Shown here: piece after piece, positions 1 to 7,046 of the stretch
Numbering within the stretch: the stretch's first letter is position 1
Layout of the letters: each line of letters opens with the position of its first letter
Source: a virus
Taxonomy: Duplodnaviria > Heunggongvirae > Uroviricota > Caudoviricetes
IMG/VR virus record: IMGVR_UViG_2619619133_000005
Coordinates: 1-7,046 of that record
Length of the DNA stretch: 7,046 nucleotides
Direction: 5' to 3' (one strand)
Made by a program: the position numbers and the translations under genes
The notes under the pieces: model-generated
The model's input: the letters and a program-made list of their open reading frames with translations, nothing else
Told to the model about the DNA's origin: nothing
Databases searched by the model: none

Positions 1-537
1 ATGGAACCCCTTCGTGAAATAAGAAATCGGCTGCTTAACGGCTGGCAATTATCAAAAATGCATACTTTTGAAGTGGCTGCCAGGCATCAGTCCTTCGCCC
101 TGGCGGCAGAGGAATTGTCGCTGAGCCCCAGTGCGGTAAGTCACCGTATCAATCAGCTGGAAGAAGAATTGGGCATTCAGTTGTTTGTTCGTTCCCATCG
201 CAAAGTGGAATTAACGCACGAGGGGAAACGTGTTTATTGGGCGCTAAAATCGTCGCTGGATACCCTGAACCAGGAAATTCTTGATATCAAAAATCAGGAG
301 TTATCGGGAACGTTAACTCTGTATTCCCGGCCCTCTATCGCCCAATGCTGGTTGGTGCCCGCATTAGGTGACTTTACACGCCGGTATCTAACAGTAAAAG
401 CCGCCGGGGTATGGGCGGGGGGCATTGAAACACCTTCGGTGGAAACTCCATCGGAAGGCTCTAAATTTTTTGGTTTTGACATGGATAACGAATTCATCAG
501 TGGTTTTGATGTAGGGGCATGGGGAGTATTACTCTGA
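1..537 (+). pseudogene. dsdC: LysR-family transcriptional regulator, N-terminal fragment (DsdC-like D-serine deaminase activator), fused to phage-derived sequence
   Basis: The ORF begins at nt 1 and carries a typical LysR HTH (…HTFEVAARHQSFALAAEELSLSPSAVSHRINQLEEELGIQLFVRSHRKVELT…) plus the start of an effector domain (…LTLYSRPSIAQCWLVPALGDFTRRY). It is only 178 aa against roughly 300 for a LysR protein, and the last ~50 codons (LTVKAAGVWAGG…) do not look LysR-like. The junction is therefore near nt ~380. The dsdC name rests on my recollection of the protein and on its position near a P4-type integrase; it is unverified. Confidence 0.6.
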
Positions 538-1265
538 TGGCGAAAAATGACTTTAAAGCGTTTGCAACTGATCGAAATGCCAATGTTATGTCGCAGGAGG
601 AATGGGAAGCGTTGCCTGCGCTTATATCCGGATTTACAGCAGGGAAAGCATCCAGTGCGCAAGTCAATAAGGTTATTCGGCAGGCCAGCTTTATTGCTGC
701 AGCTCTGGCCCAGTTTGTAAGTGATAAAACGCAACGGGATGTGCTTGATAATGGTGATCTGCCCGGTTTTGTTGAATTGCTGGGATCGGGGTTTGCTGTT
801 GAATACCTGAGCCGCAAGAATCCGTTTGGTGATATCAAATCGGATGGCACGGTGAAAACAGCTCTCGAAAACCTTGGTTTGGGAGAAGCGGCAACGAGGA
901 ACGTCGGAACGGATACCGGGCAAGTACCAGATATGAGTAGTTTTACAACGGGGCACTCTGGAGCAGCAGACTGGCCGATTCCTAAATCTGGATGGAGTAA
1001 GGGGCCGGATGGGGTAATTACACAATGGGGTATTTTCGGTTTCCCCGTTGGACAGACAGGGACGAATGTTGTTTTCCCGCTACCTTTCCCCGCGCGGGTC
1101 GAATCAATTACACTGACAATGGCAGATATCCAGGAGTCTCTGCTTTCTCCAGCAACCATGCCTGCTTATGGAGTTAACTCAACTGGTACTTCAAGAACGG
1201 GTTTTACAGCCCGTATGTCAGGCGCCGGTGGGTTTAATCTTTGCTATATAGCGAAAGGGAGATAA
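519..1265 (+). CDS. Phage tail fibre protein, C-terminal portion (short constant region plus variable cassette A)
   Basis: 248-aa ORF whose frame is open from nt 510. It contains the left crossover site inside the codons for ALENLGLGE. Its stop (1263-1265) is followed 4 nt later by a tail-fibre-assembly gene with a GGGAGA ribosome-binding site. No further fibre N-terminus or other structural genes lie upstream. Confidence 0.6.
862..887. repeat. Left 26-bp crossover site for a Pin/Gin/Hin-family invertase (gix/hix/pix-like)
   Basis: CTCTCGAAAACC-TT-GGTTTGGGAGAA has the 12-2-12 architecture and AAACC/GGTTT half-site cores typical of gix/hix sites. Its inner half is a perfect inverted repeat of the inner half of the right site at 2740-2765. 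Confidence 0.6.
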
Positions 1266-1269
1266 CAGA

Positions 1270-1713
1270 ATGAATAAAGTTAAAAGTGTTTACAGCCCGT
1301 CCGAAAATGCAATCTACAACGCAGCGCTATATGAAAGTTATATCAAGGAGGGGACATGGCCGCAGGATGGTATTGAAATCAGCGATGAGGATGCTGTCAG
1401 ATTTAATGGGGGAAATAAGCCAACAGGAAAAATGCTGGGAATGGTTTCAGGGACCCTTGCATGGGTTGATGAGCCGCCGCTTTCACCAGAACAGAAAATA
1501 TCAGATGCAGAAAACATGAAAGCCACATTTCGTGCAAAAGCTGACAGTGAAATATCCTGGCGTCAGGATGCTGTTGATGCTGGTATCGCAACTGATGAAG
1601 AAACTTCAACTCTCACCCAATGGAAGAAATACCGTGTGCTGCTGATGCGTGTTGATACGTCAACAGCACCCGATATTGAATGGCCTACGCCTCCGGCAGC
1701 TCAGGCCAGATGA
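1270..1713 (+). CDS. Tail fibre assembly (chaperone) protein, cognate to cassette A
   Basis: 147 aa, ATG 4 nt after the fibre stop codon, with a GGGAGA ribosome-binding site. The C-terminus (…DTSTAPDIEWPTPP…) is of the type seen in Tfa/Mu U/P2 G chaperones. Confidence 0.7.
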   Translation: MNKVKSVYSPSENAIYNAALYESYIKEGTWPQDGIEISDEDAVRFNGGNKPTGKMLGMVSGTLAWVDEPPLSPEQKISDAENMKATFRAKADSEISWRQDAVDAGIATDEETSTLTQWKKYRVLLMRVDTSTAPDIEWPTPPAAQAR

Positions 1714-2287
1714 CATCAGGCGCGGTGCTGGTATCTGTTGCCGTCACCGCGTCAATGTAATCCAGCACGACGTTAAGTCGGGTTGTTTCTGCCTGCGTCA
1801 GTTTCCGCCCGGCCTGTAATTTCAGCTGAATCAGACTAATGGAAGCCATTGCTGCATCAATCAGTGACTGGCGCTGTGCTTCTGCCGCGTCTACTGCGGC
1901 ACTGTGTTGTGCCTCAGTGTCTGTCACCCATTTCTCACCATCCCATTTATCGTATGGCGTTAACGGGGCGATAGTGGTTGTATTTTCGGGGTAATCACCC
2001 GGAGTTGTGATTTCTTTGGCGTCTCCCGTTTCGGTGTTATAGACGATTTCACCGCGATGGTCTGGCACATATTCCCATGAGTTTAAATCTGCCGAACGGC
2101 AGATTGCATAACCAGCCTTATGTATACCAGGTTCATCCAGACAGGAATATGCCGGGATACCAACACCAACGGCAAGATATTCATTTGAAGTGGAAATATA
2201 TTCCCGAGTTTCACCATCATAGCTATAGACGGTAATATTCCCCGCCTTCGTGGCAATAAGCTCGCTATTTAATACAGCGTTATCCAT
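1685..2287 (-). CDS. Tail fibre assembly (chaperone) protein, cognate to cassette B
   Basis: 200 aa on the minus strand with the same C-terminal motif (…DTSTAPDVIWPELPEA). Its ATG overlaps the stop of the upstream cassette-B ORF by 1 nt (TAATG), suggesting translational coupling. Its 3' end overlaps the converging tfa gene by 29 nt. Confidence 0.7.
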   Translation of the reverse strand: MDNAVLNSELIATKAGNITVYSYDGETREYISTSNEYLAVGVGIPAYSCLDEPGIHKAGYAICRSADLNSWEYVPDHRGEIVYNTETGDAKEITTPGDYPENTTTIAPLTPYDKWDGEKWVTDTEAQHSAAVDAAEAQRQSLIDAAMASISLIQLKLQAGRKLTQAETTRLNVVLDYIDAVTATDTSTAPDVIWPELPEA

Positions 2288-2793
2288 TATGCAGCCCTCA
2301 CGATAAAGTTAAATGCAATATTTCGCGCACGTGTTTCCGTTGATGTTCTGGCAACACGTGATGCATCAAAATAATAATTCGCCTGTTTATATGTACCACC
2401 TGTCGCAATTGATGCGAGATTTGGTGTCAATGTTGAAGAGGTAAATGCGCCGACAGTATTATTATTTGGCCCCGTGGTCATATCCAAAAAGCTACCTGTA
2501 ATATTTTGCAGCGTATCGCTCTGAGCACTCAATAACGCTCGCCCACTGTCCACTCCACGCCCATCATCCCAGCCACGAATAAACTCACCACGTAAATCAG
2601 GCAATTTATTTGTCGGGTAAGCCTTTGCCAGCTCCGGGTATTCTTCAGCAGAAAAAGCTGCACCATTGCATTTCAACCAGCCTGTCGGTGGTGTAGCTGA
2701 AGGCCACGGAACAGGCACACCAACCGGTAATGCAGAGCCTTCTCCCAAACCAACGTTTATGAAAATGCAGAAATAACGATCAAATGGCATCAT
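2287..2793 (-). CDS. Alternative tail-fibre C-terminal variable cassette B (silent in this orientation)
   Basis: The minus-strand ORF encodes …INVGLGEGSALPVGVPVPWPSATPPTGW…NIAFNFIVRAA, a typical fibre distal-tip sequence. The GLGE codons coincide with the right crossover site, so genuine coding is about 2290-2753. The leading MMPFDRYFCIF… is read-through of sequence outside the segment and has no convincing start signal. Confidence 0.55.
   Translation of the reverse strand: MMPFDRYFCIFINVGLGEGSALPVGVPVPWPSATPPTGWLKCNGAAFSAEEYPELAKAYPTNKLPDLRGEFIRGWDDGRGVDSGRALLSAQSDTLQNITGSFLDMTTGPNNNTVGAFTSSTLTPNLASIATGGTYKQANYYFDASRVARTSTETRARNIAFNFIVRAA
2740..2765. repeat. Right 26-bp crossover site for the invertase
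   Basis: TTCTCCCAAACC-AA-CGTTTATGAAAA. Its reverse complement shares 19 of the 20 inner positions with the left site. It sits about 55 bp upstream of the invertase start codon. Confidence 0.6.
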
Positions 2794-2819
2794 TCCTGCT
2801 TTTGTCAGGGAGATCTACC

Positions 2820-3374
2820 ATGCTTATTGGCTATGTACGTGTGTCAACAAATGACCAGAACACAGATCTACAACGTAATGCGCTGAACTGTGCAGGATGC
2901 GAGCTTATTTTTGAAGACAAGATAAGCGGTACAAAGTCCGAAAGGCCGGGACTGAAAAAACTGCTCAGGACATTATCGGCAGGTGACACTCTGGTCGTCT
3001 GGAAGCTGGATCGGCTGGGGCGTAGTATGCGGCATCTTGTCGTGCTGGTGGAGGAGTTGCGCGAACGAGGCATCAACTTTCGTAGTCTGACGGATTCAAT
3101 TGATACCAGCACACCAATGGGACGCTTTTTCTTTCATGTGATGGGTGCCCTGGCTGAAATGGAGCGTGAACTGATTGTTGAACGAACAAAAGTTGGACTG
3201 GAAGCTGCTCGCGCACAGGGACGAATTGGTGGACGTCGCCCCAAACTTACACCAGAACAATGGGAGCAGGCCGGACGATTAATTGCAGCAGGAATTCCTC
3301 GCCAGAAGGTAGCGATCATCTATGATATTGGTGTATCGACTTTGTATAAGAGGTTTCCAGCCAGGATTATATAA
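2820..3374 (+). CDS. pin: Site-specific DNA invertase, serine recombinase of the Pin/Gin/Hin/Cin family
   Basis: 184 aa starting MLIGYVRVSTNDQNTDLQRNAL…, carrying the catalytic Ser of the resolvase/invertase N-terminal domain and a C-terminal HTH (…GIPRQKVAIIYDIGVSTLYKRFP). A GGGAG ribosome-binding site lies 7 nt upstream of the ATG at 2820. The ORF-track start at 2784 is an artefactual 12-codon extension. Confidence 0.9.
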   Translation: MLIGYVRVSTNDQNTDLQRNALNCAGCELIFEDKISGTKSERPGLKKLLRTLSAGDTLVVWKLDRLGRSMRHLVVLVEELRERGINFRSLTDSIDTSTPMGRFFFHVMGALAEMERELIVERTKVGLEAARAQGRIGGRRPKLTPEQWEQAGRLIAAGIPRQKVAIIYDIGVSTLYKRFPARII

Positions 3375-3411
3375 AACCGCAGACACGCCGTATGCAAGAC
3401 GTGCTGCGGTT
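3375..3411. terminator. Candidate stem-loop terminator between the convergent pin and cargo genes
   Basis: An imperfect ~12-bp stem (AACCGCAGACACG … CGTGCTGCGGTT) starts 1 nt after the pin stop codon. The minus-strand side is followed by a U-rich run (UUUAUAUAAU); the plus-strand side is only weakly U-rich. Confidence 0.3.
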
Positions 3412-3570
3412 GGCTGATGCACTTTCGAGAGTGTATGTATTGAATTATTTCCAGCCGTTACTGATTTTACGTATTTTTTGTATGAGAGGAGTTGCACCAC
3501 CTCTTAAGCATAATTTGTTAGAATCATGGCAGCACAATAGCCATATATCCAATATAAAATACTTAACCTT

Positions 3571-4470
3571 CTAATCATTATGGAGTATTTGATCGCCGTA
3601 TGGCCAGCCATTTTCCCCAGGAAGGGTCATACCTAACATTGGCATAATACTAAGTTGTCCAATGGTAAATCCTAGAGCACTTGTATTACTGATTCCGGCA
3701 TAGGTCATATCAAGGGGGTTAGACTCTGAGCTGGACATAAAAAGATTTCTTGTGCCAATTCTATTCGCCATTGAGAACTGAATATGCCCACCAATTGTAT
3801 TTACGGTGTCCTGAGATATCCAGTTGTTTAACGCGATAAATGGCGCCCGCCACCAGTTAAGCGTGCCATTCTCAAAACGCCCCCTCGTCATCTCAATATC
3901 TTCCCGAAACTGCTGCTTTCTGTCTCCCAAGACTACCGGGGTACCTGTTGTCAGGTCAAGGCAGTCCTCAATTACAAGATTAGTGGGGTTTGATGGGGTG
4001 TTGTAGATCTTAATGATTTTATGTACCTGTGTTCTGAAACAGAATCCGTAAATAATCATCTCCGTTGCTACAGAACGGGGAAAAAACTGGCCAATATCCA
4101 GTATAAATTTTTCCGCGATTCCCTTTGTTAAAACTGCAATTTCATAAAGACTCGGGTAACTATCATAAGTCAACTCCGGCTGCTGAACATCATAATAATT
4201 AACTTCATGTAATGAAGATAATGATACGGCAAGTAACTCCTTCACATTTATACCGATCATTGTTCCTCCTGCAAAGCCGAAACCAAACTCCATAATTTTT
4301 TCCGGAGATAGACGGTATATGTCATTGGAGCGAATAACTGATACCGGAATCGAGAATAGTTTAGGACAGTGATTTGTCATTACACTTTCATGCTGGGTGA
4401 TTCTTGAGTCGCTTACGGCCCAGATACTTTCCCCTTCTTCCCTGTTTAGCCAGCAGGCTATTGCTGTCAT
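3571..4470 (-). CDS. Hypothetical cargo protein, 299 aa, with possible N-terminal-nucleophile (HslV/proteasome-beta-like) hydrolase motifs
   Basis: The start is set at the internal Met (MTAIACWLN…) because a GGGGG ribosome-binding site lies 6 nt upstream; the ORF-track start at 4608 is a 46-codon extension. Motifs seen by eye against my recollection of HslV: Thr directly after Met, AVSDSRIT (HslV IAGDGQAT), SVM…K with Asp-to-Lys spacing of 16, GFAGGT (identical to HslV), and TTGTPVV (HslV ITGNGDVV). The protein has large insertions relative to HslV. Confidence 0.6.
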   Translation of the reverse strand: MTAIACWLNREEGESIWAVSDSRITQHESVMTNHCPKLFSIPVSVIRSNDIYRLSPEKIMEFGFGFAGGTMIGINVKELLAVSLSSLHEVNYYDVQQPELTYDSYPSLYEIAVLTKGIAEKFILDIGQFFPRSVATEMIIYGFCFRTQVHKIIKIYNTPSNPTNLVIEDCLDLTTGTPVVLGDRKQQFREDIEMTRGRFENGTLNWWRAPFIALNNWISQDTVNTIGGHIQFSMANRIGTRNLFMSSSESNPLDMTYAGISNTSALGFTIGQLSIMPMLGMTLPGENGWPYGDQILHND

Positions 4471-4871
4471 TGAAAACCCCCTTTTAAGTAAAAAAATCAG
4501 ATTCAGATAGTGCATACATAATTTAGTCAAGTCATCTCTTTTAAGACGCATTGAGAAATGGTTGCTCAAGGTGCGCCAGTGAACGCGCACGAAAATAACT
4601 TCTTGCATTTCCCATTACACTCTGACTTTAGGGCCGCGTTAGATTTTAACATGGTGGCCGTGCATCCATTTAAATTGGTAATCTGGAGAATGAGTAACGC
4701 TGAATAGATTAACAATCTATGCGACTAACGGCCCTTAAAAGCGCAGCTCATAACATCGAATTTTACCAGTTTAGTCATTTTTAAAAAGTGCCCGAAAAAT
4801 GTTGTCCACGATTTGTGCTCTACGTCCCATCTTGACCTACTCCCTGATAATTCACTCAGAAGGCGGTTAGC

Positions 4872-4901
4872 AATGTCCGTTAAGTGCTCACAACGGACAT
4901 T
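4872..4901. promoter_or_regulatory. Perfect 10-bp inverted repeat with 10-nt spacer (AATGTCCGTT-N10-AACGGACATT) in the long intergenic region
   Basis: Seen directly in the sequence. It has no U-tract on either strand, so it is not a canonical intrinsic terminator. It may be a protein-binding palindrome or an RNA stem. Confidence 0.25.
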
Positions 4902-4951
4902 CAGCCCACTAAATCCGACCGTGTCGCTCAATATGCGGACAGGTTGTAGTG

Positions 4952-5554
4952 CTAACTGCATTGTAGCTGTGAGATTTCACCATCGATGGCTTCTATAACC
5001 TGTTTATAGCGGAGCATGACCTCATCATGAATCATCATTAATCCGCGGCCGTACTCTGTGGCTAGGATTGTGTATCTTTTCAGGTGTGCAAGATGTTCTT
5101 TGTTGCCAGTAATGTCACTTGCAACCTGCGTGGAGTCCAGCCGTTCGATAAGCGCATTATTGCCGCGATAGGAATCAATTAGGCTTCTTGCGCTTGTATA
5201 AAAAGCCACAATTTTTGAGAGTGTTTCTCTATGAACTTCAGGTAGGGATGCCGAGTTGGCTTCATAGAACGTGAAGTAGTTTTGAGTAATGGGGAAAATG
5301 TTATCGAACGGTGAGTTCCGGTCGTATTTTTCGATTTCTTCTGCCATTCTGGCCTGATACAGTTTAATCAGTGAGTCTATTTCCTCTCTGACACCCAATA
5401 GCGTTGTTATACGCTTCTCTCTGGCCGCTGTTGCCTGCTGTTTTGCCTGCTGTTTCACCTGAGTTGTCACTCCTATCATCGTGAAACAGCCACCTAAAAG
5501 AGCTGCTAAAAATGCGGAGATGAGATCTGAATATTCGTGCCAGAAGGTTAGCAT
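4952..5554 (-). CDS. Hypothetical cargo protein, 200 aa, with one N-terminal transmembrane helix and a helical, charged soluble domain
   Basis: The ORF has a hydrophobic N-terminal segment (DLISAFLAALLGGCFTMIGVTT), then a Q/K-rich linker and a helical-looking domain. It sits on the same strand as, and upstream of, the HslV-like gene. The ribosome-binding site is weak (GGAA). Confidence 0.55.
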   Translation of the reverse strand: MLTFWHEYSDLISAFLAALLGGCFTMIGVTTQVKQQAKQQATAAREKRITTLLGVREEIDSLIKLYQARMAEEIEKYDRNSPFDNIFPITQNYFTFYEANSASLPEVHRETLSKIVAFYTSARSLIDSYRGNNALIERLDSTQVASDITGNKEHLAHLKRYTILATEYGRGLMMIHDEVMLRYKQVIEAIDGEISQLQCS

Positions 5555-5570
5555 GGCGAAAATTCCATTG

Positions 5571-5593
5571 GGTTAAATTATGTCTATTTAACC
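5571..5593. promoter_or_regulatory. Operator-like palindrome (GGTTAAAT-N7-ATTTAACC) 17-40 bp upstream of the membrane-protein gene start
   Basis: A perfect 8-bp inverted repeat seen directly, overlapped by a second partial palindrome (AATTATGT/ACATAATg). Its position suits a repressor-binding site in the promoter region of the cargo gene. Confidence 0.25.
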
Positions 5594-5888
5594 ACATAAT
5601 GATACGAAGATACCTTCCAAAATGTTGCTATGACCCCATCTGTTGTTGCCTGGCTGGTGACGTGTCTGGGTATTAGCACCGTGCTCTCTCATTATCTAAG
5701 TCTGGGCCAATCCTCGTTCATAACAGGCATTCACTTCAGTCATGGCAGAAAGGTATGCATGCTGGAGAAGTCATGAAAGAAAAGAAGACTTCTGCCTCGT
5801 TTGTCATCACTGTTATCTTCTCATTGATTATGCAGGTCATAGTGGGGACACACAAAGCTTTGTACTATCCGATAGTGGTTAAGGTGGA

Positions 5889-7046
5889 TCACTCCCCCTT
5901 TTCATCAAGCCAATCCGCCCACCACTGCATCATTTCTCTGCGCTTATCGAGATACTGAGCATGGTTGTAAATACCGCGCACAGATCCGCCGTTGGCATGT
6001 GCCAGTTGCACTTCAATAGCGTCAGCAGGCCATTCGTGCTCGTTCATAATCGTGCTGAATTCATGCCTGAATCCGTGACCGCTTTCCAGACCCTCATAGC
6101 CGATTTGTTTGATCACAAGTAGCACCGCGTTCTCGCAAATTGGCTTCTTCTTATCGTTGCGCCCGGAAAAAACAAACTCTGATACTGGTTTAGTGATTGA
6201 GCTTAGTGTAGTGAGAAGTTCAACCACCTGGTCTGACATCGGGACCACATGAATTTTGCGTCCCTTCATTACACTGGCGTCGATGGTGATAATCCTGTTT
6301 TCAAAATCGACGTTCTTCCATAGCATGGAGCGAAGCTCTTTCGTTCTTAGGGCTGTGTAGCGCAAAACTTTAGTCGCAATGAGCGATACGATACTTCCTG
6401 AAAATGTTGCCAGTGCTTTATTGAATGCCGGGATCTGGTCTGCAGGAAGAAACGGGAAGTTTTTCTTGCGGTATCCCTTCATGGCGTCAGCAAGGTCAGG
6501 TGCCGGGTTATATTTAGCCCTACCAGTGACAATAGCGTAACGGAAAACCTCGCCGCATCTTCTGCGGGCTTTATTTGCTCGCTCCATTGCACCGCGATCT
6601 TCAAATCTGCGGATTACTTCCAGCAGTTGCATCGGCTCAATCTCCTGAATTTCAAGGCCGCCGATGATAGGTAAAATGTCGTCATCAAACATTTTTGCAA
6701 GTTCAGTCGCATACCCTACTGACCATACTTGCTTCTTGTGCTCGTACCATTCCTTGTAAATCGCACTAAATGAATTGTTGTTAGACGAAGCCTTTTTCGC
6801 CTTTACCGGATCGATGCCAACCGAGATGTCTTTCCTCGCAGTCCATGCCTTATCCCTTGCTTCCTGCAAAGTCATAAGCGGATATTTTCCGACGGTCAGG
6901 ATTTTCTCCTTACCGTCAATCTTGTAGCGAAGCTGCCATACCTTTTTCCCGGATACAGGAACATAAAGGTACAGGCCATTACCATCGAGAAGGCGGTATG
7001 GTTTTTCTTTCGGCTTTGCTGCTTCAATCTGCTTAACGGTGAGCAT
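5889..7046 (-). CDS. intS: Phage integrase, tyrosine recombinase of the P4 type
   Basis: 385-aa ORF starting with the ATG at the window edge. The N-terminus (MLTVKQIEAAKPKEKPYRLLDGNGLYLYVPVSGKKVWQLRYK…) is P4-like, and the C-terminal catalytic region has …GHGFRHEFST… and …RGIYNHAQY (His-x-x-Arg and Tyr nucleophile). The intS name is inferred from length and from proximity to dsdC as at the E. coli argW prophage site; it is unverified. Upstream signals lie outside the window. Confidence 0.85.
   Translation of the reverse strand: MLTVKQIEAAKPKEKPYRLLDGNGLYLYVPVSGKKVWQLRYKIDGKEKILTVGKYPLMTLQEARDKAWTARKDISVGIDPVKAKKASSNNNSFSAIYKEWYEHKKQVWSVGYATELAKMFDDDILPIIGGLEIQEIEPMQLLEVIRRFEDRGAMERANKARRRCGEVFRYAIVTGRAKYNPAPDLADAMKGYRKKNFPFLPADQIPAFNKALATFSGSIVSLIATKVLRYTALRTKELRSMLWKNVDFENRIITIDASVMKGRKIHVVPMSDQVVELLTTLSSITKPVSEFVFSGRNDKKKPICENAVLLVIKQIGYEGLESGHGFRHEFSTIMNEHEWPADAIEVQLAHANGGSVRGIYNHAQYLDKRREMMQWWADWLDEKGE

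Follow-up and report, generated by a model that had tools for sequence, protein, structure and literature searches.

The region between argW and dsdC in Escherichia coli is known from the literature as a hypervariable island and a hot spot of prophage decay. Moritz and Welch reportedly described, in 2006, the replacement of dsdCX by the csc locus at argW in EHEC O157:H7. Tolerance of D-serine differs with niche, between the urinary tract and the gut, and shows an inverse correlation with carriage of LEE. Aberrant prophage excision is illegitimate recombination of the lambda gal/bio type, and deletions anchored at replication-arrest (Ter) sites or at site-specific nicks have one fixed end, variable partners and short homologies.

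Most LEE-positive E. coli, EHEC O157:H7 included, have lost dsdCX and carry the csc sucrose locus instead at the argW hot spot (PMC4366372), and decaying CUS-3-like prophages sit between argW and dsdC (PMC9659370). Here, we analysed a stretch of 7,046 nt (the window), which is an exact substring of JNMH01000013.1 from E. coli 3-373-03_S3_C3 and begins with a dsdC gene that runs into phage sequence. The locus resembles the EHEC case in that the same island is affected with the same predicted outcome, in that without its regulator the strain would no longer tolerate D-serine. Unlike in EHEC, the window strain keeps both dsdX and dsdA, has no csc genes, and carries an N-terminal DsdC fragment from a prophage-anchored deletion. 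With the cryptic prophage KplE1 / CPS-53 of K-12 and the CUS-3-like prophages the element shares an IntS-type integrase at argW, a layout with torI/attR by dsdC, and progressive prophage loss. In those cases, however, dsdC is intact, whereas the deletion in the window crosses attR into dsdC; the remnant in the window is the integrase-proximal end, and theirs are torI-proximal ends. The window allele is a new instance of a well-known kind of event, in which a decaying prophage at argW takes a neighbouring host gene with it.

A dsdC–phage chimera at the left end of the window

The first 537 nt of the window hold a single open reading frame with the following parts.

1–537, + strand: chimeric open reading frame dsdC'-'DUF2612, a dsdC pseudogene of 178 aa, with its ATG at the window start
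1–388, + strand: 5' 41% of dsdC, codons 1–129 (winged HTH, linker helix and ~30 effector-domain residues), from K-12 identity, Pfam and NCBIfam
383–388, no strand: deletion junction with the 6-bp microhomology GGTATC, within the recurrent breakpoint at dsdC nt 386–389, from three-way alignment
389–537, + strand: last 49 codons and stop of a phage DUF2612 / baseplate-wedge gene in its native frame, from identity and PHROG 587

An earlier note on this DNA, made without database searches, had described a LysR regulator, possibly dsdC, cut short after its HTH domain and the first part of the effector domain and continued in frame by about 50 codons of unrelated, phage-derived sequence. Our comparisons agree with this description. 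The regulator is dsdC: window nt 1–388 are 100% identical to dsdC of K-12 MG1655, C600, ATCC 8739 and many other strains, and the gene lies divergent from dsdX-dsdA. The start codon, the divergent position beside dsdX-dsdA and the control region are those of K-12 DsdC (NF007491 / TIGR02036), but the chimera has residues 1–129 of 311 only, and the effector/oligomerisation domain is missing. Colinearity with the intact regulator stops at residue 129. There is no natural family of ~178-aa DsdC homologues, full-length DsdC being 303–312 aa long.

From nt 383 on, the best matches, at 98% identity, lie in OkiPb01676 and OkiPb01690 and comprise the 3' part of a phage gene annotated as DUF2612 domain-containing / baseplate wedge 1 family protein and, after it, a gp53-like tail-fibre gene. 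The hexamer GGTATC at 383–388 is common to both parents, and the switch falls inside it in the three-way alignment. From the translations of the parents, the chimeric protein consists of DsdC 1–129 (ending in ...DFTRRY) and residues 178–226 of a 226-aa DUF2612 protein. Its 49-residue tail is identical to the C-terminus of DUF2612 proteins of the WP_000049943 type; the added codons are the genuine C-terminus of a baseplate protein in its own reading frame. The TGA at 535–537 is the natural DUF2612 stop and overlaps the tail-fibre ATG at 537 (ATGA). Residues 128–170 of the chimera match the structural protein PHROG 587, as compared to residues 1–218 of the intact DUF2612 protein, and only the last 49 residues (178–226) of this ~226-aa family are present.

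The identical 178-aa protein is found on 13 contigs, which come from two NCBI assemblies (3-373-03_S3_C3) and several independent SRA/ENA runs. Because these contigs stem from several projects and include an invertible segment in both orientations, the junction is real and inherited. The junction is present in 0 of 5,426 complete E. coli genomes and is absent from the GTDB species representatives. The chimeric allele is a rare, lineage-specific dsdC pseudogene and, taken alone, represents ordinary gene decay.

The source annotation reads "lysR family protein", yet there is next to no chance that the frame is an intact, naturally short LysR regulator (colinearity with any LysR-type regulator ends by residue ~132, and PDB, protein-collection and NCBIfam comparisons rule it out), an assembly chimera (the same junction recurs in 13 contigs from different projects and assemblers), or the mark of phage integration in dsdC (on its phage side the joint falls within the baseplate gene, 6.7 kb from the true attachment site of the element, which is still at argW with intS adjacent, and no 3' part of dsdC follows the remnant).

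The deletion, the ancestral prophage and its remnant

The chimeric frame is very probably a dsdC pseudogene that arose by a single illegitimate, microhomology-mediated deletion. Downstream of the junction, the window holds the following features of the prophage.

537–1265, + strand: tail-fibre gene, with a constant N-terminal part to ~873 and then variable part A (gp53-like; Pfam Gp53-like_C)
869–888, no strand: left crossover site of the invertible segment, AAACCTTGGTTTGGGAGAAG (inverted repeat I1, 95% complementary)
874–2753, no strand: invertible tail-fibre segment of 1.88 kb, seen in both orientations
1270–1713, + strand: tail-fibre assembly protein A (Pfam Caudo_TAP)
1685–2287, − strand: tail-fibre assembly protein B, tfaE-like (Pfam Caudo_TAP; NADC1036 annotation)
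2287–2793, − strand: alternative tail-fibre C-terminal part B with a Collar domain (Pfam Collar)
2739–2758, no strand: right crossover site of the invertible segment (inverted repeat)
2820–3374, + strand: Pin-type serine DNA invertase, pinE-like (Pfam Resolvase and HTH_7; pinE in NADC1036)
3571–4608, − strand: hypothetical cargo gene with no family match (299-aa RefSeq version in NADC1036)
4952–5554, − strand: hypothetical cargo gene of 200 aa with no family match (weak ZorB/MotB-like N-terminal match only)
5889–7046, − strand: prophage integrase intS, a P4-type tyrosine integrase (Pfam Arm-DNA-bind_3, Phage_int_M and Phage_integrase)

The tRNA-Arg(CCT) gene argW lies 162 nt past the window in a contig of the same locus (L002), followed by yfdC. 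In the source contig, the 16-nt att core, ATGGTGTCCCCTGCAG, is present at argW; K-12 and E308 also have it at attR, 95 nt past dsdC. With its arm-binding, central and catalytic domains and this core, the integrase is of the IntS type that resides at argW. The two cargo ORFs gave no match in Pfam, PHROGs, PADLOC or NCBIfam.

The undeleted layout is seen in E308, where dsdXA and an intact dsdC (311 aa) are followed by torI, a ~42-kb prophage, DUF2612, the tail fibre, tfa, intS and argW; the interval missing from the window measures 41,285 bp in E308 coordinates. Complete prophages with the integrase-proximal arm of the window (invertible fibre, pin, cargo genes and intS) occur in GPT24-02 and NADC1036. 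The phage DNA next to the junction is 97–98% identical in E308, GPT24-02 and OkiPb01676, and the cargo differs; since these relatives are not the exact progenitor, the deletion size of ~41 kb is an estimate.

By comparison with these strains, the ancestor carried dsdA-dsdX, divergent dsdC, attR-torI and a ~42-kb prophage with a lambdoid early region and contractile-tail baseplate genes, and on its integrase side DUF2612, the invertible tail fibre, pin, two cargo genes, intS and attL/argW. A single ~41-kb deletion joined dsdC nt 388 to DUF2612 codon 178 at GGTATC, with the loss of the 3' 59% of dsdC, attR, the excisionase, all replication, lysis and head genes, and most tail genes. The joint happens to keep the frame of the phage gene, so that the reading frame opened by the dsdC ATG closes at the DUF2612 stop. 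The earlier note had suspected a deletion that removed the prophage end together with the 3' part of the regulator. The joint loss is borne out by the intact layout of E308, but "the prophage end" was too small a description, as ~90% of the prophage is gone, from the attR/torI side through the baseplate.

Neither an IS element nor an att core nor a Pin crossover site was found at the chimera junction, which argues for a RecA-independent deletion of the microhomology type, as opposed to integration or excision. Both attR and torI lie in the deleted interval, and the contig passes from dsdC nt 388 to DUF2612. Having lost attR and the excisionase, the remnant is a non-excisable prophage of 6.7 kb. 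The deleted DNA could in principle have moved elsewhere instead of being lost, 20.5 kb of the 127-kb contig having been covered.

The truncated regulator and its predicted effects

Pfam HTH_1 matched residues 18–76 with 79.3 bits (cut-off 26.6), and LysR_substrate matched over profile positions 2–35 of 209 only, with 18 bits, which is under its 28-bit cut-off and short of a complete domain. The chimera missed the cut-offs of both NCBIfam DsdC equivalogs, with scores of 250.5 versus 316 (NF007491) and 247.6 versus 352.4 (TIGR02036), and covered only positions 3–134 of 313 of the equivalog profile; the intact DsdC of E308 scores 598 and 601, respectively. LysR-type regulators in the PDB align over residues 17 to ~135–140 of the chimera only. 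An AlphaFold2 model built with 28 DsdC homologues was confident for residues 11–100 (winged HTH and long linker helix), with pLDDT of 88–94 in the residue blocks spanning 21–80 (HTH domain), and had pLDDT below 50 for residues 118–178. Pfam, the PDB alignment and the model thus place the cut after the DNA-binding domain, the linker helix and ~30 effector-domain residues, much as the earlier note had put it.

That note had also raised the question of whether dsdX and dsdA are intact, and they are. Upstream of the chimera, the opposite strand carries dsdX (445 aa), dsdA (442 aa) and then emrYK and evgAS, and the DsdX and DsdA proteins, as well as the 217-bp dsdX-dsdC intergenic region with its divergent arrangement, are the same as in K-12. 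A second dsdCXA copy is present in some K1/B2 strains; the dsd flank of the chimeric locus is K-12-like.

Because the effector domain is missing, D-serine-dependent activation of dsdXA is predicted to be lost. A product without ~83% of the effector/oligomerisation domain would neither sense D-serine nor form an activating tetramer, and the intact dsdXA would then be non-inducible. The strain should therefore be D-serine sensitive, unable to use D-serine and inhibited by it in minimal medium, despite its intact dsdX and dsdA. Intact DsdC has a 47-bp footprint in the dsdC-dsdX intergenic region (PMC9659370, PMC4366372) and shows D-serine-independent global binding in NMEC (PMC9659370). The retained winged HTH and linker helix may still form dimers and sit on the DsdC site, as the control region is unchanged, with autorepression at most. 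Such leftover dimeric operator binding is plausible given the confident model of this part and the crystallised DBD-plus-linker fragments of other LysR-type regulators (BenM 3m1e/4ihs/4iht, CbnR 5xxp, CysB 5z4y and MetR 5fo5). The disordered 60-residue tail may, on the other hand, lead to rapid proteolysis, and the allele would then simply be null.

Whether the chimeric allele is called in presence/absence screens for dsdCXA depends on the coverage threshold that they use. Since D-serine tolerance is linked to niche and to LEE carriage, the correct calling of dsdC pseudogenes matters for genotype–phenotype studies.

A recurrent breakpoint in dsdC

The position at which dsdC is broken in the window recurs elsewhere. 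A search of a large protein collection with the chimera brought up many further aberrant DsdC proteins of E. coli. Of 23 such clusters, 13 break at residue 129/130 and continue with unrelated tails; the other 10 break at residues 97, 101, 110, 114, 122, 132 (a frameshift), 167, 181, 192 and 206. Twelve of the 13 loci were taken as DNA, and all 12 are colinear with K-12 dsdC through nt 386, 387, 388 or 389. Their partners are as follows.

DUF2612 baseplate gene: the window locus
DUF2824, gp7, gp20 and gp16 of P22-like prophages: six different positions
psu 3' end of a P4-like satellite: on the opposite strand
Portal gene of an HK97-like prophage
N/cI region of a lambdoid prophage
Two further sites

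The left flanks of these junctions form three haplotype groups. Where the parental phage sequence is known, the microhomology measures 6, 2, 4, 5 and 2 nt, and each block overlaps nt 386; three junctions read GGTACC, as though T387 had been lost. An unbiased sample of 100 metagenome contigs, chosen solely by a dsdC anchor at nt 335–362, yielded one more break at the same site (L086, at nt 387, with a new partner), together with one large break each at nt 533 and nt 816 and, at nt 635, an insertion of IS1. Among the complete genomes, nt 239–388 are kept in 2,728 and nt 389–538 in 2,705, which leaves ~23 broken near the site; the P0005 and P0004 junctions are absent from complete genomes. Each of the hot-spot alleles is rare (1–13 contigs).

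The right-hand sequences are unrelated, so the recurrence does not reflect common descent, and the same 4-nt end in all junctions examined, with different partners, indicates that the breakpoint is not random. Judged from these sequences, dsdC nt 386–389 are the common left end of no fewer than 14 independent deletions, which run into different elements resident at argW. None of the papers searched mentions a deletion hot spot of this kind. We propose, while giving it slightly less than an even chance, that nt 386–389 of dsdC are an undescribed site-specific deletion hot spot and the host-side anchor of recurrent prophage-purging deletions, with at least 14 events, partners in at least five kinds of argW-resident elements, and an occurrence in ~1% of dsdC-bearing E. 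coli.

These junctions resemble both lambda gal/bio-type and Ter-anchored deletions in having one end in flanking host DNA, the other inside a prophage, short homology between them, and a fixed end with varying partners. Unlike in either type, no arrest, Chi or gyrase site was identified at dsdC nt 386–389, and the reciprocal product, a dsdC 389–936 fragment, was not found in phage records, in which the matches begin at the attP core.

What fixes the dsdC end

The site itself is the quasi-palindrome CGGTA(T)CCG. The K-12-type allele reads GCCGGTA/T/C/C, CCGGTATCC, and the B2-type allele reads CCGATATCC in CFT073, with a G384A polymorphism at the site. The explanation that fares best, which is tentative and falls a little short of being evenly balanced, is a site-specific DNA end, nick or replication arrest at CGGTA(T)CCG. 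A property of the DNA at this site would fix one end of the deletion, and 2–6 nt of microhomology would pick the other end downstream. Possible sources of such an end include cleavage by topoisomerase or gyrase, nicking of the HUH/relaxase or REP-like type, and a pause of DNA polymerase or RNA polymerase. The pattern of one end fixed within 4 nt and one variable end points in this direction, as do the microhomology blocks of 2, 2, 4, 5 and 6 nt that all overlap nt 386, the scatter of endpoints over 386–389 with three GGTACC junctions, and the position of the G384A polymorphism of the B2 allele within the site. The site also fits the G-10/Y-1/G+1 pattern of elemental transcription pauses, a fit that is expected by chance about once per 32 positions. 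Against it, the site holds no known Ter, Chi, att core, Pin site or IS end, no hairpin is predicted there, and the evidence is purely comparative. When the site was compared by eye with the consensuses for Ter, the DnaA box, IHF, the MOB-P nic (YATCCTG), the R388 nic, R64 sfx, REP and gyrase, only partial matches were seen, none of which placed a cut at 386–389; this comparison is given no weight here.

Several specific agents were considered and rejected. IS-mediated deletion does not account for the junctions, since no IS sequence lies at any of the 12 examined as DNA, and the one IS1 insertion in dsdC sits at nt 635. A Pin-mediated deletion at a pseudo-crossover is not indicated, the dsdC site being unlike the AAACC-NN-GGTTT core. 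Resection limited by RecBCD and Chi does not fit either: the sole Chi in the window is at 3044, and the dsdC locus has none near nt 388 apart from the non-canonical GCTGGTTGGTG at 347–357, 31 nt off. Polymerase stalling at a hairpin was set aside because the folding of either single strand is no better than that of shuffled sequence.

A less likely cause, and on balance an improbable one, is an IntS-type integrase common to the argW elements, which would use a cryptic dsdC site together with pseudo-sites inside the prophages. All partner elements reside at argW, the remnant in the window keeps intS and attL, and the partner sites have in common a short stretch of identity around a central TAT, a trait also of secondary att sites. 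The dsdC site, however, is similar neither to the 16-nt att core nor to the arm-type repeats TTTTACCC, by which it was rejected as a secondary att site of IntS, and the right-hand flanks of the partners have no common motif. Moreover, the recombination would involve no bona fide att site on either side, and arm-dependent integrases do not usually work in this way.

It is more doubtful still, and we consider it very unlikely, that the recurrence reflects selection for the DsdC(1–129) product, for example as a useful DNA-binding fragment, in which case the chimera in the window would be functional. The DNA-binding domain and linker helix are kept and confidently modelled, several fusions (including that of the window) are in the frame of the partner gene, and the D-serine-independent binding of DsdC in NMEC (PMC9659370) counts on the same side. 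Protein selection is nevertheless an implausible source of 4-nt precision, as the tails bear no relation to each other and in some cases come from read-through that is out of frame or antisense (P0002, P0006). An excess of in-frame fusions is expected in any case, because variants with short tails are grouped with full-length DsdC in the protein collection, and the rarity of each hot-spot allele also argues against selection.

Random illegitimate recombination that happened to strike nt 386–389 is weaker again and highly improbable. A single junction with a 6-bp microhomology, such as that of the window, resembles any spontaneous deletion, and neither a hairpin nor other notable secondary structure is predicted at the site. 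Chance is difficult to reconcile, however, with 12 of 12 chimeric loci and one metagenome contig ending within the same 4 nt, with partners that all differ and three flank haplotypes, or with the 13 of 23 aberrant clusters and the ~23 complete genomes in which dsdC is kept to nt 388 and lacks nt 389–538.

Prophage decay at argW repeatedly removes the same piece of a host regulator, and the recurrent breakpoint suggests that this well-studied E. coli locus has a source of genome instability that is specific to its sequence. Should the fixed end be made by a defined enzyme or by an arrest event, dsdC would be a tractable natural locus for studying prophage grounding and the collateral loss of flanking host genes.

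The invertible tail-fibre segment

The segment at 874–2753 carries tail-fibre end A and its assembly gene on the + strand and end B and its assembly gene on the − strand. It is exactly inverted in two contigs (L003 and L005) as compared to the window and a further contig (L004), with 2 SNPs elsewhere; L003 and L005 belong to the same deletion lineage as the window. Fibre part B is promoterless in the orientation of the window and is joined to the constant part in L003. The adjacent invertase ORF (2820–3374) matches Resolvase with 172.8 bits and HTH_7 with 54.9 bits, the N-terminal resolvase and C-terminal HTH domains of a small serine recombinase of the Din family (Pin/Gin/Cin/Hin), and the 20-nt inverted repeat at 869–888 / 2739–2758, found with both orientations of the segment between its copies, is a crossover site of the Din type.

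Like the segments of Mu (Gin/G), P1 (Cin/C) and e14 (Pin/P), this one is 1.9 kb long, adjoins its serine invertase, is bounded by 20-nt inverted crossover sites, and swaps two tail-fibre C-termini together with their assembly genes, both orientations occurring in nature. Unlike in those systems, it resides in a 6.7-kb remnant with no virion to decorate, and its fibre gene now lies downstream of the dsdC promoter. As no terminator-like site was found on the + strand from the dsdC start to nt 1883, the dsdC promoter probably reads into the orphan tail-fibre genes.

A recurrent breakpoint in dsdC

At least 14 independent deletions have a common left end, dsdC nt 386-389, and their partners are different argW-resident elements. 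This breakpoint accounts for 13 of the 23 aberrant DsdC protein clusters, and all 12 DNA junctions examined, together with one metagenome contig, stop there. Microhomology of 2-6 nt was found at the hot-spot junctions, which lie at the following sites.

Window, 383-389: hot-spot junction
L010-L018, L020 and L021 (other chimeric dsdC loci), locus position ~6386-6389: hot-spot junctions, with that of L015 at ~3622
L086 (the metagenome contig): hot-spot junction

The B2-type dsdC of CFT073 (L022) carries G384A exactly at the hot spot, where CCGATATCC replaces CCGGTATCC. The B2-type allele was not seen among the hot-spot chimeras, a comparison that is confounded by the presence of ipuA/ipuB between dsdC and argW in B2 strains. 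The 5' part of dsdC is present in only 2,733 of 5,426 complete E. coli genomes, a share of about half that fits the frequent replacement already known for dsdCX.

Gut metagenome contigs show further kinds of dsdC disruption: the argW att core directly abuts dsdC nt 816 (L027), a large break falls at nt 533 (L032), and IS1 is inserted at nt 635 (L110). In addition, a 233-aa fusion protein from one run (P0117) joins DsdC residues 1-97 to a YfdC-like (Form_Nir_trans) sequence, implying a deletion of argW and all else that lies between dsdC and yfdC.

The remnant tail-fibre operon and its invertible segment

The stop codon that ends the chimeric dsdC'-'DUF2612 ORF and the tail-fibre start codon overlap in an ATGA motif (window 535-539), and no terminator-like site was found on the + strand upstream of nt 1883; the orphan tail-fibre operon is therefore predicted to lie under the dsdC promoter, with its native translational coupling. 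The operon is associated with an inversion system.

874-2753: invertible tail-fibre segment, 1.88 kb, with crossover sites at 869-888 and 2739-2758
2820-3374: Pin-type invertase

In two loci from other isolates (L003 and L005), this segment is precisely inverted, while the deletion junction is that of the window and only 2 SNPs occur elsewhere, so the invertase has been active since the prophage shrank to a 6.7-kb remnant.

The complete argW prophage of NADC1036 (L006) matches the window at 99.9% identity over its integrase-proximal 6.2 kb (L006 20001-26237 against window 810-7046). Upstream of the tail-fibre constant region, NADC1036 has a different tail module, with a YmfQ/Mu-like baseplate and an HK97-like head in place of DUF2612, and the switch between the two arrangements falls within the fibre gene, close to window nt 810.

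Cargo genes beside intS

Two cargo ORFs adjoin intS, within window 3377-5866.

3571-4608, - strand: cargo ORF
4952-5554, - strand: cargo ORF

Searches of Pfam, PHROGs, PADLOC and NCBIfam gave no match for either, the one exception being a weak ZorB/MotB-like match at the N-terminus of the 200-aa cargo protein. Copies of the 2.5-kb cargo block with 99% identity are carried by a 111-kb plasmid (NZ_CP130669.1) as well as by other chromosomes, so the block behaves as a portable module.

Follow-up and report, generated by a model that had tools for sequence, protein, structure and literature searches.

A probable defective prophage stump at Escherichia coli argW with an invertible tail-fibre segment and a predicted proteasome-like cargo protein

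Phages Mu (G segment, Gin) and P1 (C segment, Cin) carry an invertase gene beside a segment whose inversion exchanges the fibre C-termini and, with them, the chaperones, at 26-bp sites with a 2-bp core. In E. coli K-12, the prophage e14 lies at icd and has the order baseplate gene, stf, tfa, tfa', stf', pin and cargo, the cargo after pin being the restriction gene mcrA. It is defective yet keeps its integrase and accessory genes, and the annotation of xisE and of a duplicated icd end (icdC) suggests that it retains both of its ends. The e14 segment is inverted in vivo by PinE and also, in trans from another prophage, by PinQ; its inversion is reported to yield a chimeric fibre that stops T2 from adsorbing (PMC12529663). 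CPS-53 (KplE1), also in K-12, occupies argW, retains fibre and tfa fragments, the directionality-factor gene torI and pawZ, the distal att copy, and carries gtrABS in the cargo slot after intS, with dsdC intact. In O157:H7, a remnant at thrW has an internal deletion that joins its fibre module to a replication gene; its pinE is intact and accessory genes adjoin. Prophage stumps of the kind described here are already known from e14 and CPS-53, and only the cargo enzyme is new.

The stretch of DNA that was analysed, hereafter the window, is 7,046 nt long and is 100% identical to contig JNMH01000013.1 of assembly GCA_000700245.1. Its features are as follows.

1-388, plus strand: host dsdC, 5' fragment with codons 1-129 of 311 (HTH domain and linker); left border of the deletion
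383-388, no strand: deletion joint, GGTATC, a 6-bp microhomology common to dsdC and the phage baseplate gene
383-537, plus strand: 3' stub of a DUF2612/baseplate-wedge gene, its last 155 nt, identical to the end of the DUF2612 gene of prophage L004
537-1265, plus strand: stf, complete tail-fibre gene, 242 aa (Pfam PF21882; PHROG tail-fibre families, 1e-71)
862-887, no strand: left crossover site, 26 bp, CTCTCGAAAACC-TT-GGTTTGGGAGAA, within stf; inverted repeat I2
1270-1713, plus strand: tfa, fibre assembly chaperone cognate to the Gp53-like tip, 147 aa (Pfam Caudo_TAP, 1e-32; PHROG 188)
1685-2287, minus strand: tfa', TfaE-like chaperone cognate to the alternative tip, 200 aa (Pfam Caudo_TAP, 7e-32)
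2287-2790, minus strand: alternative fibre tip, StfE-like, with a Collar domain (Pfam Collar, 1.6e-15)
2740-2765, no strand: right crossover site, 26 bp, TTCTCCCAAACC-AA-CGTTTATGAAAA, inverted relative to the left site
2820-3374, plus strand: pin, Din-family serine DNA invertase, 184 aa (Pfam Resolvase and HTH_7)
3571-4470, minus strand: cargo gene 1, 299 aa, predicted proteasome-beta/HslV-like Ntn-hydrolase fold with a C-terminal extension
4952-5554, minus strand: cargo gene 2, 200 aa, N-terminal membrane helix and four-helix bundle
5889-7046, minus strand: intS, tyrosine integrase for argW, 385 aa (Pfam Arm-DNA-bind_3, Phage_int_M and Phage_integrase)

Phage-derived DNA occupies 383-7046 and consists, from left to right, of a baseplate-gene 3' end, a tail-fibre gene, two chaperones, an alternative tip, the Pin invertase, two orphan cargo genes and IntS. 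This 6.7-kb element is very probably the integrase-proximal right end of a ~40-kb E. coli temperate prophage integrated at argW. A sequence-only reading of the window had placed a prophage remnant beside a tRNA site and had proposed a comparison with an intact prophage at that site. The tRNA gene is indeed argW, and the match in strain NADC1036 shows what the stump has lost. NADC1036 carries an intact-looking 40-kb prophage at argW that runs from intS to torI, has the att core CTGCAGGGGACACCA at both ends and is colinear with window positions 810-7046 (7 mismatches in 6237 nt, no indels). Left of 810 it differs: its baseplate gene is of the YmfQ type, not the DUF2612 type, and its fibre has another N-terminus. 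Because no progenitor identical over the whole stump was found, we infer the deleted content from this mosaic relative. With NADC1036 as proxy, ~33.3 kb of phage DNA were lost, and the modules present in the 40-kb relative and missing from the stump are head, tail, lysis, Q, O/P, cI/cro and recombination. The parent phage probably combined a lambdoid early region with a contractile tail bearing an e14-type fibre module, and had integrated at argW via IntS.

The stump follows e14 in gene order and in being defective with integrase and accessory genes kept, but differs in its integration site, integrase and post-pin cargo. With CPS-53 it shares the argW site, an argW-proximal flank identical over the 40 nt compared, an IntS that is 99% identical (382/385 residues) and a cargo slot after intS; unlike CPS-53, it has pin and a complete fibre gene, and its cargo is not gtrABS. 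The thrW remnant of O157:H7 resembles it in the joining of a fibre module to an unrelated gene, but sits at another tRNA site, keeps immunity-region genes and, with frameshifts in its fibre and tfa genes, is older.

Both recombinase genes are full-length, as the sequence-only reading had stated (IntS, 385 aa; Pin, 184 aa). Its statement that the virion genes are gone also held: capsid, terminase, tail, lysis, replication and repressor genes were all absent from the window, so that head, tail, lysis, replication and immunity functions are missing. The attachment site is the 3' end of argW, 162-176 nt past the window. Within the window the att core was absent even with up to three mismatches allowed. 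We searched for exact att cores in L005, a 20.5-kb locus that extends 10 kb leftward of the window, and found one copy, just past the right edge, where argW and the core adjoin intS; NADC1036 and K-12 each have two. This agrees with the earlier proposal that the left attachment site was deleted and the element fixed in place. The excisionase (recombination directionality factor) TorI, whose loss that reading did not mention, is missing as well, which leaves an inventory of one att site, one integrase and no directionality factor. The locus therefore has the hallmarks of a defective prophage: phage genes lie at a phage integration site with the cognate integrase, the genes for lytic growth and virion formation are missing relative to the 40-kb relative, and, by sequence, an att site and the excision function have been lost. 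Since the distal att core and TorI are deleted, the stump is predicted to be unable to excise, and it can apparently no longer replicate or build particles.

The deletion joint was mapped by comparing three sequences, namely the window, dsdC of K-12 and prophage L004. Positions 1-388 are 100% identical to nucleotides 1-388 of K-12 dsdC, with divergence from 389, and phage identity begins at 383, so that the two identities overlap in GGTATC. The phage-derived region had been placed from 380 onwards; the region is confirmed, with its start moved to 383-389. In L004 the DUF2612 gene directly abuts the fibre gene, and the baseplate stub in the window gives a weak PHROG structural-protein match. 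These data indicate that two GGTATC hexamers, in dsdC and close to the end of the phage baseplate gene, recombined illegitimately in a single event, with the loss of ~34 kb. The lost DNA would comprise 548 nt at the 3' end of dsdC, TorI and the distal att core, along with every immunity, replication, lysis, head and tail gene. DsdC is truncated after residue 129, its Pfam HTH_1 match (residues 18-76 of the fragment) being retained, and the fragment is joined in frame to the baseplate stub, giving a 178-aa chimeric ORF (1-537). As a stump, the element mainly records at the level of single nucleotides the grounding of a lysogen by one microhomology deletion, which also damaged dsdC, the host regulator of D-serine use.

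Only a fibre tip module had been thought to survive from the virion genes. In addition to the tips, the complete fibre gene, both Tfa chaperones, the crossover sites and the baseplate stub are present. In stf a constant N-terminal part is followed by a Gp53-like_C tip. The ATG of stf overlaps the preceding stop codon (TGATG), and fibre genes of the same length begin at the same place in intact prophages. The tfa and tfa' genes face each other, and each tip has its own chaperone; tfa' matches PHROG 105 (2.5e-97) and is called tfaE in the NADC1036 annotation. Each crossover site is identical at 26/26 positions to the corresponding left or right site of the e14 P segment, and the central dinucleotides match between the two sites (TT at the left and AA at the right, on the plus strand). 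Between the sites lies an invertible segment of 1.88 kb (~874-2753), compared with ~1.8 kb in e14. In-silico inversion joins the alternative tip to the stf constant part and gives a 267-aa ORF, the same gene as is found in locus L006. The exchange is in frame, and the fibre therefore has 242 aa with the Gp53-like_C tip or 267 aa with the Collar tip.

Loci L005 and L007 have the orientation of the window, whereas L006 and L008 have 874-2753 inverted, with endpoints that fall at the core of the left site; all four share the same deletion joint. As both orientations occur among isolates with the same joint, the segment must have inverted after the deletion. This suggests that the kept fibre module is a still working DNA switch. 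A Pin/Gin/Cin/Hin-group invertase gene adjoins the segment, as in Din-family switches. Its real start is at 2820 rather than 2784, and the full-length product matches the PHROG DNA invertase family (1.7e-96) and is 97% identical to PinE of e14 (176/181 residues); the 5' part of the gene, which in Din-family switches contains a Fis-dependent recombinational enhancer, differs from pinE at 5 positions within its first 200 nt, and the allele in the window carries a derived A125V change. Either the Pin encoded here or a different Din-family enzyme supplied in trans carried out the inversion. The arrangement is that of the Mu and P1 switches, with an invertase gene adjoining a segment that exchanges fibre C-termini and chaperones, but here it persists in a dead prophage that has no virion to decorate and whose late promoter upstream of the switch is gone, the host dsdC 5' region standing in its place. 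A fibre segment that flipped on after the death of its phage bears on the report that cryptic-prophage switches can alter phage adsorption. The fibre tips of the stump and e14 are 29-57% identical, and since the StfE2-like product is only ~30% identical to e14 StfE2, the T2-blocking function is not transferable to the stump fibre.

The cargo genes had been credited with good start signals. This held for cargo gene 1, whose true start is at 4470 behind a strong AAGGGGG Shine-Dalgarno sequence, but not for cargo gene 2, whose ribosome-binding match is weak. The 299-aa product of cargo gene 1 is a predicted threonine N-terminal-nucleophile hydrolase, with the Ntn alpha-beta-beta-alpha sandwich of T1 peptidases as its predicted fold. 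Its homologues all begin with MT. T1 peptidases have an N-terminal Thr nucleophile with Asp17- and Lys33-type partners; the candidate counterparts here, T2, D21 and K37, do not vary across 36 diverse family members, and the Asp-Lys spacing of 16 matches. The sole hhalign stretch against HslV, a weak one (E 0.25), pairs D21 and K37 with HslV D18 and K34. Searches with Pfam PF00227 gave no match for the protein itself and one among the 36 family members (E 0.08), and no PDB sequence matched it. It differs from the proteasome beta superfamily (20S beta, HslV, Anbu, BPH) in having no significant sequence match to it, in adding a C-terminal extension of ~70-100 aa and in having no adjoining hslU- or AAA-type partner gene. 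The family sits in prophage accessory slots: in a Serratia lambdoid prophage beside a RelA_SpoT-domain gene and cI, in P2-like prophages either adjoining ogr or flanked by gpV and gpS, and at a site beside a P4-type integrase, with one case of ogr and the homologue alone between host genes. From this genomic context, cargo gene 1 is a candidate phage-exclusion gene; PADLOC-DB v2 returned nothing for the protein at E<=1. We propose only tentatively that it belongs to an undescribed, widespread group of stand-alone proteasome-beta-like threonine hydrolases (869 representative clusters) with a single-gene phage-exclusion or abortive-infection function in the accessory slots of temperate phages and islands, and that the stump persists because of it. 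If so, the family would be a new enzymatic class among prophage-encoded defences. As an uncharacterised proteasome-like family that recurs in such slots, it is a concrete candidate for defence-gene testing.

For the 200-aa product of cargo gene 2, PADLOC-DB v2 gave only a weak match of the transmembrane region to ZorB (E 0.002), short of a defence-model assignment. The slot between the pin/fibre module and intS varies among argW prophages, holding gtrABS in K-12 and other genes in GPT24-02 and MEI1A-0323. The full cargo block occurs in 7 of 5426 complete E. coli genomes and its two flanks in ~1300. The two cargo genes are probably independent members of the accessory repertoire with which temperate phages exclude other phages.

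The intact ORFs of the stump are best explained by a recent deletion, with selection unnecessary. The stump differs from its intact-looking relative only at the 7 positions given above and its dsdC stub is 100% identical to K-12, which indicates that it is young, too young for ORF integrity to say much about selection. The selective retention of useful cargo put forward in the sequence-only reading was not borne out, as a single microhomology deletion accounts for the whole structure. A broader form of that idea is possible but doubtful, namely that selection keeps the cargo, and perhaps the Pin/fibre switch, for a host benefit such as phage exclusion while dangerous genes are purged. The accessory-slot positions of cargo gene 1 homologues in other prophages and islands, mcrA in the equivalent e14 slot and the reported T2 block by e14 inversion (PMC12529663) are consistent with it. 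Against it, intact ORFs are expected in so young a stump without selection, and a sibling isolate differs by just two SNPs, both amino-acid changes, one in pin and one in intS. The dsdC-phage junction was not found among the 5426 complete genomes, neither cargo gene matches the defence database, and the divergence of the tips from StfE2 forbids transfer of the e14 function.

Selection may instead have acted on the deletion itself, by purging inducible lethal phage genes, by inactivating dsdC or both, with the right arm a leftover past the breakpoint. We hold this, too, to be rather unlikely. All lysis and replication genes were removed and DsdC was cut, and publications on the locus present argW as a phage integration site and tie dsdC loss to niche (PMC4366372, PMC8787464); a breakpoint at a chance 6-bp microhomology is, however, equally expected for a neutral event. 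A self-contained integrative island or phage satellite with integrase, cargo, invertase and fibre genes is highly improbable. The element is compact and begins with a tRNA-linked integrase, and some satellites carry few genes, but it is 99.9% colinear with the right arm of a 40-kb prophage, its left end slices a baseplate gene and a host gene, and a second att core, an excisionase and replication or regulatory genes are all absent. Least probable of all is an assembly chimera: prophage regions are repeat-rich and misassembly is common, but 13 contigs encode the exact 178-aa fusion protein, with the same flanks in each, and they come from three or more sources, among them an NCBI assembly and independent runs in SRA and ERA. 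On contig JNMH01000013.1 these flanks are evgSA-emrKY-dsdAX on the left, the same genes as in L005, and argW-yfdC-mlaA on the right.

The phage-derived part of the window (383-7046) is best described as the 6.7-kb, integrase-proximal right end of an E. coli argW prophage, a stump that one deletion appears to have cut. Its gene order was taken from an ORF listing and family scans.

Gene order of the window
1-388: N-terminus of a LysR-type regulator (dsdC)
Between the dsdC part and the fibre gene: short stub of a phage structural gene
537-1265 (+): tail-fibre gene stf, 242 aa, Gp53-like_C tip
1270-1713 (+): fibre chaperone gene tfa
1685-2287 (-): second fibre chaperone gene, on the opposite strand
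2287-2790 (-): alternative fibre tip, Collar domain
2820-3374: serine invertase gene pin
3571-4470 (-): ORF without a family match (cargo gene 1)
4952-5554 (-): ORF without a family match (cargo gene 2)
5889-7046 (-): tyrosine integrase gene intS

A tRNA scan of the window found none, argW lying just outside. The Rfam scan of the window gave nothing but a sub-threshold IS009 match at 1475-1664 (+) inside tfa (47 bits; gathering score 117), probably a sign that tfa genes of prophages resemble one another and not of an RNA gene. A small ORF at 5763-5958 (+), beginning MKEKKTSASFVITVIFSLIMQVIVG, has GGAG as its ribosome-binding site, includes a hydrophobic stretch and runs antisense into the intS 3' end; it is without annotation in related genomes.

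The window is 100% identical to contig JNMH01000013.1 of GCA_000700245.1. In this 20.5-kb host locus (L005), evgS-evgA-emrK-emrY-dsdA-dsdX lie to its left and the tRNA-Arg gene argW, yfdC and mlaA to its right. The same interval in K-12, from argW to dsdC, houses the cryptic prophage CPS-53. Published papers on this locus (PMC4366372, PMC8787464) treat argW as a site where phages integrate and take up the loss of dsdC. Window positions 1-388 match K-12 dsdC with 0 mismatches and diverge afterwards, while the match to the baseplate gene (DUF2612 family) of another prophage locus, L004, begins at 383. The parental sequences therefore overlap by GGTATC (383-388), the signature of an illegitimate, microhomology-mediated deletion. 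The joint is in frame: DsdC residues 1-129 (HTH domain and linker) run on into the 49 codons that end the baseplate gene, and in TGATG (535-539) the stop codon of this chimera and the fibre-gene ATG overlap. The in-frame fusion and the overlap suggest that stf-tfa may now be driven by the host dsdC promoter; the truncated DsdC regulator might still bind DNA. An exact-sequence lookup placed the 178-aa ORF spanning the joint on 13 contigs, JNMH01000013.1 among them, and the joint was found in 0 of 5426 complete E. coli genomes.

The sequence-only reading had proposed comparison with an intact prophage at the same tRNA site. Such a relative is present in strain NADC1036, where an intact-looking prophage of ~40 kb occupies argW. 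It begins with intS, both window cargo genes, pin and the fibre module, continues through baseplate, tail, head and terminase genes to the lysis genes, Q and the O/P replication genes, and ends with cro/cI, bet/exo and torI. Its 15-bp att core, CTGCAGGGGACACCA, is found at the argW end, with a second copy 73 bp past torI. Window positions 810-7046 are colinear with this prophage, with 7 mismatches and 0 indels in 6237 nt. Left of 810 the two differ, the baseplate gene and fibre N-terminus being a different mosaic variant, so NADC1036 is a close relative and not the exact progenitor. Judged by NADC1036, the deletion removed about 33 kb from the phage, together with 548 nt at the end of dsdC and the intergenic DNA carrying the distal att copy. 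The only exact att core in the stump locus is the one at argW, and none was found in the window even at three mismatches, in agreement with the earlier suggestion that the left attachment site had been deleted. Also gone is torI, which the K-12 annotation gives as the argW prophage's recombination directionality factor. Since one att site is left and the directionality factor is missing, the integrase should be unable to excise the stump; to call the element probably fixed in place was, if anything, an understatement.

Both recombinase genes are full-length, as had been noted: IntS is identical to K-12 IntS at 382 of 385 residues, and Pin to e14 PinE at 176 of 181. The invertible fibre segment is bounded by inverted 26-bp crossover sites at 862-887 and 2740-2765, which share the same central dinucleotide and are each 26/26 identical to those of the e14 P segment. 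Two contigs from other sequencing runs (L006 and L008) correspond to the window with 874-2753 inverted and have an identical dsdC-phage joint; the window orientation is seen in L005 and in a further contig, L007. Because both orientations share the deletion joint, the inversion postdates the deletion. The fibre product has 242 aa and a Gp53-like tip in one state, and 267 aa and a Collar tip in the other. We considered whether contig breaks within the segment in L007 and L008 reflect mixed orientations in one culture and rejected this, since the breaks fall mid-segment, near the tfa overlap and away from the crossover sites. Din-family invertases act in trans, so the flip is no proof that the stump's own pin copy is the active one. 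PinQ of prophage Qin, like PinE, inverts the e14 segment (2025; PMC12529663). The window genome differs from L006 by two SNPs only, at 3193 and 5896, both nonsynonymous and one in each recombinase (Pin A125V and IntS V384G in the window). At both positions L006, NADC1036 and K-12 have the other residue in common, suggesting that the window residues are derived. Despite the identical crossover sites, the fibre tips share just 29-57% identity with their e14 counterparts (window 874-2753 against e14 in L021, 11791-13619). The inverted state also yields a small leader-plus-tip product of 142 aa, 30% identical to e14 StfE2, which is reported to block T2 adsorption (PMC12529663). With identity this low, we did not carry the anti-T2 function over to the stump.

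A single deletion between chance hexamer repeats suffices for the whole structure. The dsdC stub identical to K-12, the still open chimeric ORF and the 99.9% identity to a live-looking relative all indicate that the stump is young, and in a young stump full-length ORFs are expected, useful or not. An older remnant at thrW in O157:H7 (L023, NZ_CP045975.1, 8900-12800) differs in this respect: pinE is intact, but the fibre and chaperone genes are frameshifted, and an internal deletion has fused the fibre gene to a phage replication gene. The sequence-only reading was right in seeing a grounded remnant, and its interpretation is supported in part: selective retention of useful cargo stays a hypothesis, made plausible by the places where the cargo occurs in other genomes. 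The deletion may have spread through loss of lethal genes, through dsdC inactivation or by drift. The stump adds one more example to a well-known kind: its integrase end is that of CPS-53 at argW, and its Pin/fibre switch is of the e14 type. It differs from those two cryptic prophages in the loss of the directionality factor and of one att site, and in a deletion that ran into a host gene.

The two cargo genes lie between pin and intS. The whole 2.5-kb block (3377-5866) was found in only 7 of the 5426 complete genomes; its ends, the first ~125 nt and last ~165 nt, were found in about 1300 of them. Such a distribution is consistent with a variable slot whose flanks are conserved. The content differs in other argW prophages: the slot of the K-12 prophage contains gtrABS, that of GPT24-02 a gene for a 445-aa protein and a homologue of cargo gene 2, and that of MEI1A-0323 an XF1762-family gene and another; the equivalent position in e14 is taken by the restriction gene mcrA. 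The block also follows lambda-type fibre genes, in strain Bongo and on the 111-kb plasmid pSM107_MCR (NZ_CP130669.1). On the plasmid (L002 8001-10490), the whole block, 99% identical, comes immediately behind lambda-type J, lom, stf and tfa, with a shufflon nearby, indicating that it moves between phage backbones and replicons. Consensus promoter and terminator sites are no commoner in the cargo region than in shuffled sequence. An obligatory pairing of the cargo genes was rejected: gene 1 homologues occur without gene 2, gene 2 occurs beside other neighbours, and the partner genes in Serratia, GPT24-02 and Rahnella are not homologous. The two genes are thus separable units.

Cargo gene 1 starts at 4470 (299 aa), behind AAGGGGG, rather than at the upstream ATG of a 345-aa ORF, and every homologue begins MT. 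Its protein had no match in Pfam, PADLOC, PHROG or NCBIfam, and matched phage HslV- and proteasome-like proteins in BFVD. An exhaustive profile search returned 869 representative relatives; among the matches listed, nearly all are ~270-300 aa and align from residue 1. T2, D21, K37, G68, G182 and G228 are invariant in 36 members that are 20-60% identical to the window protein. The Thr right behind the initiator Met and the spacing of 16 residues between Asp and Lys correspond to the Thr1/Asp17/Lys33 pattern of proteasome-type hydrolases. A profile search of PDB sequences with the family gave no meaningful match, and hhalign of the family against E. coli HslV was not significant (E 0.25). As the link at sequence level is not significant, we regard the protein as proteasome-like by its fold and probable mechanism, and not as a demonstrated family member.

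Members of this unannotated family, with its proteasome-beta-like fold, are almost always single genes in accessory-gene slots of prophages and islands (L013-L017, L028-L030), for example:

Serratia lambdoid prophage: flanked by cI and by the recT region, which has a RelA_SpoT-domain gene
Providencia P2-like prophage: between ogr copies, beside gpD
Rahnella P2-like prophage: gpV on one side, gpS on the other
Citrobacter island: adjoining a P4-type integrase gene
Photobacterium island: with Mrr- and HNH-domain genes
L030, 6001-7225: with a lone P2-type ogr between host genes (ahpCF side), nothing else of phage left

The last of these looks like another minimal remnant that kept gene 1 cargo. 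The literature searched yielded no description of a proteasome-like phage-defence protein, and this family, without description in the libraries and literature searched, is the one unfamiliar item in the stump.

The 200-aa protein of cargo gene 2 combines a single membrane helix at the N-terminus with a helical bundle. No useful match to it came from Pfam, PADLOC, PHROG or NCBIfam, and a fold search returned generic four-helix bundles only. The family is narrow, and its neighbours differ elsewhere. In Serratia (L018-L020, 6001-9708), the homologue of this protein lies in a small chromosomal islet, next to an unrelated protein of 261 aa and an ATPase (AAA_15/AAA_21) that has a 224-aa partner; the arrangement recalls that of defence islets.

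Follow-up and report, generated by a model that had tools for sequence, protein, structure and literature searches.

Both orientations of a Pin/e14-type tail-fibre inversion switch in a decayed prophage at argW/dsdC

When a prophage has decayed to a few genes, does the DNA inversion switch that selects the tip of its tail fibre still flip? This question is raised by a 7,046-nucleotide stretch of caudoviricete DNA (IMG/VR record IMGVR_UViG_2619619133_000005; the whole stretch is here referred to as the window), in which an initial annotation made from the sequence alone had described a fibre switch with identifiable crossover sites. The locus lies in the argW/dsdC region and has an integrase of the IntS type, and its fibre module is situated between a truncated dsdC and a group made up of pin, two cargo genes, and intS. 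At the dsdC side, host and phage sequences share one open reading frame (ORF):

1..537, + strand: N-terminal part of the host DsdC (to approximately position 388), continuing in frame into the final 49 or so codons of a phage baseplate gene

The DsdC part of this fusion matches HTH_1 of the LysR family (E 2e-22), with the LysR substrate domain limited to its first 35 positions, and the upstream neighbours of the fusion ORF are dsdX and dsdA homologues. The phage part is of the DUF2612/baseplate-wedge type and matches the structural protein phrog_587, homology to intact prophages starts at window position 383, and the stop codon of the fusion overlaps the start codon of the fibre gene (TGATG, 535-539). 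Baseplate, tail, and head genes, which the related intact prophages have, are absent from the window and from its source contig, and in neither was the fibre found to be part of a virion or tailocin with orientation-dependent host range. Regarding the cargo, a 345-aa ORF had no match in PADLOC, Pfam, PHROGs, or NCBIfam, and a 200-aa ORF gave weak ZorB/MotB-like matches only (E 0.002-0.006) in the same four collections. No convincing promoter was found upstream of the fibre ORF or of the pin-proximal ORF, the hits of a promoter and terminator consensus scan being no more numerous than those in shuffled sequence.

The switch itself is delimited by two crossover sites:

862-887, - strand: left crossover site, 26 bp, reading TTCTCCCAAACC-AA-GGTTTTCGAGAG, core dinucleotide at 874-875
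2740-2765, + strand: right crossover site, 26 bp, reading TTCTCCCAAACC-AA-CGTTTATGAAAA, core dinucleotide at 2752-2753

Both the positions and the letters given for these sites in the initial annotation were correct, as was their mutually inverted arrangement; the left site reads CTCTCGAAAACC-TT-GGTTTGGGAGAA on the + strand, and the two 26-mers are equal at 21 of 26 positions when compared on opposite strands. They have in common an unbroken run of 14 bp, made up of the half-site TTCTCCCAAACC and the core AA. The window has exactly one copy of the 14-mer TTCTCCCAAACCAA on each strand, where chance would give 0.10 copies (at most two mismatches allowed), and a repeat search returned as the top inverted repeat of the window a 20-nt, 95% complementary pair with arms at 869-888 and 2739-2758. 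The 12-2-12 layout, the inverted orientation, and the identical AA cores of both sites are those of invertase sites, and the internal dyad symmetry between half-sites is 9/12 in one site and 8/12 in the other. A third crossover site was not found in the window by a 26-bp scan that allowed seven mismatches, and a multi-site shufflon of the Min/p15B type was ruled out because the window contains two sites only. The left site is base-for-base identical to an e14 site (L004 3779-3804) and to sites in NADC1036, B1S11, and DEC5E, and the right site likewise to the e14 site at L004 5606-5631; the match is 19-20 of 26 positions to the annotated P1 cixL and 17-18 of 26 to the Mu G-segment boundary site.

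Between the two crossover points lie 1880 bp (874-2753) that carry two alternative fibre C-termini, each with a chaperone gene, whereas the constant part of the fibre gene and a short leader lie outside:

537..873, + strand: constant N-terminal part of the tail-fibre gene, approximately 112 codons, outside the segment
876..1265, + strand: variable fibre C-terminus joined in the window, gp53-like (PF21882 Gp53-like_C, E 5e-10)
1270..1713, + strand: tail-fibre assembly chaperone, 147 aa, pairing with the gp53-like tip (PF02413 Caudo_TAP, E 1e-32; phrog_188, E 2e-51)
1685..2287, - strand: tail-fibre assembly chaperone, 200 aa, TfaE-like, pairing with the collar-type tip (PF02413 Caudo_TAP, E 7e-32)
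2287..2751, - strand: alternative fibre C-terminus with a phage tail collar domain (PF07484 Collar, E 2e-15; phrog_523, E 5e-79)
2754..2793, - strand: short fixed leader MMPFDRYFCIFINV, outside the segment, taken from the ORF list

In the window, the fibre ORF thus spans 537-1265 on the + strand, and the pin-proximal ORF spans 2287-2793 on the - strand, reading MMPFDRYFCIFINVGLGE|GSALPVGVPVPWPSATPPTGW. Residues 1-121 of the constant part match the tail-fibre families phrog_1396 and phrog_11303 (E 3e-71 and 3e-65), and the corresponding 5' part of the fibre gene in the intact prophages of L003, L005, L006, and L007 is 97-98% identical to it. ORF, Pfam, and PHROGs data agree on the arrangement of a tail-fibre switch, i.e., a constant N-terminus outside and two in-frame C-termini with cognate chaperones inside. 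It had been claimed that inversion swaps the fibre C-terminus and that each variant has its own chaperone gene, and both statements are borne out: the alternatives are in frame, and the fibre is 242 or 267 aa long depending on orientation, with the predicted 267-aa flipped form equal to a 267-aa Collar-domain gene called in the flipped contig L009. The collar tip, which is unjoined to the constant part in the window, is in frame with it in L009 and in a second flipped contig, L011. The further claim that each site lies within codons for a shared peptide LGLGE held for the reading frames but not for the peptide, which is GLGE in both copies, the one beside pin reading V-GLGE. The fibre that is expressed nevertheless has LGLGE in either orientation, since the exchange point is within a Leu codon, CTT at 873-875. 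On the pin side, the leader supplies its own ATG to whichever tip is adjacent; a 143-aa ORF was predicted there for the flipped state, and L009 has a called gene of 142 aa with the Gp53-like_C domain at this place. The analogous leader-started ORFs of K-12 are stfE and stfE2 (PMC12529663).

The invertase gene, with a presumed enhancer inside it, follows directly after the segment:

2820..3374, + strand: pin, full-length serine DNA invertase, 184 aa (Resolvase PF00239, E 6e-51; HTH_7 PF02796, E 9e-15)
2838..2909, + strand: presumed recombinational (Fis-binding) enhancer inside the pin 5' end, assigned by homology only

The product has the N-terminal resolvase catalytic domain and the C-terminal HTH_7 DNA-binding domain of an invertase, and shares 96% of its residues with PinE, 82% with Cin, and 78% with Gin. 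Gin crystal-structure chains match residues 1-182 (E 1e-94), and the structure of the Hin DNA-binding domain matches residues 139-182. The earlier remark that pin looks intact is borne out by its full length. Like PinE, Cin, and Gin, the product has Ser9 and the invariant columns around it, and it carries a private A125V substitution in helix E. As for the enhancer, the P1 record places that of Cin-mediated inversion at nucleotides 19-90 of cin, and the aligned stretch here is 2838-2909, with 69 of 72 positions identical to e14 pinE, 55 of 72 to cin, and 54 of 72 to gin.

Taken as a class, the locus is very probably a two-state, Pin-catalysed inversion switch of the Gin/Cin/Hin/Pin type that controls the receptor-binding C-terminus of a short tail fibre. 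Its closest relative is the P segment of e14 in K-12, for which inversion by PinE has been documented experimentally (PMC4272514, PMC12529663; see also Plasterk and van de Putte 1985 on the P segment, as cited in PMC4272514). The two systems have identical 26-bp sites, invertases of equal length, the same gene order (fibre-tfa, inverted tfa and fibre', then pin), TfaE-like chaperones that are 90% identical, and a conserved 25-residue junction peptide, and both are situated in a decayed prophage. They differ in that e14 is located at icd and the present locus at argW/dsdC with an IntS-type integrase; in the distance between cores (1829 bp in e14 versus 1880 bp here); in the gp53-like tip, which is only 36% identical to StfP, and its chaperone, which is 39% identical to TfaP over 76 aligned residues; in the collar tip, which is a mosaic with 57% identity to StfE; and in the neighbourhood of the invertase gene, where e14 has mcrA and the window has a two-gene module and no mcrA. 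The locus is therefore not the e14 P segment proper (icd, StfP/TfaP with StfE/TfaE, mcrA), but its sites and its Pin are of the e14 type.

The Mu G/Gin and P1 C/Cin systems resemble the locus in the class of serine invertase, the 12-2-12 sites with a 2-bp core, a conserved stretch in the invertase gene 5' end that corresponds to the enhancer annotated in P1, and the principle by which a fixed fibre N-terminus is combined with exchangeable C-termini and chaperones; in Mu, moreover, the spacing from the G-segment boundary to gin is 67 bp, equal to the distance from the right-site centre to the pin ATG. However, Mu and P1 are functional, have long fibres, and have been shown to switch host range, whereas the fibre here is short and has no virion genes nearby, and P1 has cin on the opposite side of the segment as regards enhancer geometry. 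The Hin/hix system of Salmonella flagellar phase variation has a homologous invertase and the same site architecture, and its Fis/enhancer mechanism and sites have been described by the Johnson laboratory (PMC3798978, PMC4513852), but Hin flips a promoter instead of coding cassettes and hin lies inside its own invertible segment. In this analysis, the parts of the switch, their identity with the e14 system, and both orientations in one clonal lineage were documented. The system is an ordinary copy of the known Pin/e14-type switch, i.e., a textbook case and not a new one. Mechanism, sites, and enzyme of such switches have been known since the 1980s, and the locus is for this reason of little discovery value as such.

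Whether the segment has flipped in the decayed prophage was assessed through an exact-sequence look-up of the DsdC'-fusion protein, which returned 13 public contigs with the same dsdC'-prophage deletion junction, nine oriented as in the window and four flipped. One of them, L008, equals the window at 7046 of 7046 bases. Compared with the predicted flip (the window with 874-2753 reverse-complemented), L009 is identical at 5926 of 5928 bases, its two mismatches being outside the segment at 3193 (pin) and 5896 (intS) and none within the segment or at the junctions, and L011 is identical at 1669 of 1669 bases. The breakpoints of the flipped contigs are located exactly at the predicted core dinucleotides. 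In the 8 kb upstream flank, L009, L010, and L011 share one SNP relative to L008, although L010 is unflipped and the other two are flipped. Since both orientations of the locus occur in one clonal lineage, it has been inverted at least once after the prophage shrank to a remnant, an observation that concerns the population, i.e., clonal sister contigs and not one culture. The suggestion that the switch may still flip despite the decay of the prophage holds at that same level. Beyond this lineage, the same cassette pair beside pin was found in unrelated complete genomes, with the flipped right junction, over 80% or more of the query, in 16 and that of the window in 92; an exact scan of a species-representative genome collection with the dsdC'/prophage junction 34-mer gave no match.

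It could be argued that the opposite orientations reflect RecA-dependent recombination between short inverted repeats, or assembly artefacts, as the arms share a nearly perfect inverted repeat of 19-20 bp and the short-read contigs L010 and L011 end inside the segment. Such an origin is hardly credible, given that the flipped junction was seen independently in ERR3328832 and SRR1186636 and in two further similar places, and that the junctions lie at canonical invertase sites conserved base for base across diverged prophages. The shared repeat is also shorter than the 31-mers with which, as we assume, the Logan assemblies were built, and shorter than efficient RecA substrates. The ends of L010 and L011, considered as a possible sign of mixed orientation as well, were rejected as such, being located at window positions 1754-1958 in the conserved tfa 3' region, away from the sites.

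Another pair, L005 and L006, was initially considered as further evidence of flipping in situ. Both carry the same argW prophage, with the segment in opposite orientations and flanks that are 99.3-99.97% identical, but their segments are only 82-94% identical and the adjacent recombinase gene has just 123 bp left in each, and the pair was rejected as evidence. Because the segments diverge far more than the flanks (approximately 6% versus less than 1%), their difference suggests cassette exchange or replacement rather than a clean flip.

The same pair bears on which enzyme acts. An invertase encoded by a second prophage gene, of the Pin family or PinQ-like, could have acted in trans and made the resident pin dispensable, which would explain opposite orientations beside a truncated recombinase gene, and several pin homologues are common in E. 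coli genomes (median 2, up to 13 matching places per genome). In addition, Kirigo et al. (2025, PMC12529663) reported that PinQ, from prophage Qin and with 38% identity to PinE, acts on the same repeats to invert the P segment of e14, and does so more strongly than PinE. Against this, pinE mutants reportedly have a locked segment, so the resident enzyme matters in K-12 (PMC12529663), and the L005/L006 case is weakened by the suggested cassette exchange; inversion in trans is unlikely here, though it deserves more weight than the other alternatives.

The private substitution offers a different view, namely that the switch is frozen in the strain of the window, locked in the gp53-like orientation by A125V or by lack of expression, the flips of sister lineages having been made by the ancestral Ala125 enzyme. 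A125V is confined to the window and L008, Ala being present in NADC1036, L009, K-12, Cin, Gin, and all compared invertases; L009, the sole flipped contig that extends to pin, carries Ala125; and the window has the orientation of NADC1036, the closest intact prophage. Nevertheless, a change from Ala to Val is conservative, and column 125 is not invariant in the family because gamma-delta resolvase has Glu there. The Hin residue corresponding to Pin A125 was not found in two papers on Hin. The invariant columns of the catalytic domain are all intact, and other Pin-family invertases can act on these sites in trans (PMC12529663), which leaves a frozen switch distinctly improbable.

Under the preferred reading of a two-state Pin switch, the inversion would have been carried out by the resident Pin, probably with the aid of Fis and the enhancer, by analogy with the related systems. 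Pin dimers would bind the two inverted 26-bp sites, which would be brought together with the Fis-bound enhancer presumed in the pin 5' end; staggered cuts of 2 nt would then be made in the identical AA/TT cores of both sites, and half of the tetramer would rotate by 180 degrees before religation of the ends, reversing the segment. In the orientation of the window, the constant N-terminus would be made with the gp53-like tip, followed by the 147-aa chaperone, and in the other orientation with the collar-domain tip, followed by the 200-aa TfaE-like chaperone. The fibre is presumably expressed, and read-through from the dsdC promoter may account for this.

What a fibre switch could do for the host of a prophage that has lost its virion genes is suggested by the PinQ/PinE-StfE2 phage-exclusion system reported for e14 in 2025 (PMC12529663). 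By analogy, the host may have kept the fibre module to exclude phages in a phase-variable manner: the tip made in one orientation would mask a receptor, and its transcription might start at the host dsdC promoter and run through the DsdC'-fusion ORF. This proposal is a long shot; flipping after the loss of virion genes is compatible with it but is no demonstration of phage exclusion. The locus provides a clean in silico case of a switch that goes on flipping once its prophage has shrunk to a fibre module, pin, cargo, and an integrase, and it lends itself naturally to a test of the recent claim that fibre inversions in cryptic prophages serve as an anti-phage defence of the host. For annotation and assembly, it is a reminder that the orientation of such a locus is a variable of the population and not a marker of the strain.

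The window, 7046 bp long, contains these features (coordinates, strand, feature).

Features of the window
1 to ~388, +, 5' portion of host dsdC (LysR-type regulator)
388-537, +, 3'-terminal ~49 codons of a phage baseplate gene, in frame with dsdC'
537-1265, +, tail-fibre gene, 242 aa
1270-1713, +, Caudo_TAP chaperone, 147 aa
1685-2287, -, Caudo_TAP chaperone, 200 aa
2287-2793, -, ORF with phage tail collar domain, 168 aa
2820-3374, +, serine recombinase (pin), 184 aa
3571-4608, -, ORF without clear family match
4952-5554, -, ORF without clear family match
5889-7046, -, IntS-type tyrosine integrase

Positions 810-7046 recur at 99.9% identity in E. coli NADC1036 (complete genome). An intact Mu-tail-like prophage ends there on its right with this stretch; it is integrated at tRNA-Arg (argW), and its tape measure, baseplate, and YmfQ genes lie upstream of the matching part. 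The window thus represents only a remnant of a prophage. The full window is found at 100% identity in NCBI assembly GCA_000700245.1 (contig JNMH01000013.1), with dsdX, dsdA, emrY, emrK, evgA, and evgS to the left. The deletion took out dsdC codon ~129 through to just ahead of the fibre gene. In the resulting fusion ORF (window 1-539), dsdC is cut off after ~codon 129 and the baseplate part is of the DUF2612 type, so that the source strain should lack a functional DsdC. The match to intact prophages begins at 383, DsdC-like coding appears to extend to ~388 (judged against the K-12 DsdC sequence), and a few bases of microhomology at the junction are possible. The fibre module may now be driven by the dsdC promoter; the stop codon of the fusion ORF shares bases with the fibre start codon (TGATG at 535-539), which makes read-through a reasonable idea, and no fibre promoter stood out in a promoter scan.

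The initial annotation proposed a Pin-driven tail-fibre inversion switch, and both of its 26-bp crossover sites are present (862-887 and 2740-2765). They are inverted relative to each other, with 21 of 26 positions matching on opposite strands, including an unbroken identical 14-mer that spans one half-site and the core. There are just two copies of this 14-mer, one on each strand (chance expectation 0.10), the site pair is the top inverted repeat of the region, and a window scan revealed no third site at up to 7 mismatches. The proposed reading frames hold at both sites, but not the shared peptide LGLGE, as the pin-proximal copy encodes V-GLGE. When the invertible segment (874-2753, 1880 bp) was reverse-complemented in silico, the constant 112 codons were joined in frame to the collar-type tip, i.e., the fibre C-terminus is swapped as anticipated. 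Each variant also has its own chaperone: the predicted flipped 267-aa fibre is directly followed by the 200-aa chaperone, and the unflipped 242-aa fibre goes with the 147-aa Caudo_TAP protein. Both sites are base-for-base identical to those flanking the P segment of e14 in E. coli K-12, and identical sites occur in three further E. coli prophages examined; P1 cixL (annotated in its record) and the Mu G-segment boundary site agree with the window sites in their 12-2-12 layout and at 17-20 of 26 positions.

The recombinase is 96% identical to PinE of e14, at equal length, 82% to Cin (P1), and 78% to Gin (Mu), aligns to chains from Gin crystal structures (E 1e-94), and keeps Ser9 and every column invariant among the four. 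The gene looks intact, with the qualification that the window's allele carries a private A125V substitution in helix E (codon 125, 3192-3194), found only in the window and in L008, a contig with the same deletion junction. Ala occupies this position in NADC1036, B1S11, PinE, Cin, Gin, and L009, the only flipped contig reaching pin; the column is not invariant, since gamma-delta resolvase has Glu there. From the right site centre to the invertase ATG there are 67 bp, the same distance as in Mu. A putative enhancer is placed at 2838-2909 by homology only: this stretch is the homologue of the annotated P1 enhancer (cin nt 19-90), and 69 of its 72 positions are identical in e14 pinE.

That the switch can flip despite the decay of the prophage is supported at population level by contigs sharing the deletion junction. 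The 178-aa DsdC'-fusion protein served as junction marker; its exact sequence was found in 13 contigs, nine in the window's orientation and four in the opposite one (listed loci counted together with those grouped with them as similar). In L009 (ERR3328832), a 267-aa Collar-domain fibre, the 200-aa chaperone, the inverted 147-aa chaperone plus gp53-like tip, and pin follow each other, exactly the architecture predicted for the flip; over 5928 bp only two mismatches to this prediction are seen, at 3193 (pin) and 5896 (intS), both outside the segment and junctions. L011 (SRR1186636), likewise flipped, equals the prediction at 1669/1669 bp, and L010 is unflipped. Across 8 kb of left flank, L009, L010, and L011 differ from L008 by a single common SNP. 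Since a given deletion junction comes about a single time, the presence of both orientations in this near-clonal set means that the segment inverted precisely at least once after prophage decay. The sites, the class of enzyme, the alternative products in frame, and precise inversion at the core dinucleotides are established here. By analogy with the DNA-invertase family (PMC3798978, PMC4513852), Pin dimers on both sites would synapse at a Fis-bound enhancer and cleave the AA/TT cores with 2-nt staggers, one subunit pair would turn 180 degrees, and the ends would be religated, with inverted sites and identical cores solely in the inverted configuration. Alternatively, another invertase may have catalysed the inversion in trans (PMC12529663).

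Independently of this set, unrelated complete genomes have the same two cassettes beside pin, in one orientation or the other. The right junction is flipped in 16 genomes (query coverage of at least 80%) and has the window's orientation in 92, and B1S11 contains the entire flipped arrangement at ~94% identity. These population findings agree with published work on e14's identical sites: both genotypes occur side by side in MG1655-derived cultures (PMC4272514), overproduced PinE or PinQ shifts the orientation ratio, the segment is locked in pinE mutants, and among 562 deposited genomes of E. coli, 33% contained an inverted P segment (PMC12529663).

Two argW prophages (L005 2987-4931, L006 2987-4943) have the segment in opposite orientations, with flanks 99.3-99.97% but segments only 82-94% identical, and in both the recombinase gene beside it is truncated to 123 bp, which suggests cassette replacement via recombination with another prophage or a pre-divergence inversion in trans. 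In E. coli O55:H7 DEC5E (L003), 4417-4973 is 97.8% identical to window 383-888, which covers the constant part of the fibre and the remnant before it; the pinE of that prophage has a frameshift according to its annotation, and the gp53-like cassette is in the flipped position; this prophage may be a truly locked switch.

Downstream of pin, up to the end of the prophage, lies a variable cargo hotspot across related prophages (L001, L004, L005, L006, L007): e14 has mcrA there, MEI1A-0323 an XF1762-family gene and a hypothetical one, and both GPT24-02 and TL20 a gene for a 445-aa hypothetical protein together with an IS3 remnant. In the window, 3377-5866 is a minus-strand two-gene module without clear family assignment: the 345-aa ORF (299 aa in RefSeq, start MTAIACW) had no match in Pfam, PHROG, NCBIfam, or PADLOC, and the 200-aa ORF only weak ZorB/MotB-like PADLOC matches (E 0.002-0.006). 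This 2.5-kb block recurs at 99% identity in several unrelated E. coli chromosomes and in plasmid pSM107_MCR, where it likewise lies beside tail-fibre and tfa genes; it is possibly a mobile defence-type cassette that occupies the pin-int slot.

Since the remnant has lost all virion genes, there is no particle whose host range could be switched, unless the fibres are taken up by another prophage. The exclusion role recently proposed for e14 StfE2 (PMC12529663) would offer an alternative purpose for the fibre module. This function is not transferable by homology, because the relevant tip, the expressed gp53-like one, is only distantly related to StfP (36% identical); the chaperone paired with it shares 39% identity with TfaP across 76 aligned residues. 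The other cassette is closer to e14, with a TfaE-like chaperone 90% identical to TfaE and a collar tip that is a 57% identical mosaic of StfE. e14 itself differs from the window element in integration site, one cassette, and neighbouring cargo.

Both the observation and the interpretation of the initial annotation were essentially right. The sequence-testable defining features of the switch family were found, with the enhancer putative and placed by homology only; serving a virion is the sole one absent. The element belongs to the family of the e14 P/Pin, Mu G/Gin, and P1 C/Cin switches and works alike, an ordinary representative of a kind of switch that is already thoroughly known.

Follow-up and report, generated by a model that had tools for sequence, protein, structure and literature searches.

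A proteasome-β-like predicted threonine hydrolase carried as prophage cargo, with relatives near CBASS operons

Described proteasome-type proteins and the prophage gene

The described proteins closest to the one reported here are the β subunit of the 20S proteasome (family T1; T. acidophilum PsmB, PDB 1PMA) and HslV (ClpQ), a compact, propeptide-less bacterial protein of ~175 residues that is usually encoded beside, and works with, the AAA+ protein HslU. Stand-alone homologues include Anbu, BPH, and the 22 new proteasome-like families of Fuchs, Alva and Lupas (2021), of which PPH and AAH are phage-borne, GPH is gammaproteobacterial, and none has a known function (PMC8665760). As two of these families are carried by phages, the original prediction, which knew of no phage-defence or prophage accessory system built on an HslV-like protease, is out of date where phage-linked proteasome homologues are concerned.

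The window, by which we mean the whole 7,046-nucleotide stretch of Caudoviricetes DNA that was analysed, encodes a 299-residue protein at 3571..4470 (minus strand, like all features given below). The protein starts with MTAIACW and is annotated by PGAP as a “hypothetical protein” (WP_024248228.1), so the reading frame with its Met-Thr start is as first proposed. A longer reading of 345 residues would begin with the ATG at 4608. The start at 4470 is favoured because a Shine-Dalgarno-like GGGGG run, read from the sequence, lies at 4477..4481 (7–11 nt upstream of the ATG), because PGAP calls the 299-residue form, and because the Met-Thr start is found across the family: of 174 family members retrieved, 146 start with Met-Thr and 10 with Met-Ser. 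The family comprises 865 clusters at 50% identity, yet Pfam, NCBIfam, PADLOC, and PHROGs contain no model of it, none of these four libraries gives a meaningful match for the window protein or for 128 relatives, and all database members retrieved are annotated only as hypothetical proteins.

Compared with the 20S β subunit, to which it has no significant sequence similarity, the 299-residue protein has no propeptide and no accompanying α subunit, resides on mobile elements, and carries insertions at S3–S4, H1–H2, and H3–H4 together with a tail of ~50 residues. It resembles HslV in being bacterial and propeptide-less, in its Met-Thr start, in an identical GFAGGT segment, and in the 16 residues separating Asp from Lys, but differs in the insertions that make it ~120 residues longer, an excess that had been noticed at the outset, and in having no HslU-type partner gene. 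Helix H2, which is missing from PPH and RPC, is present in the model of the window protein, and PPH has only ~140 residues. By accession, none of the entries retrieved for ten clusters of the family equals a representative of Fuchs et al.; the family may be their GPH, DPH, or PMI, or it may be new.

Predicted fold and catalytic residues

The structure model of the 299-residue protein (pLDDT 83.5, pTM 0.86) is a four-layer αββα sandwich with strands and helices in the proteasome order. Its best 50 Foldseek matches in the PDB are all 20S β subunits (E 5e-8, probability 1.0). The model supports a proteasome-type Ntn-hydrolase fold with Thr, Asp, and Lys in catalytic positions, which agrees with the Ntn-hydrolase idea of the original prediction. 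Sequence searches gave fainter signals. PF00227 does not match the window protein, and a single one of 128 relatives reaches it at only E 0.08. A broad family profile searched against all PDB sequences returned two matches, both Plasmodium proteasome β6 at a sub-significant E of 0.07, with AD(21)SR..K(37) opposite AD17TR..K33; a narrow family profile returned nothing relevant. Alignment by hhalign to archaeal β subunits (14 sequences) had a probability of 0.5%, which is not significant, though it fell in the expected catalytic register.

Conservation was evaluated in 128 diverse relatives whose mean column identity is only 21%. Asp21, Lys37, and Gly182 are invariant in this set, and Met1, Thr2, Gly63, and Gly68 are kept in at least 90% of the sequences. 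Because Asp21 and Lys37 never vary and Thr2 and Gly68 seldom do, the motif matches are not due to chance. Thr2 (codon 4465..4467) is the predicted N-terminal nucleophile. The initiator Met is expected to be removed, judging from the methionine aminopeptidase rule and the precedent of HslV, and its loss would expose Thr2. Asp21 (4408..4410), in the motif AVSD-S-R, is the counterpart of proteasome Asp/Glu17, aligning with AD17TR of Plasmodium β6 in the PDB profile search and with Glu17 of Thermoplasma β in hhalign. Lys37 (4360..4362), in the motif P-K-L-F-x-I, aligns with Lys33 by the same two methods, and the 16-residue distance between the two is that of both proteasome and HslV. Gly68 lies within GFAGGT (residues 65–70, 4261..4278), a hexamer that E. 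coli HslV also contains on comparison with PDB entries, and Ala67-Gly68 align with Ala46-Gly47 in hhalign, which makes Gly68 the counterpart of the oxyanion-hole Gly47. In the proposed mechanism, Thr2 would be joined by Asp21 and Lys37 in the catalytic triad, with Gly68 supplying the oxyanion hole.

The second shell of the proteasome site is less well preserved. Ser129, Asp166, and Ser169 are not conserved in the family, and the matching stretches, L-G182-D and T-I-G227-G228, keep the glycines alone. Gly182 (3925..3927) is placed by the secondary structure of the model where strand S8 ends ahead of helix H3, the site of the G-S-G turn in the proteasome; by topology, it may be equivalent to Gly128/Gly130. 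Gly227-Gly228 (3787..3792), kept in at least 90% of the relatives, precede strand S9 and roughly correspond to Ser169-Gly170, aligning with SASG(G) in hhalign.

These results bear on the HslV motifs that the original prediction had listed. AVSDSRIT (residues 18–25), SVM…K (its Lys being Lys37), and GFAGGT are all present, and alignment places the predicted catalytic Thr, Asp, and Lys as anticipated. Of the claimed HslV order and spacing, the order and the Asp-to-Lys distance hold; the distance from Lys to GFAGGT does not, being 28 residues against 12 in HslV because the S3–S4 hairpin is longer. The pairing of TTGTPVV with HslV ITGNGDVV is probably out of register, since VVLG182 forms strand S8 in the model and probably occupies the position of HslV AIGSGG, a placement made by topology rather than by structural alignment. 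The predicted Ntn fold stands, while the HslV-like identity is not supported: hhalign against E. coli HslV is not significant (probability 0.3%), and the HslV models of Pfam and NCBIfam do not match the window protein. We call the protein proteasome-β-like rather than HslV-like because the similarity to HslV is not significant and no HslU or other ATPase partner is kept.

The same evidence bears on whether the gene encodes an HslV-type peptidase that borrows HslU, or another housekeeping unfoldase, from the host to degrade proteins. 20S β subunits and Anbu match the 299-residue protein better than HslV does, and the subunit is far longer than HslV. As had been pointed out, the window contains no gene for HslU or any other ATPase. 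Nor was an HslU-like partner found in ~30 independent neighbourhoods of the family; across 19 loci there is no recurring neighbour cluster, and an AAA+ gene is conserved in none. We regard borrowing of HslU as very improbable. The proteasome-like subunit would instead work without a dedicated ATPase partner.

Three additions distinguish the protein from the proteasome core. The first is a longer S3–S4 hairpin, whose tip (residues 46–57, 4300..4335) is an insertion relative to both proteasome β and HslV; it is flanked by model strands 38–46 and 57–68 and faces a gap in the hhalign alignment. The second is a lengthened H1–H2 loop, together with one more short helix ahead of H4. The third is a C-terminal extension past the core (residues 248–299, 3574..3729), where the model is less confident (pLDDT 59–82). 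The extension had been foreseen as a hydrophobic region; it is there, but its hydrophobicity is moderate (highest 19-residue Kyte-Doolittle mean 1.37, residues 265–283), and no membrane helix is predicted in it.

The additions give some room to a Thr-Asp-Lys site that acts without degrading proteins, either as a sequence-specific transpeptidase or ligase of the connectase kind or as an amidase of small molecules such as a nucleotide signal or a protein-nucleobase conjugate. Connectase is a monomeric proteasome homologue that acts as a ligase on the same fold and has a signature insertion between S3 and S4 (PMC8665760), and the window protein likewise has an enlarged S3–S4 element. With its insertions and C-terminal tail, the subunit might be unable to assemble into rings. 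Unusual protein conjugates are known to be made and broken by CBASS accessory proteins. Even so, we consider such an activity unlikely. The reading that we prefer, with rather better than even confidence, is that the window gene encodes a propeptide-less, proteasome-β-like Ntn hydrolase, likely a threonine protease, carried as mobile cargo and acting in phage-host conflict. The modelled fold, the conserved residues, and the gene contexts are what is shown for it; removal of the initiator Met, proteolytic activity, oligomeric state, substrates, and any effect on phage are what we infer.

Position on mobile elements

The window gene is cargo of a mobile element and lies beside the integrase. It occupies the variable slot of an argW prophage between the tail-fibre invertase gene pin and the integrase gene intS, in the order tail-fibre invertible segment, pin, cargo, integrase. 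In e14, mcrA follows pin in the same type of slot; its product is an HNH-type restriction endonuclease with demonstrated function and is unrelated to the proteasome-like cargo.

Three settings share an identical cassette: an argW Mu-like prophage, a lambdoid prophage that has the cassette at its end adjoining torT, and a plasmid. Relatives reside in a lambdoid prophage of Serratia, next to a RelA_SpoT gene, in P2-like prophages of Providencia and Rahnella, and in an island of Citrobacter; one follows a P2-like integrase at a distance of 23 bp. The enterobacterial copies are solitary cargo genes of unrelated prophages and islands. The survey of homologues thus bears out the mobile-cargo reading of the original prediction, with relatives in prophage variable slots and defence islands. 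At least eight family loci were found in a scan of genome collections with the narrow profile.

The upstream neighbour of the window gene is ORF200 (4952..5554), which has an N-terminal membrane helix and forms a two-gene cassette with it in three E. coli contexts. As a conserved partner, ORF200 was rejected: Serratia and other E. coli carry it without the protease-like gene, and it is unrelated to the gene upstream of the Rahnella relative. An AT-rich spacer of 480 bp (4471..4951) separates the two genes, in a region with a GC content of 0.375–0.405 across 4001–4800. No consensus promoter was found on the minus strand of the spacer, and a scan for promoters and terminators gave sites no more numerous than in shuffled sequence.

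Relatives near CBASS operons

Outside Enterobacterales, proteobacterial relatives have CBASS genes within ~6 kb in 13 of 17 informative locus groups, a proportion that may be inflated, as the metagenome loci were retrieved with patterns partly built from CBASS-linked sequences. Among five informative representatives chosen blind to context, three have CBASS within 5 kb. The family gene directly adjoins the cyclase gene at L013 (60 bp), L014 (322 bp), and L037 (31 bp). At L038 and L040, genes for patatin, cyclase, and the family protein are consecutive, the last after a 22-bp spacer with a Shine-Dalgarno sequence. Together with L016, these five loci present the gene in an operon arrangement with a CD-NTase cyclase. 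At L038, L040, and L016, the gene takes the place after the cyclase that the type II genes cap2-cap3 hold in operons of the capV-dncV type. Cap2/Cap3 and CapH/CapP have folds unrelated to the proteasome-like protein, and PADLOC v2.0.0, including its CBASS models and known Cap and effector families, matches neither the window protein nor six CBASS-linked relatives. Type II CBASS lies near L029, L031, and L015, and systems with Cap15 and SAVED are found close to L028 and L017.

As many relatives outside Enterobacterales adjoin CBASS, several of them apparently co-transcribed with the cyclase, we think that the family acts in phage-host conflict. In the prediction of a defence-cargo role, the cargo part is established; the defence part is a hypothesis newly favoured by this close linkage. 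We found no paper in which a protein of proteasome-like, HslV-like, or Ntn type is tied to CBASS or to defence against phages, and the relatives inside and beside CBASS operons hint at an undescribed protease in bacterial immunity. A protease in CBASS is biologically plausible, since proteolytic cutting of an activation loop turns on the CD-NTases in clades A, D, and G (Hobbs and Kranzusch, preprint of 2026, PMC12991175). The protease might cut an immune protein, such as a cyclase, or phage proteins.

The linkage could also arise by hitch-hiking in defence islands, the family then having no immune role and consisting of unrelated genes of mobile elements, such as those for a toxin-like or a housekeeping protease. 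The distance and strand of the gene relative to CBASS vary, as do the CBASS types, and this is a pattern that plain co-location in defence islands would also give. CBASS is absent from two non-enterobacterial genomes and from a whole distant clade of the family (23–30% identity), which lies among housekeeping-type genes. Fuchs et al. likewise found the genomic context of their proteasome homologues uninformative (PMC8665760), a point in which the CBASS-linked family differs from theirs. Against hitch-hiking, spacers of 22–60 bp with Shine-Dalgarno sequences, on the strand of the cyclase, indicate that the two genes are co-transcribed at five or more independent loci. The gene stands right beside the cyclase at L013, L014, and L037, and the neighbours scanned at L014 include no known effector family. 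From the published frequency of CBASS, we estimate that far fewer than 1% of random genes would have a cyclase within 5 kb by chance. On balance, we think it unlikely that the linkage is incidental.

A more specific form of the preferred reading, which we put forward tentatively and hold to be clearly less probable than the general one, is that the family is a hitherto unrecognised component of CBASS. It would be a threonine protease encoded where Cap2/Cap3 otherwise follow the cyclase, and it would arm or restrain signalling by cleavage of the cyclase at its activation loop or basic C-terminal tail, or be a killing protease controlled by nucleotides; the prophage copies, captured without a cyclase, would act alone as immune or counter-immune proteases. 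If this holds, bacterial immunity would join cGAS-like signalling to proteolysis of the proteasome type. Should family members be active threonine proteases working within CBASS operons, CBASS, which ranks among the most widespread immune pathways of bacteria, would gain a new type of accessory or effector protein, and the recently found proteolytic switching-on of CBASS cyclases would have a cell-encoded counterpart. They would also add a further parallel between bacterial and eukaryotic immunity, beside cGAS-like sensors and ubiquitin-like conjugation.

CBASS operons contain a cyclase, whereas the window copy has neither a cyclase nor an effector beside it. No cyclase gene is present in the window, up to 9 kb away in the genomic loci identical to it, or in any of the six enterobacterial contexts, and a CBASS-related mechanism may therefore not apply to the window copy. 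The prophage copy could serve counter-defence, as a protease captured from CBASS surroundings that would destroy the cyclase or effector of the host, or upset its regulation, and so aid phage replication after induction or in superinfection. The family is CBASS-linked elsewhere while its phage-borne enterobacterial clade has lost the cyclase, and phage anti-CBASS genes, Acb1 and Acb2, are known (cited in PMC12991175). The locations speak for cargo expressed by the lysogen, however: the copies lie in moron-type slots and run against the direction of the lytic genes or are transcribed separately from them, adjoining the integrase in the window and standing on the opposite strand between late genes in Rahnella. 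Relatives also neighbour restriction and toxin genes in defence islands that are not of phage type, and only four related loci were found among 2.9 million viral contigs. We accordingly rate counter-defence as improbable, slightly more so than hitch-hiking.

In a rough neighbour-joining tree, the enterobacterial prophage clade is sister to the CBASS-linked lineages. Under the preferred reading of a threonine protease acting in phage-host conflict, the enterobacterial prophage copies may be stand-alone derivatives of a CBASS-linked activity. The E. coli prophage copy, being small and confined to a single gene, is a genetically tractable entry point to the family.

Predicted fold and active site of the 299-aa protein

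The 299-aa protein (N-terminus MTAIACW) is encoded on the minus strand at 3571-4470, and an alternative reading of 345 aa begins with the ATG at 4608. The start at 4470 is favored because a Shine-Dalgarno-like GGGGG run lies 7-11 nt upstream of its ATG, the PGAP annotation has the 299-aa form (WP_024248228.1), and 146 of 174 retrieved family members possess a Met-Thr N-terminus. The AlphaFold2 model, calculated with a 26-sequence alignment as input, has a pLDDT of 83.5 and a pTM of 0.86. Its secondary structure elements are ordered S1, S2, S3, S4, H1, H2, S5-S8, H3, H4, S9, and S10. Foldseek found 243 PDB matches with E ≤0.001, and 20S proteasome beta subunits account for all of the first 50 (best E 4.8e-8, probability 1.0). 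The predicted fold is hence of proteasome type, which agrees with the original prediction of an HslV/proteasome-like protein; viral predicted structures share it at about 12% identity. The model adds four elements to the proteasome core: the S3-S4 hairpin (residues 46-57) and the H1-H2 connection (residues 86-107) are extended, a short additional helix (residues 204-207) precedes H4, and the chain ends in a tail of about 50 residues, for which model confidence is lower. The C-terminal region, originally described as hydrophobic, is moderately so and has no predicted membrane helix.

Catalytic positions were mapped from the model topology, a profile search of PDB sequences, and hhalign against archaeal beta subunits. 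In the model, T2 is at the start of S1, D21 at the end of S2, K37 before S3, and G68 at the end of S4. The sole matches of the family profile among all PDB sequences were to Plasmodium proteasome beta6 (E 0.07), with the family a-D-s-R...K opposite A-D17-T-R...K33. The alignment with 14 archaeal beta subunits spans the full length but is not significant (probability 0.5%, E 0.11), and its register pairs D21 with Glu17, K37 with K33, A67-G68 with A46-G47, and G227-G228 with the S169-G170 region. The Asp-to-Lys spacing of 16 residues is the same as in the proteasome. The family does not conserve the proteasome second-shell residues Ser129, Asp166, and Ser169. Three of the proposed HslV matches, AVSDSRIT, SVM..K, and GFAGGT, are all present, and the PDB sequences of E. 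coli HslV contain an identical GFAGGT segment. The fourth, TTGTPVV, is probably out of register, as VVLG182 makes up strand S8 before H3, at the position of the proteasome G-S-G turn.

A word-indexed search retrieved 27 clusters of relatives. When 1.84 billion representative proteins were searched with a profile, 865 clusters at 50% identity were retrieved, of which 518 have E < 1e-10. Most of the 865 have a length of 265-300 residues and align from residue 1. Across 128 aligned relatives the mean column identity is just 21%; only D21, K37, and G182 are invariant, and conservation is at least 90% at M1, T2, W7, G63, G68, P106, G142, C144, P210, G227, and G228. Motifs shared across the family are MT-x-[IV]-x-x-W, W-A-[VA]-[AS]-D-[ST]-R, and K-[IL]-F in the N-terminal part, followed by G-F-A-[FY]-[AS]-G and [IV]-G-G-x-[LI]-Q. 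Judging from the aligned sequences, the Thr/Asp/Lys/Gly set is strictly conserved with no propeptide, and the original motif matches are more than chance. Every retrieved database name is "hypothetical protein", and no Pfam, NCBIfam, PADLOC, or PHROGs model matches the protein, the 128 relatives, or six CBASS-linked relatives.

The HslV-like label is too narrow. The family aligned with HslV at an hhalign probability of only 0.3%, and the window encodes no ATPase, as had been pointed out; both results also count against an HslU-dependent peptidase. An all-against-all neighbor comparison of 19 loci found no recurring neighbor gene beyond copies of the same element. ORF200 (4952-5554, minus strand), whose 200-aa product has a membrane helix at the N-terminus (residues 11-29), accompanies the 299-aa gene in three E. 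coli contexts. It was rejected as a fixed partner, being found without the 299-aa gene in other E. coli and in Serratia (a 91% identical protein directly upstream of a HEPN_Toprim_N gene) and having no relationship to the gene that precedes the Rahnella homologue. Therefore, the 299-aa protein is proteasome-beta-like, not specifically HslV-like, and has no fixed partner. We regard its assignment as a proteasome-beta-like Ntn hydrolase, most likely a threonine protease, as highly probable, a competing assignment being a ligase or small-molecule amidase. ORF200 itself has weak matches to ZorB/MotB models (E 0.002) and may be an independent small defence-associated module.

Methionine aminopeptidase removes the initiator Met where Thr is the second residue, and PDB HslV chains begin at the Thr following Met. 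Met1 of the 299-aa protein would be removed by this enzyme, and the exposed Thr2 would act as nucleophile with Lys37 and Asp21. Activity would probably be gated by assembly or substrate access, not by processing.

Mobile contexts in Enterobacterales

The window is the end of an E. coli prophage integrated at argW. It starts with a region (1-537) in which the 5' part of dsdC, encoding a LysR-type regulator, is fused at about 383 to DUF2612/tail-fibre DNA. This junction is missing from all 5,426 complete E. coli genomes, and the source strain therefore appears to carry a deletion by which most of the argW prophage was lost and dsdC truncated. The segment at 869-2758 contains two opposed tfa genes and an alternative fibre C-terminus, and is bordered by 20-nt inverted repeats (AAACCTTGGTTTGGGAGAAG, 95% complementary) at 869-888 and 2739-2758. 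Together with the adjacent invertase gene pin (2820-3374, plus strand), it looks like a Gin/Pin-type invertible host-range switch. The integrase gene intS is at 5889-7046 on the minus strand.

The 299-aa gene is cargo of mobile elements. The identical cassette of ORF200 and the 299-aa gene is found in the argW Mu-like prophage, at a lambdoid prophage end adjoining torT, and on plasmid pSM107_MCR, and is rare in E. coli (7 of 5,426 complete genomes). In the lambdoid and plasmid copies (L002 and L003), a 410-aa hypothetical protein is encoded just downstream of the 299-aa gene (7505-8737, minus strand). Relatives with 45-62% identity reside between the recombination genes and repressor of a Serratia lambdoid prophage, adjoining a RelA_SpoT gene; between two ogr genes of a Providencia P2-like prophage; between gpV and gpS of a Rahnella P2-like prophage, on the strand opposite the late genes; and in a Citrobacter island with a CbtA/CbeA pair, adjoining a P4-type integrase. 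The locations of the cassette and of these relatives are typical variable cargo slots, and none of them has a cyclase (the CD-NTase of CBASS anti-phage operons). In a further P2-like prophage, only 23 bp separate the integrase gene from the gene that follows it, which encodes P0059, a more distant relative from the profile search that is 39% identical to the 299-aa protein. The RelA_SpoT-domain genes near the proteasome-like gene in the Serratia (L004, 6330-7421) and Providencia (L006, 16040-16891) prophages are possibly of toxSAS or CapRel type.

Proximity of relatives to CBASS genes

Outside Enterobacterales, relatives with 31-43% identity, from other proteobacteria and metagenomes, lie strikingly close to CBASS genes. 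According to PADLOC/Pfam, a cyclase with SMODS and AGS_C domains is 60 bp upstream on the same strand in Burkholderia (L013), a cyclase is 322 bp upstream in Pseudomonas (L014), and a patatin effector and a DncV-like cyclase are upstream in Herminiimonas (L016). Local iterative search located a cyclase 31 bp downstream (L037), SMODS 1.5 kb upstream (L025/26/52/55) or 2.7 kb downstream (L044), and the gene row patatin-cyclase-target (L038 and L040/41), in which the Met-Thr start (GTG-ACG) is preceded by a 22-bp spacer that includes a Shine-Dalgarno sequence. Pfam annotation revealed a type II CBASS (HNH-SAVED effector, SMODS, E2/ThiF, JAB) that lies 2.1 kb upstream in the same orientation (L029), Cap15 and a cyclase about 1 kb away (L028), and, at a distance of 6 kb, SAVED and SMODS in an island that also contains Mrr and HNH genes (L017). 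L015 and L031 have a Pfam-confirmed patatin gene within 2-3 kb, and the size and motifs of the ORFs after it suggest putative Cap2 and JAB. Linkage to cyclases is thus apparently operonic in some relatives.

CBASS genes are present within about 6 kb in 13 of 17 informative non-enterobacterial locus groups of the same clade, a tally to be read with caution because the metagenome scan patterns were built partly from CBASS-linked sequences and cyclases were detected by local search seeded from known cases. Among five informative representatives picked purely by profile-search rank, three have CBASS within 5 kb. No CBASS was found at the Psychrobacter and Vreelandella loci or on the one flank inspected for each of P0055 and P0059. 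A distant clade (23-30% identity) is located among unrelated genes. In a rough NJ tree, the enterobacterial prophage clade and the CBASS-linked lineages are sister groups. The linkage could also be mere co-location, since distance, strand, and CBASS type vary between the linked loci.

Clade A, D, and G cyclases become active once a protease has cut a surface loop, the natural trigger being phage prohead proteases (Hobbs and Kranzusch, 2026 preprint, PMC12991175), and therefore an operon-encoded protease is plausible as a regulator or activator. In CBASS operons, whose cyclases next to the proteasome-like gene carry AGS_C domains, the protein might cut the cyclase or serve as a second effector. 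The E. coli prophage copy would benefit the lysogen by acting on phage or host proteins without a partner; a rival explanation is an anti-CBASS factor. A role of the family in phage-host conflict is reasonably likely, and a direct CBASS-related mechanism is rather unlikely.

The original observation is real, and its claim of complete novelty is tempered by a catalogue of 22 new proteasome-like families (Fuchs, Alva and Lupas 2021, PMC8665760), to which the present family may belong. These include the phage-spread PPH and AAH and the gammaproteobacterial GPH, and the authors reported neither informative genomic context nor an AAA+ partner. A full-text literature search found no paper in which a proteasome-like, HslV-like, or Ntn protein is linked with CBASS or phage defence, and the CBASS-operon link appears unreported. 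Because of this, and because none of the domain and defence libraries searched contains the family, experimental follow-up is worthwhile.

Several further features were observed at the loci of relatives. Very large ORFs lie directly downstream of the proteasome-like gene in L014 (9139-12492, 1,117 aa, no Pfam or PADLOC match) and L063 (1146-4631, 1,161 aa). DncV-like cyclases preceding the proteasome-like gene in three operons (L016, 4974-6383; L038, 7563-8978; L040, 2321-3736) have poly-Arg C-terminal tails (..SRLRRRR or ..LRKRRR), which could be a docking or cleavage site; the type II cyclase of L029 (2323-3582) ends with ..GRLG. In L031, a small ORF (7581-7979) and an overlapping 278-aa ORF (7976-8812) are located between the divergent patatin/Cap2-like/JAB-like cluster and the proteasome-like gene, an arrangement that suggests a putative HTH regulator and ImmA/IrrE-type peptidase, by analogy with CapH/CapP.

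Follow-up and report, generated by a model that had tools for sequence, protein, structure and literature searches.

By predicted fold, the closest described counterparts of the protein considered here are the proteasome beta subunit, HslV, Anbu and BPH, Ntn hydrolases of MEROPS T1 that are encoded in housekeeping operons. Homologues of the proteasome are not uniformly peptidases, since some are ligases (connectase) and some are inactive. To our knowledge, no function is known for the bacterial proteasome homologues beyond HslV, Anbu, BPH and connectase. A second point of comparison is Lit of the e14 prophage, a zinc metalloprotease that targets EF-Tu, is triggered by the T4 Gol peptide, and serves as the model for phage exclusion by a lone protease. 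Uncharacterised proteasome homologue subfamilies, for example GPH/'DGH', DPH, RPC and PPH, have been described as divergent bacterial proteasome-like proteins with a conserved triad (Fuchs, Alva and Lupas, 2021; PMC8665760). Some occur in proteobacteria only, some are carried by phages, and some have extra C-terminal domains with no structural counterpart; they were reported without a function, and their authors state that no suggestive gene contexts were found. In that account PPH and RPC lack helix H2, PPH being about 140 aa long, and GPH/'DGH', represented by WP_152342571.1, is gammaproteobacterial with an extra C-terminal domain. The third system of relevance is Type I CBASS, of which AGS-C fusions are typical (bioRxiv 10.1101/2023.05.21.541620).

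The window, by which we mean the whole 7,046-nucleotide stretch of viral DNA under analysis, holds two genes that we call A and B. The product of gene B (3571–4470, minus strand), of 299 aa, is by fold an N-terminal-threonine (Ntn) hydrolase of the proteasome-beta/HslV-like kind, and about 65 aa at its C terminus form an extension peculiar to the family. Gene A (4952–5554, minus strand) codes for 200 aa, with a transmembrane anchor at the N terminus and a four-helix bundle that is predicted to be cytoplasmic. Outside this cargo lie a pinE-type DNA invertase (2820–3374, plus strand; annotated by PGAP in NADC1036, where the sequence is identical) and the intS prophage integrase beside tRNA-Arg (argW; 5889–7046, minus strand; PGAP annotation). 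NADC1036 matches the window at 100% identity over 3300–5900, and its RefSeq annotation places B, A, pinE and intS at the same coordinates, in agreement with the preliminary description of two same-strand genes between pin and int. The 481-bp A–B spacer given there holds if B starts at 4470, the alternative being an in-frame ATG upstream at 4608. Three observations favour 4470: the N terminus reads M-T-[AS]-I in 27 of 27 close homologues, a GGGGG ribosome-binding site precedes it by 8 nt, and in the Pantoea orthologue a frameshift interrupts the 46-codon upstream extension. The spacer length therefore stands, and a 345-aa reading from 4608 is ruled out by the MT start of the homologues and the Pantoea frameshift.

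We read this interval as the variable, integrase-proximal cargo slot of an argW-integrated prophage remnant, in which recombination would have joined two single-gene accessory modules that form no two-component system, and in which B is a candidate anti-phage threonine protease; taken whole, defence role included, this reading has in our estimation a slightly better than even chance of being right. Module A would run from 5720 to ~4870, with its own upstream region and 3′ hairpin, and its product would be anchored in the inner membrane, with a four-helix bundle in the cytoplasm. Module B would run from 4838 to 3571, with its own conserved leader of ~370 bp, and would supply a proteasome-beta-like threonine hydrolase. 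B may act on its own for the lysogen, as a gene of conflict or defence whose product cleaves a protein of phage or host upon infection, by analogy with Lit of e14.

The predicted model of B adopts the HslV/proteasome fold, with the alpha-beta-beta-alpha sandwich of Ntn hydrolases. Across 109 diverse family members D21 and K37 never vary and conservation of M1-T2 reaches at least 90%, and the spacing of 16 from D to K is the same as that between Asp17 and Lys33 of the proteasome. Sequence conservation thus provides B with the N-terminal Thr and the Asp17 and Lys33 equivalents by which proteasome-like Ntn hydrolases are recognised. Once the initiator Met is removed, Thr2 would act as the N-terminal nucleophile of a proteasome-type triad whose other members would be Asp21 and Lys37. 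We hold the assignment of fold and active site with high confidence; we infer that B is an active peptidase, and like its relatives, which form rings or double rings, it is probably oligomeric. The family is large, comprising 865 clusters (50% identity) at E≤1e-3, nearly all of 265–300 aa and matching from residue 1, and it belongs mostly to gamma- and betaproteobacteria.

This structural kinship is not mirrored in sequence. B has no significant match in Pfam, NCBIfam or PHROGs, the HslV (ClpQ) model of NCBIfam included; PF00227 touches just one of the 109 family members, at E=0.08; PDB sequence searches with narrow and wide B profiles found nothing; and hhalign against E. coli HslV returned a probability of 0.3%. 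Calling the downstream gene HslV-like, as had been done at first sight, was therefore correct as to fold, without similarity to HslV at the sequence level. B further differs from proteasome beta, HslV, Anbu and BPH in its added C-terminal extension, in the absence of an HslU or other AAA+ neighbour, and in residing on mobile elements. Membership of PPH or RPC does not fit either, as the B model, 299 aa long, has both H1 and H2 (helices 70–84 and 108–127) preceding the second sheet. By description only, GPH/'DGH' is compatible with B in taxonomy and in the unmatched C-terminal extension. The comparison with Lit is one of setting: both are lone protease genes (B by predicted fold), housed in a cryptic prophage of E. 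coli together with a pin invertase and tail-fibre genes, but B differs in fold and catalytic type.

The case for a role in immunity comes from where the gene is found. A census of 62 B-bearing loci was dereplicated to 42 groups, and their neighbours were compared by tblastn and clustering. In Providencia, B lies in a P2-like prophage, flanked by two ogr genes and adjoining PDC-S59; in Serratia it occupies a lambdoid prophage beside PDC-S33 (RelA/SpoT) and a cI-like repressor; the Pantoea copy adjoins Cap15 and a CD-NTase. Citrobacter carries it in a P4-like element with CbtA/CbeA and Psu, and Rahnella at a moron site of a P2-like prophage, and in Photobacterium it has an HNH nuclease on one side and an Mrr nuclease on the other. 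Further neighbours include TraC (in a conjugative element), HEPN and FRG/PDC-S15. A family of this size, for which Pfam, NCBIfam, PADLOC and PHROGs offer no curated model, now has a consistent context: its genes fill accessory positions in prophages, satellites, plasmids and defence islands, and one subclade lies tightly beside CBASS cyclases; such defence-island and CBASS associations are absent from PMC8665760. Residence on mobile elements, often beside known anti-phage systems, makes B a candidate immunity gene.

A CD-NTase, assigned by several different cyclase models, occurs within 4.5 kb of B in 9/42 groups, a figure inflated by a metagenome scan that was seeded with the CBASS-linked subclade. 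In five of the nine the cyclase lies directly upstream of B on the same strand, from overlapping to 322 bp apart. Among the gene orders are capV-cyclase(AGS-C)-B and B-cyclase-2TM, and where three CBASS units stand in tandem the third is cyclase(AGS-C)-B. Distant members of the family sit at the effector or accessory position of Type I CBASS, beside CD-NTase(AGS-C), CapV, and 2TM or 4TM genes. A cyclase in the same operon is seen only in the distant-subclade loci L023, L024, L045–L048 and L079. The window contains no cyclase, nor do the other E. coli-clade B loci, the Pantoea neighbour excepted, and the CBASS link may consequently not transfer to the E. coli clade. From the recurrent defence-gene neighbours and from the position of the distant subclade inside or beside Type I CBASS operons, we infer an immune role for B. 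That the family as a whole consists of unrecognised immune proteasome-like proteases, acting in some lineages as effectors or accessory partners of CD-NTase(AGS-C) cyclases in Type I CBASS and as stand-alone anti-phage modules in enterobacterial prophages, satellites and plasmids, is a tentative proposal that we think has somewhat less than a one-in-two prospect, and indeed nearer one in three. PADLOC-DB v2 contains no match for B or for its distant relatives L023 and L045, and no proteasome-like component of CBASS; literature searches likewise turned up no such component, and nothing relevant on proteasome-like or Ntn defence proteins. If the proposal is true, bacterial immunity would gain a threonine-protease mechanism and CBASS a new type of accessory or effector in the form of an enzymatic arm, and an 'orphan' bacterial proteasome homologue would have its first functional role. 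Since the E. coli B is a 900-bp gene with a native leader in a tractable host, the defence hypothesis is directly testable.

Hotspots on mobile elements also hold anti-defence genes and unrelated morons, an observation that counts against a defence reading. It fits the proposal that B acts against immunity or modulates it, either as a negative regulator of CBASS-type signalling, following a Cap3-like logic, or as a prophage counter-defence protease aimed at a host defence protein. Some CBASS operons with B already hold a canonical effector (CapV or 2TM), as an accessory or regulatory role would have it. However, two loci, L023 of Burkholderia and L024 of Pseudomonas, offer no other effector candidate next to the cyclase(AGS-C) gene. 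The E. coli-clade genes, moreover, occupy lysogenic-conversion positions (beside int, beside cI, in P2 and P4 hotspots) and lie outside early lytic modules, and neither B nor A is present in 50,697 sequenced phage genomes; this absence, like that from PADLOC, also weighs against the defence reading. We regard an anti-immune B as unlikely, and return to B as a candidate defence protease.

Whether A belongs with B can be judged from the spacer that separates them. Homology breaks within it at ~4833–4838 and at ~4886–4890: in three loci the A module is homologous only as far as 4886, and homology of the B module begins at 4890 in L053, a relative of the B locus (91% nucleotide identity) that has no A gene and retains only the 3′ half of the A hairpin. 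These breakpoints split the spacer into a hairpin 3′ of A and a B leader of ~370 bp (4471–4838, minus strand). The leader, presumed to contain a promoter and 5′ UTR, travels with B; it is also kept in L053, and it is 76% identical to the upstream region of the Pantoea orthologue, a Jukes–Cantor distance of 0.29 as against a dS of 0.75 for the adjoining gene. Its minus strand shows no consensus sigma-70 promoter, and scans for consensus promoters and terminators gave no more than background. The hairpin (4872–4901, minus strand) lies ~50 nt past the A stop and consists of a 10-bp inverted repeat, AATGTCCGTT and AACGGACATT, around a 10-nt loop. It is kept in eight A loci, with 78.8% of cells paired versus 32–44% in slid registers and one compensatory pair; as covariation among these loci does not exceed that of shuffles, our claim for it stops at a conserved palindrome. 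A T-run follows it in Cronobacter, and the window copy has no U-tract. To judge from its sequence, the hairpin is probably the terminator of A, and probably also a recurrent recombination breakpoint. At its other end, A is accompanied by a conserved upstream region (5555–5720, minus strand), its presumed promoter, which is shared across genera: DNA homology of the A locus reaches 5720–5721 in Dickeya, Cronobacter and an Enterobacter plasmid, and 5658 in Serratia loci.

The suggestion that a long spacer might mean independent regulation thus has some substance, in that the spacer does part two independently organised units, but the unannotated small element also suspected there did not materialise. 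The spacer has no Rfam match, contains no conserved small ORF and folds in an ordinary manner (z = 0.24), and the Rfam and folding results rule out a structured RNA. A 78-aa ORF at 4725–4961 was rejected as a gene, as it crosses the module junction and has no match in Pfam, NCBIfam, PHROGs or PADLOC. Leader ORFs of 49 aa were rejected as well, with ~50% amino-acid against ~78% nucleotide identity and no family matches.

A functional two-gene system, in which the B protease would sense infection or process a substrate and A would act as membrane effector or anchor, takes up a pairing that the preliminary description offered as speculative. The genes are adjacent and on the same strand, and in E. 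coli they share a 2.49-kb block (3377–5866) that is 99% identical between two prophage types. The block occurs in 7 of 5,426 complete E. coli genomes: in argW prophages it adjoins intS, and otherwise it terminates a lambdoid prophage close to torT, with one copy on plasmid pSM107_MCR. Because the block travels whole between E. coli prophages, A and B may be functionally linked at the strain level, and the lack of a U-tract after the window hairpin would permit read-through from A into B. Against this, no partner gene of B is conserved across the 42 dereplicated groups, and an A homologue lies within ~4–5 kb of B in one of them, the E. coli cassette group, to which the A-less L053 itself belongs. 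Elsewhere B is found without A, on plasmids, in defence islands and in elements of P2-like, lambdoid or P4-like type. In all further contexts examined A is without B: it lies in chromosomal islands and prophages, is seen alone in Serratia, Dickeya, Cronobacter, Pantoea varia and Biostraticola, and is carried by 33 plasmids of Enterobacter, Citrobacter and Salmonella. The two families also differ in divergence (A homologues mostly 85–96% identical, B homologues 30–85%), and the module boundaries fall within the spacer. A 205-aa gene upstream of the Rahnella B, considered as an analogue of A, proved soluble and unrelated to it. The pair therefore lacks the co-conservation expected of protease plus membrane-effector systems of gasdermin-type logic, an outcome that had been named in advance among those refuting a pairing. 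A and B are very probably independent modules, and a two-gene system is quite improbable.

Taken by itself, A answers well to its first description as a single-pass membrane protein with a helical soluble domain, as hydrophobicity, flanking charges and an AF2 model agree. The peak 19-residue hydrophobic window begins at residue 11, the anchor being read as residues 11–31 (Kyte–Doolittle 2.16), and the model shows a helix over residues 2–71 followed by a helical bundle at 95–199. Net charges of −2 on the N side of the anchor and +4 on the C side predict, by the positive-inside rule, a cytoplasmic rather than periplasmic bundle, unlike that of the 4HB_MCP/TorS sensor domains, to which the matches are in any case generic, designed bundles scoring best. 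A has no significant match in Pfam, NCBIfam or PHROGs. Likeness to membrane anchors of the ZorB/MotB type was dismissed, because the ZorB matches in PADLOC are sub-threshold, cover the TM helix alone and are not significant across 5,027 models, and a possible lipobox (LGGC) was ruled out by a Cys that is not conserved. Most simply, A is a separate lysogenic-conversion or membrane-level exclusion protein, the claim we hold least firmly of all.

A different account of B would make it a protease of phage physiology or housekeeping, engaged in repressor turnover or partnered with host HslU, with no part in conflict. The HslV/proteasome fold and a Met-Thr start like that of HslV speak for it, and HslU is available in E. 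coli. The lack of HslV sequence similarity detailed above speaks against it, as do the extra C-terminal segment, which HslV does not have, and the occurrence of the gene in non-phage defence islands and on plasmids. No AAA+ unfoldase (HslU), nor any other conserved partner, recurs in the 42 dereplicated B neighbourhoods. We give this account little chance, and keep to B as a candidate immunity gene. That both ORFs are decaying remnants devoid of current function is scarcely credible: the window prophage is indeed incomplete, a phage gene being joined to the 5′ end of dsdC, and truncated copies of A exist, but dN/dS is ~0.15 for both A and B (0.11–0.20 among sufficiently diverged pairs, across genera), a signature of purifying selection that marks them as real genes and excludes chance ORFs, reading frames are intact, catalytic residues do not vary, and both genes are found in many genera and types of element.

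The location of this cargo at the integrase-proximal end of the prophage, surmised at the outset, is borne out by strains in which the contents of the slot vary. The window has B and A; TL20 has A, an IS3 fragment and, at the position of B, a 445-aa protein that is Lit-like by weak matches; and MEI1A has an XF1762-family gene together with a hypothetical one.

The DNA is from E. coli; positions 810-7046 of the window match strain NADC1036 at 99.9% identity, and no complete genome of the collection holds the whole window. In NADC1036 the corresponding stretch forms the end of a prophage that carries baseplate and tail-fibre genes of Mu/P2 type and is integrated at the tRNA-Arg adjoining yfdC. 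PGAP annotation, in window coordinates, places pinE at 2820-3374 (+), a 299-aa hypothetical protein, here B, at 3571-4470 (-), a 200-aa hypothetical protein, here A, at 4952-5554 (-), and intS at 5889-7046 (-), in agreement with the coordinates, strand and 481-bp spacer that the preliminary description gave for the A and B genes. The integrase-adjoining slot of the argW prophage family varies in content between strains: the window has B and A there, TL20 has A with an IS3 fragment and a Lit-like protein, and MEI1A has a hypothetical gene beside one of the XF1762 family. In TL20, a 445-aa hypothetical protein (5296-6633 of locus L004) occupies the position of B, and its weak matches to Lit and PD-Lambda-2_B (E about 6e-4) suggest a different protease-type protein as the cargo there.

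B belongs to the proteasome-like Ntn fold group. A threonine immediately after the methionine and an Asp-Lys pair 16 residues apart reproduce the proteasome signature, Thr1/Asp17/Lys33 (PMC8665760). An exhaustive HMM search gathered 865 clusters at 50% identity, nearly all of 265-300 aa and with the match beginning at residue 1. Across 109 diverse members, 19-60% identical to B, residues D21, K37, G182, P210 and G228 are invariant, and conservation is 90% or more at M1, T2, W7, W17, G63, G68, P106, G142, C144, G227 and G271. Both A and B are under purifying selection (dN/dS 0.11-0.20 between genera). The label HslV-like, applied to B from the outset, fits its fold and active site but not membership of the HslV family proper, because B has neither a sequence match to that family nor an HslU partner. 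Curated libraries (Pfam, NCBIfam, PHROGs, PADLOC) and PDB sequence profiles gave no match to B, nor did hhalign against E. coli HslV, and Pfam models cover not one of the 109 members. B is also incompatible with the PPH and RPC subfamilies, since helix H2 is present in its model, and may correspond to the gammaproteobacterial subfamily that Fuchs et al. call 'GPH/DGH'. A second, commoner lineage of the family in E. coli is the 291-aa cluster P0058 (E. coli, Enterobacter hormaechei, Atlantibacter), with 61 members, one of them found on 107 contigs. Three lines of evidence favour the start of B at 4470: every close homologue begins MT[AS]I at the same point, the ribosome-binding site GGGGG is 8 nt upstream of it, and the alternative 46-codon N-terminal extension, which yields a 345-aa protein in some strain annotations, carries a frameshift in the Pantoea orthologue.

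Across genera, the neighbours of B are repeatedly known or candidate defence genes, and the strongest lead on its function comes from distant members, 25-47% identical to B, that lie beside CBASS cyclases. An operon-like order of capV (a patatin effector gene), a CD-NTase fused to an AGS-C domain and a B-family gene occurs at L045:2546-5873, L047:1304-4634 and L048:44-2357; B follows after 23 bp in one of two metagenomic loci of this order, and in the other the ORFs overlap. Fusion of a cyclase to AGS-C is a hallmark of Type I CBASS (bioRxiv 10.1101/2023.05.21.541620). Burkholderia sp. LMG 32019 (L023:2695-8867) carries three tandem CBASS units, cyclase with E2, cyclase with a 4TM effector, and cyclase(AGS-C) with a B-family gene, which is thus placed in an effector-like position, and Pseudomonas cedrina has the order cyclase(AGS-C), then B. 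On a Vibrio nigripulchritudo conjugative plasmid (L079:5043-7471), a CBASS cyclase lies 60 bp after the B-family gene, with a 2TM effector next in order. Of the 42 B groups, 9 have a cyclase within 4.5 kb of B, a proportion inflated by a metagenome scan seeded with the CBASS-linked subclade. Among further contents of these neighbourhoods, L045 has a second cyclase and a PDC-S15/FRG gene, and a SLATT and reverse-transcriptase pair and a DEAD-box helicase lie near the Vibrio gene. In Pseudoxanthomonas (L025:6198-8873), a HipA_C kinase gene and a 150-aa gene precede the B-family gene by 92 bp, with a divergently oriented capV-cyclase pair upstream.

The favoured reading, reached through guilt by association, is that B is a stand-alone conflict module and candidate threonine peptidase, which would cleave a phage or host protein during infection by a logic comparable to that of the e14 Lit protease. 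Our confidence in this defence role is about one half, and is much higher for the fold and active site of B and for its independence from A. Its main rival is that B is a regulatory or counter-defence protein. Our literature search found no report linking a proteasome-like protein to CBASS or phage defence, and a catalogue of new proteasome homologues gave no informative gene context (PMC8665760). The defence hypothesis merits follow-up because it is directly testable in E. coli.

The preliminary description had also raised A and B as a possible membrane effector and protease pair. A local functional link in E. coli is possible, in that the argW prophage shares a 2.49-kb block holding both genes (3377-5866), at 99% identity, with a lambdoid prophage near torT; the lambdoid/torT type is also on plasmid pSM107_MCR. 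The block, and with it the B locus, is rare in E. coli (7 of 5426 complete genomes), and the A/B locus is absent from 50,697 phage genomes. A and B are not a conserved pair, as each family occurs without the other in many loci, and clustering of all neighbours in the 42 dereplicated B groups yielded no recurrent partner for the whole B family. B lacks A in a Pantoea prophage (80% identical), adjoining Cap15 and a CD-NTase; in a Providencia P2-like prophage, flanked by two ogr genes and beside the candidate defence gene PDC-S59; in a lambdoid prophage of Serratia marcescens, between a PDC-S33 RelA/SpoT protein and a cI-like repressor; in a Citrobacter P4-like element with CbtA/CbeA, integrase and Psu; at a moron site of a Rahnella P2-like prophage, where the gene before it encodes an unrelated, soluble protein of 205 aa; in Photobacterium, flanked by HNH and Mrr nucleases; beside TraC in a conjugative element; and on a contig with a HEPN neighbour. 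A lacks B on a Serratia nevei chromosomal island, where an unrelated 261-aa gene and then Septu PtuA/PtuB follow; in Dickeya; at a Cronobacter prophage end, after umuDC; in Pantoea varia and Biostraticola; on 33 IncFIB plasmids of ~110 kb from Enterobacter, Citrobacter and Salmonella, with phage genes also aboard; and in TL20, where the IS3 fragment and the weakly Lit-like protein replace B. Even the closest relatives of B can dispense with A, for locus L053 has a B gene at 91% nucleotide identity and lacks A.

The A family is tiny (38 clusters even by profile search), confined to Enterobacterales and without Pfam annotation. The single strongly hydrophobic segment of A, read as residues 11-31, has flanks with a net charge of -2 (N side) and +4 (C side), for which the positive-inside rule predicts an N-out, C-in topology. 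On the simplest reading, A would act separately from B at the membrane, in lysogenic conversion or exclusion. In Pantoea varia and Biostraticola, 64 bp downstream of distant A homologues (39% identity), lies a conserved 108-aa gene (5700-6026 in both L080 and L082), 58% identical between the two and absent from the window; its product may be the own partner of this subclade.

The spacer, whose 481-bp length holds if B starts at 4470, is composite by DNA homology between loci. Homology of the A module ends at 4949, 4906, 4886 (three independent loci) or 4833, and that of the B module begins at 4838 (Pantoea) or 4890 (L053). A perfect 10-bp inverted repeat spans 4872-4901, and the breakpoints at 4886-4890 lie in its loop. 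Eight loci keep the hairpin downstream of A, 78.8% of cells being paired versus 32-44% in shifted registers, with no significant covariation, and in Cronobacter a T-run follows it; it is therefore probably the terminator of A. L053 retains only its loop and 3' arm. Homology breaks at the same two points, 4833-4840 and 4886-4890, in independent loci, the second being the hairpin loop, which hints at the hairpin region as a preferred place of cassette exchange; no recombinase site was identified. The remaining ~370 bp travel with B, and contain no Rfam match, conserved ORF, exceptional RNA fold or consensus promoter. This leader diverges ~2.6 times more slowly than the synonymous sites of B (Jukes-Cantor 0.29 versus dS 0.75), suggesting a constrained regulatory region.

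At the opposite end of the window, the first ORF (1-540) is a chimera in which the LysR-type regulator DsdC (N-terminal part, ~125 aa) is joined to the C-terminus of a phage baseplate or YmfQ-like protein. The prophage therefore appears truncated by a deletion fusing dsdC to a tail gene, a junction present in no complete E. coli genome of the collection. Positions 1270-2793, together with pinE at 2820-3374, form a typical Pin-invertible tail-fibre switch, in which two convergent sets of tail-fibre C-terminus and assembly genes, at 1270-1713 (+) and at 1685-2287 and 2287-2793 (-), adjoin pinE.

Follow-up and report, generated by a model that had tools for sequence, protein, structure and literature searches.

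Leaders in which base pairing sequesters the Shine-Dalgarno sequence and the start codon are known from the fold-back of the hok mRNA and from the repA leader/CopT of plasmid R1. In type III toxin-antitoxin systems, the hallmark of the antitoxin RNA (ToxI-like) is a set of tandem direct repeats of about 36 nt upstream of the toxin gene. At the scale of whole genomes, 18 defence-island hotspots have been mapped at tRNA loci of E. coli (PMC10121019).

The 7,046 nucleotides analysed here, referred to as the window, represent a degraded prophage located at the tRNA-Arg/intS site of E. coli. As a prophage remnant linked to intS and tRNA-Arg, it resembles the modular cargo exchange reported for the integrase- and tRNA-associated hotspots of this species (PMC10121019), and its cargo genes likewise recur with other neighbours and at other sites. 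Unlike the defence cargo of those hotspots, neither of its two cargo genes matches a known defence family. The genes that frame the region of interest are listed below, pinE, tail-fibre fragments and a truncated dsdC being found to the left of B299.

5889-7046, minus strand: intS
4952-5554, minus strand: A200, a 200-aa cargo gene and the upstream neighbour of the spacer (an ORF with only weak ZorB/MotB-like matches)
3571-4470, minus strand: B299, an HslV-like 299-aa cargo gene and the downstream neighbour of the spacer (start set by 18 homologues)

The initial annotation presented the sequence between A200 and B299 as a long structured spacer possibly holding a small RNA, an RNA antitoxin or the regulatory region of B299. 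We estimate at roughly 80% the probability that this spacer is instead a mosaic recombination junction, and not a designed intergenic regulator, with a conserved core that is the decayed control region of a third gene, C337. In its intact copies, the leader of C337 is predicted to resemble hok mRNA and the R1 repA leader/CopT in that a long-range helix buries the Shine-Dalgarno sequence and the AUG while a conserved apical loop stays accessible as a potential contact site, and, like them, it resides on mobile elements, namely plasmids, prophages and integrative elements. It differs from them in several respects: opposite its loop, neither an antisense RNA gene nor a promoter was found, it precedes a 337-aa protein with no fold match and not a small toxin or Rep, it shares no sequence or Rfam relationship with them, and the window holds a presumably dead copy only.

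Gene modules and breakpoints around the spacer

The 481-bp gap (4471-4951) pointed out in the initial annotation is real: B299 starts at the ATG at 4470 (MTAIACW...), in agreement with 18 homologues of about 299 aa. The longest B299 ORF begins at 4608, a start that PGAP takes in one genome; the corresponding 46-codon in-frame extension, which would reduce the gap to 343 bp, was rejected, being absent from all 18 homologues. Between A200 and B299, PGAP annotates no gene. The description of the spacer as structured along its whole length finds no support, with folding z-scores of -1.9 on the minus strand and -1.3 on the plus strand. The GC content is 0.50 in 4839-4951 versus 0.38-0.40 elsewhere in the spacer, which is made up of the following parts.

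4471-4595, minus strand: proximal upstream region of B299 (seen in B299-linked loci only)
4596-4776, plus strand: relic of a promoter-like block and a leader of about 140 nt, C337 family (homology to L016-L018 and L019-L021; covariance model)
4777-4845, plus strand: vestige of the first 23 C337 codons, with ATT for ATG, IFKKCPKNVVHDLCSTSHLDLLP (tblastn to C337 residues 4-24, 62% identity, syntenic)
4833-4838, no strand: junction TGACCT, common to both parental modules (L003 homology ends at 4833, that of the B299/C337 loci at 4838)
4839-4951, minus strand: 3' flank of the A200 module with the perfect palindrome 4872-4901 (accompanies A200 in L003 and L004)
4725-4961, minus strand: 78-aa ORF, not a gene (spans three modules of different histories)

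The two cargo genes do not form the pair that the initial annotation took them for. A200 is absent from all examined loci of B299 relatives (L005-L015), and the two other A200 loci contain no B299: in L003 (strain TL20), A200 precedes an IS3 fragment and another gene, of 445 aa, and L004 (PSS-04) has a truncated A200 with other genes behind it. Homology to the window stops at 4833 for L003 and 4886 for L004. The DNA homology to L010, L012 and L014, which hold B299 with C337 or a remnant of it, stops at 4838, and in the loci of the closest B299 relatives (L010/L011, L012 and L013) it runs from B299 upstream to that position. The A200 flank diverges much faster than its gene, with 13 differences to L003 over the 119 positions of 4833-4951 versus 8 over the 603 of A200. 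Among 5426 complete E. coli genomes, A200 occurs in 11, with three different downstream partners, and the A200-spacer-B299 block is rare (7 genomes). This 2.5-kb block, relic included, is found as a unit in three E. coli contexts at 99% identity, the other contexts being beside torT and on a plasmid; such near-identity reflects recent spread and not constraint. A200 and B299 are thus independent modules that were joined recently, and the junction between them probably arose by illegitimate recombination.

As for the encoded products, none of the four proteins examined gave anything significant in Pfam, PADLOC, PHROGs or NCBIfam; for A200, PADLOC returns ZorB at E=0.002 and nothing better. B299 belongs to no Pfam (E<=1), PADLOC, PHROG or NCBIfam family, and a sequence search of the PDB gave no match better than E=0.6. 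Its AF2 model, of moderate confidence (pLDDT 63, pTM 0.70), matches 20S proteasome beta subunits (Foldseek, E~1e-6, TM~0.6 normalised to target), and Thr2, directly after the initiator Met, is nearly invariant among the homologues. Since the predicted fold and this threonine agree, the label HslV-like appears fair for B299 at the fold level, although no sequence family claims the protein: of the features of a proteasome beta/HslV-type Ntn hydrolase, the alpha-beta-beta-alpha sandwich and the post-Met Thr are present, as judged from the model, but a match to the sequence profile is not. A literature search on proteasome-like anti-phage genes returned nothing relevant. The B299 relatives examined come from Rahnella, Vreelandella, a Methyloglobulus MAG, a MAG labelled Bacillota, Pantoea and metagenomes, the closest ones (80-86% protein identity) being Pantoea L010/L011 and the metagenomic L012 and L013. 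In L010 and L012 they adjoin CBASS-like Cap15/CD-NTase and SMODS genes, a context that is no more than suggestive of a defence role of the cargo genes.

The third gene, C337 (337 aa), lies on the opposite strand, with a frame that opens inside the conserved block (4591-4838), and is intact in L012, L014 (a lambdoid prophage of Pantoea sp. Ep11b) and L015, where it diverges from B299 across 307 bp. It is truncated in Pantoea L010, with about 128 codons left, and about 23 codons remain in the window. The family (12 homologues, 43-95% identity, with a CxxC...CxC C-terminus) ranges over plasmids, prophages and integrative elements from Enterobacterales to Pseudomonas and Halomonas. On several plasmids C337 is located near umuDC-like genes, and it is usually followed by a gene of 73-76 aa (76 aa in the B299-linked intact loci). 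An obligate partnership with B299 was considered and rejected, each gene being found without the other. The structural model of C337 is confident (pLDDT 83, pTM 0.82); a fold search of the PDB and of a viral library gave no structural match, and a scan of viral contigs and a tblastn search against a phage collection found nothing for this family.

Candidate elements of the spacer

The suggestion that the spacer is the regulatory region of B299 holds in part: a promoter is presumably present in the proximal 125 bp, but none is identified with confidence. This region carries a Shine-Dalgarno sequence, GGGGG, 7 nt before the B299 ATG (within 4477-4485). The best conserved promoter candidate consists of TTGACT (4530-4525), an 18-nt spacing and CTGAAT (4506-4501); its core TTGA..N18..CTGA is kept in all six B299-linked copies (6/6), and its PWM score of 5.9 lies below the shuffle median of 9.4. 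A consensus promoter scan detected no minus-strand site within the spacer, and its only promoter-like site there was located on the plus strand at 4470-4497, which is no more than the shuffles of that scan give. A separate PWM scan gave scores no better than those of shuffles. Promoter assignments are weak on both strands. In terms of conservation, the proximal 120 bp or so show 58-75% identity to the relatives, near the baseline of the four-fold sites of B299 (58-64%), and 4591-4838 show about 77% identity to L010 and L012 versus 58-60% at the B299 four-fold sites for the same comparators. B299 would be expressed either from within the proximal 125 bp or through read-through from A200, the latter being equally possible since nothing terminator-like intervenes.

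The palindrome noticed in the initial annotation is present exactly at 4872-4901, with 10/10 paired positions and a 10-nt loop, and a perfect stem of at least 10 is reached by 0.9% of the dinucleotide shuffles of the spacer. This figure, together with a position 50 nt past the A200 stop codon and the L004 homology breakpoint (4886) at the palindrome centre, would fit a functional site of the A200 module, be it a terminator lacking a U-tract, an mRNA-stabilising hairpin or a recombination site. Such a role is nevertheless unlikely: at the scale of the whole window the stem is not significant (9% of shuffles), and it is not conserved across homologous loci, the right arm carrying two uncompensated mismatches in the closest relative, L003, and L004 lacking the left arm and having a different hairpin instead. 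Moreover, the sequence after the stem reads GCUAACCGCC on the minus strand and CAGCCCACUA on the plus strand, and the search for a Rho-independent terminator found no U-tract on either strand and no terminator-like site in the spacer. The palindrome is best regarded as mildly improbable.

An imperfect inverted repeat of about 15 bp had also been reported. It does exist, but at 4627-4642/4725-4739, the left arm having been placed some 13 nt off; without gaps it amounts to 10 nt at 90%, and nine inverted repeats of this quality, itself included, occur within 600 nt. Its left arm is kept in no relative, and the repeat was rejected as an RNA stem: this arm lies in the degraded -10/TSS region and is unique to the window. 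The right arm corresponds to an invariant loop motif described below, whose conserved complement is GGCCGU at 4656-4661.

The two mutually antisense ORFs, of 78 aa (4725-4961, minus strand) and 61 aa (4813-4998, plus strand), exist as described, and the first indeed has no convincing ribosome-binding site, no GGAG-like Shine-Dalgarno sequence preceding its ATG. This ATG is placed within A200, 8 nt from its end, and overlaps its stop codon, a layout compatible with translational coupling, so one could imagine a real small protein translated in this way. Among all the alternatives weighed here, we give this one the least credit. The ORF extends over three modules that differ in ancestry; its L003 counterpart has 51 aa and an unrelated C-terminus, and in L004 only 32 residues align. 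The 13 differences to L003 split 4/4/5 over the codon positions in both small ORF frames, and 9 of 44 residues differ, next to an A200 that is 97.5% identical. In addition, the 78-aa ORF has no family match and is not called by PGAP. Conserved small ORFs upstream of B299 were looked for on either strand and rejected: two frames are open in three relatives, with starts, lengths and frame unconserved. Neither the 78-aa nor the 61-aa ORF is a gene, and neither is conserved.

The spacer resembles the ToxI-like RNAs of type III toxin-antitoxin systems in being a non-coding stretch upstream of an uncharacterised gene in a defence-island setting. Given the length of the gap, the perfect palindrome and the uncharacterised cargo genes in a defence-island-like context, it could be proposed that an independent small RNA or RNA antitoxin is encoded in it and forms one system with both flanking genes. 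This proposal has very little to commend it. Unlike ToxI-like antitoxins, the spacer has no tandem repeats and its conserved part is on the opposite strand. The search for a tandem array in 4300-5100 found none except a 10-nt repeat of 2.2 copies inside A200, the direct repeats detected being of two copies and at chance level only; no terminator-like site is present in the spacer, and an Rfam search gave no match at E<=1. Furthermore, the flanking genes are no conserved pair, the palindrome and the inverted repeat are unconserved, and the C337 leader, on the other strand, accounts for the sole conserved segment. Taken together, the initial annotation correctly saw an unusually long gap with regulatory sequence and an RNA-structure element inside it, but its particulars fail; the conserved, structure-forming part lies on the opposite strand and belongs to the deleted third gene.

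The leader of intact C337 genes

Window positions 4596-4803 (aligned over 212 bp) are 76% identical to the DNA directly upstream of C337 in L016-L018, which lack B299, and positions 4690-4796 (108 bp) are 72% identical to the plasmid copies L019-L021. The C337 proteins of these loci are only 63% (L016-L018) and 46% (L019-L021) identical. Because loci that lack B299 carry the same sequence ahead of C337, the leader is that of C337 and not of B299. It is far better conserved than the C337 protein (19 intact copies) and is maintained in Enterobacterales and as far as Pseudomonas plasmids: among 18 distinct intact copies whose proteins are 43-63% identical, 53 columns of the 162 nt preceding the ATG are invariant. 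The conserved block begins with a -35-like TTGnnn, followed after 17 nt (window numbering) by a -10-like TnTnAT with a TG two positions upstream of it, and continues with the leader of about 140 nt. The -10-like consensus does not have the usual A at its second position, and the PWM scores do not exceed those of shuffles.

RNAalifold predicts, within the leader, a hairpin (H2, GCAYGG-UGG-CCGUGC) enclosed by a small helix (H1), a helix H3 in which an invariant AUGAUUA pairs with UAGUCAU, the latter being the invariant spacer between the Shine-Dalgarno sequence and the AUG plus the first two bases of the AUG, a helix H4 in which CCUGA pairs with the Shine-Dalgarno sequence itself, and two further helices closing on an apical loop with the invariant UAACGGCCC. 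In alignment A5, 97.6% of the cells pair versus 24-41% with slid partners, and the proportion is 95-98% in A5 and A8. Four pairs of A5 are changed on both sides, a number reached by 16 of 500 shuffles, the sequences being related. When the copy from a P. koreensis plasmid (L044) is added, in alignment A8, eight such pairs (12 cells) are found and none of 500 shuffles reaches the observed value on any measure, A8 being a set of 19 phylogenetically related sequences fitted to the covariance model, with most paired positions invariant. L044, whose protein is about 40% identical, was itself found with the covariance model (R1, built from 18 intact copies) and rebuilds H4-H6 with different bases. 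The covariation is modest overall. Folded one at a time, seven intact leaders adopt this same helix over the Shine-Dalgarno sequence and the AUG; the z-scores of single leaders, from +0.2 to -2.3, are ordinary.

On the basis of these comparisons, the intact leader probably acts at the RNA level as a translational repressor that sequesters the Shine-Dalgarno sequence and the AUG. In the proposed mechanism, H3 and H4 would close a long irregular helix burying both elements, and translation would thereby be repressed, while the apical loop of that helix would display the invariant UAACGGCCC. Rfam gave no match for the leader in five intact loci, and no description of this candidate translational leader was found.

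Alternatively, the conservation upstream of C337 could correspond to DNA-level signals such as a promoter, repressor operators and possibly the inverted GGCCGT...ACGGCC motifs, in which case the window copy would be a fossil of transcriptional control. Although the conserved block opens with -35/-10-like elements, the two most conserved motifs are mutual reverse complements, and most paired columns are invariant, so that their pairing may be coincidental to binding sites, we regard this explanation as rather improbable. Indeed, the invariant UAGUCAU is exactly complementary to the invariant AUGAUUA about 90 nt upstream, U-G wobbles are tolerated in the sense-strand reading only (14 UG and 4 CG in H2), and eight pairs change on both sides and yet still pair, L044 re-creating H4-H6. 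Nevertheless, since the pairs are mostly invariant, the sequences related and A8 fitted to the model, part of the conservation may have a role at the DNA level.

Another DNA-level possibility is provided by the Frpo/ssi single-stranded DNA promoters of plasmid leading regions (Masai and Arai 1997, as cited in PMC11541004). The C337 leader resembles them as a hairpin-rich, conserved, non-coding block of 150-300 nt upstream of a gene, and departs from them in that its -35/-10-like block lies outside the conserved helices, which cover the ribosome-binding site. A promoter of the Frpo type, in which a hairpin would rebuild the -35 and -10 boxes in double-stranded form, is not supported: the single-stranded DNA folds of L019 and L022 disagree (z = -2.4 and +0.6) and the promoter-like block is left unpaired, outside any shared hairpin.

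The decayed leader of the window

The elements of the leader can be located one by one in the window copy.

4603-4608, plus strand: -35-like TTGCAT
4623-4624, plus strand: TG, followed at 4626-4631 by the degraded -10-like CTTTAG
4638-4641 and 4676-4679, plus strand: helix H1
4649-4654 and 4658-4663, plus strand: hairpin H2
4690-4696 and 4772-4778, plus strand: 5' arm (ATGAGTA) and 3' arm (TAGTCAT, 2 nt into the next part) of helix H3
4699-4703, plus strand: 5' arm of helix H4
4726-4734, plus strand: loop motif TAACGGCCC, with GCGCAGC at 4741-4747
4765-4769, plus strand: former Shine-Dalgarno sequence, ACCAG

The covariance model R1 matches the window over its full length (positions 4627-4788, plus strand, model positions 1-162) with 78.4 bits and E=2e-17. 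The scores are 78 bits for the window, 121 for L010, in which the gene is truncated, and 137-167 for the intact copies. Of the 53 invariant positions, seven are changed in the window, compared with 0-1 in 16 of the 18 intact copies in a leave-one-out comparison. These changes include a G of the ATG (now ATT), a G of the Shine-Dalgarno sequence (AGGAG to ACCAG) and stem positions. Besides, both conserved T's of the -10-like box are gone (CTTTAG versus TnTnAT), and the minimum-energy fold of the window copy lacks the helix that covers the Shine-Dalgarno sequence and the AUG in intact copies. A full-length match to R1 is thus accompanied by the loss of the family hallmarks, namely an AGGAG or AGGGG Shine-Dalgarno sequence, the ATG and the downstream C337 frame. 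Since the Shine-Dalgarno sequence, the ATG and the reading frame are gone, the window copy is a relic and not a working member of the family, and is presumably non-functional. That its identity to relatives is above neutral is expected, the lineages of those relatives being still under constraint.

The history of the spacer can then be reconstructed as follows. The segment 4471-4595 would be B299's own proximal upstream region with its ribosome-binding site, 4596-4845 would be, on the plus strand, a fossil of the C337 promoter-like block, of the leader of about 140 nt and of 23 codons, and 4839-4951 would be the non-coding 3' tail of the A200 module. C337 would have been deleted from about codon 23 onward when the A200 module joined, and the leader left behind would be inert, its Shine-Dalgarno sequence, ATG, -10-like box and stem positions being mutated and nothing being left to translate.

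It may be asked whether the orphaned relic was co-opted, as a plus-strand transcript or a factor-bound site modulating B299 or the 3' end of the A200 mRNA. The two independent truncations of C337, in the window and in L010, both left the leader complete, pairing is still possible in the window for H1, H2 and most of H4, and the 2.5-kb block that includes the relic moves as a unit. However, that two truncations spared the leader is to be expected by chance, the coding sequence being five times longer than the leader, and the near-identity of the E. coli copies results from their recent spread. Together with the loss of both T's of the -10-like box, a model score lowered by about 60 bits and seven changed invariant positions where close intact relatives have 0-1, these considerations make co-option improbable. 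More speculatively still, the element of about 140 nt might represent a new class of structured regulatory RNA, in which a loop-loop switch between the invariant, complementary motifs GGCCGU in the upstream hairpin and ACGGCC in the apical loop, or a site for a trans-acting factor, would unmask the ribosome-binding site of a plasmid/prophage protein of novel structure, the window copy being transcribed and co-opted as a divergent non-coding regulator of B299; we hold this possibility to be slighter than co-option by itself.

What the window displays is ordinary decay within an island. For the window, a false lead is removed: the "structured" spacer of a defence-island-like cassette is mostly debris of gene exchange, and the annotation of B299 is corrected to 299 aa, not 345 aa. 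The independence of A200 and B299 matters to anyone testing both as a "two-gene system". More generally, long gaps of this kind need homology breakpoints before mechanism. Finally, the leader and C337 form a pair that is a tractable target for work on RNA regulation in mobile elements.

The A200-spacer-B299 block and its occurrence elsewhere

The A200 gene, its downstream spacer and the HslV-like gene B299 (window 3377-5866, compared with L002 and with H4, NZ_CP130669.1) are found with 99% identity at two other places, namely a second chromosomal site, at a prophage end adjoining torT, and a 111-kb plasmid. It follows that this composite is at present mobile as a single unit. Regarding B299 itself, the RefSeq lengths given for window 3571-4608 are contradictory, being 299 aa in NADC1036 (WP_024248228.1) and 345 aa in EC5502 (WP_233337191.1); comparison with homologues supports the shorter form.

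Divergence and breakpoints beside A200

When the window is compared with strain TL20, whose A200 locus lacks B299, 11% of positions differ in the A200 3' flank (4833-4951), versus 1.3% in the A200 gene (4952-5554), with only 3 synonymous codons, and 0.6% in the 334-bp intergenic region upstream of it. So uneven a distribution may point to a patch brought in by recombination and not to drift at the site itself. In the copy of strain PSS-04 (L004), homology to the window breaks at 4886 (L004 6001), that is, at the centre of the perfect palindrome 4872-4901, and a different hairpin, GCGAGT-N7-ACTCGC, lies directly to the left of the L004 breakpoint. The position of the break and the presence of this second hairpin may be due either to coincidence or to hairpin-associated recombination. 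In TL20, A200 has another downstream neighbour:

L003 4296-5633: gene for a 445-aa protein

This protein gives weak matches to Lit, PD-Lambda-2_B and M48 peptidase motifs (E~6e-4), and its gene is preceded by an IS3 transposase fragment.

Left edge of the remnant and Rfam matches

The prophage remnant adjoins a truncated dsdC in the window, whereas in strain NADC1036 the baseplate genes run on instead.

1-537: first ORF, DsdC residues ~3-134 with phage tail sequence fused on at ~383

The DsdC part is recognized by NCBIfam (E=1.7e-74). Outside the spacer, a sub-threshold Rfam match to IS009 (1475-1664, + strand; 47 bits versus a gathering score of 117) sits within a tail-fibre assembly gene, and a second Rfam match, at 5066-5234, is at chance level.

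The C337 family and its leader

The 337-aa C337 family, whose gene is deleted in the window, is represented by:

L012 2387-3400: C337 member
L014 5001-6014: C337 member
L019 5001-5987: C337 member
L043 4087-5112: C337 member

These proteins bear a C-terminal CxxC...CxC motif, and a gene of 73-76 aa is nearly always found 3' of C337; plasmid copies often lie close to umuDC-like, ParA or Rep3 genes. The AF2 model is confident; no structural match to it was found in PDB or BFVD, and no family in Pfam, NCBIfam, PADLOC or PHROG. Two near-invariant, mutually complementary motifs mark the C337 leader, a candidate structured element of which a relic persists in the spacer:

4656-4661: GGCCGU, upstream hairpin
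4729-4734: ACGGCC, apical loop

In the Halomonas copy (L045 ~1340-1450), GGCCGU is kept in one hairpin loop and AUGGCC is found in another. Taken with their complementarity, this suggests that the two motifs are candidates for a loop-loop contact or a common binding motif.
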